Notes: generated by a model not told the origin, from the letters alone. Positions 1-64,000 are shown, numbered from the stretch's first letter. The stretch: DNA of 64,000 bases from Novakomyces olei (GCA_016906335.1 JADEYG010000002.1:1488001-1552000); one strand, 5' to 3'. Numbers and translations: made by a program.

Positions 1-50
1 TGGGCCGTGCCGAAAGAGCGGCGAGCCGAATTAGCGGAATCAGCCGGCAT
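1..50 (-). CDS. Possible 5' end of a gene running off the left edge (MPADSANSARRSFGTA...)
   Basis: ATG at 50-48 opens a GC-rich, stop-free frame to the window edge. Too short to identify. Confidence 0.25.
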   Translation of the reverse strand, partial: MPADSANSARRSFGTA

Positions 51-694
51 TAGCTTGTCGCGGAAAAGGCGGTAGGTAGAGATTGCGAAACCTTATTTTC
101 CTCTCCGCTCCGGATCGCTATCCCGATATCGTAGTAGCAAGATAAAATAAAATAAAATAAAGTATGGCTATCCAGTATAGCAGCATTAGTACTTGACCAA
201 TCCCGTGCTTTTATTTACTACTTTTTATTCCATTTACGATATACGTTTTGCGAGCTGTGCACTAGACCCTAAAATTATCTGTGCAGTGCGCGACACAAAC
301 ACCGTGGCAGTCTGCCAATTTACATTGGTTTGGCGTCGCTTAAATTTACCGCGTGCGCGTCCGGAACGCCGGAGGCAGTCCGTTCCGATTGTTTGAGCGA
401 GTTTTTCACATTACACGATCAAGCGTATACTCTAAACATTGCCAATTCTCCCACGATAATAATCGGCAATAAAGTCGGTAAAGTTACCCAATACCGTTTA
501 TGACGAGTCTAGGCTTTATACTTTTTTTGGCGAACTTACGGAATTGTGTAATGGTGCAAGCGAATAACTTTATGAGCATCTCCGGCAAATATGAATCAGC
601 CATACTGAAAACAGAAACATTGAAAGATTTGAGCTTGAATACTCTCGAAAACGCTAAATAGGAATACGGAAAGCCAATTTAGCAGGTATCAAGT

Positions 695-940
695 CAGTAA
701 ATAAGAAATCAAGAAATCAGTAAATAAATAAATCAGTAAATAAATAAATCAGTAAATAAATAAATCAGTAAATAAATCAGTAAATCAGTAAATCAGTAAA
801 TCAAAAATCAGTAATCAAAAATCAGTAATCAAAAATCAGTAATCAAAATCATTAATCAAAAATCATTCAATCAGTAAATCAGTAAATGAATAAACGAATA
901 TTTAAATAATCAATCAATAAATTAGTAAACCATCAGTAAA
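695..940. repeat. AT-rich degenerate tandem array of AAATCAGTA(AAT)n / AATCAAAAATCAGT units
   Basis: Directly visible, e.g. aatcagtaaataaataaatcagtaaataaataaatcagt. Confidence 0.9.
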
Positions 941-1309
941 CCGATATTATTATGGACTAGACTCTTTCTAGCTCAGACGAGTATAGTGCGTATATTATAT
1001 CAAAAGACAATCTGCAAACACTGTCGGCCAACCGTACCTTTATCACGAGTGATAACCAACATAATCAGCTTATTTCCATATAAACTCCATATTCGTCGTA
1101 TACACATGGCCGTACTGCCAATTCGTGTCGGACGGCGCTCGGCCTAAATTGCACTCGCACGCCAACACCAACGCCGCTCATTGCTCGCATTCGTTCGTTC
1201 GCTGCCAAAGATTCTGGTTCAGATCTCGCGTCGCTGTTTGGCGAGACAAGCAGACTTTTGCACTCAGAGGCCGTTAAAATTGGCGTGGATTCGCTTTTTC
1301 GCCTCTACT

Positions 1310-1525
1310 GCTCTTTGCTCTCCTCTGTCCCTCTCTCTACTCTCCTCTCTACTCTAATCTACTTTTTTCTGCTCTTCTCTAATCTACTTTAATCTGCTTT
1401 TTGCTACTCTATCTGCTTTTTACTACTCTATCTGCTCTATTCTACTCTATCTCTCTATTCTACTCTATCTCTCTATTCTACTCTATCTGCTCTATTAGTC
1501 TATCTGCTCTTTACTACTCAATCTA
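1310..1525 (+). repeat. CT-rich low-complexity tract (CTACT/CTATCT units) in the probable 5' leader of the C2H2 gene
   Basis: ctctattctactctatct-type unit repeated at about 1434-1490 inside a pyrimidine-rich tract. Confidence 0.8.
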
Positions 1526-1623
1526 CCGCCTGCAGCAGTCTGTCTGTCTACAGAGCAATTCTACTCGTCTGCCTAACGGACCGCTAGCAGATCCTGCAGC
1601 CGCGCGCTAGCGCTAACGGTCCC

Positions 1624-4581
1624 ATGTTCTCTCCCGCTTGGGCCGGCCGTCCAGGCACGGACGCGCCTGCCGTGCAGGTACAAGCGGGAGATCCTCTAGA
1701 GGCCTTTGATCCTGGCAGCGGCCATTCCGTCCACACTGCCAGCTGCCTGCACTATGACCCTTTTGCTCAGGCAGAAATTGAGAGCAAACTGCCTTGCTCT
1801 GCCTGTGCTCAGGCTCAGGCGTACACTGACCACGCATCCTTTCCGCACCGCAGTACAGAGCCTGTAACCGCCAGCAGACTGGACGGCTTTGCTCCAGAAG
1901 CGTCCTACACCGTCTTTAGACACCCTTTTTTGCCACAGACTCTGTGCGCCTCACACGGATCTGCCACTGACCAGCCTGCTGCTTTGAAGGAGCATCATGC
2001 AGTCTCTGACCGGCTGCCGTCGTTTGGGTACTCGGACGGCGGCCAGGGAGGAGGCTTTGAAGCCTCACCCATCTCCTCTCCGGGGCCGTCCCGCCACGCC
2101 AGTTTTGCTCTGCCTTCTCGCCGTGACTCTACTGCTGCAACGGGGCCATCCTTGTCTGCCGCTTTTTTTTCTCCTGTTCCTTACTCTCTCAGCCGGGCCA
2201 ACGGGTATACTGCCATTGACTCTGCCGACGAGAATCTGCCTCCAGAGTTTGAGTACTCTTTTGCCGCTGCTGCTGCTGCTGATACTGATACTGATACTGA
2301 TTCTGCCGTTAAACCTCCTTTTGCCTCTATGGATACGCCCTACATGGACCAAGGCAGACGCGATGGGCCAGACGGGCTGACGAGCCCTCTAAGCTTCCCG
2401 TCTGCCTATCCGCGCAACTCTTCTGGCAGTTTTAGCAGTTTTAGCAACACAGGCCGGTTTCAGGGCTACTTTGACGCTCAGTATGGAGGCCACAGCCCTG
2501 GCCAGCCTGCTGCTTCTGCTTCTGCTGCTTCTACTGCTCCTGCTGCTTCTACTGCTCCTGCTGCTTCTACTGCTCCAGATCTTGGGCCAGTCGTATTTGA
2601 CCAACCTGGACTGCCGGGCAAACGGTCGTCTACCGGGTTTGCCGAGGGCAATACTAGAGCCAATAATGGCAGCAGCAGCAGCGGCAGCTACGATGGAGCC
2701 TCTAGACGGCGCAGGTCTGTCCCTGCTGCCCTTCCTAATGGCGGCTTTCGCCATTACCATCCTTCAGGAACGGAGCGAAGGGGGTCGCTGGCCAACTGGC
2801 CCAGTCGCGGCCACAGTGATTACGCTACAGAGCACCTCGTGCTTAATGCTGGCAGTGGCGCTCAGAGGGAGCAAGCCAATTACGCCTCTCACAGTCTGCC
2901 TCGAGCAAACAGCCTGTCTCGAGCAAACAGTCCGTCTCGAGCAAACAGTCTGGGCAGACAAACTGCCCTGAAAAGTACAGACACTGGCTCAAACGGTAAC
3001 AAGACAAGCAACAGTTATAACAGCTACGGCAGTTACAACAGTTACAACAGTAACAACAGTAACAACAGTAACAACAGTAACAATAGTTACAACAGTAACA
3101 ATAGTTACAACAGTAACAATAGTTACAACAATTACAGCAATTACAACAATTTTAACAATTATAATGACAAAGATAATATTAAAAATAATATCAATAATAT
3201 TGGCAATAATAATATTGAAAATAATATCAATAATATCAACAATAATACTATCAACAATAATATTGACAATAATTCTAATACTAATACTAATACTAATAAC
3301 AATACTAATAACAATACTAATAACAATACTAATACTAATAACAATACTAATACTAATAACAATACTAATACTAATAACAATACTAATACTAAGACTAACG
3401 ACGACTTGTCGTCACAGCCATTCGGACTCGGGTTGGCTTACGGGGCGGAAAATGGCACTCGTTGCCGGCACTCTTTCTCTGCCTCTTTCCCCACTGACGA
3501 AGCATTACAGTCGGCTCCAGTGCACCCGAATTCTTCGCAGTCGCCCGTGTTTGCTCAGCCGTTTGCACAGGGCTCTCGGCGCAGGCACTTGCCTGCTCGA
3601 GTCGGCAGCAGGTCGCCGCCGCCGCCACTGTCGCCGGCAGTAAGGCCTTTTTCTCAGACAGAGCCTGCTCTTCATACTCCTCAAATTGCACCTCAAAGGT
3701 CTCCTCACCAACTCCAACTGGGAGGCAATGGGGGCAATGGAGGCACTGACAGGTCTACAACGTCTCTGGCTGTTAAAGTACCCCTTTTGCCAGAGACGCA
3801 GATGCCTCAGTTTTGCCACGACGCTCACAGCTCTCTGGCAAAAGCAGCCGGCCAGTCTCAGCTTCAGTCTCAGCTTCAGCTTCAGTCTCAGTCTCAGTCT
3901 CAGTCTCAGCTTCAGTCTCAGTATGGTCTTACAGGAGTGTACTCGGCGGCCGGCAAAGAGGCAATTAGCGACTCTAACCGACTGCCGTCCAGTCCAGTCC
4001 GGACTGGACCGGTTGAGCAGGTTGAGCCGGCTGAGCCGAGTAGGCCTTTAGCAGGATGGCAGTCGCAGTCCGGGAGCTTCCAGTACCCGCGGCCGGCAGC
4101 GGCAATGCAGAGCCAGTTTAGTGTTGCTGGAGCAAGAGCCGATGGAGGCCGTCGGCTCTACGCTCTGTCTGCCAGCGACTCTGCTCCTTCTGCCGCTGCC
4201 GCTGCCGCTGGCGGAGGAGACTTCCAGCAGCAGTATATGTCCATGTTCCATTGCCGAGCTGCCTCTGCGCCGGGAAAGAGGCACGTGTGCCAAATCTGTA
4301 TGAAACGGTTCACTCGGCCGAGTTCGTTGCAGACGCACATGTACAGCCATACGGGAGAAAAGCCTTTTGTCTGCGACCACGCCGACTGTGGACGGCAGTT
4401 TAGCGTTATCTCGAACCTGAGACGCCATAAAAAGATTCACGAAAATGTGGCTGCCGTTGCTGATACTGCCGCTGCTGATACTGCCGCTGATACGAGTGGA
4501 CAGCGGCCCACTGATATTCTGCGATCCTCCTCCTCCTCCTCCTCGTCGTACTCGTACTCCTCTATTACTCTGAGAAACTGA
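1624..4581 (+). CDS. C2H2 zinc-finger transcription factor, FlbC/Fle1-type finger pair, with long Asn-rich and Gln/Ser-rich low-complexity regions (985 aa)
   Basis: Single ORF from ATG 1624 to TGA 4581. C-terminal HVCQICMKRFTRPSSLQTHMYSHTGEKPFVCDHADCGRQFSVISNLRRHKKIH is two C2H2 fingers with a TGEKP linker, resembling the ascomycete FlbC finger pair as I recall it. Confidence 0.85.
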   Translation: MFSPAWAGRPGTDAPAVQVQAGDPLEAFDPGSGHSVHTASCLHYDPFAQAEIESKLPCSACAQAQAYTDHASFPHRSTEPVTASRLDGFAPEASYTVFRHPFLPQTLCASHGSATDQPAALKEHHAVSDRLPSFGYSDGGQGGGFEASPISSPGPSRHASFALPSRRDSTAATGPSLSAAFFSPVPYSLSRANGYTAIDSADENLPPEFEYSFAAAAAADTDTDTDSAVKPPFASMDTPYMDQGRRDGPDGLTSPLSFPSAYPRNSSGSFSSFSNTGRFQGYFDAQYGGHSPGQPAASASAASTAPAASTAPAASTAPDLGPVVFDQPGLPGKRSSTGFAEGNTRANNGSSSSGSYDGASRRRRSVPAALPNGGFRHYHPSGTERRGSLANWPSRGHSDYATEHLVLNAGSGAQREQANYASHSLPRANSLSRANSPSRANSLGRQTALKSTDTGSNGNKTSNSYNSYGSYNSYNSNNSNNSNNSNNSYNSNNSYNSNNSYNNYSNYNNFNNYNDKDNIKNNINNIGNNNIENNINNINNNTINNNIDNNSNTNTNTNNNTNNNTNNNTNTNNNTNTNNNTNTNNNTNTKTNDDLSSQPFGLGLAYGAENGTRCRHSFSASFPTDEALQSAPVHPNSSQSPVFAQPFAQGSRRRHLPARVGSRSPPPPLSPAVRPFSQTEPALHTPQIAPQRSPHQLQLGGNGGNGGTDRSTTSLAVKVPLLPETQMPQFCHDAHSSLAKAAGQSQLQSQLQLQSQSQSQSQLQSQYGLTGVYSAAGKEAISDSNRLPSSPVRTGPVEQVEPAEPSRPLAGWQSQSGSFQYPRPAAAMQSQFSVAGARADGGRRLYALSASDSAPSAAAAAAGGGDFQQQYMSMFHCRAASAPGKRHVCQICMKRFTRPSSLQTHMYSHTGEKPFVCDHADCGRQFSVISNLRRHKKIHENVAAVADTAAADTAADTSGQRPTDILRSSSSSSSSYSYSSITLRN

Positions 4582-5095
4582 CGAAAAGGACACGACCGTT
4601 TACCCTTCTGTTGTGTCTTTGGCCCGACTGGTTATAGCCGCCTTTGCTTGTTCAATATGGGCTCAAATATTGGGCTCAAATGTTTGCCCACTGCAATCCT
4701 CACAACATCTACTTGGCTGATTTTGGCTCTATTATTTTACTCTATTCTGCTCATTGAACGATATCAGCGTTATCGATATATCCGGCAAGACTTGCTGCCG
4801 TTTAGCGGCAGACTGCCGACAATACATGTATATACTGGCTCTACCGATCTAAACACTTCATCCTGCATTAGATATATATTTGTGACCGTGTGCGACTTAG
4901 TAATTCAAGATTATTCCGTCTGGACACGCTTTACTATAGAGTGCTTGCCTACTGCCGCGCGAGACAGAGTCGCAAACGATAGACTAGTATAAACGAATAA
5001 AACAATCACGCGCCGCCAGCGGTTCACGCCCAACCAGCCCTTGACCCCAAGACCCTTGCCTATGCTCTAACCCCAAGACTTGATCTTGAACCTTC

Positions 5096-5209
5096 TTAAC
5101 CCTAAGAAGTTTACTTAAGAAGCCTTAACCCTAAGAAGTTTACCCTAAGAAGTATTAACCCTAAGAAGTTTACCCTAAGAAGCTTACCCTAAGAAGTATT
5201 AACCCTAAA
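5096..5209. repeat. Eight-unit heterogeneous array of (T/C)T(A)ACCCTAAGAAG, telomere-like (TTAGGG core on minus strand)
   Basis: ttaaccctaagaag tttacttaagaag ccttaaccctaagaag tttaccctaagaag tattaaccctaagaag tttaccctaagaag cttaccctaagaag tattaaccctaaag. Confidence 0.9.
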
Positions 5210-5427
5210 GGCAGCCGCATAGGGTTGCACATTCCAACCTTTTGCAGGCGTTTGAATAATTGAACTTGAACAACAGTCTTAAATCTCGCAGCCGGGCAGC
5301 ACATATAAGTAATTGGTATACGCTCACGGGTACCCGTGAATATACAGGTCTGCATCTCTATATTGGGGCAAGTGTATGGTCTGGCACCGTCTTGTCAATC
5401 CGCTATACTGCGACTCGAACACACGGC

Positions 5428-6710
5428 CTATTCCCAATCCTCCTCGTCTTCATCGTCGTCCTCACGACGGCTTCTGGAAGCCTCTGCTGCTGTTGCAGCG
5501 GAGGAAACTTGGCGCGACTGGCTCATTGTCGTAGTGGTCGACGAAATGACGTCAAAACTGCTGTCCGACGACTGCCGTGAACTGCCTGCGTCTCCTGAAC
5601 CAGTGAGCGGATTGCCGCTGCCAGCAGGCAGCAACGTCTCTGTCGAGCCTTGCTTGGCCGTCACTGCGTCTGCTCCCACCGCCTTCTCTTCCTCATCGTC
5701 ATCCCACTTTATATCCTCCTCCCTTTCGGCACTGCCTCCAGCCTGCGGCGACTCTTTCAAGCTGGCCATGGCCAATCGCAGCCTCTGCTCCCGATCGCGG
5801 GCACTTGCACGATGGAAAAAGTAGCGTCTCCAGAAATCCGTGTAGGCCACACGAGTGGGAACAAGCGCTTCCATCCGCTCTCGCAGACGAGGCTGCGACT
5901 GTAAAAGATCGGTTATTTCCTGCGTATGCTCGTTCGCAGAAAAGCCTCCCATAAACGCGTTAAAAGCAGCTTCATCCTCCTGGTCCTCGGCCAATGGTTC
6001 CCGTGTGAATACAGTGTCGTCCGGCTGCTGCTGCTCCTCCTCCTCCGGCGGTGGCTCAATACGCACTGCGTCCCGGAAAAATTCGCCCAGATTCGAACCC
6101 ATACGCGACAGATCCTCGAGCACGGCGGACGGCTCGCTGCCGGGTCGGCGATCCAGCAGAGACTCGCCCTGGCATTAGCTGACTGTTGCGGGAAAAGGTA
6201 ATATAAATGGGAAAGGTAATGTAAATGGAAATAGCGGTTTAAATGGAAAAGGTAATGTAAATGGAAAAAGGCAATATAAATGGAAAAAGGCAATTTAAAA
6301 TGGAAAAAGGCAATATAAAATGGAAAAAAGTAGTATAAAATGTAAATAACCGGCGAAAAGGATGAATGTTGAAAAAGCGCAAGATACGGCAAAGAAAGAT
6401 GGGAACCGATCAAAGGCTCTTATCCTCAATGACGGTGTAAACAAACTTGGTCGAGTTAAAGAGCCCGAATTTAAATAAATGGGGACACGATTACCCTTTT
6501 CCGCACAGTTTCAAGGTACGAGCTCCACTGCCGTTGCCATGGCAACGACTGCAGTGCCTCTTGGAACTCTGCGCGGAGAGAACCCGCTGGTTCTGTACCG
6601 CTCTCCGTTCCTTTCGCCTTTGTATCCTTATCCCTCTGCTGTTCTTCCGGAGTCGGCGTCGCACGGTGCGAGGGCAGCGATGCCTCTGTTATCAGATCGT
6701 AGGCTTCCAT
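5428..6710 (-). CDS. BSD-domain protein (BSDC1/Dos2-like), 2 exons, ~318 aa
   Basis: Exons 6710-6495 and 6168-5428. Intron 6494-6169 reads GTAATC...GCTAATGCCAG. The join is in frame (..ETVRKR|GESLLD..). BSD signature LRERMEALVPTRVAYTDFWRRYFF, acidic C-terminus DEDEEDWE. Confidence 0.85.
6190..6342. repeat. About 8 copies of an 18-20 bp unit (GGAAAAAGGCAATATAAAT-like) inside the BSD-gene intron
   Basis: Directly visible tandem degenerate repeat. Confidence 0.85.
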
Positions 6711-6896
6711 TCTTTTGCAGACAAGCGGTTATCTATCCAAAGCGCAAGAGGAAAAAGGCCGTAGCCAATTGAGTGGCTCAAAGCTGAACGTACTATTGCA
6801 TGTGCAAATGGTCAGCTGCTGTTGTCTGGATTTAGTCTATGATCGTGCCGTATTTTGTAGATATGGGGTTGGCAATATATGAATTCAATGCCCGTC

Positions 6897-6924
6897 TAGG
6901 GTTAGGGTTAAATTACTAGGGTTA
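6897..6924 (-). promoter_or_regulatory. TAACCCTA cluster (putative Tbf1/Teb1 Myb-domain sites) ~190 bp upstream of the BSD gene
   Basis: tagggttagggtta...tagggtta. The TTAGGG/AACCCT motif is the known site of the fungal telobox factors Tbf1 and Teb1. Confidence 0.5.
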
Positions 6925-7278
6925 TTAGGTTTGTTACTTGGAGCTGCAAGGTCGTGTACAAATCTTCGTTTGCTTTATGGATGTTTAAATTTATGATGTT
7001 TGATTTATTAATGTTTGATTTATAAATGTTATATTTATAAATGTTAGATTTATTTAAATAATTTATAGAATAATCAGTTTCAAATGTGCTTTCCAAGTGC
7101 TAATTACTGTCTATGCATCTTCAAGGCCAGTATGGCCGTACGAGCGGGAACGCAACAAACGATGCGCAATGATTAAATCAACGTTTAAATAATATAATAA
7201 TTAAAAGCAGCTCAAAATTGGAATACAATCAATTCTTTTGTCCTCACTTTCCATCCCTTTCTTTAGCGCGCGCGCGCT

Positions 7279-9267
7279 TTAAAGCTCATCATGGCCAAAC
7301 GTATCTTCCTCGCCATCAGCAGGGGCTCCACCGGCTCCGCCAGCACCGGCATAAAGCTTCGTCGTTATTGGGTACGCGACACTGCTAAGCTTCTCCCGTT
7401 GTTCTTCGAAATCTTCAGCAGTGGCAGAGGAACTGTGCTCATCCAGCCAAGTAATCGTCTCCTTGACGGCGTCGGTGAGAGTCTTTTTATCTTCCTCCGA
7501 GATCTTTCCGCCCAGCTGCTCGTTGTCGGAAACCTGTGATCGTAAAGAGTAGGCGTAGGTTTCCAGCGAGTTTCTGGCTTCAATACGCTCCTTGTTAGCC
7601 TTGTCCTCCTCGGCGTACTGTTCCGCTTCCGCCACCATGCGCTCAATCTCCTCTTGCGAGAGTCGGCCCTTGTCGTTTTTGATTGTAATTGACTCTGACT
7701 TGCCGCCGGCCTTGTCCGCAGCAGAAACCGTGAGTACACCATTGGCGTCAATTTCAAAAGTGACCTCGATTTGAGGGACTCCTCTGGGAGCAGGCGGGAT
7801 ACCTGTAAGCTCAAACTTGCCCAGCAGACTATTGTCCTTTGTCAGAGAACGCTCACCCTCATAAACCTGGATCAGAACAGAGGGCTGATTATCAGCAGCA
7901 GTTGAAAAGATTTGGGATTTGCGAGTAGGAATCGCCGTGTTGCGTCCAATCAGTTTTGTCATTACTCCGCCCGTTGTTTCGATGCCAAGAGTGAGAGGGT
8001 TAACGTCCAGTAGCACCAAGTCTTCGCCTCCATCTTCACCCGACAGAATTCCGCCCTGTACTGCAGCACCATAAGCAACTGCCTCATCAGGGTTAATGCC
8101 CTTTGAGGCCTTTTTGCCGTCAAAATACTCCTCCAGCAGAGCCTGCACCTTGGGGATGCGTGTAGAACCACCCACGAGAACAATGTCATCAATCTCGCTC
8201 TTTTTGACTCCAGCGTCCTTGAGAACTTGCTCAACTGGTTTAAGTGTCTTTTTAAACAGATCAATGTTCAACTCCTCAAATTTAGCACGTGAAAGCGACT
8301 CGCTAAAGTCTTGGCCATTGTAAAAAGCTTCAATCTCGATCCGAGTGGACATTTGCGAGGAGAGAGTGCGCTTAGCTTTCTCCACTTCGCGCTTGAGTTT
8401 GCCCATTGCCTTGGGATCCTTGCTGGCATCAACGTCGTGTTTTTTATTGAATATTTTAACAAAGTGCTGGATGATGCGATTGTCAAAATCTTCGCCTCCC
8501 AAGTGGGTATCTCCAGCAGTGGCCATTACTTCAAACACGCCGTCTTCGATCGAAAGGAGGGACACATCAAACGTACCACCTCCGAGATCGTACACGATAA
8601 TCTTGCTCTCTGCCTCACCGTGCTTCTTGTCCAGACCGTAGGCAATGGCAGCGGCAGTAGGCTCGTTGACGATACGCAAGACGTTAAGGCCGGCAATGAC
8701 ACCAGAGTCCTTTGTGGCCTGGCGTTGGGCGTCGTTGAAGTAGGCCGGGACGGTAACGACGGCATGCGTAACTTTCTTGCCCAGGTAGCCCTCAGCAATC
8801 TCCTTCATTTTACCCAGAATCATAGCGGAAATCTCCTCGGGGGTAAACGTCTTGCTGCTACCGCCTACTTGCACGGAAACAACGGGCTTTCCATCCTTGT
8901 TTTCAATCTTGTAGGGCATATGCTTGAGATCAGCCTGCACGTCCTTGTCATTGAACCGACGGCCAATGAGACGTTTAATGTCAAAGACCGTATTCCGCGG
9001 ATTAGCAGCATACTGGTTCTTTGCCGCGTCACCGATAAGGCGCTCTTCGTCCGTGAAGGCAACGTATGAGGGAGTTATACGGTTTCCTTGGTCGTTGGCC
9101 ATAATTTCCACGCGTCCATTCGTCATGTACCCGACACACGAGTACGTCGTTCCCAGATCAATGCCGATAACTGTGCCATAACTCTCTTCGCCTTTTGCAA
9201 AGGCCAAAGGTACTGTGAACAGCGCGACAAGGTAGCCGATAATGGCGAGCAGCGTGGACCGCTGCAT
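7279..9267 (-). CDS. KAR2: ER Hsp70 chaperone BiP
   Basis: ATG at 9267 with signal peptide [24 protein letters not shown]. Hsp70 motifs [19 protein letters not shown] and [11 protein letters not shown]-terminal HDEL. Intronless. Confidence 0.98.
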
Positions 9268-9541
9268 CGTAAACTGCTCTTTTCTGATACAGCTAAATTT
9301 CAATTGTAGGGTATCAATTACACAGGAAGGCGGCAGATTAAATGTATAGATCTAACTGCTCCAAAACCGATACGGATCAAGCGTCGAGTGCGCCTGTTCT
9401 TTTTCTCCGTTTCGTTTCGTTTCTTTTCTTTTCCTTTTCTATTTTTTTTTTTTTTCCTTCAAAAAAGCAGCCTTTAGCCTTTTTTATTAGGTCACGACGT
9501 CTTGGACCGCTATTTAAATACAGAGAGAGTCGCAAACAGTC

Positions 9542-9550
9542 TACGTGTCA
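9542..9550. promoter_or_regulatory. Putative Hac1/bZIP UPR element (TACGTGTCA) upstream of BiP, with a TATA-like tatttaaata at 9511-9520
   Basis: ACGTGTC core ~275 bp upstream of the BiP ATG. Confidence 0.5.
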
Positions 9551-9733
9551 CAATCCGAAATATATGGAAACGCGAAGAAGTCTGTTACAAGTAATATTCG
9601 TCTTGCAGGTTAATTGTCGGCGTCGGCAGTATTACTTGGCCATTGCTACACTGATTACTTGATATTTTCAAGTTATGTTCATGGGATTATGAGCAGTGCC
9701 GATCAATGCACATTCTAACCATAACCAACCCAA

Positions 9734-9747
9734 TTAACCCTAACCCT
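9734..9747 (+). promoter_or_regulatory. TTAACCCTAACCCT putative Tbf1/Teb1 site
   Basis: Two tandem TAACCC units in the BiP upstream intergenic region. Confidence 0.45.
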
Positions 9748-10169
9748 GTCAGGACGCGAATTGTGGCCAATGTTATTTAATCTAATTGCAGCAACCGCGA
9801 TAGCTTTCACGGAGCATAGTCGTTGATGATTTATACCGGGAAACAGTTACGAGCGCAAACATGCAAATCTTCAAAAGGCAGGTCTGCACATATACGGCAA
9901 CAAAAGTTAGAGGAGTATAGTCACGGGACGCATCATAATATAATACTCAATTACACGTCTCCAAGGGTATCAAAATTTCAAAATAAATAAACGCTTTGTG
10001 AGAGCTCATCGGTTGAACTCGAGCACTTGTTGACAGCGATACCTTGCGCCCGCCGGGCCCAGTTGTCAAGGCATAAAACAAAATGCAAATAGAGAGAACC
10101 GGATGGCAGTATAGGAATAGTCGTCACAAGCTCAAGCTATACTGTAAGCCTTGACTGTCAACCGCTCGC

Positions 10170-13100
10170 TTATCGGCGCTGCCGGTAGAAGAGAATATAC
10201 GCTGCACTGGGCTGGCTGTTAGACAGTATAAAACAATGTACGCTTACATCCAACTCGGACTCCTTGATCCGATATATCCGTGAGTCGTCATACGCAAACC
10301 ACCCCTCTGTATCGCGAATATGAGCAGTATCTATTGTTAGCACAAAGTACAAATAATGATGATTGTTATATAGTGTATCCCTTACAGTGCCCGCCTTCCA
10401 TGGTCCCATAGTGGTTGACCACGGCAAACAAATCGTAGCGCACGCCTAAAGCATCCGGTATCCCCGGCATAACGCACTGGTCGACACTCAGATCGTGGAG
10501 GGGAAAGGGTACACGAGTATTAAGTTTGTCGTGGTAATTGCCCAGTGCTCGGAACCGTTTCAAATGCACTACAAGCACAGGTGGGAGCCGTGAAATTTTA
10601 ATGCTCTTTGTAGCTTCCACCCGTAATTTACAGCGGGAACAGTGCCAGGCATTGTCTCCCGAGAGCAATTCTTCTCTGGCAAACTCCCCCACACAGGCAG
10701 ACAGCGAATGGCCCGACTGGATGGGCAATGACAAATATCCAAGTGGCGTGTAAGTAGTAGACTGCACTCCACACCGGCGGCACTGCAATCGGCTGGCATA
10801 CTGACCCTGGAACTCATCGACCACGATTGAAGCGCTTCTGTGAGTGTACCTGACCCATTCAATCTGCGCTACCTTTTGAGGATCCATTCTTTCTCTATGA
10901 GCTTCTTCCCCAGCAGACAGCTCTCGCAAACGGCTACGGGCAGCTGCCTTGTTCAAGTCTTCATGTATCCCATCCAGGAAAAAGGCTAAAAACTCTAGAG
11001 CATCCTGCTGGTCTCGATCACGGAACCGTGGCTGGACTCGGCCCACTACTGCACGGAACTGGTCTGGGCTGATTGCCGAGTGCCTACTGTCCTGCAGCGA
11101 TCTGACCAGCAGGTACCACGCATTAACAAGCATGCCTTTAGTGCCCAGCGGGTTTGCCGGGTTCACATCGGCCGTGTACTTGCTCGAAATAAAATAGTCT
11201 ACTAGTTCGGGGACAGCGTTGAGGCACTGCAGAACAGAGTTCATGTAGCATGTATTGCCCAGGTTCCTCATGCCCACTTTGACCTTGGGAAGGAGCGGGA
11301 CGGATCGGGAGACGGGCCTTGAGTCCAAGGCCGGAGGCGACGGTGTATACTGACAAGAGTAGTTTAATTCAGGAGCAAGTGAAGCGTACTCTTTACAAGG
11401 AGAGCCTGCTCTTGACATTGACCCTCTTGACATTGACTCTCTTGACATTGACTCTCTTGGCATTGACACGGCTGTTGACGGTCTTTGCGGGTACGTAAAG
11501 GCACTATTCGCTGGGCAGGAAGCTGTGCCATTCAATGCCGGGCCAGAGGCGACAAGGGAGCCGGGGGCATTGGCCAGTGGCGGAGAAGGCTTTAGTATGG
11601 CCGAGCTTGTGCTTGGCCTCTGAGCACTATAATCAATACGGCCATCACGCAAAGGACCCGAGTTTGAGCGGTGCCCTTGTTCAGAGTAGAAAGAGTAGGG
11701 TTTCGCTTTTGCCTCTGGCCGTCCGGGGGCAGAGCGATTCGGATGGCCCCACGAGCTGGCCGATCCCAAGTCTGGTGAAGCGCTGAGGCTAAAGTCGGGA
11801 GACGCCGACTGGGAAGAAGCCGTCTGGAAGTAGTCGACAAAGGTACGTGGGTAGCCGAGTGGGGACTTTGCTGATTTCATGTCCAAATTGGCCGCTGACT
11901 GCCTTGACTGATGGCTCTGATTCGGAGATGCAACTGCCGAGACTGCATTTGTGCTAGCGGAATTATAGTCATTATTGCCATTGCCATTGCCATTGCCATT
12001 GCCATTCTCATAGAGCTCTCGTTCACGTATTAAGCCCTCCAGCCACTGGCGCTCCTCCTCCTCGTCGATGTTGATTGAGGCTGCTTGAGCTTCAGCCGTA
12101 TTGCTGTCCGACCAAGGCAGTACCCTTGCCCTGGGAGCTGGGGTTCTGGTCTGTGGTGCTTGGTCAACGCTTTGCCTTAACAGCTGCTTCCAGGCAAAAA
12201 GCCCCCCTTTCAGTATGAGCGGCCGACGACGTAAAGGCGTTTCCCACTCGCTCGGGCTGTAGAGCGCTTGTATTAGGATCCTCATTGTTGAGGTCTCGTT
12301 TGCACTAGAGTCGTCATAGACTACGACCAGATCAAACAGCGCTTTGCTTTTAAACAGCTTTTGCTCATGCGACGGAGAGAGCACAAGCGCGTCCTGGAGC
12401 AGAGCCCATGTAGAGCCGGGCCTCAGTATTATTGGGTCCACACATACACTATTGCGGTCCATCAGGCGCTCCACGGCATAAGCACTGCGACTACGCACGT
12501 CAATCAGCAATACTGAAATTTGTGCTGCGAAATGGTCGAACAAGGTGTACAGCAGCCCTGGCTCAATCAGCGTCTGGTCAGGGTTTATAAGCTCCAGCGG
12601 ATTGCGGTCATCTCCCGTATCAGACCTCTGTGTATGAGACTCTGATAGGGAGGCAGGCACGGGCGCCGACCGGGGCAGCTGTGCTTTAAGCGTGTCACGC
12701 GTCCGTTCCAGCCAAGCAATCCGGTCTCGTAACAGCTTCAAATTAGTATTATGGTCTTGCCTAGTAACAAGGTATAGTAATGGTCAACCAATCCGTTTCC
12801 ATCAGTTCAAGACACAGCATAGATAAAGATAAGGACACGGTTTGGATTTTGTGAAATAAAAATATGAAAACAAGACTAAGAAAACAAGACTATGAAAACA
12901 AGACGAAGAAAACAAGACTAAGAAATACAGTCAAATGGAAAGAAAAGTCGCCATACATTCTTGTATTGTCTATACTCTGCCCATTCGGCCGTTTTGTGTG
13001 CCTTGGCCGCCGCGAAGTCTGGGTGAAAAGGGATCACTACAATGTATCAGCCTGCTCTGTTCATCATGTAAAACTTTTGTTTTTTTTTGTTTTATTCACT

Positions 13101-13562
13101 TTTTCGTTATTTTGTTTTATTTTATTTTTTCAATTATTTTTAATTATTTTTATTCCGTTTTTATTCTTTGTCATTCATTTTTTCTCGCTTGTCCATCAAT
13201 TTTTATTTGATTTCATTCCAGCCCTTACCATCGACTACAAGCACAAGACATTTTTGATGGTTTATGAACGCTTGCGTAACATCCCCCTCTGCCTCAGCAA
13301 ACAGTCCCTGCCACGGTTAGTACAAAAGATGCAGCAAGGATAGCGGTACTTCGGCCCACATGTGAGCAAGAGACCGTAAAAACTGCCGCAAGGAGTACGT
13401 CCAGTCTTTTAGTTTTGCTTGGTTCGAGATGCGGATAACCTCGTCGTACGTGTAAGAGGCATAACGCTGAGCGCCCTTGGCGGTTTCCTGAAACTGTGCA
13501 TCCGAAACCTGTGTGGCAGACCCGCCAGACGCGGCGGGCACACTGCGCTCAAATCCAGGCAT
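10170..13562 (-). CDS. DOA4: Ubiquitin-specific protease of the Doa4/USP8 type (N-terminal helical domain, rhodanese-like domain, C19 peptidase), 6 exons
   Basis: Exons 13562-13350, 13307-13229, 13036-12957, 12735-10386, 10330-10248, 10211-10170, with consistent phases. Rhodanese-like LLIDVRSRSAY...LILKGG. Cys box GMRNLGNTCYMNSVLQCL, QQDALEF, His box HYGTMEGGH|YTA, AYILFY. Confidence 0.88.
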
Positions 13563-14351
13563 ACTACGCTAAACCTACTGCTCATTCATACTGCAAAATC
13601 GGCTCCTCTCACGTGGCTAAATGTTGCACAAAAGCCGAGTTGGCGGACGGTGCTAGTCGTGCTTGGCGGTCATTTTGTTTGAGAACGGTATTTATTGTAT
13701 GGCAAAATGTATAGAGGAAATTTAGTATAGCTACATAATTGTGGAATATTTAATTGTAATTCATTCGTGGACCATAATTATACAATATAATTGTGGACTT
13801 ATATAATATAATTGCAGACTATATAATTATACAATTTATTCGTAGACTATAATCACAAAATACATCGTACAAAGATAAATATGGCACACGTACTACGCGT
13901 TCTGCTAAAGACGATTTGCGATTATTATGGTTTGATACAGGGATAAAATAACCAAAAAACAGGTCATTATGGCAAGGCGACCGCGCTTGTACAGTTGCTC
14001 AACCTATTTAATCACATACTCGAAATTCCTTTATTACTCCAATAGTTCTTTTAGTTTACTAGATAAAAGCACAGAGAACCACATTTTCTGCGCAATTCCT
14101 ACGAGGATGATCACACTCACAGATGCATGCAATCTCAACAAACAAATTCAGAGACGTGCTTATTTCCAGATGTATAAATGATATAGTATTTTGATGCTAT
14201 TAGACAATCGGTCTTGCAACGGCTCGCCGTAGCTCTTCACGGCTTTCAATATCAAAAGTGCTCACTATTGAACGCAAGTGGACCAATCGTACGGTCGATA
14301 CGCAAGACAAGACTTTGTAATTCTCCTGTCACCTTGAACCCGCCCTTTGTA

Positions 14352-15878
14352 CTATCGCCAGGGATTCGCGTCTACAAAAACATCATCGTCAAATAAAGAT
14401 TTAGATGCGGCCGTTGCTGGAGCTGGAGTCGCAGAAACAGGCGTACCCCGGTGAGACTCAAAGGCACCAAACTCGTCGTCGTCTCCTCCGGCAGAGCTTC
14501 CATTCCCACCAAAATCAAAGCCTACCGGAGCATTAGTCACGCGTGGAGGAAACGAGGCAGTCGGCAAAGATGATTCTACCGGAATTTTTCGGGCAGACGG
14601 GAAAGTTTCTGCTGGCCTGGAAGCAGGAGACGGCGCTGAATAACCCGGATTGCTTGCTGTAACGGATGATGACCTGTTACTGCTGAGCGAGGAGATGGAA
14701 AACCCGCCAAAAGCAGAAGAGACATTGTCCAGCGCTGAGCTAGCGCCTGAGCCTTGAGCTTGCGGCCGTGCTGTCGGCTGTACAGACGAGACTGATGAGG
14801 AGACAGATGATATAGAGGGCGTCGCTTGCTGAGGCGGAGAAGCATACAAGGACATGATGGATGATTTCAAGTCGTTGCGAGACGGTTGCCTTACGTTTCC
14901 GGATGATGAACTTGCCGGCCGGCTTTGCCCAGAGTATTGCAAAGAAGTTGTCGCCAAAGGAGCAGTTTGCGATCTTGCTGAGGAAGACATTGGCGCATTA
15001 AAATCAATGCCAAGTAGAGAGTCTCTGCTCAAGGATGCTTCACTTGGACGTACAGCCGTAGGAGCTGCCACTGGACGTGGAGCAACGGTCTCCGTCCTGT
15101 TGGAGGCAGATTCTCCCAGCAAATCTGATGATTGTGGTTCTGACTTCTCCTGCGGTATTAGCATTGCGATAACATAAAAATAAAAAAATAAATAAATGAT
15201 TTATTAATCAATTAATGACAAATAAATAAATCACCAATCAATACCTTTTTCACGGTCTCCTTCTCTGGCTCACTATCACCAAGTGTCTCAGGATCCGGGA
15301 GTGTATCTTGCAAAACCCATTTACGCGTTTCGTATTTAGTTCGAATAAAATTCTCAATTTTGCTGTCCGGCGGAACGTGCCCTGTAGACAGGCGTGCTTC
15401 CCAGTACCTACTGTTAATACTTATAGCCAACAAGAGCCTTGCTCATACTTGTTTGCGCGAGCATTGCCCCAGCGTTGCATGTTTTGTGCTTGTTCATTGG
15501 TCCACGCGTCCAGATCGACAGATTTTACTTCAATCGTTGTCAGCAAATGATAAGACTAAATCACTTCGCAATACCTCTGCTGATATGCACGCCCATACTA
15601 CGATGAATCCCAGAGCACCTTAAATATTAGTCAATGTCAAATTCTATTTGCCAAGCCCAAATTGGATTCGTCAAAGGGAACAAATGCAAAAAGGAGGGAT
15701 CAAAACTCTCGCGAACTTACCGAATGCATATAAAAACACCAAGCGTCCATGAAGCCCAGCGTGGATGATCATTGCGCTTGCAATCGGCACAATGCTTGTT
15801 TTCCGGCTGCCTTAGCAGCGCCTTTATAATGGCCGCATTGCGCTCCGTATTGTCCGTAGTCTTGCGCGGAGGCGGCAT
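14352..15878 (-). CDS. Arf GTPase-activating protein (Age2/SMAP-like), 5 exons
   Basis: Exons 15878-15721, 15618-15575, 15527-15449, 15407-15245, 15149-14352. ArfGAP zinc finger NKHCADCKRNDHPRWASWTLGVFICIR|CSGIHRSMGVHISR|VKSVDLDAW, then IENFIRTKYE. Tail motifs DDDEFGAF and NPW. Confidence 0.92.
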
Positions 15879-16491
15879 ATTAACGGAGAGGCATGTATCG
15901 AATTATTGACAATATTGTATTTATTCAACCTGGATCTCTTAATTTTGAGGTCTCGAATGAATCATACTAAATAAATATAAATATAAATATAATATATTAT
16001 ATATTATATATCATATGACGCGTACGAGAAATCCGGTCGCTTCTGCTTTTATAGATCCATCCTTATATGTCTAATAGTATTGCCAAAGATTAGAGAAGTA
16101 ATTGAATTTTATAATGTGTTGAGATGCTCACGTTGTTCCACTCGATCTCTTTGCCATAATTACCAGAAAACTGTGAGTATAGGCTTTTATTGAGTCAATC
16201 TACTAGCACTACAATTGTTTACCCACAAGCAGCTATGTATATACATTGCCTAGCCAGGCATGGTCAAAAGACGGCAAACATGATCCATTTGCTTTGATTA
16301 ATGCAATTTGTTATATGCTAACGCAGTCACTGGCTTGACTGCCACTTCCACTCATTACCCACCACTAAGAACACGTCCAATGTGCCTCGAACATTAATAA
16401 AAGAAAAACGAAGGACCAAATTAAATATCAAAAATAATATGAATATTATAAAGAAATAATGTAAAATAAATCAAAGCAGCTGTGTCCTAAA

Positions 16492-18231
16492 TTACAAGTG
16501 GACATCGCTCAGCTCATACAGCTCGGAAACTGTTTCAGACAATCCCCTTCGCTCGCCCGCTGAATAGTGCAAAGCGTGAACCAGCAATTGCGTATTATTC
16601 GGGTCGATGTTGCAAGCAGCTGCTTCTTTGAGCAGCCAGCCAAGGTACTCATGTAAACGTGCTACTCCGCGTCCACTGAATACACAGAAAATAGCTTCCT
16701 GAGTCGGGTTGAATTCCTTTGGTGAAGGCCGGCAAAACTGCCGTACATCTGGCCGCATGAAAGCATGAACCCCCGTAAGACTAATATGCGTTAGGTGGGG
16801 ACAGCATTCTAGTAGCATGTATATAGCGCCCAGCGATATAGTTGCACAATAAGACAAGTGTGCTCTTTCCAGTGTAGCACTGCAATTCCGAGCCAACAAA
16901 AGAACAGAAGTATCTGTGATCCTAGTGCATTTCACCAGGCCAATGCGACGGATTTTGGGCAATTTTGCCAAGTATCGTACACTCTCATCCGATATTTGAG
17001 TACAGCAGCCCAGATCGATATAGCGGATACGTGTGCACGACTGCGATAGGGCAATAATGCTCCTGTCCGTTACTTGGTCACAGTGACCAAGGTGTAAAAA
17101 ATGCAAAACTCCAGCGAGCTGGCAAATGTGTGCTACTCCAGCCTCTGTAATACGACTGCACTTTGCCAGTACTAAATTGCGTAGCTTTGGGGCTCCATAC
17201 GCAATAGACTCAACGGCAGAGTCTGTCAAGTTCAAACAGCCCGCCAAGTCGAGTATCCGTAATGTATGATGCTGTTGTGGCCGTAGTAAACGGAACACTG
17301 CATCGGTAACTCCTAGAGCAAACCCTAGTCTTAGCTCGCGCATGTGCCTGCTTTGCTTTAGCACAGCACTCACACTGCAGTCAGTGAGCTGAGTACAACC
17401 TTCAGCATCGAGCTCAAGCAAATGAGGGCAGTTTTCGGCCAGAGCAATTACAGAGACGTCAGTCAGACGAGTACAGTACCCTATCCTCATCCTCCTGAGC
17501 TGCCGACAGCCTTGTGCAAAGGGCACAAGAGCTGCGTCAGTAACATTGGCGCATTGTGATATATTTAGGCCCTGTAGAAGCGAATTGTAGCGGGCTATAG
17601 CCAGCACTGTTGTGTCTGTAATTGACGTGAGTCCACCAAGGTCAATAGCGTGCAGCCTGGGGTTTTGTTCAATCATTTGTACCAACTCTTTGTCCCCGAG
17701 GCCAGTACAGCCCATCAGAGTAATGCGCTCCAAGTTGTGGCATTTTTGTAGCCGAACAAAGGCAGCTGCTGACAGACTAGGGCCGATCAGGGACAGGTTT
17801 AGTCGGCGAATGTAGTCCGCCAGAAAGGGCCGGCGCTGTGTCTCCAAGACTTCAAGTAAAAGGTCTAGTTGGCTGGCTGAAAACAGGACAGGTCGGTGCC
17901 AGAGTAAAAGCTCAGCTACACCAGACCAGGATTTACACACTTGAGAGCATGAGACGAGATCACGGACATTGCAAAGGTTCCCGAGGATATGGAAAATGAT
18001 CTCGCGAGGCAGGTGGACAGCCGCCACGTCTGACCCGCTGCAAGCCAATAGATTTGTATCAGCAGCGGCGGCAGATTCACCGCAAATGTCAACACGGCTC
18101 AATGACGAAAGGCGACTGTCGTCCTTGGCATCGCTGAGCTTTTCAACTGTATCGTCTGAGGACTTTTCCGACGATTCGGAGTCGGATTCAAGTGGCCGGC
18201 TTGACCGTTTGCGCCAGCTTGATAGGGACAT
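16492..18231 (-). CDS. GRR1: F-box/LRR SCF substrate adaptor (Grr1/Pof2 family)
   Basis: F-box LPREIIFHILGNL...VCKSW, cysteine-containing LRRs, and Grr1-type C-terminus HLTHISLTGV...FCRPSPKEFNPTQEAIFCVFSG. Confidence 0.88.
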   Translation of the reverse strand: MSLSSWRKRSSRPLESDSESSEKSSDDTVEKLSDAKDDSRLSSLSRVDICGESAAAADTNLLACSGSDVAAVHLPREIIFHILGNLCNVRDLVSCSQVCKSWSGVAELLLWHRPVLFSASQLDLLLEVLETQRRPFLADYIRRLNLSLIGPSLSAAAFVRLQKCHNLERITLMGCTGLGDKELVQMIEQNPRLHAIDLGGLTSITDTTVLAIARYNSLLQGLNISQCANVTDAALVPFAQGCRQLRRMRIGYCTRLTDVSVIALAENCPHLLELDAEGCTQLTDCSVSAVLKQSRHMRELRLGFALGVTDAVFRLLRPQQHHTLRILDLAGCLNLTDSAVESIAYGAPKLRNLVLAKCSRITEAGVAHICQLAGVLHFLHLGHCDQVTDRSIIALSQSCTRIRYIDLGCCTQISDESVRYLAKLPKIRRIGLVKCTRITDTSVLLLARNCSATLERAHLSYCATISLGAIYMLLECCPHLTHISLTGVHAFMRPDVRQFCRPSPKEFNPTQEAIFCVFSGRGVARLHEYLGWLLKEAAACNIDPNNTQLLVHALHYSAGERRGLSETVSELYELSDVHL

Positions 18232-19260
18232 GAGTGGCGTGGGAGGAGAGGTGAAGGGGGAGCGTAGTGCGGCTCGAACAGAATGGGTATTTTAAAAAGG
18301 GGAAGAGGGCACAGTGCACAACTAGATAAAAAAGTAAAAAAAAATAGGAAAAAATGCCAGTTTCCTCTGCGATTATTGAATAAAGAAAGTCGGTTGTGAG
18401 GCCTTTAGAAATGCACGTCAACTCTAGAACTGCCTTGATCGTCCGACTCAAAAATTTAAGCCAGCAATACTCGATGGTAGAGTCAAAGTGCAGTAGCCTT
18501 CAGCGCCATCGCGGCAGAGACGAAGAGAGACAAGATTACGGAGGAACGACAGGCCGGAAATATTAGACGAGCAAGGGAGAGAGAATGCTTATGTGAAAAT
18601 GCTGCCAGCAAACAAAATGCCAACGCGGACAAATCAAAGCGTTTGTATGCTCGCAAGATTCTCGTATTTAGTAAGTAGACAATTCCGAGAAAATTAATGG
18701 ACCAGAATCCAGTTATCAAGAGGCACTCAGACCTTGTGCCGAGACCAGGATTCCGCTTATGGGAATTGACGCCAAACTGGTTACCGCACAGTGCAGATAA
18801 TATGAATATATAAAGCGCGCTCCTTCTCGATACGTGTTTGTTTCATGATTATTATAGCATCTTTGCCAGTATTTAATTATATTTAATTATATTTATTTAT
18901 TTTATTTTATTTATTTATTTATTTATTCATATTTATTTTTCATTAAATTGACAGTATCGTATCGTGCGCATCGTATCCAATGTGTGAGGTACGGCGCGCG
19001 TATCTGTCAATTGCATAGTATATATGAATTCTGGTATTTGCTAAATTACGGGACATCGCCCTTGTGGTATCACGATTATTTTAATTCACGACTTTTCAAA
19101 GACCGAACCGCGTACTGTGTTTGTATTCCTTTTGTATTTATACAGTCATTGCCAATAAGCCTTGTCCATCTTTCTATACTTTGACACGAACCGACCTTGA
19201 GTATATACCGTTTAGCGCATTGCACTCATCTTCCAAGGTGGGTCAGACGCAAACATTGTA

Positions 19261-19330
19261 TAGGGTTTTCTTTCTTTTATTATCACAATATTAACCCTAC
19301 TTAACCCTACTTAAAGCCTGGTTAACCCTT
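19261..19330 (+). promoter_or_regulatory. TTAACCCTAC tandem sites upstream of RBG1 (Tbf1/Teb1 or HomolE-like)
   Basis: ttaaccctacttaaccctac...gttaaccct lies ~90-125 bp before the ATG. An RRPE-like aaaaaattt is at ~19388-19396. Confidence 0.5.
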
Positions 19331-19414
19331 TTTTGCGCATACGTATATATTACTACAGTCAATCTTGTATGTCATTGTTGAACAACAAAAAAATTTGAGT
19401 TCACGTCCGGCATC

Positions 19415-20675
19415 ATGACGACGATAGAAAAGATCAAAGAGATTGAAGATGAAATGATAAGTCCCCCTTTTACGTGCTTAGCGTTTGAACTACATCATGC
19501 TGACATTTCTATACGCCAAGACCCAAAAGAATAAGGCCACGGCCAAACATTTGGGGATGCTAAAGGCCAAAATGGCAAAATTAAAGCGCGAACTAATAAC
19601 ACCACAATCGTCTGGAGGTGGTGGTGGAAGTAAGGCTGACTTTTCTTAATCCGTCTCCTGTCTCTTTAGTTTCAAGACGCACTCTAATCTATTTAGCTGG
19701 TTTTGATGTCGCTCGGACGGGTGTGGCCTCGGTTGGATTTATAGGGTTTCCTTCAGTGGGCAAGAGGTACATTGATTGTCTTTTGCTTCAGTTCTAATCT
19801 CTTGCAGTACACTGATGAGCAAACTTACCGGTACACATAGTGAACAGGCCGCATACGAGTTTACTACGCTCACTACTGTACCCGGCGTGCTCTATCACAA
19901 TGGCGCAAAGATCCAGATCCTTGACTTGCCAGGTATTATCGAAGGCGCCAAGGACGGAAAAGGACGTGGACGGCAGGTTATTGCTGCAGCTCGTACATGT
20001 AGCTTGATTTTCATCGTACTCGACGTTATGAAACCTTTAACGGACAAAAAAGTTATCGAAGACGAGCTGGATGGCTTCGGTATACGCCTGAACAAATCCC
20101 CACCAAACATTCTTTTTAGGCGGAAGGATAAAGGCGGTCTAAGTATCACAAACACTGTGCCCCTCACACATTTAGACTTTGACGAGATCCGTGTCGTGTG
20201 TCAGGAGTATAGAATAAACAGTGCTGATATTGCATTTCGATGCGACGCTACGGTGGATGAGCTTATCGATGTGCTGGAAGGCAATCGTATCTACATACCC
20301 GCCGTCTATGTCCTCAATAAGATTGATCAAATTTCCGTGCAGGAGCTGGACCTCATATATAAAATTCCTCATGCTGTGCCTGTGTGTGCAAACCACGAGT
20401 GGAATTTTGACGAATTACTGGAGACAATGTGGGACTACCTATATCTTGTTCGGGTTTATACAAAACCGCGCGGTTTGGCCCCGGATTACTCGGATCCTGT
20501 TGTGTTAAAGCGTAATAGGTGTACGGTGGAAGACTTTTGTAATGCTATTCACAGCAGCATCAAAGAGCAGTTCAAGCACGCTTATGTCTGGGGCAATAGT
20601 GTTCGCCATCAGTCGCAACGCGTGGGGTTAACCCATGTTCTACAAGATGAGGATGTTGTTACCATTGTTCGTTAG
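19415..20675 (+). CDS. RBG1: Ribosome-binding DRG-family GTPase Rbg1/DRG1, 4 exons, 364 aa
   Basis: Exons 19415-19456, 19515-19629, 19697-19766, 19808-20675 give [28 protein letters not shown]...[25 protein letters not shown]...YEFTTLT...DLPGII...NKID, followed by a TGS domain. Confidence 0.95.
19457..19514 (+). other. Non-canonical AT-AC spliceosomal intron (U2-type signals)
   Basis: Reads ATAAGT...GCTGAC-ATTTCTATAC. It is the only consensus-like junction I found that restores the conserved [13 protein letters not shown] frame. Confidence 0.85.
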
Positions 20676-22109
20676 GGTGGGCCGCATTCATTTACTAAAT
20701 TTATGGCAGTTTTTCTTTTAATTCACATAAAACATAAATTTAATTAATCCTGAATGTGTAAACGATTTGGAAATGTACAAGGCCGATGTAAATTGTTGAT
20801 TGTGAATCTACGACCGCCTCTTCCACTCTCTATTGCGATGAACCTGTAACATTTTTGAGCCTCATTGGTAAAAGTATGATTACGATTGAGATAAAGTAAG
20901 TCAAGTTGCTTACAGTCTTACTTAATTAGTTACTTATGGTACGGCCAAAATTATTTTTGTCTCTTATGTATCTTTAATACTTAAAGTAATCTTATGCCGG
21001 ATATATCATATTCGCCATGAAATTAGTGTAATAAGAAGGGCAATCATTCAGGTCGGCGCACGGAAGCTTCACGCATGACCTTTGACCGAATTTCGCAAAG
21101 TGCCGAGTTGGCGTAGAAAAAAATTTCAAGATAGAAGGCTCAACTCGTCTACCCGTATCAGGCTGCAAGCGCCGTCTTCCTGATAAAGATAGGTCCAGCG
21201 ACCCAAGGGGTGTTCAATGCATCTCATTGGCTGGAGAAAAGTTTTTACGTGGGTAAGTTGTTAATTAAGTATTGTGGGGCATCCCACGTTTCTTATATAT
21301 TGCTTACGTAAATAGCATTCTCCTATCGCCGAAAGTCGTAGTTGTGAGCGATAACTACATAAATCCTATCAACGTTGTAAAATTAGAAAATATCACTTGG
21401 GATAAATTTATAGTGGAGAGATTGTGTCCTGCGTGCGTTACAATAAAAATTGTCGGAAATTCAATGATTTGTCCTCAGCCGTATATCCATCGGCTATGCT
21501 TTCAAGGCCTTGCCTTTAAGAATCTGATTTTATTCGATCCGAGAAAGTGTATTCTGAAATTTCCAACGTAGTGTGAAAAATTTACATCCATTAAAATATT
21601 AGAGCTTCAGCTTGCTCAGAACACGGAATTCGTACATACTCAAACTGCCAGAGTAAAAGCGGGAATCAATGACGCACGGCTGCTATGCAATATACCCACT
21701 AGCTGAGTCGGGTGAGCAAGATAAGGACAATGGGCTAAGGGCTATAATAGAATTAGGGCTTATTATCTAAAGTCTGCGGGCGAGGCGCTAAAGGTGTCGG
21801 CTGTCAGTGTTTTAGACAGCGAATCAGACTCGGCGAATAGTATTACACAGGCGCCGAAAAGGTTGGGTAAATCTTTGCGTAAGAAACAGCGTCAATAAAA
21901 GGTATATCCAACTAACACAGGATAAAAGCATATCGTCAGTAAAAATGATTATGTAATGTAGCGAAGTGTAGATGAGAGCCAATGAATGAACGTGAGCGGT
22001 CCGACCGTGGGTTCATACTTTGTCGTGCAGGGAAGGCATGACAGGTGACATGGCAAACCTGAGATTGTCTCTAAAATCGTCGGCACATTTTGCTAATTAA
22101 ACATACAGA

Positions 22110-22156
22110 TAATAGACTAATAGACTAATAGACTAATAGACTAATAGACTAATAGA
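22110..22156. repeat. (TAATAGAC)n microsatellite, ~6 copies
   Basis: Directly visible. Confidence 0.9.
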
Positions 22157-23533
22157 GCACTACTGCGCAAAAACGTCGTGCCACTGGTGCTATGAGATTA
22201 CAGCTGTCGCTAAATATGACGGCGAGTCTTATGTTCTGGCGTGAAACTCACATGACTTGTAGTCCCGAACAGTTATCTTTATACCAAATTTGGCACAAGT
22301 GCATCTCGCGAACCGAAGGAGCGGTCGCTGCATCGTAATAGCGCCAGCATTATTGCAACGAGCCAAGCTATTAAACTCATCCCTCTGATTTGCCAGCGGA
22401 TAGGGAGAAAACGACGTATGATGCATTGCGCCCCGCACTTTCCGCATTGGACGATTTTATTAATTTACAGCTTCCCACTTTATCGTACTTGTCAGTCGGT
22501 TTTAATCTTAATCCAACCTCGGCGCATCGCACACCTGCGCTGCCAAGTATAGATACGCAAGCAATACTGCTGCGAGACACTGCCGGCGGCGGATTAATTA
22601 CCTATTGAATGCTAGCCAAAGATGATACGGGCGCTATGGTACTAACTGCACACCGTGTGCAAGCACGGCTTGACCTTGGCAGTCAATTGGTCAGCATAGC
22701 GCAACGTCACCTTTCTGTAAGCTCGCCTACTGTATCATACGTGTGCTGTGCAAAAATTACAGTGCCAAAATACTTTTCGGTCCTTTAATGAAATAAATAA
22801 ATAAATAAAATAATAGATAAATAGATAAATAGATAAATAAATACCGGGAACGGCTACCCATGTATCTATCTATCTATCTATCCATCCATCCATCCCGAAT
22901 GGTACTTGTATACGATAATTTCCAAGTATTCGCCCAACTCAAACACAGGAATCCCAGCCAGCCAGTCCTTGCGCCTACTCCAGCACTGGGCAAAAGTATC
23001 GTGTATGTGATTGAGCGCCGTCTCCTATGCCGCCGTATAAACGCGTAGCCGCACGGCTCTTGGAGTCTTACCGCATTTGTGTATTTTCCTATTCCGCACA
23101 GTGCTGGCAACAATGTAGGGTATGTTGGCGCTTTGTACGCGCCGCATCTACTACTTGTGCATCGAATTTCGAGCGCCCGGACCTAGACTTGCAGACCATT
23201 TTTGTACAGTAGTGGTCCAGTCTCCGTGCCGGGTCACGCGCACAACCCGAAAGAATCCGTTACTTTATACACAGCCCAAGTTTTCTTCTTGGAGACGAGA
23301 GGGATTAATAATACGGTATACCGTGTTTTTCACGCCTGCCGACAAGCGCAGGCCGCGAAGCTTGCACCACACTTGCCGGTATGTTACGCAGCAGCCAGCG
23401 TGATTTTCAGGATAATTTATATACACAATAGTAATGTACTTGTCACGTATACCACCACACCGATACATCAATTGTTAGGTCACACTCTTTAATCGTATAA
23501 ATTTAATAATACCCTTTACAGCTCAAGACTTGC

Positions 23534-25465
23534 ATGGTCGAGTCTTCGGATGATGCTGACTGGCTTGACAACAAGCATAGATCGTCTACAATAAGCGTCC
23601 ACGCAGAATCACTACTCGACCAAATTGCGAGCGTTGCCCACCTTCACGCTACAATTCACAATGGCATGCAGCGGCGCTCTTCGAGCATGAGTTCTTCTGC
23701 TGCAGGAGGAGCTCCTTCTGCAGCTTCTGCTGCAGGAGCAAACCTTAATTTTGACCAACATTCCAGTGCTACAACAGACGAATCACCAATTTCAAGAACG
23801 CCTTCAAAAAACAGTGCCTCAGAGTCAAGTTTTGTGACCCCGTCGTACGCGAGTCCGCCGAGTACTCGATCCAGCTCTCTCGTTCTCTCGGGAGCCTCGT
23901 CTTACTTCAATTCTGCTCAACGTTTCCTCAAACGCAAACCCAAGCTCACCAATGTAGACCGCAAGCAAATGTGCCTCTACCATCAAGCGAACCCGAGCTG
24001 CAAACAGGAGGACATTGCAAAAATTTTCGGGGTGGATAGGACCACAGTGTCCAAGGTGCTTCGGCAAAAGGAAAAGTACCTTAGCATCGAGGACAATGGC
24101 GACGCCATTGTTCTGCCCCGACGAAATTACCTGCCTGAAATTGAACGCACAGCTGTTGTTTGGGCCACAAACTGTGTAAACAGAGGCGAAAGAGTGACAG
24201 AGGTAATGCTGTGCGATAAAATTCGTGAATTTGCTTTTGCCATGGGCACTAGTGACGCACAAATCTATCTGGCGCCCAATTGGCTCGCAAATTTTAAGGA
24301 ACAGCACCCGGGCCTCATTGACGACACGACACCAGGATCAGCGGGGTTGCAGACTCCGGGGACGGAAGCCTCATCGATTGATGTAAGCATGAGCGCTTCT
24401 TCATGGATGGATGCTCCAGCGACTACCGCCGGGGCAGGAGCAGGCCTTCACTCTTCTACAGCTGCCACTCCGGTCCAGGCGTTTGAGCACATGAATGCTG
24501 AAAAGAGATCAATGCCTCCAAGCTCCCTGTTTACTTCTTCTTCTCGTTTCCAGGAAATGCTGAGTGCCTCTGATATGCAGCAGCAGCAGCAACAACAACA
24601 AAAACAGCAGCAGAGGCATTACATCTCTCACAGTCCACAGCAGAAACTCTCGCTGGGGAAATCGACTTATTCACAGACTCCTTTTCCCAATATGCAATCA
24701 TACTTTAGCCCTCAGCATTTTACAAAGACATATGAGGCTACTCAGCAACAGCAGCAGCAGCAGCAGCAGCAGCAACAGCAACAACAACAACAACATCAAC
24801 AGAATGATGCTGCTATATACCAGCAGCAAATAACTTCGCCGAGAGCAATGATCTCTCGATCAGGTTCGTCTACGAGCGTAACATCAGGCCCCTTAGACGC
24901 TCGGCAGATAATGACAAGTATTATTCCCGGTGGAGGTCGGTCTCAGCCTTCTTCACCCTCAAGACGAAACAGCGACAGTTCTCCTCAGCCCGCTGCCTGC
25001 CAATCAGCACAGCATGCGACTTTTCATCATGGAAATAGTACAAAATCGGGTACATGGAGAACTCGTCGGGGAAGGCACAGGATATCTCTTTCTCAGGCTG
25101 GCGGATTAGATGTTACAAGGGCGTCAGCTACAAATTTAGCTACTCCTTTGAGCAGTGCCGGGTTTGAACAACAACAACAACAGCAGCAGCAGTTTAACGG
25201 AATGAACTTTACACCAAACTCAACTGGAATTTTGAATCCGTCTGTCGAGGACGTAACAAAGGCTCTTGAGATTATCATGACCTACCTGCGCCAACAGCCT
25301 GTGGGGACTGTTGAGGTTGAAGAGTACATTACAGTGGGGAAACTGCTTGGGAAGTTCGAGCGGCTTCGCCCAAATGCAAAGGCAGATGAGAGCAATTTGT
25401 TTGGGATGTTTCCTATCCCAGGATCTTCGTTCGACGACGGTTCGTCACAGACACCAGATCGTTGA
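23534..25465 (+). CDS. CENP-B/pogo-type double-HTH DNA-binding protein without a DDE domain, with polyQ tracts (643 aa)
   Basis: RKPKLTNVDRKQMCLYHQANPSCKQEDIAKIFGVDRTTVSKVLRQKEKYL (psq-type HTH) is followed by LPEIERTAVVWA...WLANFK (CENP-B HTH). The remainder is Q/S-rich. Confidence 0.85.
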   Translation: MVESSDDADWLDNKHRSSTISVHAESLLDQIASVAHLHATIHNGMQRRSSSMSSSAAGGAPSAASAAGANLNFDQHSSATTDESPISRTPSKNSASESSFVTPSYASPPSTRSSSLVLSGASSYFNSAQRFLKRKPKLTNVDRKQMCLYHQANPSCKQEDIAKIFGVDRTTVSKVLRQKEKYLSIEDNGDAIVLPRRNYLPEIERTAVVWATNCVNRGERVTEVMLCDKIREFAFAMGTSDAQIYLAPNWLANFKEQHPGLIDDTTPGSAGLQTPGTEASSIDVSMSASSWMDAPATTAGAGAGLHSSTAATPVQAFEHMNAEKRSMPPSSLFTSSSRFQEMLSASDMQQQQQQQQKQQQRHYISHSPQQKLSLGKSTYSQTPFPNMQSYFSPQHFTKTYEATQQQQQQQQQQQQQQQQQHQQNDAAIYQQQITSPRAMISRSGSSTSVTSGPLDARQIMTSIIPGGGRSQPSSPSRRNSDSSPQPAACQSAQHATFHHGNSTKSGTWRTRRGRHRISLSQAGGLDVTRASATNLATPLSSAGFEQQQQQQQQFNGMNFTPNSTGILNPSVEDVTKALEIIMTYLRQQPVGTVEVEEYITVGKLLGKFERLRPNAKADESNLFGMFPIPGSSFDDGSSQTPDR

Positions 25466-26573
25466 TATTGAATTTGCCTACTGTACGAAATTCTTTTTGT
25501 TTCTGCTGCCATTTTTTATTCATTTTTACATTTTATCAAGATCTTCTTGAGAGCCAAACTGGTTTCATGTTTTGTAGAATTGGTTTATTATAAAAGCTTT
25601 GTGTCACTCTACTGAGCAAATTCATTTGCACATATTACGAAGGTCAAGCCTCGTTCATCCTACTTTTTCAATCTTTTTCTTACCTTTATTTTCAACAGTG
25701 TATGTTTTCAAAGTTGTATGCGCAATGTGCTGTTTATTGAATAATTTATTTTATCATGTATGATTTCATATGCATATACTCGACGGGCAAGCCAATGTTC
25801 TGCTTCTGTTTTTCCTGTATACTTTTGTTCGCTCTTGTATACTTTACTTACGCTACTTGCTTTTTACATACATTGATTGATTCTGTTAAATTCTCTCCTT
25901 CTTTGATAGCTGTATACCTGGGCCAAAAAAGGTTCATCAGCTCTCAATGTACTGTACTGTTTAAAGGGGGACAATATTCATAATTTATTCACATTTATTC
26001 AATTTAGATTTGAGCAGGTTCTTTATGGATGGATGCACTTTATATATAGCTGGCAATAAATGATCATATTTTGATTGCTTGGTCTACAGGATACGCGGGC
26101 TCGGTAACGTATGGAAGAATATTACATCCAGAGGGGACAGAGCAATCACAAAAATTTGTGACTATACAGAGGAAATTAAGCTCTAATTTTCTACCAATAC
26201 TATCTTTTATTTGAAAATTGTCTAGTTTAATTGTTTATGAAAATAAAGTTCGGAATTCGATGGACTAATTTGGATTCGAGGGACCGATATTAACAGAGAT
26301 TTATCTCATTCCTTAATTGCTCCAAAGTGCTTGTATCGGAAATTCGCGTCAAGCGTTCTAGATTGGGCTTCCAATTAGAGGGGTTAATGCAGGCATACAC
26401 TGTTTGCTGTTATTGTTGTATAAATAAATTTTTTAAACCTTGTGTTGAATATCTCGCCTTTGTAATAAGCAGAGTATATAACCAATTGAGCTGATGACTT
26501 TGGTTTATTAATTCAAAATTTTCAAATTGTGACTATCTTTAAGAACGAAAACGGCTAAAACTCCAGGGTATCG

Positions 26574-28263
26574 TTAAACAGCAGCTGAGGACGTAAGGAA
26601 TTCCGGGAAGTGGATCCCAACAAGTACTTCCAAGACTGTGAATAAAAACAATAAATTGCACGGCCCGAAGGCGAACCAATCAAGCACACGATCAATGACG
26701 TGAGCCCGTATCCATTCCCTGCCAAAATATACTGGGACTCGGTCTGATATCAGTTTAACGGCTCGCTGTCTCACATCAGAAACGGGGGCATTTGGACCTT
26801 TCTGAGATAACGCAACCCGGAAATTACCGTTCGGATCGAACAAAAACTTATTGAGGGCTCGTACAGTTTTGGCGGTAGCCGCGGCAGAATCACTTAAAAT
26901 TAGAAAGAAAAAGTAACCAAAAGGGAGAAATATTGAACAAGAAATCCAAACCGAAATATAGTGAATCGAAAAAAATAAACTTAAAATGCTTTATCGGGAA
27001 AGTTGTCGGAAAAACATACCCTGATTTAATAAGAGTCTTTTTCTTTGGTCTCCATGTACTGTTAATGAAAATCAATAAAATAATTTGACTCCACGGCGTT
27101 AAACACAGCAATTGAAAGAACCAAATTAGATTCCTCCAGTATCCAATCAATTTGTCTCTAGTGAACTTTGATTCCACAATAGGCTCTTGGCTCTCTTGCG
27201 ACTCTGTAGTTGACCGGTCAAAGGCTCGGACGATAAGGGAATATATATTGGCTGGCTGCGATAGAAAATTAAGTGAATTGCAGATTGCCAGTTGAGCTAA
27301 AATCTCCCGAAGGAGAATACGCTCACATTCAGAGCATAGATCACTTACGGGTAATATCTGTGCTAGAACACGTTCTGCTATAAGACGGGCGTAATCATAC
27401 TGCCTCTGCTGCTGTTGCTTCTGAAGACCTGCAGGGGTCTGTGATCTATTAAAGTATTCAGACGTCGTAGAGGGAAACACAGCATGACCTCGGATGTCAG
27501 CATAGGCTTCTGGGACAGAACGGCCACGCCCCTTGTATTCTCTGCTCCATTCATGAGAGGCGCTAATTCCTGTCTTTGAGCACAAAAAATAGGAAAAAGC
27601 TAAAGTAATAACAAAAAAAGTAAAGCCAGAACCCAAATAAGGTTGTCAACAGCAAGATTGAAGTCTTAATTAGAACAATTTTGAAAAGTATAGTGAGCTT
27701 TGCAAAAGATGTGGCAGAATAGACACAAAACAGACACAAATGAGGAAGGTTAATGCCAAAGTCAAAAGCAGAAATTTGGATGAAGAGGAATAAATTAGAT
27801 AGCTCATAGATACAAACGGAAACGAAGAAAACAGGTTTAGACTCGTACCTTCAATATGAACCGCAAGGACTTTCGGCAGTGAATCCAGCCAAAATGAATC
27901 AAATTTTTCTTGGCTGCAGCGCAGCGCTAAATTCCGGACAGACTCGCAAAATGTGTCTGCAACTGCTTCAATAAAGCCGCGATGTGCGGTTATAGGTGAA
28001 TACCATTTCAAAACAAAATTCTTCAAAATAAGAGTAATCAACAGGCGCAATTCGTGATCCAGATCATCTATGCCTGTCAGGCTCGAAGCAGATAGTTGCG
28101 GTCCCAATGCACTAATGATAAACGCCTTCTCTTGGCCCTCTTCTCTTCCCATATTCTGGTCAATTCCGTCGTTCGTTGTAACAGATTTTTCAGCGTTACC
28201 ACGGAAACTGCTGCGCTTTAACGCGTGAGTGTGCTTTTCAGTCTGCACATGTTCTTGCGCCAT
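26574..28263 (-). CDS. PXA-domain protein (Pxa1/sorting-nexin-associated), 3 or 4 exons
   Basis: PXA motif LDHELRLLITLILKNFVLKWYSPIT and ERILLREILAQ, nexin-C-like NLLFLFTVLEVLVGIHFPEF. Simplest model 28263-27849, 27569-27020, 26892-26574. A mini-exon at ~27664-27633 (DFNLAVDNLIW) is possible. Confidence 0.75.
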
Positions 28264-29560
28264 GGCCTGTCAGCACTCCGACTGAACTGCACAACCGCAC
28301 AATTTTCAGCAGACCCGCTTCGATTATATAAAAATTGTGCAAATAAAAACCTGAAAAAAAGCTAGGAAATAATTGAGACTCCAGGTCGTGTAACACGATT
28401 GCACTCAAAAGCGAAACAGAGTATACAAGCACGAAACATGCTGTCAATTTGACGGCGTCATGCGCTCATTGCATCCTGGTTCTGTCAACAATAGTTAGCT
28501 GCGAACGAAGTTAAATTAATCTGACATGGAGCTAGCACAATCGCTTACTTTAAAAATGTTTATTATTGACTAGCGTTTCGTTCTAGACGCTAGCGCAGGT
28601 GAAGAAGTAACGTGTCTTGCTTCGTTGGACCCTTATTAGAAGCACGGGTCCCCAATTCGGCTAATGCCCCAAACTTATTTATTACGTAATTGTTGTGAAG
28701 ATACGAGGATGCAATACCCCCACGCAAACTGTCAGACAGCAAGACGTGCTGCTATATAGAATATTGAATATCCTAAACGGATAACTGTGAATGCAGCCTC
28801 GGTGTTGGTCGTTTATTTAGTGGGGGCGATGGCTTGAATACCATCAAGTATTGATGAACACTGGGACGTTCCCACTTAAAATGAGCATTGCTGATCAAGG
28901 TAATATTGTTCCCTGCACTATAGTGAATAACACCCGGATGAGAATACATTGAGCACTAAGCAAACTATGATATACTTTTATGGATTTTCGTTGAGCGAGC
29001 TCGTTTAATTCGCTAGACATATTTTTATCTTGCCAAAGGTTATTATGGTATACTTACTTCAGTTACACGTAGATCACGAAGCGTTTAATTGTTCAGTATA
29101 AATACTGGCCCCTTTATTACAAAGACCAAGATTTTTAAAGCCTTCCAAACTCTTGTTACCCAATACTAACGCCAAAGTTGCCTCTACGCGTTGTGTGGCT
29201 GTTTTGATGTGGGGACATGCTCCCTTCAAGAAAGCCCGTCAAAGTATTCCTTACCGACTCGCTCGAGCGTGAAAACTTGAGCCGTTATGTAAATTTCAAG
29301 TAATGTGGGTTCAACTAGTAAGAAATTAGGTATGAAAAATTATAGAAAATTTCATACTTCCATGTGATTGCGCCTTTCTTACATAGAAAAAGAAAAGAAA
29401 AATGAAAAAATACATATAGTAGCAGAAAAAAATTCTAAAAATGAAGTAATCCTTTATATATGAAGGTCATTATATTTATTATTTAAACATCATCTGCCCC
29501 TCTGCTCTGCACCCACAGAGTGTCTCGTGGACTTGGAGCAATTGCCGACAAGAACGCACT

Positions 29561-31456
29561 ATGTCGGGTCAGGGGACACAAGATACGATAACGGCGACTA
29601 AGCCAAATGAGTCTAATGGCAAAGCGACGGAATGGGTCCGTGTAGAGGATTCAAATGGTGCACGCGACGTTTCTGTAGATGAGTCCTCAAGGCTGTTGGA
29701 GCTTTCTGATGAGGACCGTCTTCTTGCACAGTTGGGCTATAAGCCGGTAAGCGCAAAAAATGGACAAAATTACAATTGAGCATTTGTTCCAATAAATGTA
29801 GAGAAAGTACAGCTAAATGCTAACCAATTCGATTTACAGGTATTTAAACGTGAATTTTCTATGATGTCAACTTTCTCCTTTGCATTCTCTATCTCTGGAT
29901 TATACGCGACGGTTTCGACAACTTTTTTGTATCCTCTAGATGCAGGTGGACCCGCTTGCGTTGTTTGGGCCTGGCTTATTGGCGGCTTTGGTTGTATGTG
30001 CATTGCGCTTTCTGTTGCAGAGTTAGTCTCGTCCTATCCGACCTCTGGCGGCCTTTATTTCGTATGCGGTGAAGTTGTACCAAAACCTTACGTTCCCGTT
30101 GTAGCCTGGGTTTGCGGCTGGTTAAATTTTTTGGGTATGCATCTTCTGTTTTTATCATCATTTTGTTTTAATTGTTTAATTAATTTAATCTTTATTTTTT
30201 TAATACATTCTGACCATGAAGGCCAAATTGCGGGAGTTGCATCAACAGACTTTGGCGCAGCACAAATGTTGCTGGCTGCTGTTTCCATGGGCAGCGATTT
30301 TACGTATGTCCCCAATAATTACCAGACTGTGGGAGTGTTTGCTGCAATTATCTTATTCCATGCAGCCGTCAATTCTCTAAGCACGGGCTGGCTCGACCGA
30401 ATTACGCGGTACTATGCGGTCTTCCATATCGCTATCGTTATTGCTGCCATTGTGGCCCTGCTTGTTAGGTGCGATACTCCTCATACAGCATCATACGTTT
30501 TCACGCACGTGGAACCCAACAGCGGATGGCATCCACCGGGATTTTCATTCTTGTTTGGCTTTCTCTCAGTTGCCTGGTGCATGACGGATTACGATGCCAC
30601 CGCTCATATTGCAGAGGAGATTGAAAAGGCAGAGACACGGGCCCCGTGGGCCATTTGCTCTGCTTTGTTGCTGACATATTTGCTGGGTTGGGTGTTTAAC
30701 ATTGTCTTAGTATTTGTGATGGGCGATACACAGGATATTATCAATTCTGCTGTCGGCCAGCCAGTAGCGCAGATCTTTTACAACGTGCTGGGCAAAAATG
30801 GGGGGATCGCTTTCACCGTTTTCGCTTATATTATCCTAAACTTTACCGGGATTACTGCCATGCAAGCCAATGGACGTACTGCTTTCGCCTTTGCTCGGGA
30901 TGAAGCACTCCCTTTTTCCAAAGTTTGGACCAAAGTCGATCCGTTTTCAGGAACTCCAATCGCGGGAGTTTGGCTGGTGGCCGTATGCTGTATTTTGCTA
31001 GGCTTTATTGATTTCGGTTCATATATCGCTATTTCTGCTATTTTCAATGTATGTGCAATTGCACTGGACTGGAGCTATTGTATTCCGATTGCAGCACGGA
31101 TGATTTGGGGCAAAAGGCTCGGTCATCGACCAGGTCAATGGAACCTTGGGCCCTTTTCTTTCTGGATCAACCTGTGGGCCGTATTGTGGACTGTATTTGT
31201 TAGTGTCATCTTCATTATGCCTACGTACCGGCCCGTTACTCCTCAAAATATGAACTATGCTATTGTTGTTCTGGCTGGAGTCGCACTATTTGCATTAGTT
31301 TGGTGGTACGCAGGTGCCAACAAGTATTATATTGGTCCGAGGTCAAATGTTGAGATTGATCAAAAGCCAGATCGTCTTGACAGCATTGCAAATGTGCCCT
31401 CAGGGTCTACTGCGCCTCGTACAGAAAGCGACGATGCAAAGCAGCACGTGGTTTAG
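29561..31456 (+). CDS. APC-superfamily amino acid/GABA/polyamine permease (ACT subfamily), 3 exons
   Basis: Exons 29561-29746, 29840-30134, 30222-31456. Motifs LGYKP|VFKREFS, SVAELVSSYPTSGGLY, YDATAHIAEE, RTAFAFARD and NMNYA, with many hydrophobic TM segments. Confidence 0.92.
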
Positions 31457-32872
31457 TCAGCAAAATAGCCATGATTTTTTTTTTTTTTTTGCATTTCTTT
31501 GTATCAGTGAAATAAGACAGAAATAAAAATTCAAAAAGCCAAAGTGCGCTTAGCGATGAGAGTCACAGCGCTTTGGAGGGATTCACGAATGTTTGGATAC
31601 TTTGCGTGTGTACGATAATGGAATTTTGTGAATGAACACTATTTTGTGCTGCTTAGATTCCTGTCAAGGCAATCTGGGGTTTCAGACACAAAAATATTTG
31701 TGTGTATTATTTATTGGCAGAATTTGCTAGGCCTCTTTCAAAAGAACTGTTTCAATGCTTTACGCAGTAAAAAAGAAATATACTTGTTGGAATTTGTTTC
31801 ATTATGTGAGCTGCTATTGCATGTTTTACTGGGAACCAACTGCATTAGCAACCAAGTTCCTTAGATACAATAGACTGCGGGCTTGATCGTCAAAGATACG
31901 TAAAGCACGTGTATTGGTTTATAATAAATCATCATCATTTGTTTTGGTCGTGTTGATTTCATTCGTATACCTTTTAAACTAATATTTTTATCTACGGTAA
32001 GATGCAATTTCCAAGTGCCGTCTCATGAAAGAGACGAGCTAATTTTGTCATGTAAGATCATCATCGCCCCTGTTTGCATAATATAACGCTCACACAAGTT
32101 TGTAAATTTTAGAGAACCTGTGCAAAATTATATTACTCTTAACATGATCGGGCTACGCAATTCTAATCTGCATTTATTGTTTCATATACTATTTCCGGGT
32201 TCTACTGCAGATGTCGCAACCTGTTTGATTTGCGACAGCATTTCCAACAGATTGGCTTACAAGCTCAGCTAAATCTGCGGGAGAGAATGTATAATGGCTC
32301 AATCTTTTCCAGGCAAAAACACGGCTGAAAATGCTGTGAGAACGGCCGACAATTATTGGCTGACAAATTCACGATACCGCGGGAGATAAGAATTTATTAT
32401 ATTTAATAATTATTATTTACAATAATTAGATGTCATATATTTGATCTTGCTTACTAGAAATATATGATATATATAATAATATGTATCTTGAATTAAAATA
32501 TATTAAAATAATAGATGCTAATTATTATTAATATTATTGCATATTATAATTAATTAATAATAAAATAAATCGATAGGGCACACACATTTCATTTAAAGGA
32601 CCACTTGTTCTGAATAAAAAATATATAATAAGCGCACCATACATAATACACGTACAATATTGTATGTAAACCTTGATTTATTGCCTAGTACGCACCGCCG
32701 TCCGGGTCTGACGTTACCACAAGTCCATTGGCGATAAGCAGGTAAAGTCTGGCAGCGGAATCCACGCGTTCGACAGCAGTGCAATTCGTTTGGGGTCAGT
32801 TGGTATTGGCTTCAAGTTTAGGTTTTAGGCAAAGGATTGGTGCACAGTGTACGCTAAGAGGGACAGCTAGTC

Positions 32873-35800
32873 ATGTCCGATCCTCAAGATGTAAGGACCA
32901 GGCGGCATTACGCACAATAAGGGCTAATACACTAACATTATACTTGCTCAAGGTCCGATCAAAGCGGTTAAATCGACTGGCAAGCAATGGCACAGAACGA
33001 GGCAGAGAAGTCAGTGATCAGAATGCCGCTTCACAAGGAGGCGACAATCTGCCCTCGCGGTCAGACACTCCGTCTTCAACTCCGGCTCTAGACGCTGGAG
33101 AGGAGTATAAAGCCAAAGGCACAGAGACGGAAATGGACGTCGATCACCCGCCCAAGCGACAGATGCAGAATACTGATAGGCCAGATTCAGCTGCTTCTTC
33201 GCGCCAGCAAAGTCAAAGTGCTTCTCCTGCTGGTGCACTCGCTCCATCAGTCGCAGCTAGTTCTGCTACGACTAGCCAATCAGCTCTCTCTTCACGTGCT
33301 CCAGACTTTCCCACATGGGAGTCAAACACACTGCGCGATATTCTAGGCATTACCCTTGACGTATGACACATTTACGCCTATCATTTCGCTAACCTTGTTC
33401 TTTTATTGCTCTAGGAGGACGAAAAGAAATCGAAACCCAGAATATTTCTAAAGTCTTTGCGTGATGATCTTGTTGAGGAGCAAAGCCCAGTGCGACTCTC
33501 AATTGACACGGTGGACAGGGCACTACTCTCTAACCTTTCTGAACATATTACGGAACCATTTCGCTATCTTTTAGCATGCTGGAACAAGACACAATTAGCC
33601 TCGCGTCAGTTGCGATATGGACGAGATGAATTTGCCGAACAAAAGTCGGCCGTGCTGGCAGAAACGAAGCGTTTGGTCATAAGCTATGCTGGCCTGTGTC
33701 TAATGACACCAGACCTTTTCAAGTACGTACAATGCTTTTTGACCTTTTATAGCTATTATTCTTGGCAATTTTATTGCCATTATTATTCTTTCCTCTGTGT
33801 TTTAACGTGTGACAGTGAAAACGCGCATGGCGTAGATATTGTTTCGCGATTACTGGATGATCCTGATGGCAATGGAGGAATTCCACTTCAGTTTCTAAGT
33901 GACCTTGTGGCTCGTTTCAAAGACGAAGAGGCAGACGAGCTGTTTGCCCCGATTATCCAAGGCTTGTCTAGTCGGATGCAGAGCATAACCTTTGCTTCAA
34001 ACTGGCGGCCTTACGTGACAGCTCTCACAAATCTAGCGTCGTTTAAAGAACTTGTTTGCGTAATGGCAAGAATGGACACTTTTGTCCCGGAAAATGCTAC
34101 GGCTGCAAATTTTGAGACTTTATCTTTACTGGGCCCCTTTTTCCGACTTTCTCCACTAGATGTAAGCTGCTGTTTATACAATGAATGACTAACTCTTCGC
34201 CTTAGGCTACTGTCGCACATCAGTATTTTCGTAACAGCAAGGATCGGGAGTACGTCGATTTGCAGAGCACAATCAACAATACGAGAATGACGGTTGAGAC
34301 TCTAAACGTAAGAAACTAGGAGAAAGAATAAAATTATCAGGTTCTTTTTTTTTTTTTTTACTTTTTTCATTTTCTGGTTTCTATTCAAGTTCCTGCTTGC
34401 TAGCTTCCTTTTCGTAAATCGTCCCTTTGCCCACTTTTATTTCTCTCTTTTAATTTATTTTCCAAATTCTTATTTCGACCGCTAACGTGACAGAATCTAC
34501 TTTTCATTATTTGCAACAATTTTGTGCGAGCCTCTAAACCAGCTCGTGACCGTATGCTGGACTTTTTCGCCAATGCAATCAATTTAAATCACAAAAGGCA
34601 TGCGATTCAAGTGGACCCGACGACTGTAGCGAGTGATGGTTTTATGGTGAACTTGACGATAATACTAAACAAGTTCTCGGAGCCCTTTACCGGTCCTAAT
34701 TATGCTAAAATTGATCGTGTAGATGTGAACTATTTACGCCGAAATCCCCGTATAACTATACGCGACGAAACCAAAGTGAATGCGAACCAAAAAGAATCCG
34801 ACGAGTTCTATGCCGGAAAACTGGAGGGCGAAAACAATTTTATTTCCGAGATATTTTTTCTGAATGTAGCTGCTCACCATTACGGGCTGTGTTCTGTGAT
34901 CGGAACAATGGACAAATTGGACGGGGGCAACAGGGACATTGAACGGTATATCGAAAGACTGGAGGCAGAACGGAGCCAGTGGATAAACTCGCCTCGTGCG
35001 GCGATAGTGAATATGCAGCTTGAGAGGATGAAACAAACTCTTGAACGCAACAGCGCTGTACGCTATGCCTACGAGTCAATTCTTGGAGACGAGCAAACCC
35101 AGACGCTGTCGTTTTCGTTCTTGTCTTTCGTGGCCACCTGGCTGGTTCGATTGGTCGATCCTCTGCACCAGCATCCGCAAAAGATTATTGAGTATGTTTT
35201 ATGCAAAAGTGTTGTTGGGAAGAGTTTGACTCTGTCTTGTCATATGATTATACTAAACGCCCTTGCTAACATCCAACAGACTCAGACCTGACGAGGAAAT
35301 CGCGCCTTTCCTTGAATTCAAAATGCTTCCGGAATACTTTGTGGAAGACATTGCAGAATTTTTTCTGCACGTTTCAAAGTAAGCCCCAATTGGACGTTAT
35401 TTGATAAAGCTTTTCTCACCATATTTAATTCATATATATGTATATTTACATATTTTTTACTTTTTTATTTGGCCCCTTCATCTGACGTTTATGTTGATGA
35501 TATCATTTATTCAACAACTTTTTTCCGTTGACATGCTGTGTACTGTACGCTTTCTTGTTTAACATTGCAGGTTTTTGCCCCACCTTTTAAATTCTCCGTC
35601 CAAAACAGACTTGGTAATTTTCACGGTAACGTTCCTGAGAGACGCGAGGTTCATTCACAATCCGTATTTAAAGGCAAAACTAGTTGAAATCTTATTTTTC
35701 GGAGTTCAACGCCAGCGAGGGCATTCATTAGGAGCGCTTGGAGATGTTCTTAATACGAACGATTTCTGCTTAAAACATCTTTTACCGGCCTTGATGCAGT

Positions 35801-37208
35801 TTTATATCGGTGAGGGTTTAATAATTTATAAATTATAAAGAAGTTACCAAGAAAAAGGCGTCTAATCAGTCTAGAGGTCGAGAACACGGGTCTGTCCACT
35901 CAGTTTTACGACAAGTTCAACATTCGATACCACATTTCTCACGTGCTAAAGGCCATCTGGCACAATCCGACCTACCGTGATCAACTTGAGCGGGAGAGCC
36001 AGTAAGTGTTTGCTAATGGATAATATTGAGGAATTATTGCACGATACTGCTTATTTGGTCGTGATTTTTTTCTTTTGATATTCTCATACGCGGATTTATC
36101 TTTATTTTATCAATTTGTTTTTTTAACACGCTCAAAATTATCGTTTGTAACAACCGTATCTATCGCCATAAACATTTCCTCATTGCTCTGTTCCCGTTGC
36201 TTCTAACACGCAGTAATAACATTGACTTTTTCGTTCGGTTTGTGGCGTTAATGCTGAATGACGCGACCTATTTGCTGGACGAAGCACTAGGCAAAATGGC
36301 AGAAATACACAAATTACAGCAGGAAATCGGACAGGCGCAACGAAGCGGATTGAACGCGATGGACGAGCAAACGCAGGAAAGGCAAAGGAACCTTCTGTCG
36401 CTGGAGAGGCAGGCGACCTCCTACAATCAGCTCGGGTCAGAAACTCTGGAACTGCTTCGAATGTTTACGGATAGTATTCCAGATGCCTTTGTCACTCGAG
36501 AGATTGTGGACAGACTGGCGGCAATGATGGACTACAATCTCGAGGCACTTTGCGGTCCTCGATGTACGGGCTTAAAAGTCAAAGAACCCAGGAAATATCG
36601 GTTTGATGCAAAGCAATTGCTGTCTACCCTAGTTGAAGTTTATCTTAATTTACGTACAAAGCCTGGATTCATTCTAGCCGTTGCTAGAGACGGCAGATCG
36701 TATCGTAAGGAAACGTTTGAAAGAGCAATAAGTATCCTGCAACGCCATGGATTCCGATCACGCTCCGATATCGAGGCACTTGGAAGCCTTGTCGAACAGA
36801 TTGAAGAGGCTAAAGCTCAAGATGAACAAGGCGAAGAAGAACTGGGCGACGTTCCGGACGAGTTTCTCGATCCTCTCATGTACACAATTATGGAGGACCC
36901 GGTTATTCTACCGGGTAGCAAAGTTTCTATTGACAGATCGACTATTAAATCGCACTTGCTTTCAGACTCGACTGATCCTTTTAATCGGGCTCCATTAAAG
37001 TTTGCCGATGTCATCCCGAGTATGCTTAATAATCCCTAATTTAGGGGTCCTCTTTTTAATTTTCTGTTTTTGCATTACATTTATCTTTTCCAATTTTTAT
37101 TGCATTTTGGTCATGTTTTTTTAAATGAGCCTAACGAGTATAGACGACGAGCTGAAAAAACAAATTGAAGATTTCCGATCGTCGAAAAAGAGACAGCCCG
37201 CACATTGA
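32873..37208 (+). CDS. UFD2: U-box E4 ubiquitin chain-elongation factor Ufd2, 11 exons, ~1071 aa
   Basis: Exons 32873-32890, 32953-33360, 33415-33722, 33816-34161, 34206-34307, 34494-35191, 35280-35378, 35571-35809, 35875-36001, 36214-37019, 37144-37208, with consistent phases. Motifs [31 protein letters not shown], and U-box [18 protein letters not shown]...DPFNRAPL. Confidence 0.95.
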
Positions 37209-37549
37209 TCAAGTAGGAGTCTGCAGACACATTCTGATGATATGGAGGAGCATCAGTGCATTCGCAAAGATTCTTTATAGATTCTATAATGCAATTACAA
37301 TTTCAAATGAGTATAATATTGAAAAAATAATATATGCGGAATTCCATAGCTAATGACACATTGTATCGTAACATTGTTGCGCAACTAAATCGTTGGAAGA
37401 ATGGCAGCAATGAGCACCAGCAGGGTACGAAGCAAACATAAAGGATGAGACAAGGAAAACAGTATGGCACGACGAGACAGATTATGGAAAATCAAAATAA
37501 AAGGAAATATAATTAAAGAGGAAATTAATCAACACCGATTCCACCCGTT

Positions 37550-38640
37550 TTACAAAATGACGCACTTCTTTTGCTTATTTCCCGGCTTATGCTTCAACAT
37601 GGCAGCGCGTGTGGCGTGCTCAAAAACTTCTCTTACACCCTCGCCCGTTCTAGCAGAACATTCAAGGTACTTGAAAGCTCCTATTTTCTGGGCTACAGCC
37701 TCGCCCTATATTTAGTTAGTAAATTTCCCCTAATTTTCATATTTTAAAAAAAATTTCCATCAAGTATATACCTCCTGTGGCGTAACCGGGCTCTGCGAGG
37801 TTTTACGGAGCTCTTCAATAGTCTTTTGATCAAACCGTAAATCCTTCTTGCAGGCAACAAGGAGAATAGGAAGATTAGAGCAGAAATGCAGCACTTCCGA
37901 AATCCACTAAAAGACGGTCAGTATTAATGTTGAAGCGATTAAAGTGACGAACCTTCTCCTGCACGTTGTCAAGCGAATCCGGAGAGTCCACGGCAAAGCA
38001 GATCAAGATCACGTGAGAATCCGGATAAGAAAGCGGGCGCAGACGGTCATAGTCTTCCTGACCCGCAGTATCCCAAAGGGCCAGCTCTACATGCTTTCCG
38101 TCTACCTCAACGTCGGCGACATAGTTCTGGATTTTAGTATTAGCAAAAGTTAAAAAGTCCAGGGCGGATATGAGTGTATCAAACAGGCACAATAAGAAAC
38201 AACGATAGAAAGACAAAAGAAAAGAGCCAAAAGAAAGGAACCAAAAGAAGGAGCAAGGAAGCAGACATACCTCGAACACGGTGGGCACATAGACCTCTGG
38301 GAATTCACCTTTTGAAAACACACTATAATCGTCAGTATTGAAAAGAGCAAAGCTGGGTATATTGGGGCCAAGGAGCCAAGAGAATAAGATTTAACCAAGG
38401 AGACAAGAAAAATGGCAGAGATAAATGGCAACTATAAATAAGATTCCGCCTCCTTGAAAATATAAAGCCAAGCTGAGTATCTTCAAGTAACTTGTCTCCA
38501 GGACGTGTAAAAGTAAACAATTTCTCCAGCAAAACGAAAATAATAGAGAGGAAAGGGTATAACGCGTACATCAACAAACAGGTTTTCCCGCAGGCACCAT
38601 CGCCCACAATAACGAGCTTGCGTCTCAACTCGGTCGTCAT
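37550..38640 (-). CDS. RHO1: Rho1 small GTPase, 5 exons, 195 aa
   Basis: Exons 38640-38570, 38322-38271, 38126-37953, 37906-37772, 37705-37550. Motifs [35 protein letters not shown] and CAAX box CVIL. Confidence 0.97.
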
Positions 38641-39663
38641 TATGAACGGGTCAAAGGTAATGAGTTCTCAAATGAAATAAGAAAGAATGAGGACTGTTTC
38701 AGCGTGTGAAATTTCAAATTAAAAGGCAAACGCGGCAAAAAGAGTTCCGTCTTGTGAGCTTATTGATCCGTGTTTCTTGGGGGTTATTTGCTCAAATTTC
38801 GCGTTTATCCGCAAAATCAAATATAAGTCTTATTGGTTAGTCGTAGTAGACTGTATGACGCGCGCGCGACTAGCTGCTTGCTCGCTGGCTCGTCCTCCGC
38901 GCGCGGCTTCGTGGCGGATCAAGAGAGAAAATGTACCTATTTGTTTTTTTTGTTTTATTCTTTTTTTACGTTACTTGTTCCACACTATTCTCAGTGTTGT
39001 TTTATTGATGTGTATGTTTTGCACGCACGATTTATACAGAAATCAACAATAACTAATACGATAGGTAATAATCACACTAAAACAACAGTAGGGTTTAATA
39101 GGGATTTCAAGTATAATTACGCCAGTGACGAACAAATCCCTTATTTATTCCATACAGATTTCTTTACTTACATCGTCTCGCTTACGGAGCATTTGGGCCG
39201 GTATATAGTGAAAGTCGTGAATAAAAATCGTGAATAAGAATAGTGAATAAAAATGGCGAATAAAAATCGTACACACTCTGTTTCGTGACGACAAATCAAT
39301 AATTAATTAATTACCATTAAAGAATGCAATTGTGAAATAGTGGAGAGCTTGGCGCAGAAAAGCATATTTCATTCCGGAACCGATCCTCATTTTACTATGG
39401 AACATTTGTGGATAGACTGTCCTGTCTAGTTTACCTTTTTGTACTCTATGAAATAGATTCTAATCCAAAGTATTTTTCAATCATATAGATTTTTATCTGG
39501 ACATTTCTGTCTAATTTCCGGCAGCACGGTCTGCGCTTCTATTGCAGTAAAGATGACGCCTATCATTACAAATACTCCGTGTATACTATCTGACGTACAG
39601 ATGCTGCTTCTAGTACGTAGAATCTCGCAGTAGAATTCTAGCAGAAACAACCAAAACACTAGG

Positions 39664-40783
39664 CTAGACATCGTTTTCTGGTACCCGCTTGAGTCTTTCA
39701 GGAACGATAGCACTAGTTCGGCCTCCTACAGTAATAAACTCGATAGCTTCGCCACTTGGAAGAGCCACTTTGCCTTTGCTGCTCTTTTGCTTCTGCCATC
39801 TGTGATTGAATAGCCAGGAATCTGGAAACCTAGCAGCCTCGGCACCCACGCGTAACGATTCCTTAATCACATGCTCAATACTGTCGTGTATACGCAACGT
39901 CTCCTTTTGACTCAACGTCGAGCCTTTACGCTCGGGGTGAATCGATGCCTGGAAAAGTACTTCATCCCTAAATTATCGGAAATGACACGCATAGAGATAA
40001 TGTTAGTCTTTGTCAAATTTGCTGAAAACGACTGGGAGTATGTGTAGCACATTGACCCTTTATCTCTATTTCAAACCCATTTCCTATCTCTAAAAAAAAG
40101 AACTAAATCATAATAAAAAAACTGCAGCAAACTTACGCTACCCAATTGCCTATGCCAGCAATAACACGCTGATCAAGCAGGATAGCTTTAACCGGAGCTT
40201 TCCGCGTCGTCAGCATTCGATGCAGCCTTTCTGCGGAAGGCAATTCGTCAGCGGCGTCTGGTCCAAGTTCAGCGATAGGCGCCACGTCGCGCACGTTCGT
40301 ATGGATTAAAAAAATACGGCCGAATCTCCGTTTGTCTATGTATGCAATAGACTTTTCTGATCCCTGAGCAGTGAATACTGCCTTGTAGTATTTCGGCGGC
40401 CATTCGTTCACGTCATCGACGCGTACATCGGCGACGGGAACGGGCTCGGCGCCCTTAACCCTAAACCAGCCAGCCATTCCAAAGTGCATTACGACATGCG
40501 GGGGCGATTCCATGACCAGCCTTTGCACCAATTAGTTTGCAAAAGACGTAATGCAACGTACCAGAAATACTTTCCGTGCCTGCCGGTGCCGACGCAGCGT
40601 CTGCCATCGAGTTCGCTTGCAAACTGCTCGTTACTGCAGTTGGCGAATACTTTTGCATCTACCACCTTTTGTGTCAGCGCAAATTTCAATAAGGCAGTGT
40701 ACCGATTCTATTTGGAGAATAGCGCCTTTGAGAACACGCTCAAATTCTTGACGGGCCCGCTCTACTTCGGGCAATTCCGGCAT
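39664..40783 (-). CDS. FPG: Fpg/MutM-family DNA glycosylase (plant/fungal zinc-less type), 4 exons, ~290 aa
   Basis: Exons 40783-40703, 40665-40562, 40520-40137, 39967-39664. Catalytic N-terminus MPELPEVE, GRHGKYFW, HFGMAG, DKRRFGR, H2TH LLDQRVIAGIGNWVA|DEVL, zincless finger TVGGRTSA. Confidence 0.92.
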
Positions 40784-40894
40784 TAGAGGCTCGTGGCAAT
40801 GTCAGCGTCTTCATTCTACACTACAAATAAACGATAGGCGATATTGCTCAAGTGTGCGTTGTAGTGAAGTATTATGGAGCCCGGTTTATTGGGC

Positions 40895-40908
40895 TAGGGT
40901 TAGGGTTA
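40895..40908 (-). promoter_or_regulatory. TAACCCTAACCCTA putative Tbf1/Teb1 site ~110 bp upstream of the Fpg gene
   Basis: tagggttagggtta on the plus strand. Confidence 0.5.
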
Positions 40909-41221
40909 ACAAGGATTGCGGGTAGTTTGGAAAACCCTGGACTTGAGGTTTGAGGCAAATAACCATCCCAAAATGTGCCGTAGATAATGTAGTAGCGTGA
41001 GATAATCTAATAGTATCCGCTGAGTGTGATTCAGCTGTGGACATGGGTTAATTTGTTTTTTTTACAGGAAAACTCGTACGCATTCTGCTCATTCTACATT
41101 TCAATTTGTATACATTTACGTAAACGAGACCGCTTTTGTAGGGACCACCTTCCTCTGTGTGCTCCGGTCCATATTTCCTGCACGGGGTATTCCTATTAGA
41201 TCTCCATCCCATCAATCTCTA

Positions 41222-43538
<2,317 letters not shown>

Positions 43539-43564
43539 CAAAACGGTGATTGGCAGTTTGAGGA

Positions 43565-43960
43565 TTTATTAATTTAAATAATTAAAAATAATAAAAAATA
43601 TTTAAAAATATTTAAAAATATTTAAAAATAATTAAAAATAATTAGAAACGAATTAATAGAAAATGAAGAATAGATAATGAAGAATAGATAATGAAGAGTA
43701 GATAATGAAGAATAGATAATGAAGAATAGATAATGAAGAGTAGAATACTCCATTAAAAGTGAATAAATAGATAATGAATACTAGAAAATGAATAAATAAA
43801 AAATAATTAGAAACGAATAAAAAAAAATGAATAAATAAATAACAAATGAATAAATAAATAACAAATGAATAAATAAATTACAAATGAAAAAATAAATAGA
43901 TTATGAATACTGGAAATAAATAATACTAAATACAGATTATAGATAATAAAATTTAGCGAC
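43565..43960. repeat. AT-rich island with tandem TTTAAAAATA, GAAGAATAGATAAT and AATAAATAAATAACAAATG units in the divergent DHX35/ABC1 promoter
   Basis: Directly visible. Confidence 0.9.
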
Positions 43961-44024
43961 AAATAGACTATAGAGCATTAGACAGATAGATACATGCAAC
44001 TTTGACACGACAGGTTTGCCTCGA

Positions 44025-46443
44025 ATGGTCCGGCTTACAAGTTGGTTTCACCACGGCGCAAACAGTCTACTTTTGCTGCGAGCAAAAGCGGCGGCGGGAC
44101 CTGTTCGGCCGCTGAGCTGCCGAGCACGTGTTGCTCTTCTACGCGGCCACGATCGGCCTCTGATCGGCCTCCGTTCTGTGGGCACAAGCGGCACGAGCGG
44201 CACAGAGCGGCACTTCTCATCACGGACCCGTCGGCTTTTGATTTGGGGCGCAGGTTCAGTCATAGTCTTTGGCATCAGCTATGCCGACAACGACCACGAA
44301 ACGGCTCAATTTGCTTTCCATGCGGTCACTAGGACAGCGCGAGTCGCTTCAGGCCTGGCTTTTTGCTGTCTGCGCTACTATCGTGCTCTGAACGCGCACT
44401 ATGACTCGCCCGATGCACGCGAAGCGGCTATGAGCCAGTGCCATCGCGACTGCGCAGAGCGGACAAAGGAAACGTTTGAAAAGAACGGAGGCATGTACCT
44501 TAAACTGGGCCAGCATTTGAGCGCAATGGCGTACCTTATACCAATGGTAGGCCTGGTTGCTGATACCGTCTAACGCTTAAAGGAATGGGTCGATGTAATG
44601 AAAGACTGCCAGGACCGGTGCCCTGCTTCGTCTGTTGCAGATATTGCAGAAATGGTAAAACGCGATCGTGGACAGTCGCTGGATGATCTCTTTTCCCAGT
44701 TTGATCCTGTTCCGCTTGGGTAGGTTACAATTGAATTCTGAATGGCGGTTTTGAGTCTTTTTAATTGATGATTTTAATTGATGATTTTAATTGATGATTT
44801 TAATTGATGATTTTAATTGATGTCTTTAATTGACTATTTTCAATTGATCTTTTTAATTGATCTTTTCAATTGATCTTTTTAATTGACTCTTTTTAATTCT
44901 ATAGTGTGGCGTCTTTGGCTCAAGTTCACCGAGCTGTTTTGCGCGATACAGGAAGCGAGGTTGCCGTTAAACTACAGCACCCGGCTCTGCAGCAGTACCT
45001 CCCGATTGATATGGCACTAGCTCGGAATACGTTTGCTATTATCAAATGGATGTTTCCGGATTTCAGTCTCATGTGGCTCAGTGACGAGATGCAGATCTCG
45101 CTTCCCCAGGAACTCGATTTCCGTCGAGAGCGTGTAAACGCTCTGCTGACCAAGCAGCATTTTGCATCGATTAAGGGATCAAGTTTGTATATTCCTAATG
45201 TGCATTGGGCCGAGAAACGGATCCTCGTCATGGAGTGTAAGTGCTTTGCGTACCTAGATTTATTTCAGCATAAATTCAGTATATGTCAATGCTGGGTGCC
45301 CTTGGACGTTTGCTTGAAATTATTTTTGGAGAGTTTTGTATTCATTTTATGTTTTTAGTTTCAATAATTCTGCTTTTTATGTTTGTATTTGGGTTTTCTT
45401 TTGCGCATGTATTAATAATGCTAGTTGTACGTGGTATGCGCGTCGACGACACACAAGCAATCGATGCGGCAAATATATCTCGGGATCAAGTTAGTGCAGA
45501 ACTCTCCCGTATTTTTAATGAGATGATCTTTGGTACTTCTGGCCACTTGCATTGCGACCCGCACGGAGGAAACGTTATGATGTGAGCAATTGTTTTAATA
45601 GAGACTAGTTCACTAATGCTCTTTAGCCGCCGCAAGGTCGAACCTTCTAACTCTGCTTACAACTTTGAAATTATCCTTCTCGACCACGGATTGTATCGCG
45701 AAATCCCCAAGCAGTTCAGACGGTCTTACGCAAAGCTTTGGCTAAGTGTAATAGATTTTGACGAGGCCAAACTTGCCAAATATGCAAAAGAGACGGCTAA
45801 TATCGACGAAAAAGACGTAATTCTCCTTACAAAAATACGTCACTAATTCTTTAAAGGTCCCTGTTTTTATTAGCGCCATTACGGGACGAGACTACAAAGT
45901 GCTTCGGCGCTCTGTCACAGCGGCCAGAAGTAAAGAAGAGTATAATCATATTCAGGAGGCCGTGAGCAATGGACTGATTAAGAAAATCGTCCAATTACTT
46001 GCACACATGCCGCGCTTATTGTATGCTCAACAAGGCAAACGCGACCTTCTTTCTTTTGTTTGTTCTATTATCAATTATAACCCCTCGATTCGCTTTTCTC
46101 TTTTTCCGCTTTTTATGATTTAATTATCAATTTCTAATTCCTATAATTCTAACAAATCAGACTCCTCCTTTTAAAGACTAATGATCTTACTCGGTCGCTG
46201 GATGAAAGTCTTCACACCCGCACGGGTTTGGAACGTGTTTTTATTATAATGGCCAAATACTGCAACTGGGCAGTATTTGACGAAACAAGGGAAAATGCAA
46301 CTAAAAAGCTGCACAAGAGTTATTTCGCATGGCCGCAGGCGCTTTGGAGCTTGCTAGAGGGCTATTCGTCTTACGCCTATACCATGACCAAGCTGTCTTT
46401 GGCTGAAGCGTACATCGTTGCGCGAGCATTGTACTTAAATTAG
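44025..46443 (+). CDS. Mitochondrial ABC1/UbiB atypical kinase (ADCK1/Mcp2-like), 7 exons
   Basis: Exons 44025-44546, 44583-44719, 44905-45236, 45425-45581, 45627-45816, 45857-46020, 46161-46443. Motifs KLGQ, G|VASLAQVH, VAVKLQ, ELDF, HCDPHGGN, LLDHG and LKTND. Arg/Ser-rich presequence. Confidence 0.92.
44758..44898. repeat. (TTAATTGATGATT)n and variants inside ABC1 intron 2
   Basis: About 11 degenerate 12-13 bp units. Confidence 0.9.
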
Positions 46444-46563
46444 TGATATCCCGGATAGAGATGATAGTAGCATTTACAGTGCACTATTGCGACAAGGCAC
46501 TATTACATATATATATATTGTATTCGTTATCATGCAAGAAAACCATCTCCTGTAGCGAATCGA

Positions 46564-46754
46564 CTAATTTTCCGCCATCATTATATACTCTCGTGAAGAA
46601 TCTCCAAACTGTATCATGTCCTGATTGAGCAGTTCCACATACCGCGAGCCCGGAATCTGATTACCGTTTACAAGCGTTCCGTTTGAGGAGTCAAGGTCGA
46701 TGATATACGGTCTGGAGAATGGTCAGAAAAAGATTCGATAATCGACGAGATTGA

Positions 46755-46849
<95 letters not shown>

Positions 46850-47447
46850 ACAAATAAGTGAAAAGCGACCTGACTTTTGCAGGCCCAACAGGCGAAAAAA
46901 AAAAACATTGATCCACTTACTTTACAGCCTTCAGCTTGTCGCCAAACTCATTTTTTGTCATAATCTCACGAAATTGTACAGCTGCATGCTGTTTTGAGCA
47001 TGAGCTATGATCAAGCGGCACATCGACAACCTGCCGATCTCGCCCAAACAGAAAAGCACTCTGTCCGTATAATTTAATCATATCTGCAAAAGTCAGGCGC
47101 ATGAAATAGCTAATTATCGGCAAATTCCTACCAATTTCCTTGCCCTGCTTGAATACAAAAAGTCTCCATTTGCGTGTAGGCTTACGAGCCTCTGCCGGCT
47201 CATTATACTTTAAAACTACGCCTTTGTACGTATTGGTCTCGGCCGCGAGAGCTCCTGACAAGCCATAATTTGGTTTCTGTTTCTCGCGAGGCCTTTCAGC
47301 TTGAGCGGCTGATGAGTCTGTCCTGCTCCGATCGCGACCGTCTGAGTCTCCTTTAGAGCGCGAAGGAGACTGCGACCGTTCGCGTGCGCTCTGAAACCGC
47401 CAATGTTCCGAACGCGACGGCTCCCGTTGCCGTCCTTCATTGCTCAT
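46564..47447 (-). CDS. PML1: FHA-domain RES-complex subunit Pml1/SNIP1, 3 exons
   Basis: Exons 47447-47132, 47083-46921, 46711-46564. RS-rich N-terminus, KPNYGLSGALAAETN, LKYNEPAEARKP, GRDR...HSSCSKQHA, K|PYIIDLDSSNGT. Start codon uncertain. Confidence 0.9.
46754..46857. repeat. (AAAT)n microsatellite inside Pml1 intron 2
   Basis: About 24 near-perfect units. Confidence 0.95.
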
Positions 47448-47818
47448 TAGGGGCAACGCTTGATCTGTAATCTGCAGTAATATATTATTTTATCGAATTT
47501 AATTGTAATATTCTGAATTCTTGTAATTATCATTCTGCACACAGTATTGCTTGTAAAAATGTGATATGGAGTCGGCGGACGGTCGGGAGCAGAGCGCCAT
47601 AGACGCTCGCCACGTTCGTGCCGGAGCCGGAAGGTATTGTGTGGGTTACGCGACAAATTTATGGTACATTTGATATGGAAAAATGATTTAAAAACGCTTG
47701 CAAAGTTGCCTGCTATTCGCTTCGTAGCGTGTGTCTTTTGTGGTGACAGCCACAGCTACTAATTCTTACGGAGTAAACGTCTCCTTCTGAGACGCGCTTG
47801 GCCCAAAATGCTTCCGGG

Positions 47819-48400
47819 CTAGACTTGATCGTTATCAATGTCATTGTAGCCCTGCTGCTCTTGCATGCTCGGCGGTTTCTCAAACTGCGGCATAAACTCG
47901 CTAGCTACGATAAAGTTAGCCAGACTCTAGTAGATGTGTGGGAGAAGCAATACCGATAAACGCAATCGCAATCACGAAAAGCGCAACAGACAAGAGTGTG
48001 CGAAACACGCCTTCTGACAGGAGAATCGCGGCACTTTGCAAGTACAAAAGGCCGCGGCCCAAGAAGGAAAAGAAAAAGTTGGCATAACGTTCCAGCGGCG
48101 GTGGAGGGCTAGTAAACTCTAAACAGGTTAGAATCATATAGCTCAGACGCAATTTACCCAGTCCAGCAGCAATGCCTCCAAATACAAACAGGAAAATGGA
48201 GAGGAGAGAGTTTTGGCTGCACATAGTGTTAGCAATTGATCCAACTATTTGGGAGAACAGCAAACGGCGACATACACACTGAACAAGAAAAACTGGGTCA
48301 GAGCGCCAGTGACCATTATACCACCAGCGGCAAGGTTGAGAATCTTGAAAATCTGGGCATTGCCGGACAGCGGCTGGAGGAAGCCTTGCAAGTCAGCCAT
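47819..48400 (-). CDS. TVP15: Golgi/COPI-associated membrane protein Tvp15, 4 exons, ~144 aa
   Basis: Exons 48400-48276, 48216-48158, 48118-47954, 47904-47819. Motifs IFKILNLAAG, L|EF, RYANFFFSFLGRGLLY and EKPPSM. Confidence 0.8.
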
Positions 48401-48944
48401 CTCGAGATCGTTGGTTGCCGTTAGTATATGGGAGGTTTGCCCATGCGCAAAATAATGTTAATATATTATTTGTATGTGTGAGCTGTACAAGTAGAGGGCG
48501 AGTAGAGTGACGGGGCCCGTGGCTCTATTTATGAGAAGTGGCTGGCCAGCCGTGCGTGGCGTTCAAGTAATTTATCTAGTGTAGGAGTGCGCTAATATAG
48601 CGGGAAGAAAGCAGTATACTAATTCAATATTCGACTAATCAAATTAGTGCGAGTTTTGCGTTTTGTATATAATTATGCCTATAAATCGAGCCAATTCCGC
48701 CTCTGCAAACTCTGTAATCACGTGTAAAGGATCGCGATAAATAAGAAATACAATAGTAGATTAAAAAATAATAATAATAAAAATAAAAATAACGAAAAAC
48801 ATAATAAATAAAATAATAAATAAATAATAAATAAATAAATAAAATAATAAATAAAATAACAAATAAAATAACAAATAAAATAATAAATAAAATAAACAAT
48901 CAATGCCCCTGATTAAATCGCCGCAAAAGCATGGCTGAAGCGTG

Positions 48945-51675
48945 ATGCAGTCGGGTGCGTCAGAGTCGGATCTCAGCAGCGTTGAGCTGCTAAACGACGC
49001 GACTCTTAGTGCAATTGACGCAGACAGCTCTGTGGACGAAGTGCGTGCAGACCTGGAAGAGTCTGGTATCAATACCGACGCGCTTGAACAGAGCCGAAAT
49101 ATTACATTTCGCGAGTCGGCGTTCCGGAACCGTCAGAGTGGCGTGGCACCGCCTTCTCGTGGTAATATTACGCGTAATAATGACGAAGCATCGAACTCAG
49201 ACGACGATAATTATGGCTCGCGTGTTGAAGGGCCGTCTGGTATTGCTAATCAGAATTTCGCTTTTATTATTTATTCGTTTACTCTGAATTTGTTATGTGC
49301 TTTTTTGTTTTTTTTTGGCTATAATGCTCCATTTTGCTATCGCTTTATACTGACAAGCCGTAGACCTGCCGCAAATGCACTCGGACGAAGATGAGGAGAG
49401 CCATTTATCAGAGAAAAGTGACGTCAGTAATATTCTAAAGCCAAGCAGCTCGAGACGGCGACCATACACGGCAAGGCAAAGCAAAGAGAATGTACAGTCC
49501 GCCTTTATGACTCCGCTTCCACGTAAAATAGGGTTGGAGCAGGAAATTCCTGCGTTTACAGACGTGAGACGAGCCGGAACGAACTTGCAAGTGCCTCAGT
49601 CTGCGCTGCGGGAGTTTCTCAAATCTCACGAGCATCCAGTGGGAGCGTCAGTGGATGGGAGTTCGACAATTCAAATTCCGGAGAGCAGTCAATCCGTAAA
49701 GCAAGGTGTCGTTACTCAAGCAAGTCAGGAAAAGGAGCTTTTTGATCTGAAACTCAAGGTGTTTTTTCTGGAGAAGGCGCTTGAGGAGTACAAGGAAAAA
49801 CGTGACTCTGACCTCATAAAGGAAAACATCAAGCTGAAAACCGATATTGCAAGTCTGTATGCCGAGTTTAAACGGCTTCAAAGTGAAAAAGGCAGTAACG
49901 ATGTCGATCTACGGCGACTTAATATGTCAGCAGAAGCATTTACCCGCAAAGTAGCAGAATTAGAGGCACAAGCACGGCGGCTGGAGAATGAGCTGTTTGA
50001 TCAGAAACACGAAAATAGTGTACTTCGAAATCACGCGGCAAAAGTCGAAGATTTGTACCATGATTCACAGGCTCAACTGCATGAGCCAGTAGCGTATGCG
50101 GAAACTGCAATAGCTCGTTTAGAAGAAGAATTGCGATTGCGAGATGAGAGTATTGAAGAACTCGAAATACAGCTGGAAAATTTGACAAACGCTATAAACT
50201 CCGTGGAGAGCCAGGATCGGAAAAAGTTTTACGACATTCTCGACCAGAATACCCTACAAATATATCGTTTGAATCAAGAACGTCAGCGGTTGAGTGAGTT
50301 GTACAGCAAAACGCAGCTTGATAAGGAGCAGCTTGCAGCAAACCTTGATTATTGCGCCAAGGACAGAGACGATTTGGAGCAGGAATATAATCAGTGCAAG
50401 AACGAGGTTTCTCGGCTGGCAGGTATGGAGGATGTTGTAGCAGAATTGGACCAAAAAGTGTCCAGTCTGGAGGAAGCACACCGTGAATTATCTTCCGACT
50501 TGGAACGGAGCCAACAGAAATCTTTTGATCTCAAGCACCAATTAGCCCAGACTGATGTGCGATTGGGCTCTGTTGAAAAGGAATACAATGCCTGCAAGAG
50601 GGACTTGGCTGAGAGAGCAGATGACTTGCACAGAGCTGGCCTGGAGATTGATGAATTGAAACAGCGCTTGGACGTATCTTTACAAAAGAACGATACACTG
50701 GAGGCGGAGATTGAGGATGTAAATCAAAAAGTCGAGCAGTACGAGGCAGAGCGGGCGATTGAGCTTCAAGCTTCAAGGGACCAAGTTGCGCAGCTCTCTA
50801 CCAAATTAGCATTGGCCGAAGAAAACCTCGTAACAATTAAACAGGAGAACGAAAAGCTGCGGCAGCACTTGAGGGAAGCAGCACTGGAAAATGAGCAAAT
50901 GCAACAGTCGCACAATGACAGAATCCAGGAGTTGAACGTAAAGACCAGTAAGGAGTACGTACCAATAGAACTGTACCAAACTGTGGCAAATGAAACGAAT
51001 GAATTTCGACAAAATCTAAGGCGCGCTGTGGGCGATGAAGATGTGGAGGCAACAGCAACGAACGCGGAATTGTTTGATCGGCTCATTGAGCAGTCTGGCG
51101 ACTATATTAGAATGCGAGCAGAATTGGGCAGGCACAAGGAGCTCTATGCAAGGGAGCATGCAAGGGCCAAAGAGACAGAGGCACTATTGCTAAAGCTAAA
51201 GCGTCAGTTCACGTCACTAGAAATGCGTTCAAGGGAGACGTTAAAGCAGGTCGAGAACAAACTGGCTCAGCGTACAGACAAAATAGTGGCAGCCGAACAG
51301 CGAATTCATACTGTGCGCAGCGATATGAGATCGTTAAAGTCAAACGTGAACAAACTGCTACAGGAGAATCGTGACTTGAAAGACCAACTGGCAGCTCGGC
51401 CTTTTGTAGTCCGTAATCAGGGGGATACGGCCGCAGAGGGCTCAAACGACGTGTGGAAATATCGATTTGAAGCTAGCCAGGAAGAGCTGGTGCGCTCCTT
51501 GGAAAACAGCCGTCGATTAGAGATTAGCAATCAACAGCTTTCCGAGAGTCTTTACGCTGAACGTGAGTCCTACAAGACGAAAATTGGGCAATTGACTCGC
51601 GAATTGGAAACTTGCGGGAATAGAGCGGAATCTCTGCACAACAAACTTGTACATACAAACGGAATCAAGGGATGA
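48945..51675 (+). CDS. CM1 (centrosomin motif 1) coiled-coil gamma-tubulin complex receptor, Mto1/Pcp1/ApsB family, 2 exons
   Basis: Exons 48945-49239 and 49364-51675 (intron GTATTG...ACTGAC...TAG, in phase). CM1-like EKELFDLKLKVFFLEKAL and LIKENIKLK, followed by a long heptad coiled coil. Confidence 0.8.
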
Positions 51676-52216
51676 ACAAAGGGTGGTGCATTATATTTGT
51701 ATTAAACACTATTCAACATGGCAAACAGTATCGTAGTCTGATAAATGAAGCGAATAATTGTTTGAACAATTCAGAAGATATGACTGTAAAAGAGTAGAAT
51801 TATAACAACAATAGAATTATAAAAATAGTATAACAATAAAACTAATAATTATAAAAATAGTAATTATAAAAATAGATAATTATAAAACTAGATAATTATA
51901 AACCTAGATAATTATAAAACTAGTATATAAACAAAATGCCTGCCATCGTCAGATACTCTGCCAATTGCCATCGGTGGCTTATTCGTCAATCGTAAAACCC
52001 ATAAAATTACAGCGCACATGCAAGAAACGTGCTTCCAGACAGCACAGACGTGACTGAGCAGCCGATTCTAACCATAAGATTACACGTCATCTTATGCGGT
52101 CACTCCCCCGCAAATATATATCGTGATGATGATGTCATGTGCTTGTCATAGTATAAAGAGGGCACGTCGCGAGAGCAAACAGGCGTTCCCCATAATTTGA
52201 GCAAACAACCTTGTCA

Positions 52217-52762
52217 ATGTCTACGATGCGGGTATTTCGAGCCATGCGGCCACTGCAATTGGTGGCGGCGCGCCAGTTGCACACGACTCCACGTGCATCA
52301 GTGACAATTAAAGATGTGACTGACTCTGTGAAAGAAGGAGTGGAGAAGCTCAATAGTAAGAAGACCCAGTGAGTGTATCCAGAGCAGTACTGATTTGTAC
52401 CAGAGGCAGCTGGCAAAGCAGCGAGTAAAGGCATGGACTCGGTGGCCGAGCAAATGGAGAAAGGTAGTACTGTACAATAGCAATGAGGAATAGTTTGCGG
52501 GGTTTAGTTACACTACACAGGCGTGCGAGACTCATTGCACACTCGTAGAAGAAAAATGGGGTATTACAGGTGAACAGTCTACTAACCAGCGAACGCAGGC
52601 GGAGAGAAAGCGGACGAGCTGAAAGAAAAAGCGAGCGATACTGCTTCAGAGACGGCCAAAAAGGCAAACGAGGCTGCAGCCGAAACAAAGTATAAGGCCA
52701 ATGAGACGAAAGCGGAGGCACGTGACAAGACGAAGCGTGCTGTGGACGAAATCAAACGCTAA
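52217..52762 (+). CDS. Small LEA-like / hydrophilin protein with mitochondrial presequence, 3 exons, ~120 aa (absent from the ORF track)
   Basis: Exons 52217-52355, 52404-52463, 52599-52762 give MSTMRVFRAMRPLQLVAARQLHTTPRAS...VKEGVEKLN|KAAGKAASKGMDSVAEQMEK|GGEKADELKEKASDTASETAKKANEAA. Confidence 0.75.
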
Positions 52763-53383
52763 GCATCATGCATTAAACTCGAGGAGGGGCAAAGTATTCA
52801 TACAGTCGTGGCCTTTATTATGCTTTGATTATATATCTGCTTGAAATATTTGGTTTGCCACTACACTTGTGGTTTGTCAATATTGGTTTTGTCTTGTAAA
52901 CGCGTAATGTGGACCTCCAAAATTGTAATGATTTTGCCAGTTTGGAGGTGTAGAAATAAGGATATGAATGACAGAAGAAATTGAAAATAGAAAAGAAATA
53001 AAATATATAAAAAATGAGATAACAATAGTAATAAACTTTTTATTTGTATTTGTATATATACTTAAATTTAAAGAATATATTCAGACACATTCTTGAGTAA
53101 AGAATAAAGACGATAATATGCCAGTAAATTATAGATTATAAGTTAAATTTTAAATTATAAATTATAAAAATAATAAAAATACAAATCTCTATATGAACTA
53201 GTTCAACTGTGTTAATATTAATTAATTTAATGGTATTACTACAGTATGAATCAATATAATTTATATATTTTCAGTCTTTTACCGACTGGAGGCACAAGGA
53301 TGCCAGGACGAGCAATGCCAACTTGTAGTGTTGAGCCGAACAATTGCCTATGATCTTCATTGTGAATTGATCGTACCAAGCCA

Positions 53384-55897
53384 ATGGCGCTGAAGCGTTT
53401 GCTACAGACACCCTACGCTCAAAGACTGGCCTTTCAAAAAGTATGCACATCGTGCCAACTGCGTCTAGCTCTGGGCGTCAAGCTGTACCATTCAACAAGT
53501 GCACGGTCAAAGTAAGTGCTGCATTTGCAAACGCGCTAACCAATTAGTCGGGAGAAAGAAGTGCAGGGGAGGATCTTGAACGGCAGCTCTTCGTTCCTAG
53601 CGAGGACTCTGCTGTCGAAAAAGAAAACGGCGCCTCGTAAAAGAGTCCATAGGACTCGCTGGAAAGACGAAACTGAATTCCTAGATGTGTTTGACGGATT
53701 AGAAAACTCGCAAAAGCAGGCATTACTGGCAACGGCAAAGCATTTACGTGACGGAGGAAGTATCAAGCGGATTTCTTTGCCTGGGCCAGAACCATCGACG
53801 AGCCAAACTTGTCCTGACAAGGCCTTGCAACCTTCAGGCGACGGAGATGGGCCCAATCGCGGGTGTGAACAGGGCAGTATGACTGTGGAAAAGGGAAATG
53901 ACGAGGAGAAGGGCTCTCCCGTACAATCACGGCAAGGCGAAATGATGCCTATTGAACAGTATTTCGACGGGCTGCATGACCAGCGACCACAGCAAAAGGA
54001 AGACGCGTCTTTGCCCCAAAGCCAAAGCGTGCCTTTTAATCTGGCAGAGCACAGTTTCTTTGCAGAGAAGGAGGCGTCTGTAATCAAGAGCAGTGCATAC
54101 GGCCGGTACTGGTTTAGCCAGTTTAGAAATGCTGCAAAGCGCTTAGAGCATTATATCAGGCAAATAGCCACACAGGGGGACGACGCGAAACCGGAAACTC
54201 AGGTGCCCTTTGTGGAACTGAAGAGCCGGCGCACGTTGAGGGGATTAGTCTACAAGTATAAGCATAACGACAGTATAACGTCGGCCAGAATCCTGCAGGA
54301 ACAGCTGTTGCAAAGTGAGGTTGTCAGGCTACAGCAGATGAACGTTCATGTAACAGAATTTTATTATACTCTGTGCGTTTTGCGCAAACAGAGCGTTGCC
54401 TCTGTGCTGCAAGACCTCGAGCGGTCTCCGATCACGGGCAAGACTGACCTGATTTTCATGATTGTAGAGCACTTGTTTGATTTACAGTTTACCAAGACAG
54501 ACTATCTGTACAGCTCTCTGCGCCATGCGCTGCCGTTTGTCTTTGATCTATCGAAGCAACAAGTTCGGTGGCAGTTTTTCCTGAAATGTTTCAACAAGAT
54601 CTTGGACGTAGATCCCTTTGCCTTGGAAGTAGTGATCCGTGGCACAGCAGAGTTTGCTGAGCAACTGCAAGACAGGGATCAGAGCGCTTCTTTCTTTAAT
54701 TACATTATCCTAAAGGGCCTGGGCAGTGCTGAGCTAAAGGCCTCAGGGTGCCCGGACTCGCTGGCTGCCTCAGTGCAAACAATCCTGGTACCAATAATTA
54801 ATAAAAAACGCGTAGAGATAAGACGGGAGGCATCAGCCGTGCTGAAGGATCTGACAAAGACAAGCGGCCTCGACCTTTGCCTGAACGAACCGGGCAGACC
54901 GCACTCGCCAGCGACAGTGCACACACTGTCGCCTGATTTACGCGACCGAATAAGGAGGCTGGCTACTAGGGACGATTTGTTTGCTCTGATCAAAGAAGAA
55001 AGAGCAGCTCAAGGAAGCCTGAGCCAAAATTTCTGGAGCAAACTGCTCAACTATGCACTTGTCCAGGGCATAATTGACTCAGGATCCATGTCTCAGATCG
55101 CGGCCTACTTGAGGGAGGACGGGCTCGAGATGGATAGGCCTATACTGCACCTGCAGATGCGTGCTTACCACGACAATTACGAGTTGTTTATGGACCTGAT
55201 AAACAGGTACATTGCAGACGACCGTAGGATCACAAAGGCCGAGTTGCTCAATGTGCTGAGGATGCTGAGGGACCATGGCGCTCTGACTGCAATTAAAAAC
55301 TTGCTCTTGTACCCGGCAGAGCAGAACGAGATCCCACTGCCCGCTTTTGACGCTGGGTGCTTGGAAGACTCGTCTGTTTGGGCGTTTGCAGTGGCGACAC
55401 TAAAGTACCGAAGACCCAACGATTGTATCGAGCTGATTGAAGCTCTGCAGGACAGATCAATCCGGGTTGACAACGATATTGTCAGGCACATTGCAGAGTT
55501 TGTCAATTTCTTGCCTTTTGCTATGATCGTGGACGAGTCCAACGTGGAAAACAAAAGGTCTTTACCCACTGTCCAGCTGCTGGGACCGATCCTGAGACGG
55601 CTCTCCATCGACGAACTGGATGCCACTACGCTCAAGCAGGTCGTACGTGCCCTGGGCCGGTCTGGCCATGTCGACTCTATCTGCAACCTGCTTGAGCCCC
55701 TCAAGGATCATCCGGTCGTCGATATTGAAGTGGTCAAAGTGTGCTCGCGTTTTACCATAGACGCGTACAGTAGACGCGGCAATAAGGCTTCCCGGTCTAT
55801 TGCAGGCCCACAAATACGACTGCTGAGCCTACTGCGAAGCAATTGGCCTGAGCTTTTAGAAGCATTGCCCACGCACAACGTTCACTCGGCAGTTTGA
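53384..55897 (+). CDS. Probable mitochondrial alpha-helical (possibly PPR-like) protein of unknown function, 2 exons, ~825 aa
   Basis: Exon 53384-53511 (MALKRLLQ...KLYHSTSARS, presequence-like), 36-nt intron GTAAGT...GCTAAC...TAG, exon 53548-55897. The C-terminal half is Leu-rich and helical. The repeat-family call is tentative. Confidence 0.7.
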
Positions 55898-56479
55898 ACA
55901 CCAGTGCACACACTATGCACTCGGAAACTAGGGGTTTGGATTAGGCATATTACGGCAATCTTGGGTGCCAGAGTATGGGTTGCCCGTGGGACAAGGATAT
56001 AATGCTGTACAAAGAGACACACAATTCTTGTATTGAATGGACGCATGACTGTTGTACTATACAACGCTATTGGGCAGAGTTATGGACGGCGAGCACATGA
56101 CAAGGCTGTGACAGTCGAGTGATTGTAAATAGTAAATAAATTGTAATAAATAGTGAATAAATAATAAATTGTAACAAATAGGAAATAAATTGTAACAAAT
56201 AGGAAATAATTAATAATTAATAAATACTTTAAAAAAAAACTATTTAAAAAATTTAAATAACTTTGATTTAATTTTAAATAAAAATTCAAAGAAATAAAAA
56301 ATAAATAACGTAATAACGTGGTAACGAATAAATAGCAGTGTGAATAACAAGTGGATAAAAAAATTAATATAAATAGCTAATGGCTCGATATTCTGTGTTT
56401 GCGATATATTAATTCCATTATTCGAGTCGCTGGTACAAAACCAATTATTGCAAAATTTTTAATTTTAATGCAAACCGAA

Positions 56480-56579
56480 ATTGGGGATCATTGACGCGGC
56501 ACAGACGTGTGTAAAGAACGCGTTACAACTCCCCTTTCTACACAAGTGTGTGCCGCGTCAATGAAAGCCTTATCCCAAT
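56480..56579. other. Long intergenic inverted repeat / hairpin (candidate structured RNA)
   Basis: Perfect 16-bp arms 56488-56503 (tcattgacgcggcaca) and 56549-56564, with further inner and outer pairing. Confidence 0.6.
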
Positions 56580-56973
56580 CTATTCACTTGGGCAGTCTGC
56601 GCAATTGCGCCTTCAAGCTAGCGTTTGTTGTTTCCATAGAGTGCTCAAGGGGAAACGATTGGGGAGAGTAAATACGGACAATCCAATACCTTATGCCTCT
56701 CCAGTGCTTACGCCACGAAACTGGTCAGGTATCTAGAGATTGCTACATATGATATAAACTGCATTTTGATACTATCCTACTCTGCTCCACAGTTCTGTCT
56801 CCAGCTACACTAAAGCCGTATTTGTAAGTCGCGTTAAGCAAGTCGCGTTGAGCAAGTCGCGTTAAGAAAGTCGCATTAAGAAAGTCGTAATTAAAATTAA
56901 ACTTATTGCAAAAGGGCGACAAGCGTTCGGGAAGAGAAGATTGCGCTACCAAACGAGTACAGCGCAAGTACAT

Positions 56974-57550
56974 GAAAGTATAGCAAGTATACGAAAGTAT
57001 ATGAAAGTATATACGAAAGTTAGGAAAGTATAGGAAGTATAGGAAGTATAGGAAGTATAGGAAGTATAGGAAGTATAGGAAGTATAGGAAAGTATAGGAA
57101 AGTTAGGAAAGTATAGAAAAGTATAGGAAAGTTAGGAAAGTATAGGGAAGTATAGGAAAGTATAGGAAAGTATAGAAAAGTATAGGAAAGTTAGGAAAGT
57201 ATTGGAAAGTATAGGAAGTATAGGAAGTATAGGAAAGTATAGGAAGTATAGGAAAGTATAGGAAGTATAGGAAGTATAGGAAGTATAGGAAGTATAGGAA
57301 GTATAGGAAGTATAGGAAAGTATAGGAAAGTTAGGAAAGTATAGAAAAGTATAGGAAAGTTAGGAAAGTATTGGGAAGTATAGGACAGTATAGAAAAGTA
57401 TAGGAAAGTTAGGAAAGTATTGGAAAGTATAGAAAGTATAGAAAGTATAGGAAGTATAGGAAGTATAGGAAAGTATAGGAAGTATAGGAAAGTATACGAA
57501 TATGAAAAGATACGAAAGTATACGAAAGTTAGGAAAGTATAGCAAAGTAA
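56974..57550. repeat. ~570-bp purine-rich satellite of GGAAGTATA / GGAAAGTATA / GGAAAGTTA units
   Basis: About 60 units directly visible, with almost no C on the plus strand. Confidence 0.97.
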
Positions 57551-57638
57551 AGTGCAAACACTGCACTTGCAACGACAACACAGACTAGTATGAATTACAA
57601 AGACGATCTATATAAAAGACGAACGATGCATGTATGTG

Positions 57639-60657
<3,019 letters not shown>

Positions 60658-61070
60658 CGCGGGTCAACGCACCTGTGCTCTCGAGGGTACACACACCGTA
60701 TCCTTTCGATTATATACAATATATCGTCTTTTAGTTTCTTGCTTTATATATTTTGATTTATACGTTCTTTTTCTAGTTTTGTCTTTCTATGTTATATACA
60801 GTATTTTTGATGAGCCGTGCTTTTCATGCACTTTTTCGTGGATTGTACACACTAATTCTATGTAAAGCCTGATTATTATCGTCTGAGGAGTGATTGTATG
60901 TCATTTTGCAATGCTAATCTCTTATTCTTTATGCAATAATTTATTGTTATAGCACAACCGTATATCAATTTCGTCTAATAGTCAAATAGTTCGTTCGTTT
61001 TCTATAACAGCGACGATATTTATGGCAATGAAATAGATTAGTGGATTTGGTTCTGATGAGTTGGAAAAAT

Positions 61071-61738
61071 ACGCGTTTCACCAATGCTCGGCACCTGTAC
61101 ACTGCCTATTGACTCGTCGCGTTTGCTGTATATAGTATCGTGGGCGGCTCTACAAAGTCACTATATTGTGTTTTTTATTGTAATTGTTGTGTATTATAAT
61201 TATATTATAATATTATTATTATTACTATACTATTATTGTAATATTATTGTAATTATTATTGTATTATTATCATTGGATTACCGTGTTCCCATACATTATA
61301 GAAGATCATTATACATTAGATGATTAAATATTATTACAGATGATTAAATATTATATATTTAATCATGTAGAGCTTCACGGACCTTTTTACGTGAAACATT
61401 TGCAATTGTACGTGTAATATATACGATCCAATTCACGTATACAATGGCAGTGTATCCGTGACTCCTTGTATGAGCATTATTTATGGATCTTTTTACCTCT
61501 TCCACGTGTCGCGCGTTACGTTTCCCCGGGAAATTTTGTTACCCACACACACACAACACGATATATTCGTGTAAAAAACACACTACAATTTATCAGCGAT
61601 GCGTTACTTTACATTTATACGCATCCATTGCTATGGTAACTCCACGCGCGCGTACTGTATGTTTACATTTCGAGTCGAATAATAATTGGTAAATGCTGAA
61701 ACCCGTAAACAAACAACTCTTTTGATATATTCACGCGG
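61071..61738. promoter_or_regulatory. Cluster of MCB-like elements upstream of the Nrm1/Whi5-like gene
   Basis: ACGCGT 61071, TCGCGT 61117, TCGCGCGT 61509, ACGCGCGCGT 61644, ACGCGG 61733. Confidence 0.55.
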
Positions 61739-61834
61739 CCGTTCTGCGCAATTGTTTGCGTATTCGGCCGCTCTCCACTCACAAACGGAACAGTGGAAAT
61801 TCGCAATCTTAGCTTTTCTGCTGAATTATCTACA

Positions 61835-62818
61835 ATGACGAGCTTGCACAACGTCCTCCGCCATCCTTTACACGAGCAAAGCCGCAACCGACTCTCGTTT
61901 CGTGCTGCCGATGGCAAAACAGAGATTGCAGATAAACGACGGCGGTGTGCTGATGGACAGGAGAACGCGCCCAATGCACTCCGCCGGCCGACTGTCCACC
62001 TTTTACTCGTATGCTGACTCTGCTTTCCCGAGCTTTTGCTAACCTGTAAAGGACGACTCGAAACTTGGCCCGCCAAAAGTGGCCGCTAGCCTGCCTCTTA
62101 CACCCAAATCCCCGGTCAATATGCGCAATGAATACATAAATCTGAAAAAGAGGCACAGGCGGACTGACTGTGAAAAGCTGGATACTGCCAGGAAGGTGAG
62201 TCGCTTGTGCTTTTGTGTTGAATGTTTAATGCTACATTTGCCGATGACAAGTCGATACATGCAGATTGCACACGTGCTATTGGCTTTTGCTTTTTATTTC
62301 ATTTTAAATTCTAAAAATTTAGATTTCTAAATTTAAAAAAATTCCTTTTTTTTGCGCACACAGCGCGCTGATATTTGATATTTTATTAATTTATCATATT
62401 GTAAAAGTCATATTCTAACCTTCAGCGTGTTGCAACATTGAAATTAAGGCTGAGCCTGGCAATGTACAAAGTCAATGTGAACCAGGCTCACTGCTCACTG
62501 TCGGAACTGCCGATACCAAAAGCTAAAATTCTCGAAAACCATACTGGAGATGGACACGTGAAGGTGACTAACGTTCAAAAGGAACCGGAGCCTTTGCCGA
62601 GCAAAAGGCCAATCACGTTCGCTACGCCTCTACGTCCGGCTGCTGGCAGTTTACGGACTAGACATGGTGAAACTTTTGCATCTGCTGCCCGGCAACCAAG
62701 GAACGAACTGACTGCTCAGCCTACAAGCAGTCCTCTTGGGTCGAGTACAGCTACTAAAAATACCCCACGCAGCTCAGCTGCCGCACACAGTTTGCTGCAA
62801 CTCGGAGGCCTCGATTAG
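61835..62818 (+). CDS. Whi5/Nrm1-family G1/S transcription co-repressor, 3 exons, ~236 aa
   Basis: Exons 61835-62008, 62052-62195, 62426-62818. GTB motif LKLRLSLAMYKVNVNQ, CDK-type TP/SP sites, N-terminal RHPL D-box-like motif, C-terminal AAHSLLQL. Confidence 0.8.
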
Positions 62819-63567
62819 ACTTTTCTCGTTATCAAATAGTCTTGCCCGAATCGAGTACTATACCTTTCTTACACATTGTTTATATGTGCCCTACTTTTAG
62901 TGTCTTTTTGCGCTTTTCACAGGGGCTAGTATCATGTTATTTTCATTGGCTTCTTTACAATATGCAATTGCTCGGCACTTACGTTGCCTTTTGGCTTGCC
63001 TGTCATCTATTTAATTTCACTGCGTCTGTGACTTTACCCACGATATTTTACCTATGAGCAGCTACATTTGAATCGTCCCGCACAAGGTTCAATGCAATTC
63101 ATACCCTGCATTTTCATGCTTAACTTTAATCGCGTACAGTGGAGGGGTTTATCAAGAATGGCTCTTTTGCAAACAAGCTACACAATTTAAGCTCCATCGT
63201 CTCAGTTCATTTATTTTTATCTTGCTCTTTAGCATGCATACTTGAGCAGCATCGGCGAGTCAATCCATTTACGAACCAAAGCTCGAAATCCTCGAAATAC
63301 AGCATTGCATTTGGCATTACTGATTCTACTTAAAAACACAAAGCAAAAGGCACACTCAACATAGATTCGATCAAAAAACCTATATCATTTTTATAGCAAA
63401 TCAAACGCTCAACATAACAAAGTGATGAATAATATTATTGACGTAAAATTGAAACGACGCCACCTCTTTCCGTAAGCAGACACGAACAAACCTAACCTTC
63501 CCAAAACTTGAAAAACAATAACAAAATTGAATTGATGAACGTTGATAAAAGTCCCCAATAAACGTAT

Positions 63568-64000
63568 CTAAACCTTCATATCACTGGACGGTAAAGCCCA
63601 TGAGCGAGAAGTGCTATGCAGCTCCTCATCGAGCCAAGCCCGATCAGAGTCAGGAGCTTGCAGGGCATATGGAGCACGCGCAAGTGTTTTGTGCATATCC
63701 TTATTATCATAACGGGTTGGGCGCCGACCTTTGTTATGGTCCATAAAACGAACAGGTCCGATGCCAATATCTTGAGAATTGGCCCCTGAACGGCGCTGTG
63801 AGCTTTCCAAGGTACTTGCCCGGCGCCGACGATTATCTACGTCACTATCTTGTGCAGCAAACAAAAGCTTCATATCAGAAGGCTTGTTGAGCCAGCCGTC
63901 TCCACCCATGAATATATCATCCACCAAATCGACAGGATCCATTTCACCAAACAAACGCGAAAACTTGCAAGTGAGCCGTTGCCCGGAGAATTCGGAGCAC
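63568..64000 (-). CDS. 3' end of an unidentified protein-coding gene continuing beyond the window
   Basis: The frame is open from 63999 to TAG at 63570-63568 (..QRLTCKFSRLFGEMDPVDLVDDIFMGGDGWL..), followed by an AT-rich 3' region. Confidence 0.7.
   Translation of the reverse strand, partial: CSEFSGQRLTCKFSRLFGEMDPVDLVDDIFMGGDGWLNKPSDMKLLFAAQDSDVDNRRRRASTLESSQRRSGANSQDIGIGPVRFMDHNKGRRPTRYDNKDMHKTLARAPYALQAPDSDRAWLDEELHSTSRSWALPSSDMKV

Follow-up and report, generated by a model that had tools for sequence, protein, structure and literature searches.

The window, by which we mean the whole 64-kb stretch of DNA that was analysed, carries on its plus strand at 19415-20675 a gene of four exons, which its genomic bases and homology identify as RBG1/DRG1. 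Exon 1 (19415..19456) comprises 14 codons, whose translation forms the beginning of helix alpha1 in the N-terminal HTH. It is followed by intron 1 (19457..19514), a stretch of 58 nt in phase 0 that begins with AT and ends with AC. We propose that this is a U2-type AT-AC intron, and its exact removal leaves a product that is colinear with the homologues. Exon 2 (19515..19629) was placed by translation and by alignment of the spliced product, exon 3 (19697..19766), which holds the P-loop GFPSVGKS, by its bases and the same alignment. Exon 4 (19808..20675) forms an open frame in which homology and Pfam delineate the GTPase, MMR_HSR1_Xtn and TGS domains, and which closes with the stop codon TAG at 20673-20675. 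The two downstream introns, placed by their bases and the spliced-product alignment, are short and of the ordinary fungal type: intron 2 (19630..19696) measures 67 nt and reads GTAAGG...CTAATC...TTTAG, while intron 3 (19767..19807) measures 41 nt and reads GTACAT...CTAATC...TTGCAG.

Exon 4 matches the Pfam families MMR_HSR1 (PF01926, 7.7e-13), MMR_HSR1_Xtn (PF16897, 5.2e-40) and TGS (PF02824, 4.7e-22), and the protein displays the features of the DRG1/Rbg1 class, namely an Obg-type G domain with the S5D2L insertion and a C-terminal TGS domain. The top database matches of exon 4 carry the names Rbg1/DRG1 (Saitoella 79%, Pneumocystis 74-75%). Protein matches and exon 4 domains thereby bear out the first-pass annotation of this DNA, which had named the gene RBG1/DRG1; the assignment to DRG1 and not DRG2 follows the names of the best matches, the tree described below being built without a DRG2/Rbg2 outgroup.

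When the four exons were joined by coordinate with a script, they gave 1095 nt, that is 364 codons and a single terminal stop. Over 364 columns, the 364-aa spliced product shares 80.8% identity with the Saitoella protein; its identity to ten further full-length homologues from fungi is 72-77%. The product aligns colinearly with the Rbg1/DRG1 orthologues from end to end, N-terminal HTH included. Against the 11 full-length homologues aligned, the gap columns total only 1-4, and none of them falls at the junction of exons 1 and 2. All 14 residues of exon 1 match the start of two Pneumocystis proteins (P0003 and P0006), and the rest of the gene is free of frame errors in the spliced-model alignment. 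In yeast Rbg1 the HTH domain is reported to comprise residues 1-44, and its deletion to abolish activity (PMC3510508).

Sequence and splice signals of intron 1

On direct reading, the bases and coordinates previously given for intron 1 proved correct. Exon 1 ends ...GAA ATG at 19451-19456, and GCC AAG ACC CAA AAG AAT AAG follows from 19515. The 5' splice site (19457..19462) reads ATAAGT, which departs from the U2 consensus GTAAGT by the A at +1. Direct reading and a signal scan gave a putative branch site, GCTGAC (19499..19504), whose branch A at 19503 lies 11 nt from the 3' end. The intron closes with TCTATAC, last base 19514, in which TATAC (19510..19514) forms the 3' splice site; the AC at 19513-19514 is the first AC past the branch motif. 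The first AG past the branch lies six bases beyond this AC (19519..19520), and the donor/acceptor enumeration described below returns it as an in-frame AT-AG acceptor (19457-19520, 64 nt). This option had not been pointed out before, and neither had an ATG inside the intron (19497..19499), which is in frame with exon 2 (ORF 19482..19649) and is a candidate alternative start. Two further statements of the first-pass annotation hold: on retention of the intron, the frame of ATG 19415 reads 39 codons up to a TAA at 19532-19534 (ORF 19382..19534), and the pair formed by GT 19461 and AG 19519-19520 is out of frame. RNA folding of 19445-19526 gave nothing unusual (z = 0.45).

For comparison we assembled 13 introns of the window, made up of RBG1 introns 2 and 3 and 11 scan candidates chosen by eye as the most convincing. 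Donors in this hand-picked set are GTAAGY, GTATGW, GTGAGS or GTACAT, all 13 introns have a CTAAY branch (seven CTAAC, six CTAAT), and the distance from branch to end is 6-22 nt, a range that includes the 11 nt of intron 1. Compared with the CTAAY of this small and subjectively chosen sample of 13, the CTGAC of intron 1 is a less typical variant. CTGAY is found in two further plausible intron candidates of the window, at 42947-42825 and 47131-47084.

We enumerated all donors at 19430-19499 against acceptors up to 19559, joining the frame of ATG 19415 to that of exon 2 and keeping the stop-free pairs. Among the 1459 in-frame, stop-free pairs obtained, none is GT-AG. Five GC-AG pairs were rejected; they have the poor donors GCGTTT or GCTGAC, insert 8 to 14 unrelated residues and lose conserved ones. 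Only 19457-19514 produced the conserved junction without an indel among the 42 pairs listed. The motif E-x-E-[MIV]-x-[RK]-TQ is unbroken in 103 of the 120 listed homologues; the other 17 either start at the M just before the conserved motif (11) or are otherwise truncated (6). Alignment, enumeration and these 103 homologues agree with the initial proposal that exact AT...AC removal of the 58 nt restores the conserved N-terminus. The boundaries also cannot slide unseen, because the flanking bases differ at both ends: the intron begins with A and exon 2 with G, exon 1 ends in G and the intron in C, so that sliding both boundaries alters the mRNA.

The case for intron 1 rests on homology and register, since a scan for signals yields AT-AC look-alikes as often as GT-AG introns. 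A permissive scan of the window, which required a donor-like hexamer, CTRAY 6-25 nt from the end, a Y-A-x end and flanking open frames broken by retention, returned 39 AT-AC, 29 GT-AG and 36 GC-AG candidates, and 24-40 for arbitrary control pairs. Scans of this kind were rejected as evidence, because GT-AG could not be separated from AT-AC or from other dinucleotide pairs. The boundaries fixed by homology coincide exactly with an AT and an AC; TAAGT occupies +2..+6, and a CTRAY lies 11 nt from the end. By our own arithmetic, in which uniform bases are assumed, the chance of such a coincidence of boundaries and signals is ~1e-6.

Intron class and placement of the organism

Intron 1 combines AT...AC termini with an ATAAGT donor, a branch at the usual distance and no U12 donor or branch motif, as is typical of U2-type AT-AC introns. 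Its donor ATAAGTCC matches the U2 consensus except for the A at +1 and is not the U12 donor /ATATCCTT; among metazoan U2-type AT-AC introns, /ATAAGT is described as a very strong consensus (Gould et al. 2016, PMC5029451). An intron of the U12 class would have the donor /ATATCCTT and, 10-15 nt before its 3' end, a branch resembling TCCTTAAC; intron 1 has neither, and the branch motif TCCTT[AG]A[CT] does not occur inside it. With its ATAAGT donor and without U12 donor or branch motifs, intron 1 thus has U2-type and not U12-type signals, in agreement with the earlier assessment. Elsewhere in the window there is likewise no U12 branch motif within 400 nt downstream of any of 15 [AG]TATCCT sites. 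A scan of the 64-kb window at the Rfam gathering thresholds gave no match.

A maximum-likelihood tree of 43 DRG1 proteins, which as a midpoint-rooted tree of a single gene is indicative only, pairs the window protein with Schizosaccharomyces (support 97/86). Both stand inside a clade of eight rows together with Pneumocystis, Savitreella and two environmental proteins (support 99/92). The DNA appears to stem from an ascomycete, probably of a Taphrinomycotina lineage. No relative of this RBG1 above ~81% identity was found among 5.8 billion proteins. Larue et al. (PMC10639083) report no convincing minor introns in Ascomycota and Basidiomycota and the loss of most or all minor snRNAs. Because the protein groups with Taphrinomycotina and minor introns are reported to be lacking in Ascomycota, we infer from this single-gene placement and the cited report that U12 splicing is unavailable in the organism.

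Introns near this site in relatives

A metagenome search gave 80 loci encoding DRG1 relatives, none of them close (best 73% identical). In 76 of these the sequence is uninterrupted across the junction, and many of them are contigs of 1.1-1.5 kb and cDNA-like. Among the remaining four, one lacks the region and three have an intron one codon upstream. An intron at the M|A position of the window, canonical or otherwise, was found in none of the 80 loci. The three neighbouring introns (L036:520-640, L074:1-100 and L080:1500-1720) are short GT-AG introns in phase 0 between the E and the M/I codons, hence 3 nt upstream of the site of intron 1, and their donors read GTATAT, GTACTG and GTATGT, respectively. 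The first-pass annotation had entertained the idea that intron 1 is a converted minor-intron relic. The introns of relatives near the site lend this no support, being GT-AG introns with U2-like donors one codon upstream, and no sign of a U12 ancestry of intron 1 was seen in the relatives examined. A search of genome contigs for relatives returned two weak bacterial matches only.

Among the 120 listed database proteins are 11 that begin with the M following the E|M intron site (P0004, P0005, P0007, P0014, P0066, P0079, P0082, P0085, P0087, P0091 and P0109), including proteins of Lichtheimia, Sugiyamaella and Blastobotrys and two environmental proteins that cluster with Savitreella. The gene models of these 11 proteins probably lack a short first exon, and such starts would imply an E|M intron in several lineages. 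Another metagenome locus, L010, is interrupted by an intron after Q-K-N-K, and, judging from its N-terminus, the Neolecta model may have one at the same place. Further downstream, four proteins of 285-288 aa (P0019, P0044, P0048 and P0056) begin at the M of T-L-M-S/T-K/R-L-T-G, which corresponds to the start of exon 4 in the window. This suggests that intron 3, which follows G-K-S, is common to other lineages and that the four proteins are single-exon fragments.

Discussion

Because homology fixes the boundaries on AT...AC, the signals are of the U2 type and the phylum is reported to be without minor introns, we consider it probable that 19457-19514 is a genuine spliceosomal intron of RBG1/DRG1 and that it belongs to the rare U2-type AT-AC ('type II') class. 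In U2-type introns of yeast and human, a G-to-A change at +1 is rescued, although less efficiently, by a G-to-C change of the last base (PMC1557818). Intron 1 carries exactly this A...C rescue pair in an otherwise consensus context. Splicing would then proceed as follows. U1, and U6 after it, would recognise the donor by its TAAGT (positions +2 to +6) even though +1 is an A, while U2 would pair with GCTGAC and bulge A19503, so that the lariat could form in the first step. In the second step, an A-C pair would replace the usual non-Watson-Crick G-G contact between the first and last intron bases; owing to this replacement, the AC at 19513-19514, the first after the branch, would be used instead of the AG six bases downstream. 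The resulting mRNA would join the ATG that ends at 19456 to the GCC at 19515 and encode the 364-aa Rbg1 with an intact N-terminal HTH. Full-length Rbg1 would hence require splicing of intron 1, as retention would end the frame after 39 codons.

An alternative is that intron 1 is dead, inactivated by the two terminal changes, and that translation starts at ATG 19497, giving MLTFLY- followed by exon 2. The protein would then lack the 14 conserved N-terminal residues, and exon 1 would survive as a relic or serve as a short upstream ORF. The ATG at 19497-19499 does lie in the frame of exon 2 and would allow a shorter protein to be made without splicing of intron 1 (ORF 19482..19649), its context ATCATG is the same as that of ATG 19415, a gene finder restricted to GT-AG would choose this model, and mis-modelled or truncated N-termini are common in the family (17 of the 120 listed homologues). 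We nevertheless judge this start to be unlikely. A neutral relic would not be expected to keep 14 of 14 conserved residues in exon 1 together with an intact TAAGT and branch motif, and the two terminal changes are exactly the pair for which mutual rescue is reported (PMC1557818). Moreover, a transcript that begins upstream of 19415 would present the ATGs at 19415, 19449 and 19454 before that at 19497, and the product would have a truncated helix alpha1, in a domain whose complete deletion abolishes the function of yeast Rbg1 (PMC3510508). It is less credible still that the true termini are GT...AG and that AT...AC arose as a base-call, assembly or strain artefact. Such an artefact would need two independent substitution errors 57 nt apart, both at terminal bases and each producing precisely the base required for the known compensating pair, in a gene whose remainder contains no frame error.

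We give equally little weight to a different non-canonical junction, be it AT-AG at 19457-19520 (64 nt) or a joint displacement of donor and acceptor by 1 to 3 nt that leaves the length unchanged. The former keeps the frame and has as its acceptor the first AG past the branch, and moving both sites by -1 or -3 yields E-I-A-K or E-Y-A-K, respectively, with I or Y being found at that position in three of the metagenome loci (L023, L069 and L054). The AT-AG junction would remove the conserved A-K, however, and in all 103 full-length proteins among the 120 listed homologues some residue and then R/K stand before TQ. The shifted pairs would exchange M for I, N or Y. In the yeast and human experiments, an A at +1 was rescued by C and not by G as the last base (PMC1557818), and the AT-AG junction would have the very A...G combination that calls for rescue there; the shifted termini GA-TA and AT-TA fall outside the intron classes that the cited papers name. 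A U12-type intron spliced by the minor spliceosome, finally, would share with intron 1 the AT-AC termini and nothing else, and deserves hardly any credence. The donor is ATAAGTCC and not /ATATCCTT, intron 1 contains no TCCTT[AG]A[CT], and the protein groups with Taphrinomycotina, in a phylum from which minor introns and most minor snRNAs are reported to be absent (PMC10639083).

U2-type AT-AC introns are already a described class, fungi included, and intron 1 would add an instance to it. Sheth et al. (2006, PMC1557818) list 15 natural U2-dependent AT-AC introns in human, six in mouse and three in fly. Such introns are very rare, at 0.003-0.008% of the introns in human, mouse and fly, with none in worm or Arabidopsis. 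The animal examples include SCN4A/SCN5A and TAF2 (PMC1557818, citing Wu and Krainer, and Dietrich et al. 1997). Intron 1 resembles these introns in its AT/AC termini, its /ATAAGT donor, which otherwise follows the U2 consensus, and its lack of U12 motifs. It differs from them in being fungal, only 58 nt long and located in a different gene, and in having a fungal-type branch near the 3' end. For SCN4A/SCN5A, splicing and U2 dependence were shown experimentally; for RBG1 intron 1 both are predicted. The engineered yeast and human introns with combined G1-to-A and last-G-to-C changes (Parker and Siliciano 1993; Chanfreau et al. 1994; Scadden and Smith 1995; as cited) have the identical terminal pair in an otherwise canonical U2 intron and supply the rationale for a rescue of the second step. 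Those double mutants, however, are laboratory-made and spliced less efficiently, while intron 1 is natural and resides in a conserved gene.

Within the fungi, AT-AC junctions have been reported from RNA-seq of Fusarium graminearum (PMC3577648) and of Trichoderma longibrachiatum, where they account for 69 of 14305 junctions (PMC4324775), and AT-AC II introns were hypothesised for xylanase genes of filamentous fungi (PMC1557818). For the xylanase introns, the article by Sheth et al. (PMC1557818) is the sole source that we found. Like intron 1, all of these belong to a phylum reported to be without the minor spliceosome and are presumably U2-type, but they come from Pezizomycotina and the genes named are others. 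The nested AT-AC intron of S. cerevisiae RPL30 concerns ~1-2% of the transcripts, is non-productive and has a donor unlike /ATAAGT (PMC5029451). It shares with intron 1 that it is natural and occurs in an ascomycete without the minor spliceosome; intron 1, in contrast, has a consensus donor and would be required for the normal protein. Closest in position are the E|M GT-AG introns of the three metagenome loci, which like intron 1 are short, in phase 0, in the same region of the gene and equipped with U2-type signals, but which lie one codon upstream and have canonical termini. We found no literature that links AT-AC introns to RBG1/DRG1 or to Taphrinomycotina/Pneumocystis, although supplementary lists of junctions or minor introns may hold such a case, and, among the papers listed for fission yeast, no report of a natural AT-AC intron there. 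A dermatophyte 'AT-AC' report was set aside, as the strings in question denote polyketide-synthase domains and not introns.

One may speculate, with little confidence, that the AT-AC intron descends from the phase-0 E|M intron that is widespread in other fungi and protists by a move of one codon and that it may now be a slow, regulated step. The odd termini would then be the footprint of the move, or else the outcome of a two-step path from G to C and subsequently from G to A, during which the in-frame AG six bases downstream would serve as a viable interim acceptor. Other possible origins are two substitutions in a GT-AG intron at the same site, or an independent gain. Were this slow step real, the unspliced RNA would give the 39-codon peptide or, from ATG 19497, an HTH-truncated Rbg1, and the level of a ribosome-rescue GTPase would be tied to the capacity of the spliceosome. 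The first-pass annotation had likewise suggested rate-limiting control; none of our findings supports it.

If confirmed by RNA, intron 1 would show cleanly, and in a natural setting, that a conserved housekeeping gene can carry a constitutive U2-type AT-AC intron whose donor is the consensus ATAAGT, and this in a fungal lineage that is expected to be without the minor spliceosome. U2-type AT-AC introns are the natural counterpart of the classic suppression experiments on the first and last intron bases; the mechanism is textbook knowledge, and intron 1 opens no new question. Its practical consequence concerns annotation. Because the in-frame ATG 19497 offers a model that needs no GT-AG intron at this place, it is plausible that gene finders limited to GT-AG and GC-AG would mis-model RBG1 by dropping exon 1 and starting at the intronic ATG, with damage to the HTH. 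In the annotation of this and of related genomes, AT-AC should be permitted at RBG1 intron 1.

Other features of the window

The 10-mer TTAACCCTA[C/A] is over-represented in the window, with 12 matches at up to one mismatch compared with 2.7 expected, a number that none of 100 shuffles reached. Sites were located at 19291-19310 (+), 5096-5208 (+, four copies), 6902-6911 (-), 9734-9743 (+), 40455-40464 (+) and 40900-40909 (-). Two exact copies stand in tandem 105-124 nt upstream of the RBG1 start codon, and the core of the 10-mer is telomere-repeat-like. It resembles promoter elements of the Tbf1/'telo-box'/HomolE type, which belong to translation-related genes, and it may be a shared promoter element.

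At 23510-25462 (+) lies an open frame of 651 codons with a weak match to the Tc5-transposase/CENP-B-type HTH (PF03221, E = 8.9e-4, below the curated cut-off), which may be a domesticated or decayed pogo-like element. The minus strand encodes an AP-1 gamma adaptin at 57639-60296, whose best match is from Saitoella, followed by many Pezizomycotina at 44-47%, in keeping with an ascomycete source; its best matches span 41-51%, and the 5.8 billion proteins include no close relative of it. The GC content of the window falls from ~0.49 at 4-12 kb to ~0.41-0.42 at 24-40 kb, and from 48 kb onward both GC skew and AT skew are positive.
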